Assembly (NCBI GenBank): GCA_041562555.1
Contig: JBFEXS010000074.1
Coordinates: 1-10,833 of the forward strand
Source: Sulfurimonadaceae bacterium
GTDB lineage: Bacteria; Campylobacterota; Campylobacteria; Campylobacterales; Sulfurimonadaceae
Length of the DNA: 10,833 nt
Direction of reading: 5' to 3'
Of this stretch, positions 1 to 10,833 are shown piece by piece; positions within the stretch are counted from its first letter, which is position 1, and each line of letters begins with the position of its first letter. Both the position numbers and the translations under genes were made by a program. A model generated the notes under the pieces. That model searched no databases. It saw only the letters and a program-made list of their open reading frames with translations, and was not told the origin of the DNA.

Positions 1-1
1 A

Positions 2-100
2 GATGGTGAATTTGAACTTATCTCGCTCGGTGCAGATGGGAAAGAAGGCGGTAAGGATGAAGGTGCCGATATCTCTTTGAGTGCTTGCCGCGATAAATAG
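2..100 (+). CDS. gspG: 3' end of type II secretion system major pseudopilin GspG (5'-truncated by window edge)
   Basis: Frame 2 reads DGEFELISLGADGKEGGKDEGADISLSACRDK* (TAG at 98-100). The SLGADGxEGG...ADI motif is the characteristic C-terminal Ca-binding region of GspG/PulG. Too short for the ORF track. Confidence 0.85.
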   Translation, partial: DGEFELISLGADGKEGGKDEGADISLSACRDK

Positions 101-114
101 ACGTACTTCTCTTC

Positions 115-139
115 AAGAAGATGAAACTTTCATCTTCTT
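115..139. terminator. Probable bidirectional intrinsic terminator between convergent gspG and the 138..635 gene
   Basis: Perfect inverted repeat AAGAAGATGAAA-C-TTTCATCTTCTT lying between two converging stop codons. Confidence 0.7.
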
Positions 140-635
140 ACTCCCCAACCTCTATCAATTCAAATGTCAATCGGTCTTCGTATTTACTGATATAGATCTT
201 TGCCGATCGGTCACACATCATCTTGGAACAGACGTAGGACCATTTTAGTTCATAGGATGCATAAAGTGGATTGTTCAGTGCATAGAGGACTGTCTGGCCG
301 ACAAAGGTCTGATAGACCTTAGCCGTGATATCTGCTCTCTCCTGTGGACCTTGAACACGGATAAAACGGATCTCTTTGTCTTTTTTGGCGATGAAGTCGG
401 TACTGAAGTCCGGATGTTTACTAAGGGAATATCCCTGCGCCTCAAAATGCATTTGCACCTGCTTGAAATAATCGATCCCTTGGGAGATGACGGTATTGCT
501 TTGACGTAACTCTTTTTGTATCTCAAAGGCAAAGTCATTAATGGCAGATTCGCGTTTTTTCCATTTTTGATTGAGATAATAGTAGGTGGCAAATCCCAAG
601 AAGAGAATGGAGAGTATAAAGAGTGAACTGGACAT
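138..635 (-). CDS. Membrane-anchored hypothetical protein with a degenerate Mrr-like (PD-(D/E)XK restriction endonuclease fold) domain
   Basis: 165-aa ORF with an N-terminal hydrophobic helix (LFILSILFLGFATYYYL) followed by basic residues. GIDYFKQVQMHFEAQGY...TDFIAKKDKEIRFIRVQ parallels the Mrr-type G..FE......GY...D.IA.K......QxK pattern. AAGGAA RBS at 643-648 and its own extended -10. Confidence 0.7.
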   Translation of the reverse strand: MSSSLFILSILFLGFATYYYLNQKWKKRESAINDFAFEIQKELRQSNTVISQGIDYFKQVQMHFEAQGYSLSKHPDFSTDFIAKKDKEIRFIRVQGPQERADITAKVYQTFVGQTVLYALNNPLYASYELKWSYVCSKMMCDRSAKIYISKYEDRLTFELIEVGE

Positions 636-661
636 AAACGTATTCCTTGAAATTTGAGATT

Positions 662-670
662 ATTATAGCA
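662..670 (-). promoter_or_regulatory. Extended -10 promoter (TGcTATAAT) for the 138..635 gene
   Basis: Reverse complement of 662-670 is TGCTATAAT, about 27 nt upstream of the ATG at 635, with the RBS in between. Confidence 0.75.
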
Positions 671-739
671 AAGGATCTGTTCGAATGTACATTTTGTCAT
701 AGATATCTTCCGGTTGATATTTTTACGGTATCTTACGGT

Positions 740-1012
740 ATGAATTTTAAACAGCTGAGTGAAGATATCTATTACAAATCATCCCATTATCGTTTCTCTA
801 AGAAGCCCAGCAGTTATGAGAAGGGATATATAAAGATAGCGGACTGGTTAAATGAGCTGTGCTACCATTATATTTCTCAGCAGAAGGAACTTAGCAAGGC
901 GAATGAAGATGAGTTTAAACACCTCGTTGATATACAGCGAATGAAAATAGAGAACCTGGCACCGTCGGAGTATAAGCAAGGACTGCTTAAAGCGCTTGAT
1001 GAGGCACTTTAA
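740..1012 (+). CDS. Hypothetical protein (~90 aa, soluble, predicted helical)
   Basis: Part of ORF 647..1012. The ATG at 740 (MNFKQLSEDIYYKSSHY...) is preferred because the 647 TTG start would overlap the divergent gene's RBS and promoter. It fills the gap between the neighbouring genes and has protein-like composition. Confidence 0.65.
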   Translation: MNFKQLSEDIYYKSSHYRFSKKPSSYEKGYIKIADWLNELCYHYISQQKELSKANEDEFKHLVDIQRMKIENLAPSEYKQGLLKALDEAL

Positions 1013-2358
1013 TATACGCCTGATAGACTGCCCGTCTCATAGTGAGCCTCTTTTTCAAGAATGTAAAGTTTGTATTTGTAATAGAGGGCCTTTTTTTTGA
1101 CTTTGAGTGTCAACATCTCCCTTTGATTTAATATAAAGAGATTACTGCTCCCCAGAACATATCTTGTGTTCTCAGCTTTTTCTAATTGCTCAAGAAGCGT
1201 TATCTCTTCTTGAGAACTTTGAAAGTTCTTAGAAAATATTCTAAATGCGTTGACGATATTTTTTAAATTTGTGCGGATAAGTGTAAGTGCCTTTTCCTTT
1301 GCCATTTGATTCTCAAGGATATGTTTTCTATTCTCTATATTGGCAGCATCATATTTGCGTCTTTGAAGGGGAAAGTTGATATCCAAAGAGACTTTATACC
1401 CATCATCATACTCAAAATCGTGAACGCCATACATGGATAAGTCAACCTTGGGATAGTTTAATAAGCTGGTCTGTTTCTGTTTGAGTGAGAGCTGCTGCAG
1501 TTTGATATCAAACTGTTTAAGATCATATCTGTTTTCCATAGCGTCATCCATCAGACTGTCCAGGTCTAAAGGCTCAAAATCCAAAGAGTGGATATGTGAA
1601 AGTTCGTAGGTGTTTTCAAAGCGTTCTTTACTGATATCAAGATACTGCAAAAAGTTTTCCATGGCAGCAGTATGATCGTTTATAGAGTTTAAGAGTGCTT
1701 GTTCGCGGTTAATAATCTGCTGCTTTGCCTCGACAAGTGATATCGTTGCCAGAGAGCCCACGGAAATTTTGTTCTGTATGATCTCCTTTCTCTGCTGCGC
1801 CTTGTATAAAAGTTCCTCTTGCAGTTCGATAATACTTTTTGTATACAGGACCTTTGCATACTCTAACAACACATTGAAATAGAGTGTACGAAGATTGTCT
1901 TTTGAATGATAATCCAGGATATTGTTTTCCAGACCGGCAGTATGTATATTGAGTTTTCGCTGATTCGTGTCCCTGAGGAGTGAGACAAGGGGGAGCTTTA
2001 CTCCTAAAAGGACTTCACCTTCATCTCCTGTCTTGATATTATTGTATTCCTGTTCGCCCTCTGCTTTTCTATAGGAAAGCGAGGCTTCAATTCCATTTTC
2101 AAATGGTTTTTTCATCCCCACGTCGATGAATTCGCCCTCACTGCTCGGATAGGCTTTATAATCATATTTCATGAAGGTTTCATAATCAAGATCCCCACGA
2201 TAATACATATCACGATTTTGCAGACGTTGCTGTTTGGCGATGGTCTCATAATAAAAGGGATTGGACTCGGTAAAGTACTCCAAGATCAATTTTTCAGTAA
2301 ACAGTTCTTTCGCTTCACTGAGGGTGAAGAGCAATAGGATGAGGAGTGTTTTTCTCAT
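1009..2358 (-). CDS. TolC-family outer membrane efflux/secretion channel
   Basis: 449 aa with a Sec signal peptide (MRKTLLILLLFTLSEA). Two-repeat helical/beta architecture with OEP-like motifs (AMENRYDLK, YPKVDLS, INFPL, RYVLGSSNLFILNQRE). Directly downstream of an HlyD-like gene. Confidence 0.9.
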   Translation of the reverse strand: MRKTLLILLLFTLSEAKELFTEKLILEYFTESNPFYYETIAKQQRLQNRDMYYRGDLDYETFMKYDYKAYPSSEGEFIDVGMKKPFENGIEASLSYRKAEGEQEYNNIKTGDEGEVLLGVKLPLVSLLRDTNQRKLNIHTAGLENNILDYHSKDNLRTLYFNVLLEYAKVLYTKSIIELQEELLYKAQQRKEIIQNKISVGSLATISLVEAKQQIINREQALLNSINDHTAAMENFLQYLDISKERFENTYELSHIHSLDFEPLDLDSLMDDAMENRYDLKQFDIKLQQLSLKQKQTSLLNYPKVDLSMYGVHDFEYDDGYKVSLDINFPLQRRKYDAANIENRKHILENQMAKEKALTLIRTNLKNIVNAFRIFSKNFQSSQEEITLLEQLEKAENTRYVLGSSNLFILNQREMLTLKVKKKALYYKYKLYILEKEAHYETGSLSGVY

Positions 2359-2361
2359 GCT

Positions 2362-3636
2362 TTATTTCTCAACCGTCGGAGTGACCATCTTAGGCGGGAA
2401 GGCGTTCATAAGTCGCCAGATCTGATACCAGATCGGAACTGTTTCAAGGCGGATCCAGACAGTGGCTTGCGTACCTGCTTTTAATACTTCACCTTTTGGC
2501 CAAGGCTCATTTGGATCTTCAACGATCCGTGCATAATAGAAACCTTTTTCATAGGATATCGGTTCGACTTTATCGACGATACCGGCGAAGGTCCCGTATT
2601 TGATCTGTGGCCAACCAGAGATTTGTAAAGCAGGCCATCCGTAAAACATGATACGTGTTGGCAGGCCCTCTTTTAAAAGAGGCATATTAAAGTCCGATAT
2701 CTTCAGCAGAATGCTTTTATGGGTTATCTTGGGTGAAAAATGCAGAATAGGGTCACCTTTTTTAATGAACTTGTTCTTGTCATTTTGCAGGACCCTGATG
2801 ACATAGCCATCTTTTTGTGCGTATACATTACCACTTTCATAGCGTTTGACATTTAAACTGTTACGTTGAATATCCTGGATGATAGACTTTAGTTTTGCAT
2901 TTGAGTCCAGTCTGTTGTTCCCAAGGAGCTTAATGTTGTTTTGCATCTCATTTAAGAAGGTCTTCTTCTCCTGGTCAAGGATGCGCAGGTTGTTCTCCTC
3001 GATGCTGATGTCTATATCGATTTTATCCAGTTCGGTTTTTGCTTTGATGTATCTGTTCTGCGCAACATCGTAGGTACGTTTAGATTCGATGCCATCTTCA
3101 TAGAGTTGCTTCATCCGTTTCAGATTGAGTTCTTCTATCTCATGTTTGTTGTCCAAAGCAAGCTTTTGGAATCGCAAGCTTTTGATACTGTTTTTGACCC
3201 TAATAATCTTTTTTTCATAGATATCCAGTCCCACTTCCAAGTTGTGTTCGAGGTTCTTCTCTTTTTGCTGAATGTTCTTGATCTGCTGTTCAAAGTCTTC
3301 GTATTGTGACTGTGAACTTTCATAGATAGAGCTTAGCTTTTTATCATATTCGCGATCCAGGTCGACAATGCTAAAGAGAAGGGTGCCTTTTTTTACAAAC
3401 TGGTTCTCGTGTACATATACCTTGTCTATCACCCCATCAATGGTTGCGAGCAAGGTGTAGTCCCTTTGCATCGGATCTGTGGCAATAAGTTTGCCTTCGC
3501 CTTTGATGGTCTGTTCCCAGGGTAAAAACAGAAAACTGACAGTCAGGAGAAAAAATATGGAGGTAATAAGCCAAACCTTTTGGATGATAGGATGCAGTTT
3601 TACCATATTTTTCGCAGTATAGACAGGATTAGACAT
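2362..3636 (-). CDS. HlyD-family membrane fusion (periplasmic adaptor) protein
   Basis: 424 aa with a single N-terminal TM (WLITSIFFLLTVSFLFLPW), lipoyl half-motifs (ATIDGVIDKVYVHENQFVKKGTLL and VYAQKDGYV), a long coiled coil, and a C-terminal VPIWYQIWRLMNAFPP. AAGGAG RBS at 3643-3648. Confidence 0.92.
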   Translation of the reverse strand: MSNPVYTAKNMVKLHPIIQKVWLITSIFFLLTVSFLFLPWEQTIKGEGKLIATDPMQRDYTLLATIDGVIDKVYVHENQFVKKGTLLFSIVDLDREYDKKLSSIYESSQSQYEDFEQQIKNIQQKEKNLEHNLEVGLDIYEKKIIRVKNSIKSLRFQKLALDNKHEIEELNLKRMKQLYEDGIESKRTYDVAQNRYIKAKTELDKIDIDISIEENNLRILDQEKKTFLNEMQNNIKLLGNNRLDSNAKLKSIIQDIQRNSLNVKRYESGNVYAQKDGYVIRVLQNDKNKFIKKGDPILHFSPKITHKSILLKISDFNMPLLKEGLPTRIMFYGWPALQISGWPQIKYGTFAGIVDKVEPISYEKGFYYARIVEDPNEPWPKGEVLKAGTQATVWIRLETVPIWYQIWRLMNAFPPKMVTPTVEK

Positions 3637-4588
3637 GCTGGTCTCCTTCTAAAGTACTCGATAGTTTCTCAACTTTATAAAAGCCTTCTGCCATGTCATA
3701 GATATAGTCGATCTGTTTCATAAAGCCTTTGAGGGCATAGGTGATAGTGACGACAATGATTTCAGCAGCGACAAATTCACCCAAAGGAAGGGTACTGTGA
3801 ATGACCAGATATCCACCGATGATCATAAAGGAACTGAAGATGAGACCTTCCATAAGATAGGTGAGTGTCAATTGGCTGAGGATCACCCTGAAGATCCTGG
3901 TGCGGGCCAAGACAAAGGTTTGAAGATAGGCATCAAATTGTTTTACAATACTTCCTTCATCTTCTTGCATATCGGGTATGTTTTGTAAATAATAGATCGC
4001 CTCATGTTTGGCATTGGAACGTTGAATACTGTACTCTATACCGTTACGGCCGAGTATAAACAATAAGACAATAAAAAGAACCAGGAAAAAGAGTCCGGCC
4101 TGAAATAAGACAACATCAAATGCAAGTAATAAAAGGAGACTAAGTATGAGTTTTACAATCAAGCCTGTTCCATCAAGCAGCATGACAGGAAATATCTTTT
4201 GGATGGCTTCTATGTCAAAAAAATAGTTCATCTGTTTGTCTACTTTCTCTTTATAATGGCTGTCCCTGTCTTTGGCCTGAATAGCCCTTGTCGCTATTTT
4301 GATCCCCATATTTACAAAGACTTTTTGTTGGAATTTTTCGACGATATACTGTTTGCCTACTTGCAAGACAGCTGCCAAAAGAAAGGTCGTGATAATCACA
4401 CCGCCAAGTACGGCAATAGAGATACTGGCATGGGCCAAGATACTGTTGATCATAAAGGAAGAGGCCAAGGGGATCGACAGAAGCAAGATCGCTTCGATCG
4501 TTGAATAGTAGATGAGGTAAAGAATCTGTCGTTTGTCTTCTTTGATAAGGCTTGTTATACTGGAAACTATGGACCTGTCTGTTTGCAT
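3629..4588 (-). CDS. ABC exporter transmembrane-domain-only protein (T1SS-associated family; no nucleotide-binding domain)
   Basis: 319 aa with about six hydrophobic segments and ABC-membrane-type motifs (LSIPL, NYFFDIEAIQK, GGYLVIHSTLPLGEFVAAEII, IYDMAEGFYKV). No Walker A/B or LSGGQ. The stop overlaps the hlyD-like start by 8 nt. Confidence 0.85.
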   Translation of the reverse strand: MQTDRSIVSSITSLIKEDKRQILYLIYYSTIEAILLLSIPLASSFMINSILAHASISIAVLGGVIITTFLLAAVLQVGKQYIVEKFQQKVFVNMGIKIATRAIQAKDRDSHYKEKVDKQMNYFFDIEAIQKIFPVMLLDGTGLIVKLILSLLLLLAFDVVLFQAGLFFLVLFIVLLFILGRNGIEYSIQRSNAKHEAIYYLQNIPDMQEDEGSIVKQFDAYLQTFVLARTRIFRVILSQLTLTYLMEGLIFSSFMIIGGYLVIHSTLPLGEFVAAEIIVVTITYALKGFMKQIDYIYDMAEGFYKVEKLSSTLEGDQHV

Positions 4589-4761
4589 AGTGGTATTCTT
4601 TCTTTTTTTATTGAGAATACTACCTTGATACTTTTTAAAAAAAATGGCAAAAAAAAAGCATTTTTTCCAATTAAGATATTCAAAAGTTTTTTGTAAATGG
4701 TTTATGGGACCAGGAATGAAGTCTAATATAGATGTTGTCTGAAAAGTTGTGGGGTTTTAAG

Positions 4762-4852
4762 TGGTGGACAGAGAGGGATTCGAACCCTCGGTACCGTTAC
4801 CAGTACGCATCCTTAGCAGGGATGTGGTTTCAGCCAACTCACCCATCTATCC
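4762..4852 (-). tRNA. tRNA-Ser (anticodon GCT), CCA encoded
   Basis: Reverse complement GGATAGATGGGTGAGTTGGCTGAAACCACATCCCTGCTAAGGATGCGTACTGGTAACGGTACCGAGGGTTCGAATCCCTCTCTGTCCACCA. Acceptor stem GGATAGA/TCTGTCC, anticodon arm CATCC-CTGCTAA-GGATG, long variable arm, T arm GAGGG-TTCGAAT-CCCTC. Confidence 0.97.
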
Positions 4853-4891
4853 ATCTAGTGTAAAACATCATAATAATGTTTTAGGACTGAG

Positions 4892-4924
4892 ATTATAACC
4901 AACAGAGATAAACTTTCACTTAAA
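4892..4924 (-). promoter_or_regulatory. Sigma70 promoter of tRNA-Ser
   Basis: Minus strand reads GT-TATAAT (-10 at 4892-4897) with TTTAAGT upstream at 4918-4924, resembling the Campylobacter-type upstream element. A TAAAACAT/ATGTTTTA hairpin (4861-4883) lies in the leader. Confidence 0.75.
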
Positions 4925-5038
4925 TTGAAAGGGTCTGGTCAGAATTTTGTCTGCATCTGCCAGTAAAAGCAGCTGCAGGCTTTAAAATCTGTGTCTATCG
5001 GTAAGTCAGAGTGTCTGTTTTACGAAGAAACGTCCCAC

Positions 5039-5185
5039 TCAAATAGAGTGTTTGTTTTGAGGATTGGCCAAAATCGCATCGAGTAGTTTTTGCAGTTGGT
5101 TGGCTAGTGCTGTATTGTTCTCTTTTGCAAGTGCAATTTTCTCTTTGAGTTTGACAACAACGTCGATTGTTTCCATAACTTTCAT
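5039..5185 (-). CDS. Small hypothetical protein (48 aa, amphipathic helical)
   Basis: MKVMETIDVVVKLKEKIALAKENNTALANQLQKLLDAILANPQNKHSI. A strong AAAGGAG RBS (5191-5197) lies 5 nt before the ATG at 5185. It occupies otherwise intergenic space. Confidence 0.65.
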   Translation of the reverse strand: MKVMETIDVVVKLKEKIALAKENNTALANQLQKLLDAILANPQNKHSI

Positions 5186-5240
5186 CCATACTCCTTTGTA
5201 TTTGCAGAGTATCAGCAAAATATATTCCAAAGTTTTTTAG

Positions 5241-5258
5241 AAAAGGGGAGAACCCCCT
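5241..5258 (-). terminator. Intrinsic terminator downstream of pyrF
   Basis: Minus strand AGGGG-GTTCT-CCCCT followed by TTTCT, about 55 nt past the pyrF stop. Confidence 0.6.
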
Positions 5259-5312
5259 AGACGAAGTTGTATAAAGCGCAGAGAGGTCTTGATATGGAGA
5301 TTAAAGGAGCTT

Positions 5313-5996
5313 TTAAATCTCGGCCAGGATCTTTTCGACGACGCTTGCGGGATCTTCAGCTTTGTAGATGGGGCGTCCGACGACAATAAAATCGACTTTT
5401 TGCTCTTGTGCTTTTTTGATGTCGGCAACACGTTTCTGATCACCTGCATCTTCACCAAACGGGCGGATACCCGGTGTCAGAGTAGCAAACTTCTCTGAGG
5501 TGATCTTTTTGATGGAAGCACTCTCAAAGGCGGAACATACGACCCCGTCCATACCGGCTTCGTAGGTGTCCTTTGCAAACTGGTCGGCTTTGGATGCGAT
5601 ATCTTGATTGTAGACTGCTTTGAAGTTCTCTTCATCAAAGGAGGTCAATGCTGTTACAGCCAGGACGATTGGACGCTTCTCATATTGTTCCAGACGCTGC
5701 ATCACCGTCTGCATCGCGACTTTTCCCGCACTGGCATGAACGTTAAACATGTCTACGCCCAATCCCATGATAGATTCGGCTGCATCGGCCATTGTATTCG
5801 GGATATCGTAAAGCTTGAGATCAAGAAAGATCTTGAAATTCGGATTGATCTTTTTAATGGCCTCAAGAAACTCTTTCCCGTCACGGATATAGGAGCGAAA
5901 CCCTACCTTAAGCCATACATCATAGGCTTTGATTTTTTCAACCAGGGCAAGGTTTTCTTCTTTCGTTGCCAGATCCAGTGCGACGCATAATTGCAT
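5313..5996 (-). CDS. pyrF: Orotidine-5'-phosphate decarboxylase
   Basis: MQLCVALD start with AAGGA RBS at 6003-6007. Catalytic motif [12 protein letters not shown], plus NVHAS, TPGIRP and VVGRPI. Confidence 0.98.
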
Positions 5997-6033
5997 AGAA
6001 CATCCTTTTATCTTAATGATGAAAGTATACATT

Positions 6034-6042
6034 GGTTACAAT
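6034..6042 (+). promoter_or_regulatory. Probable -10 box (ggtTACAAT) for the methyltransferase gene
   Basis: gnTACAAT about 28 nt upstream of the ATG at 6070, in the short divergent intergenic region. Confidence 0.5.
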
Positions 6043-6069
6043 ATCATACTTATAAAATATTGGAAAATT

Positions 6070-7251
6070 ATGAAAAAACTAGTTGTGAAAAATGCTGCTG
6101 CAAAAAAACTGCGTCTGTTTAACCCATGGGTCTATAAAAACGAGATCGCGATGATGCCTGAAGGATGCGAAGCAGGTGAGCTTGTGGAAGTCGTCAATCT
6201 TAAACAGGAGAGCTTTGGTATCGGCTATGTCAATGCTGCTTCTATGATCACGCTTCGTATGCTCTCTTTTTCAAATGAGGTGATCGATGAAGCCTGGATC
6301 AAAGAGAAGCTGTATATATCTATAACTGCACGTAATCCTATCCTGGAACATTCCAACTCCTGTCGTCTTGTACACTCTGAAGCGGATGGTCTGCCCGGGC
6401 TTATCGTTGATTTTTATGACGGTGTCTTGAGTATAGCGATCAATACAGCAGGTATGGAACGGTTGAGGCCTCAGATCCTATCTACTTTAAATGAGATCAT
6501 CAAACCGATGGGAATCTATGAAAAGTCAGATGCTTCTGCGAGACAAAAAGAGGGATTGGAAACCTTTGAGGGAACCATCCAGGGAGAGGTTCCCGACTTT
6601 ATAGAAGTGGTGGAGTTCGGCTGTCAGTTTGGATTGGAGCTTCAGCACTCGCAAAAGACGGGGTTTTACCTGGATCAACGTTTCAACCATGGGGTGTTGA
6701 CCGAGTATGTGGATGAAGAGGCTACGATGCTTGATCTTTTCTGTAATGTAGGCGGATTCGGGATGCATGCACTCAATGCGGGAGCCAAACATGTCACTTT
6801 TGTGGATATATCCAAAACAGCTATTGAACAGGTGGAAAAAAATATCGATCTCAATGGTTTCGCTGAAGAGGGTCGTTCCACTTGTGTCGCGGCAAATGCC
6901 ATGGACTATATCAAGGAGCTGGCAGATAAAAAAGAGTCTTTTGATATTGTCGTACTTGATCCTCCCTCTTTCGCCAAGACAAAAGAACAGGCAGAAGGAG
7001 CGATCAGCGGTTTTAAGCATCTTATGCTAAACGGGATCAAGGTGTGTAAACCGGGTGGTATCATCGCTCTGTTCTCCTGCTCGTATCATGTGGGTATGGA
7101 TGAATTGATCGATCTGAGTCTGGCGGCATCTCGTGACACGGGAAAACAGCTGAAAGTCTTGGAACATCTCTACCAGGACAAGGATCATCCGTACCTTCTG
7201 AACATGCCAAACTCTTTATATCTTAAAGGCCTGCTCTTTCAGGTGATCTAA
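6070..7251 (+). CDS. rlmI: Class I SAM-dependent rRNA methyltransferase, RlmI family (PUA domain plus MTase)
   Basis: Motifs NPWVYKNEI, RLVHSEADGLPGLIVD, QKTGFYLDQR, LDLFCNVGGFG, VVLDPPSFAK, FSCS. The start is placed at ATG 6070 because the ORF-track start overlaps pyrF. The exact target nucleotide is inferred from family only. Confidence 0.88.
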   Translation: MKKLVVKNAAAKKLRLFNPWVYKNEIAMMPEGCEAGELVEVVNLKQESFGIGYVNAASMITLRMLSFSNEVIDEAWIKEKLYISITARNPILEHSNSCRLVHSEADGLPGLIVDFYDGVLSIAINTAGMERLRPQILSTLNEIIKPMGIYEKSDASARQKEGLETFEGTIQGEVPDFIEVVEFGCQFGLELQHSQKTGFYLDQRFNHGVLTEYVDEEATMLDLFCNVGGFGMHALNAGAKHVTFVDISKTAIEQVEKNIDLNGFAEEGRSTCVAANAMDYIKELADKKESFDIVVLDPPSFAKTKEQAEGAISGFKHLMLNGIKVCKPGGIIALFSCSYHVGMDELIDLSLAASRDTGKQLKVLEHLYQDKDHPYLLNMPNSLYLKGLLFQVI

Positions 7252-7295
7252 AAGCAAGTACGATAAACTGCTTTGCAAACAATCAAAAAGGAAAA

Positions 7296-7856
7296 ATGAT
7301 GAAGGTATTTTCGATGATCATTGCTCTGTTTTTAGGCAGTGCAAGCGTATATGCCGCAGCGAATGAAACGGTGACCCTAGGCGGTACAAAGATCCAGCTC
7401 TTTGGAAAGATGTTGGACGTAGGTGATAGTGCCCCAGTGGTCACTCTGGTGAGTTCAGAACTCAAAGAGGTGAGTGTCGGTGGTGATACCAAAGAGACGC
7501 AGGTACTGGTAGTAGTTCCGAGTATTGATACACCGATTTGTGATCTTGAGGCACGCACCTTCAATGAGAAGGCGGCATCAATGAACAATGTACATATCAC
7601 AGTCGTATCTATGGACCTGCCTTTTGCAGGAAAACGTTATTGTGCAGCCCATGGAATAGATAATATCACTGTCGCTTCGGACTTTCAGGACAAAACATTC
7701 GGTAAGACCTATGGAACGCTTATAGACGAAGGTATACTCAAAGGCATCGAAGCACGTGTGATCTTCATCATCAAAGATGGGAAAGTGAGTTACAGACAAC
7801 TGGTTCCTGAGATCAAGCAAGAACCTGATTTTGAGGCGGCATTAAAGGCTATCTAG
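7296..7856 (+). CDS. tpx: Thiol peroxidase (atypical 2-Cys peroxiredoxin, Tpx) with N-terminal signal peptide
   Basis: VVPSIDTPICD (peroxidatic Cys), SMDLPFAGKRYC (resolving Cys), ARVIFII, EPDF. AAGGAA RBS just upstream. Extra N-terminal MMKVFSMIIALFLGSASVYA. Confidence 0.93.
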   Translation: MMKVFSMIIALFLGSASVYAAANETVTLGGTKIQLFGKMLDVGDSAPVVTLVSSELKEVSVGGDTKETQVLVVVPSIDTPICDLEARTFNEKAASMNNVHITVVSMDLPFAGKRYCAAHGIDNITVASDFQDKTFGKTYGTLIDEGILKGIEARVIFIIKDGKVSYRQLVPEIKQEPDFEAALKAI

Positions 7857-7868
7857 TTAAGAAAGCCC

Positions 7869-7877
7869 TGCTACAAT
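7869..7877 (+). promoter_or_regulatory. Extended -10 (TGcTACAAT) for the DMT gene
   Basis: TGCTACAAT ends 7 nt before the ATG at 7885. Confidence 0.65.
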
Positions 7878-7884
7878 TTCGTTC

Positions 7885-8775
7885 ATGATTACAAACATGG
7901 ACCGCGGAATACTTTTTATGCTGCTGAGTGCGCTGATCTCAGCGTTGAACGGAGCAGTAGCGAAGATCCTGGCAGAAGATTTTTCTGCACTGGAGATCGT
8001 TTTTTATCGTAACCTCCTAGGGGTGGCGATGGTACTGTATACCCTTAAACATACTAAACCGACACTCAGCGGCGGAAAACTGCATCTGTTGATTTTACGT
8101 GGTATCTTTGGTGCATCGGCAATGGTACTCTTCTTTTATACGATTACGGTCATCCCTTTGGGTGAAGCGATCACGTTAAACAAGACATCTCCTTTCTTTG
8201 TCTCGATTCTGGCGTTTTACCTGATGAAAGAACATCTTAGCAAACGGGCTGTTGTAGCTTTGTTGATAGGTTTTATCGGCATCGTGCTCATCACGAAACC
8301 TTTTGGTTTGAGTATTTCCCAAGCACACTTTTTAGGTATCTTGGGAGGGTTTTCAGCTGCTGCGGCTTATGCTACGATTAAAAAGATCAAAGATATCTAT
8401 GATACCCGTGTGATCATGCTCTCTTTCATGGGGATGGGAACACTCTTCCCTCTTGTCCTGTTTATCCTTTCGTATTGGGTACAAGACCCTCCGGAATACA
8501 TCTCTTTCTTGTTCTCGGGCATATCCTGGCATGATGAGTGGCATTTATGGTTCTTAATAGGATTTATGTCGCTTATCTCTACGATATCCCAATGGTTGTT
8601 GACAAAGGCCTACAGTCTTTCCAAGGCAAGCATCATCGGGGTGATATCCTATACGAATATTCCTTTTGCAATAGGTTTTGGCTGGATGTTAGGGGATGCC
8701 TTTCCGGACTTTTGGACTTTTAGCGGAATCGGTTTGATTGTATTGGGGGGAATATTGGTCAGTAGAAGTAAATAG
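7885..8775 (+). CDS. EamA/DMT-family transporter
   Basis: 296 aa with about ten hydrophobic segments in two repeats. Motifs EIVFYRN, LILRG, IPLGEA..L..TSP, LMKEHL, AYSLSKAS. An alternative start exists at 7897. Confidence 0.92.
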   Translation: MITNMDRGILFMLLSALISALNGAVAKILAEDFSALEIVFYRNLLGVAMVLYTLKHTKPTLSGGKLHLLILRGIFGASAMVLFFYTITVIPLGEAITLNKTSPFFVSILAFYLMKEHLSKRAVVALLIGFIGIVLITKPFGLSISQAHFLGILGGFSAAAAYATIKKIKDIYDTRVIMLSFMGMGTLFPLVLFILSYWVQDPPEYISFLFSGISWHDEWHLWFLIGFMSLISTISQWLLTKAYSLSKASIIGVISYTNIPFAIGFGWMLGDAFPDFWTFSGIGLIVLGGILVSRSK

Positions 8776-8795
8776 AAGAAGAGGTCTGAAGACCT
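8770..8795 (-). terminator. Probable terminator for acs (between convergent genes)
   Basis: Minus strand AGGTC-TTCA-GACCT (8795-8782) followed by CTTCTTCTATTT, overlapping the acs stop codon. Confidence 0.5.
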
Positions 8796-10764
8796 ATCCT
8801 TTGACGATCGTTTCGATTTGTGCTACTACGCTTGGATCTTCCAATGTAGAGATGTCCTGGGTGATTGCCTCACCTTTTGCGATAGAACGAAGAATACGAC
8901 GCATTATTTTTCCTGAACGTGTCTTAGGAAGACCCGGAGCAAAGACAATGTCATCACACACGGCAATATTTCCGATCTCTTTTTTGATGACTTCATTGAT
9001 CGCTTTTATTTTTGCGACATCATCCTCATATCGCTCTGGGTCCAATTCGTTTTTCAGGACGATATAGGCGAAGATACCTTCACCTTTGAGTTCATGCGGT
9101 TTACCGACGACAGCAACCTCTGCCACGTCATCATCTTTCTTGATAGCCGCTTCGATCTCGGCTGTTCCCATACGGTGTCCGGATACATTGATGACATCAT
9201 CGGTACGACCGGTGATCGTGATATATCCATCCTCATCGTAATTTGCTCCATCACCGGTAAAGTAGACGGCTCGGCCATCTTTTTGGACATCCCCGAAGTA
9301 GGATTTTTTAAAGCGTTCAGGATCTCCCCACACATTTCGGATCATCGATGGCCAAGGACGTGTAATACACATATATCCGCTTTCACCTTTGCCGACTTTT
9401 TTACCTGTTTCAGGATCAAGGATCTCTCCGATGATACCCGGAAGCGGCAGGGTCGCACAGGCCGGTTTGATCGGTGTGGCACCCGGTAAAGGAGAGATGA
9501 TATGTCCTCCTGTTTCTGTTTGCCAGTAGGTGTCTACTATGGCACATTTGGAAGCACCCACCTCTTCGTAATACCACTTCCACGCCGGTGGATCGATAGG
9601 CTCTCCAACGGTTCCGAGAACTCTGAGTGAAGAGATGTCATATTTTGCAGGTTCCTGCTCGCCCATCTTGTGCAGGACACGGATCGCTGTCGGCGCAGTA
9701 TAGAACTGGTTGATCTTATGCTCTTGTACCATCTTCCATGGGCGGCCTGCATCAGGGTAGGTAATGACCCCTTCAAACATCACTGTAGTTGCACCCATTG
9801 CCAGCGGGCCGTATACGATATAGGTATGGCCGGTAATCCAACCCACATCGGCAGTACACCAATAGGTGTCTGTTTCTTTGACGTCAAAGACCCATTCCAT
9901 TGTCAGCTGTGCCCAGAGGATATATCCGGCTGAATTATGCTGGACACCTTTTGGTTTACCGGTTGAACCTGATGTGTACAGAAGGAAGAGAGGATCTTCT
10001 GCATCCATCACCTCTGCTTCACATTCACTGGCTTTACCCTGGATGAGTTCGGTATAGGAGTAGTCACGTCCTGCAATCCATGTAACCTCTTCATTATTAC
10101 GCTCGACTACGAGTACTTTCTCGACAGGAGTTTCGCCTTCGAGGGCAGCATCGACAACAGGTTTGAGCATGTAGGGTTTGGATTTTCTAAAAGCACCATC
10201 AGCAGTGATGACGACTTTTGCATCGGCATCTTCGATTCGATCACGAAGTGCTTCTGCCGAGAATCCGCCAAAAACGATAGAATGGATGGCTCCGATACGT
10301 GCACAGGCAAGCATGGCATAGGCTGCTTCAGGTATCATCGGCATATAGATCACGACACGATCACCTTTTTTTACGCCAAAGTCTTCTTTGAGAAGATTGG
10401 CAAATCTGTTCACATGGTGATAAAGTTCCAGATAGCTGATACTTTCTACATCTCCGCGGTCGCCTTCAAAGAGTATAGCCGTCTTGTTTTTACGGGTATC
10501 AAGATGACGGTCGATACATTGGGCAGTAACATTCAGTTTCCCCCCGTCAAACCATTTGACAAAGGGCATATTGGATTCATCCAAGACAGTAGAAAAAGGC
10601 TCAATCCAGTCGATTTTTTCTTTAGCATAGTCTCCCCAAAATCCCTCATAGTCATTTTCAGCTTTTTGGCACAGGGCTTTATACTCATCCATATTTTTGA
10701 TACGGGCATTTTTAGCAAAGTCTGCATTGGGTTGAAATACCGGTTTTTTCGTTGTCTCGCTCAT
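8794..10764 (-). CDS. acs: Acetyl-CoA synthetase (acetate--CoA ligase, AMP-forming)
   Basis: [35 protein letters not shown] and [11 protein letters not shown] (with the acetylation-site Lys). The start MSETTKK at 10764 has an AGGA RBS at 10771-10774. Confidence 0.98.
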
Positions 10765-10813
10765 TTTTTTTCCTGTTAAAATGTAAAGTGCGCAATGATA
10801 GCTCACTGCATTT

Positions 10814-10819
10814 ATTGTA
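10814..10819 (-). promoter_or_regulatory. Possible -10 box (TACAAT) for acs
   Basis: Reverse complement TACAAT about 50 nt upstream of the acs start. The upstream context is cut off by the window edge. Confidence 0.4.
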
Positions 10820-10833
10820 GGGTTAATTGTATC

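Follow-up and report, generated by a model that had tools for sequence, protein, structure and literature searches.

An ABC-exporter membrane domain without an ATPase domain, encoded in a conserved operon with an EmrA-like adaptor and a TolC-like protein in Campylobacterota

The window analysed here, i.e., the whole stretch of 10,833 nucleotides from a Sulfurimonadaceae bacterium (contig JBFEXS010000074.1), carries an operon of three minus-strand genes, the first of which (gene 1) is, as judged from sequence comparison and a structure model, a complete type IV ABC exporter membrane domain (TMD) that ends at the boundary with the missing ATPase domain (NBD). Comparison with its homologues strongly supports the view that this NBD-less form is an evolved, lasting architecture under purifying selection and not the outcome of decay or an assembly error. 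We propose, with middling confidence, that the operon would encode an EmrAB-TolC-like efflux pump for small molecules, in which an ABC-fold inner-membrane dimer without ATPase is probably driven by the proton gradient.

Operon layout and identity of the products

The original prediction of three coupled genes on the minus strand, encoding a TMD, an HlyD-type adaptor, and TolC, was borne out by the translations. Gene 1 (3629..4588, 319 aa, P0001) encodes the ABC type IV exporter TMD without NBD (assigned by translation, fold, and alignment), gene 2 (2362..3636, 424 aa, P0002) an HlyD/EmrA-type periplasmic adaptor, or membrane fusion protein (Pfam and fold), and gene 3 (1009..2358, 449 aa, P0003) a TolC-like outer-membrane factor (Pfam OEP and gene order). 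As the TAA of gene 1 is located at 3631-3629 and the ATG of the adaptor gene at 3636-3634, the genes share 8 nt (3629..3636, minus strand, ATGTCTAA), an arrangement indicative of translational coupling, and the AAGGAG that would serve as ribosome-binding site of gene 2 (3643..3648, minus strand) lies within the final codons of gene 1, with a spacer of 6 nt to the ATG. Both the overlap and the embedded motif had been predicted and both are seen in the sequence. The TolC-like gene begins at 2358, just past the end of the adaptor gene at 2362. Upstream of gene 1, the anticipated A+T-rich stretch of 173 nt (4589..4761, minus strand), taken as the leader/promoter region of the operon, is followed by a tRNA, identified as tRNA-Ser(GCU) (4762..4852; Rfam tRNA match 4765-4852). 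No Rfam family matched the leader (4589..4761) at E<=1, and a consensus promoter scan of the same region gave no convincing candidate.

The HMM comparison that had been planned for gene 1 (PF00664 versus PF00005) did not yield its identity, as Pfam ABC_membrane PF00664 gave no match even at E<=1 and nothing beyond a noise-level ComGE hit was obtained at this threshold. The assignment is based instead on a match to NCBIfam TIGR03796, on the full-length alignment with TMD-NBD proteins, and on the predicted fold. TIGR03796 matches the TMD part (E 6.9e-9, profile positions 138-448 of 710) with 34.4 bits against a cut-off of 853, i.e., below the curated cut-off, as is the case for every curated family in Pfam and NCBIfam; the named NCBIfam models that come closest to gene 1 and to its fused relatives (LssB, NHLP, HlyB, and PrtD) all score below cut-off as well. 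In phmmer searches, gene 1 aligned end to end with the TMD of TMD-NBD proteins of 540-860 aa (E 1e-33 to 1e-25). Its AF2 model (pLDDT 78.8) has six long helices, Foldseek retrieved PCAT1 (E 5.5e-7), TmrAB, ComA, and PrtD, and VIA-align gave a Z of 25.4 (rmsd 2.9 Å, 312 of 319 residues) and, against HlyB 8dck, a Z of 24.7, so that the model, the fold search, and the structural alignment all describe a six-helix type IV exporter membrane domain.

The protein runs for 319 residues and stops where helix 6, together with its cytoplasmic extension (helix 269-317), comes to an end; in the alignment, this point coincides with the boundary at which the NBD of the relatives starts. The stop had been placed right after the membrane span in the original prediction; its true position is the end of the cytoplasmic extension, while the absence of the NBD itself stands. 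In Pfam and NCBIfam scans, ABC_tran PF00005, Walker, and signature matches were all absent from gene 1, in agreement with the claim that no motif or NBD remnant is left, and no NBD encoded elsewhere in the window was found. A C39 peptidase domain is also absent from gene 1 (Pfam).

Gene 2 shows the lipoyl, alpha-hairpin, and beta-barrel parts and the N-terminal membrane anchor of HlyD/EmrA-type adaptors. It matches Pfam Biotin_lipoyl_2 (32.1 bits) and HlyD_3 (28.3 bits), both above their cut-offs, as well as NCBIfam TIGR01843 (type_I_hlyD, 5.7e-16) and the EmrA model TIGR00998 (1.4e-11), both below cut-off. In the AF2 model (pLDDT 83.1), a TM helix at the N-terminus (16-36) is followed by a hairpin whose two helices (95-180 and 186-268) are ~85 residues long; the fold search placed EmrA 4tko first (E 2.6e-18) and MacA second, with further matches to the EmrAB-TolC entries 8zal and 8zar and to HlyD 5c21 (1.3e-9). 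Gene 3 carries the two OEP repeats of the TolC family (PF02321, 1.7e-19, 70.8 bits vs. a cut-off of 22, in two stretches). As read from the translation, its N-terminus resembles a signal peptide and has no lipobox cysteine.

Conservation, fused relatives, and the search for an ATPase partner

A search among proteins of 175-559 aa returned 429 homologues of gene 1 (E<=1e-3), and the lengths range from 305 to 338 aa among the 120 matches listed. The adaptor gene is adjacent to the TMD gene in 29/29 loci and is followed by the TolC-like gene in all 24 related loci that reach far enough; length, gene order, and sequence are kept in Sulfurimonas- and Sulfurovum-like genomes. For pairs with dS<1, the TMD gene gave a dN/dS of 0.046-0.165 and the adaptor gene one of 0.058-0.179, and values of 0.11-0.21 were obtained for the TolC-like gene. 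Close relatives with a complete TMD-NBD gene, which the original prediction had named as grounds for abandoning it, were not found, the best fused relatives being 25-31% identical. An evolved architecture is favoured because length and TMD-adaptor-TolC order are conserved, dN/dS is low (0.05-0.17), and no close fused relative was found; the expected length of about 320 aa, the synteny, and dN/dS<1 had been proposed in advance as the test of this claim, and all three held.

The probability that gene 1 owes its form to decay, to a deletion in this strain alone, or to faulty assembly appears negligible. Nothing speaks in its favour, and the junction at 3629-3636 is without cover by independent contigs; the 120 homologues listed and 29 loci drawn from many assemblies share its length and boundary, dN/dS is well under 1, and the 8-nt coupling overlap is intact. 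The homologue lengths, the conserved loci, and the dN/dS values refute it.

Among 171 fused relatives, the Walker A lysine is kept in 127, the Walker B aspartate plus the catalytic glutamate in 35, the H-loop histidine in 33, and the SGG signature in 3, and in none of them (0/171) are all four catalytic hallmarks present. At the level of these motifs, gene 1 is shown to descend from an ABC-adaptor-outer-membrane factor subfamily whose NBDs were already catalytically degenerate. A second ATPase-less lineage, which probably belongs to Bacteroidota, has the identical three-gene layout, with a divergent TetR regulator upstream in five of the seven loci inspected. The degenerate state of the ancestral NBD is a refinement beyond the original prediction, which had been read from the sequence alone.

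If an NBD were borrowed in trans from a stand-alone ATPase or a half-transporter encoded elsewhere, the transporter would be an ordinary ATP-driven ABC pump whose genes are split. Such split TMD/NBD genes are described for the YddA family (PMC13316013), and the cytoplasmic helical extensions of gene 1, the would-be NBD carriers, are strongly conserved (e.g., MNYFFD, RSxxKH, and KQIDYIYD), so a cytoplasmic partner could still dock there. The source genome contains four NBD genes that have no recognised permease gene beside them and is 89% complete, which means that a partner gene could sit in the missing part. Against this, the search of the 29 loci and of that 89% of the source genome found no dedicated stand-alone NBD gene in operon or genome. 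No NBD gene is nearby in 28/29 loci, the single NBD-like gene in the flanks of the remaining one being on the opposite strand and 2.4 kb away, and none was found within 6 kb in 16/16 loci of the second NBD-less lineage. The NBDs of the relatives are resembled in the source genome only by two fused half-transporters (122 and 151 bits), with stand-alone NBDs reaching a generic level (50-87 bits). An orphan NBD with a matching phylogenetic profile, for which the original prediction had suggested a search, was not found, since the four orphan genes are either core (40/40, 37/40, and 39/40 family genomes) or unique (0/40), compared with 4/40 for the operon. Furthermore, R122 and E190, near-invariant in the presence of an NBD (91% and 94% of fused relatives), are replaced by Y and R in the NBD-less clade, and the ancestral NBD was already without canonical catalytic motifs. 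We thus consider a borrowed NBD rather improbable; of the three energy options originally put forward, it is now the least likely on account of loci, bit scores, and co-occurrence, which leaves the proton-motive force and a passive conduit as candidates.

Proposed mechanism and energy source

In the efflux pump that we favour, a putative homodimer of the ABC-exporter (type IV fold) membrane domain, with its ATPase domain lost for good, would pair in the inner membrane with the EmrA-like long-hairpin adaptor and the TolC-like duct to form an envelope-spanning tripartite pump that would work with no dedicated NBD to hydrolyse ATP. The ABC-fold dimer would be taken through alternating access by the proton-motive force, as is the case for SbmA and can be the case for truncated MsbA and LmrA, and it is by this analogy that the proton gradient is probably the energy source. 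The exported cargo would consist of small molecules rather than proteins, and "efflux pump" is preferred over "type I protein secretion" because EmrA is the nearest fold match of the adaptor and a TetR regulator often accompanies the operon in the sister lineage. From the earlier label of a type I-like exporter, the tripartite ABC-type architecture is retained, whereas protein secretion fits less well than efflux. We regard as very improbable a type I secretion system in which the NBD-less ABC subunit would translocate a protein or peptide whose gene lies elsewhere: the nearest named models are indeed those of T1SS/bacteriocin exporters, albeit below cut-off, and the adaptor matches TIGR01843, but a conserved cargo gene beside the operon is absent in 29 loci, as is C39 from gene 1, and the TetR neighbours and EmrA-like adaptor point to small-molecule efflux. 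To our knowledge, there is no precedent for ATP-free export of unfolded protein.

In addition to R122 and E190, the NBD-less clade has replaced Y195 by H, Q247 by E, Q271 by E, and Q146 by K, and all six replacements are 96-100% fixed in 120 family members. E247, E271, and K146 lie within hydrophobic segments, and the clade-only K146 (helix 3), E247 (helix 5), and E271 (helix 6), together with the subfamily-wide E276 and D139, are speculative candidates for proton coupling. At the aligned positions the second NBD-less lineage carries the ancestral Q146 and Q271 as well as K247, so the proposed acidic or basic coupling residues are not generally required. A test of loop-tip conservation in gene 1 gave no discrimination; shared conservation is strongest where helices 5 and 6 reach the periplasm (GxFxAxE), which is where the adaptor would sit.

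This position would also suit a passive or gated conduit or scaffold, in which the dimer only anchors and organises the adaptor hexamer and TolC, and substrates move by their gradient alone or come in from the periplasmic side, with gene 1 supplying no energy. An energy-coupling element was not identified in gene 1, and given the degenerate NBDs of the whole subfamily, the ancestor itself may already have lacked motor function. We nevertheless hold a conduit to be unlikely, as the conservation of the whole TMD (cytoplasmic extensions, intramembrane polar residues) exceeds the needs of an anchor, known tripartite systems, as treated in PMC8277102, run on energised inner-membrane transporters, and the cell would pay a high price for a channel left open across its envelope.

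PMC8277102 sorts the transporters that power tripartite pumps at the inner membrane into the ABC (ATP) and the RND and MFS (proton) families. We tentatively suggest, with somewhat more doubt than belief, that ABC-fold secondary transporters may form a further energy class, in which a whole subfamily of ABC-adaptor-outer-membrane factor systems would have given up ATP hydrolysis, its fused members being left with a degenerate NBD that is perhaps regulatory, and one or two lineages (Campylobacterota, probably Bacteroidota) would have become NBD-less and proton-run. If true, a natural and conserved ABC-fold engine without ATPase would blur the line between primary and secondary transport for export, as SbmA already does for import, and the operon would be the exporter counterpart wired to TolC. 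Such a minimal system (319 aa plus adaptor and TolC) raises the questions of how much of alternating access is intrinsic to the membrane domain and which role the degenerate NBDs have in the fused relatives. Literature text searches found no published description of an NBD-less ABC-fold adaptor-TolC system, and public records name the homologues of gene 1 "ABC transporter ATP-binding protein", a label that is wrong for hundreds of entries.

Comparison with known systems

Gene 1 has the six-helix type IV fold in common with HlyB, PrtD, LssB, PCAT1, and the NHLP exporters (Z 23-25 vs. HlyB 8dck, PrtD 5l22, and PCAT1), shows sequence homology to unnamed members of the T1SS/bacteriocin exporters, and, like T1SS exporters, is combined with an HlyD-type adaptor and TolC. 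It differs from them in that both the fused NBD of the HlyB/PrtD/LssB type and an N-terminal C39 or C39-like domain are missing; no cargo gene turned up at the operon and the NBD motifs of the nearest fused relatives are degenerate. MacAB-TolC is an ABC-family tripartite efflux pump, as proposed for the operon, and its MacA is the second-best fold match of the adaptor, but MacB folds differently, extends a large domain into the periplasm, and possesses a functional NBD, and gene 1 shares none of these features.

With SbmA/BacA (SLiPT), gene 1 shares a natural ABC-exporter-like membrane domain without NBD. SbmA is described as a proton-driven ABC-fold transporter thought to be derived from a YddA-like TMD after NBD loss (PMC13316013). 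It is, however, an importer of peptides that carries an additional TM0 and works alone, without adaptor or outer-membrane partner, whereas gene 1 comes from a different ABC subfamily, its nearest relatives being T1SS-type exporters, and gave no SbmA_BacA match in Pfam at E<=1. MsbA-MD and LmrA-MD are ABC exporter membrane domains cut at the same boundary as gene 1. The NBD-less LmrA-MD can reportedly also work with a proton gradient. For MsbA without NBD, ethidium efflux dependent on delta-pH is reported in cells and proteoliposomes (PMC4979069). Both are laboratory truncations and less efficient than the full proteins, whereas that of gene 1 is natural, ancient, under purifying selection, and part of a putative tripartite pump.

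By analogy, EmrAB-TolC is most likely the closest guide to how the operon works, as both combine a long-hairpin adaptor and TolC with a small inner-membrane transporter that has no periplasmic domain. EmrA is the adaptor of a proton-driven MFS pump. The inner-membrane subunits differ, that of EmrAB having the MFS fold and gene 1 the ABC type IV fold, and the likeness lies in function and in the adaptor only.

Operon layout and genomic setting

The three genes lie on the minus strand of the window, with that of P0001, an ABC-exporter membrane domain (TMD) without a nucleotide-binding domain (NBD), at 3629–4588 (319 aa), followed by those of the adaptor P0002 at 2362–3636 (424 aa) and the TolC-like P0003 at 1009–2358 (449 aa). 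The tight coupling claimed in the original prediction was recovered: the stop of the P0001 gene and the start of the P0002 gene have 8 nt in common (ATGTCTAA), AAGGAG, proposed as the ribosome-binding site of P0002, is found 6 bases upstream of its ATG, and an A+T-rich leader of 173 nt separates the P0001 gene from tRNA-Ser(GCU) (4762–4852). The gap between the P0002 and P0003 genes is 3 bases. The sequencing runs listed were four DNA runs of a single study, with none of RNA among them, and the contigs of runs X1 and X2 leave 3605–3731, next to the P0001/P0002 overlap, uncovered. The leader had no Rfam match at E ≤ 1, and a consensus promoter and terminator scan of it returned nothing convincing. 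The rest of the window has no relation to ABC ATPases, its other genes being pyrF, a PUA-domain methyltransferase, a redoxin, an EamA transporter, and an acetyl-CoA synthetase.

The G+C content of the operon (40.0% vs. 42.7% for the genome) is not distinctive. In G421, a genome of the same genus, the slot between the orthologue of a 165-aa ORF and tRNA-Ser (window 636–4761 vs. L133:5346–7664) is occupied by a 428-aa plus-strand ORF, unannotated and without a Pfam match, in the operon's place, which puts the operon in a variable region beside a tRNA gene. None of the 29 related loci has a tRNA upstream of the operon. Several smaller features were recorded nearby. The 165-aa ORF itself (138–635, minus strand; 58% identical to its G421 orthologue) and a 121-aa ORF (647–1012, plus strand), convergent with the P0003 gene and overlapping its stop, have no Pfam or NCBIfam match. 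A 64-aa ORF between pyrF and tRNA-Ser (4995–5189, minus strand), preceded by AAAGGAG and coiled-coil-like in sequence, is about 70% conserved in G421 (tblastx) and matches no family. Antisense to tRNA-Ser, at 4765–4816 (plus strand), Rfam has a hit to 'Plastid-psbl-rps4' that scores 41.8 bits against a gathering score of 68; it almost certainly arises from the tRNA sequence itself.

Protein identities, conservation and selection

The ABC identity claimed for P0001 was supported by NCBIfam but not by Pfam, in which no family, ABC_membrane included, was matched at E ≤ 1. The NCBIfam NHLP exporter model was matched (E 6.9e−9) over positions 138–448 of 710, i.e., its membrane part, and exhaustive phmmer searches aligned residues ~5–310 with the membrane domains of 540–860-aa proteins (E 1e−33 to 1e−25, 25–31% identity); ABC_tran was present in 15 of the 16 scanned relatives of at least 530 aa. 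The AF2 model (pLDDT 78.8) has six long helices and superposes on type IV ABC exporters (Z 25.4, rmsd 2.9 Å over 312 residues), with Z scores of 24.7 to HlyB and 23.2 to PrtD, and in the alignment the C-terminus of P0001 coincides exactly with the start of the NBD in the fused TMD-NBD relatives. From the NCBIfam and phmmer matches, the fold and this boundary, P0001 corresponds to an entire ABC-exporter membrane domain and nothing more. A profile of 30 family members had no match among PDB sequences at E ≤ 0.01. In several public sources, members of the NBD-less family are annotated as 'ABC transporter ATP-binding protein' or as an exporter 'with double-glycine peptidase domain'; the proteins so named contain neither domain.

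P0002 is an HlyD-type adaptor by Pfam (Biotin_lipoyl_2 and HlyD_3, both over cut-off), and its AF2 model (pLDDT 83.1) has a membrane helix at the N-terminus and two ~85-residue helices that form a hairpin, with EmrA as the closest structural match (4tko, E 2.6e−18), followed by MacA, EmrAB-TolC entries, and HlyD. P0003 carries both OEP repeats of TolC-family proteins (Pfam).

A search restricted to proteins of 175–559 aa returned 429 P0001 homologues, of which the 120 listed are 305–338 aa long (most of them 319 aa) and, where named, belong to Sulfurimonas, Sulfuricurvum, Sulfurovum, Thiovulum, or 'Campylobacterota'; S. aquatica and S. marina are among the Sulfurimonas species given. In species-representative genomes, the adaptor gene directly follows the TMD gene in 29 of 29 loci, and a TolC-like gene comes next in all 24 that are long enough (L003, L012, L014, L023, and L024 end too soon), while the genes flanking the operon vary. 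For pairs with dS < 1, dN/dS was 0.046–0.165 for the TMD gene and 0.058–0.179 for the adaptor; that of the TolC-like gene was 0.11–0.21. The original prediction had argued for an evolved architecture rather than decay, and the conserved length and TMD-adaptor-TolC synteny, together with dN/dS well below 1, bear this out: on such comparative evidence, the P0001 gene is not decayed, and we regard an artefact as barely credible. Close relatives with a full TMD-NBD gene, which would have spoken for a recent deletion, were likewise missing, the best fused relative in a search of longer proteins only being 27% identical.

Fused relatives and loss of the ATPase domain

The signature residues of P0001 (N121, FFD 123–125, Q130-K131, S191, K194, R229, Q239, G270, E276, Y297-D298, and K305) recur in its fused relatives, which make up a subfamily of their own; in NCBIfam their nearest models were the LssB, NHLP, HlyB, and PrtD exporters, each time under cut-off. 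NBD motifs were counted in 171 of them (P0128–P0271 of at least 530 aa plus the fused loci among L055–L128) after alignment to a canonical NBD from the window's own genome. The Walker A lysine is kept in 127, the Walker B aspartate with the catalytic glutamate in 35, the H-loop histidine in 33, and the signature SGG in 3, and not one has all four motifs together. Their ABC_tran scores were 27–95 bits, against 75–128 bits for the best 23 of 33 NBD matches in the window's genome. Judging from these motifs, NBD degeneration is widespread in this ABC-adaptor-OMF subfamily. Two shorter proteins were also seen among the relatives. The reading frame at L092:1118–2539 ends part-way into the NBD (~473 aa) and may represent an intermediate or a broken gene; P0143 (339 aa, apparently NBD-less), which the tree groups with another set of fused relatives, may be a further NBD loss or be truncated by its 1291-nt contig.

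A second NBD-less lineage was represented by P0227, P0283, and P0284 (338 aa), which have the same C-terminal boundary as P0001 and retain the ancestral residues. Scanning metagenomes with P0283 yielded 80 loci (L049–L128): NBD-less in 16 (L049–L054, L056–L062, L065, L066, and L072), fused in 61, with a truncated NBD in one (L092), and running off contigs in two. A P0002-homologous adaptor comes next in all 15 NBD-less loci with room for it (full-length matches, E 1e−39 to 1e−49) and in 54 of the 61 fused ones, the third gene encodes an OEP protein in 6/6 scanned loci of the set, and no NBD gene was found within 6 kb of the NBD-less gene in the 16 loci. Of the loci inspected, 5/7 NBD-less and 1/6 fused ones have a divergent TetR regulator upstream. 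These NBD-less proteins (~330–340 aa) are nested among fused relatives 49–67% identical to them and are also under purifying selection (dN/dS 0.039–0.066); a language-model look-up suggests, as a lead only, that the lineage is commonest in Bacteroidota. Maximum-likelihood trees built from the TMD (96 rows) or from the TMD with the adaptor (56 rows) separate the two NBD-less clades, and in both trees the Campylobacterota clade has a long stem (1.5–1.8 changes per site). By AU tests, however, a single clade is not significantly worse (p 0.206 and 0.308, respectively), so that the NBD was lost once or twice.

Comparison of 120 Campylobacterota NBD-less proteins with 135 fused relatives identified replacements fixed in the former. 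Positions 122 (R in 91% of fused proteins, Y in the NBD-less family) and 190 (E in 94%, R in the family) lie in the cytoplasmic extensions and are near-invariant in NBD-bearing relatives, and their replacement would fit a lost NBD interface. Positions 146 (Q to K), 247 (Q or K to E), and 271 (Q to E) fall within hydrophobic segments; the remaining changes from the fused to the NBD-less state are at 53 (G to H), 195 (Y to H), 202 (E to Q), and 301 (A to E). The second lineage has none of these replacements. The tips of the two cytoplasmic loops (~106–115 and ~206–216), compared for signs of coupling-helix decay, are the most variable parts of the NBD-less family and vary just as much in the 135 NBD-bearing relatives.

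Energy source and probable function

An ATPase borrowed in trans, as envisaged in the original prediction, would leave P0001 dependent on an NBD encoded elsewhere. PF00005 is matched 33 times in the window's genome, an assembly of 137 contigs that is 89% complete, and when 21 NBD reading frames were compared with the NBDs of the relatives, only two fused half-transporters stood out (122 and 151 bits), while the stand-alone NBDs reached 50–87 bits and one had no score. With 23 NBDs of this genome as tblastn queries, just 1/29 loci had a flanking NBD-like gene, 2.4 kb off on the other strand, and the orphan NBD with a matching distribution that had been proposed was not found: the four NBD genes without a recognisable adjoining permease occur in 40, 37, 39, and 0 of 40 same-family genomes, whereas P0001 occurs in 4 of the 40 (and in 0/2 same-genus genomes). 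With flanks and orphans both against it, an NBD acting in trans is quite improbable. A wider sample had P0001 in 3/34 genomes of its own family and 0/366 from 13 other families of the phylum; these genome samples are sparse, since loci from Sulfurovum genomes exist. One gene of the window's genome (G000:C4:32959–33699; L047:3001–3741, minus strand) encodes an ABC-type ATPase of 246 aa that has a Walker A motif and is present in 0/40 other family genomes. The ORFs on either side of it (481 and 154 aa) have no Pfam or NCBIfam match, and this locus looks like an accessory system.

To our knowledge, no source of energy other than ATP and ion gradients is available at the inner membrane. As P0001 has no ATPase of its own or within reach, and the ancestral NBD was apparently already degenerate, proton-coupled alternating access is the most likely mechanism, a view we hold with moderate confidence; the predicted ABC-fold dimer of P0001 would alternate its access in step with proton movement. 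That P0001 is instead a passive or purely structural base of the adaptor-TolC duct seems unlikely.

Regarding the substrate, no conserved cargo gene was found beside the operon in 29 loci and no peptidase domain was detected by Pfam, and the operon is patchy and accessory in distribution. Together with the EmrA-like adaptor and the TetR regulator of the sister lineage, these features lead us to favour putative small-molecule efflux rather than the secretion of proteins, and an unusual type I secretion system is accordingly given very little weight. A transcriptome study of Sulfurovum indicum (PMC10045233) reports induction of HlyD-family and TolC genes with elemental sulfur; no link from their locus tags to this operon was found.

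Word matching in literature text, with subscription journals outside its scope, found no description of a tripartite pump with an NBD-less ABC membrane domain, and the available portion of a tripartite-pump review has no such phrasing; 'NBD-less' ABC transporter returned the MsbA work, while type I secretion, TMD-only, and membrane fusion protein phrasings were without match. For the proton-coupled mechanism there are two precedents, namely NBD-less MsbA, for which ethidium efflux driven by ΔpH is reported (PMC4979069), and SbmA (PMC13316013). Among tripartite systems, the likeness is to EmrAB-TolC: P0002 resembles EmrA, the adaptor of a proton-driven drug pump.
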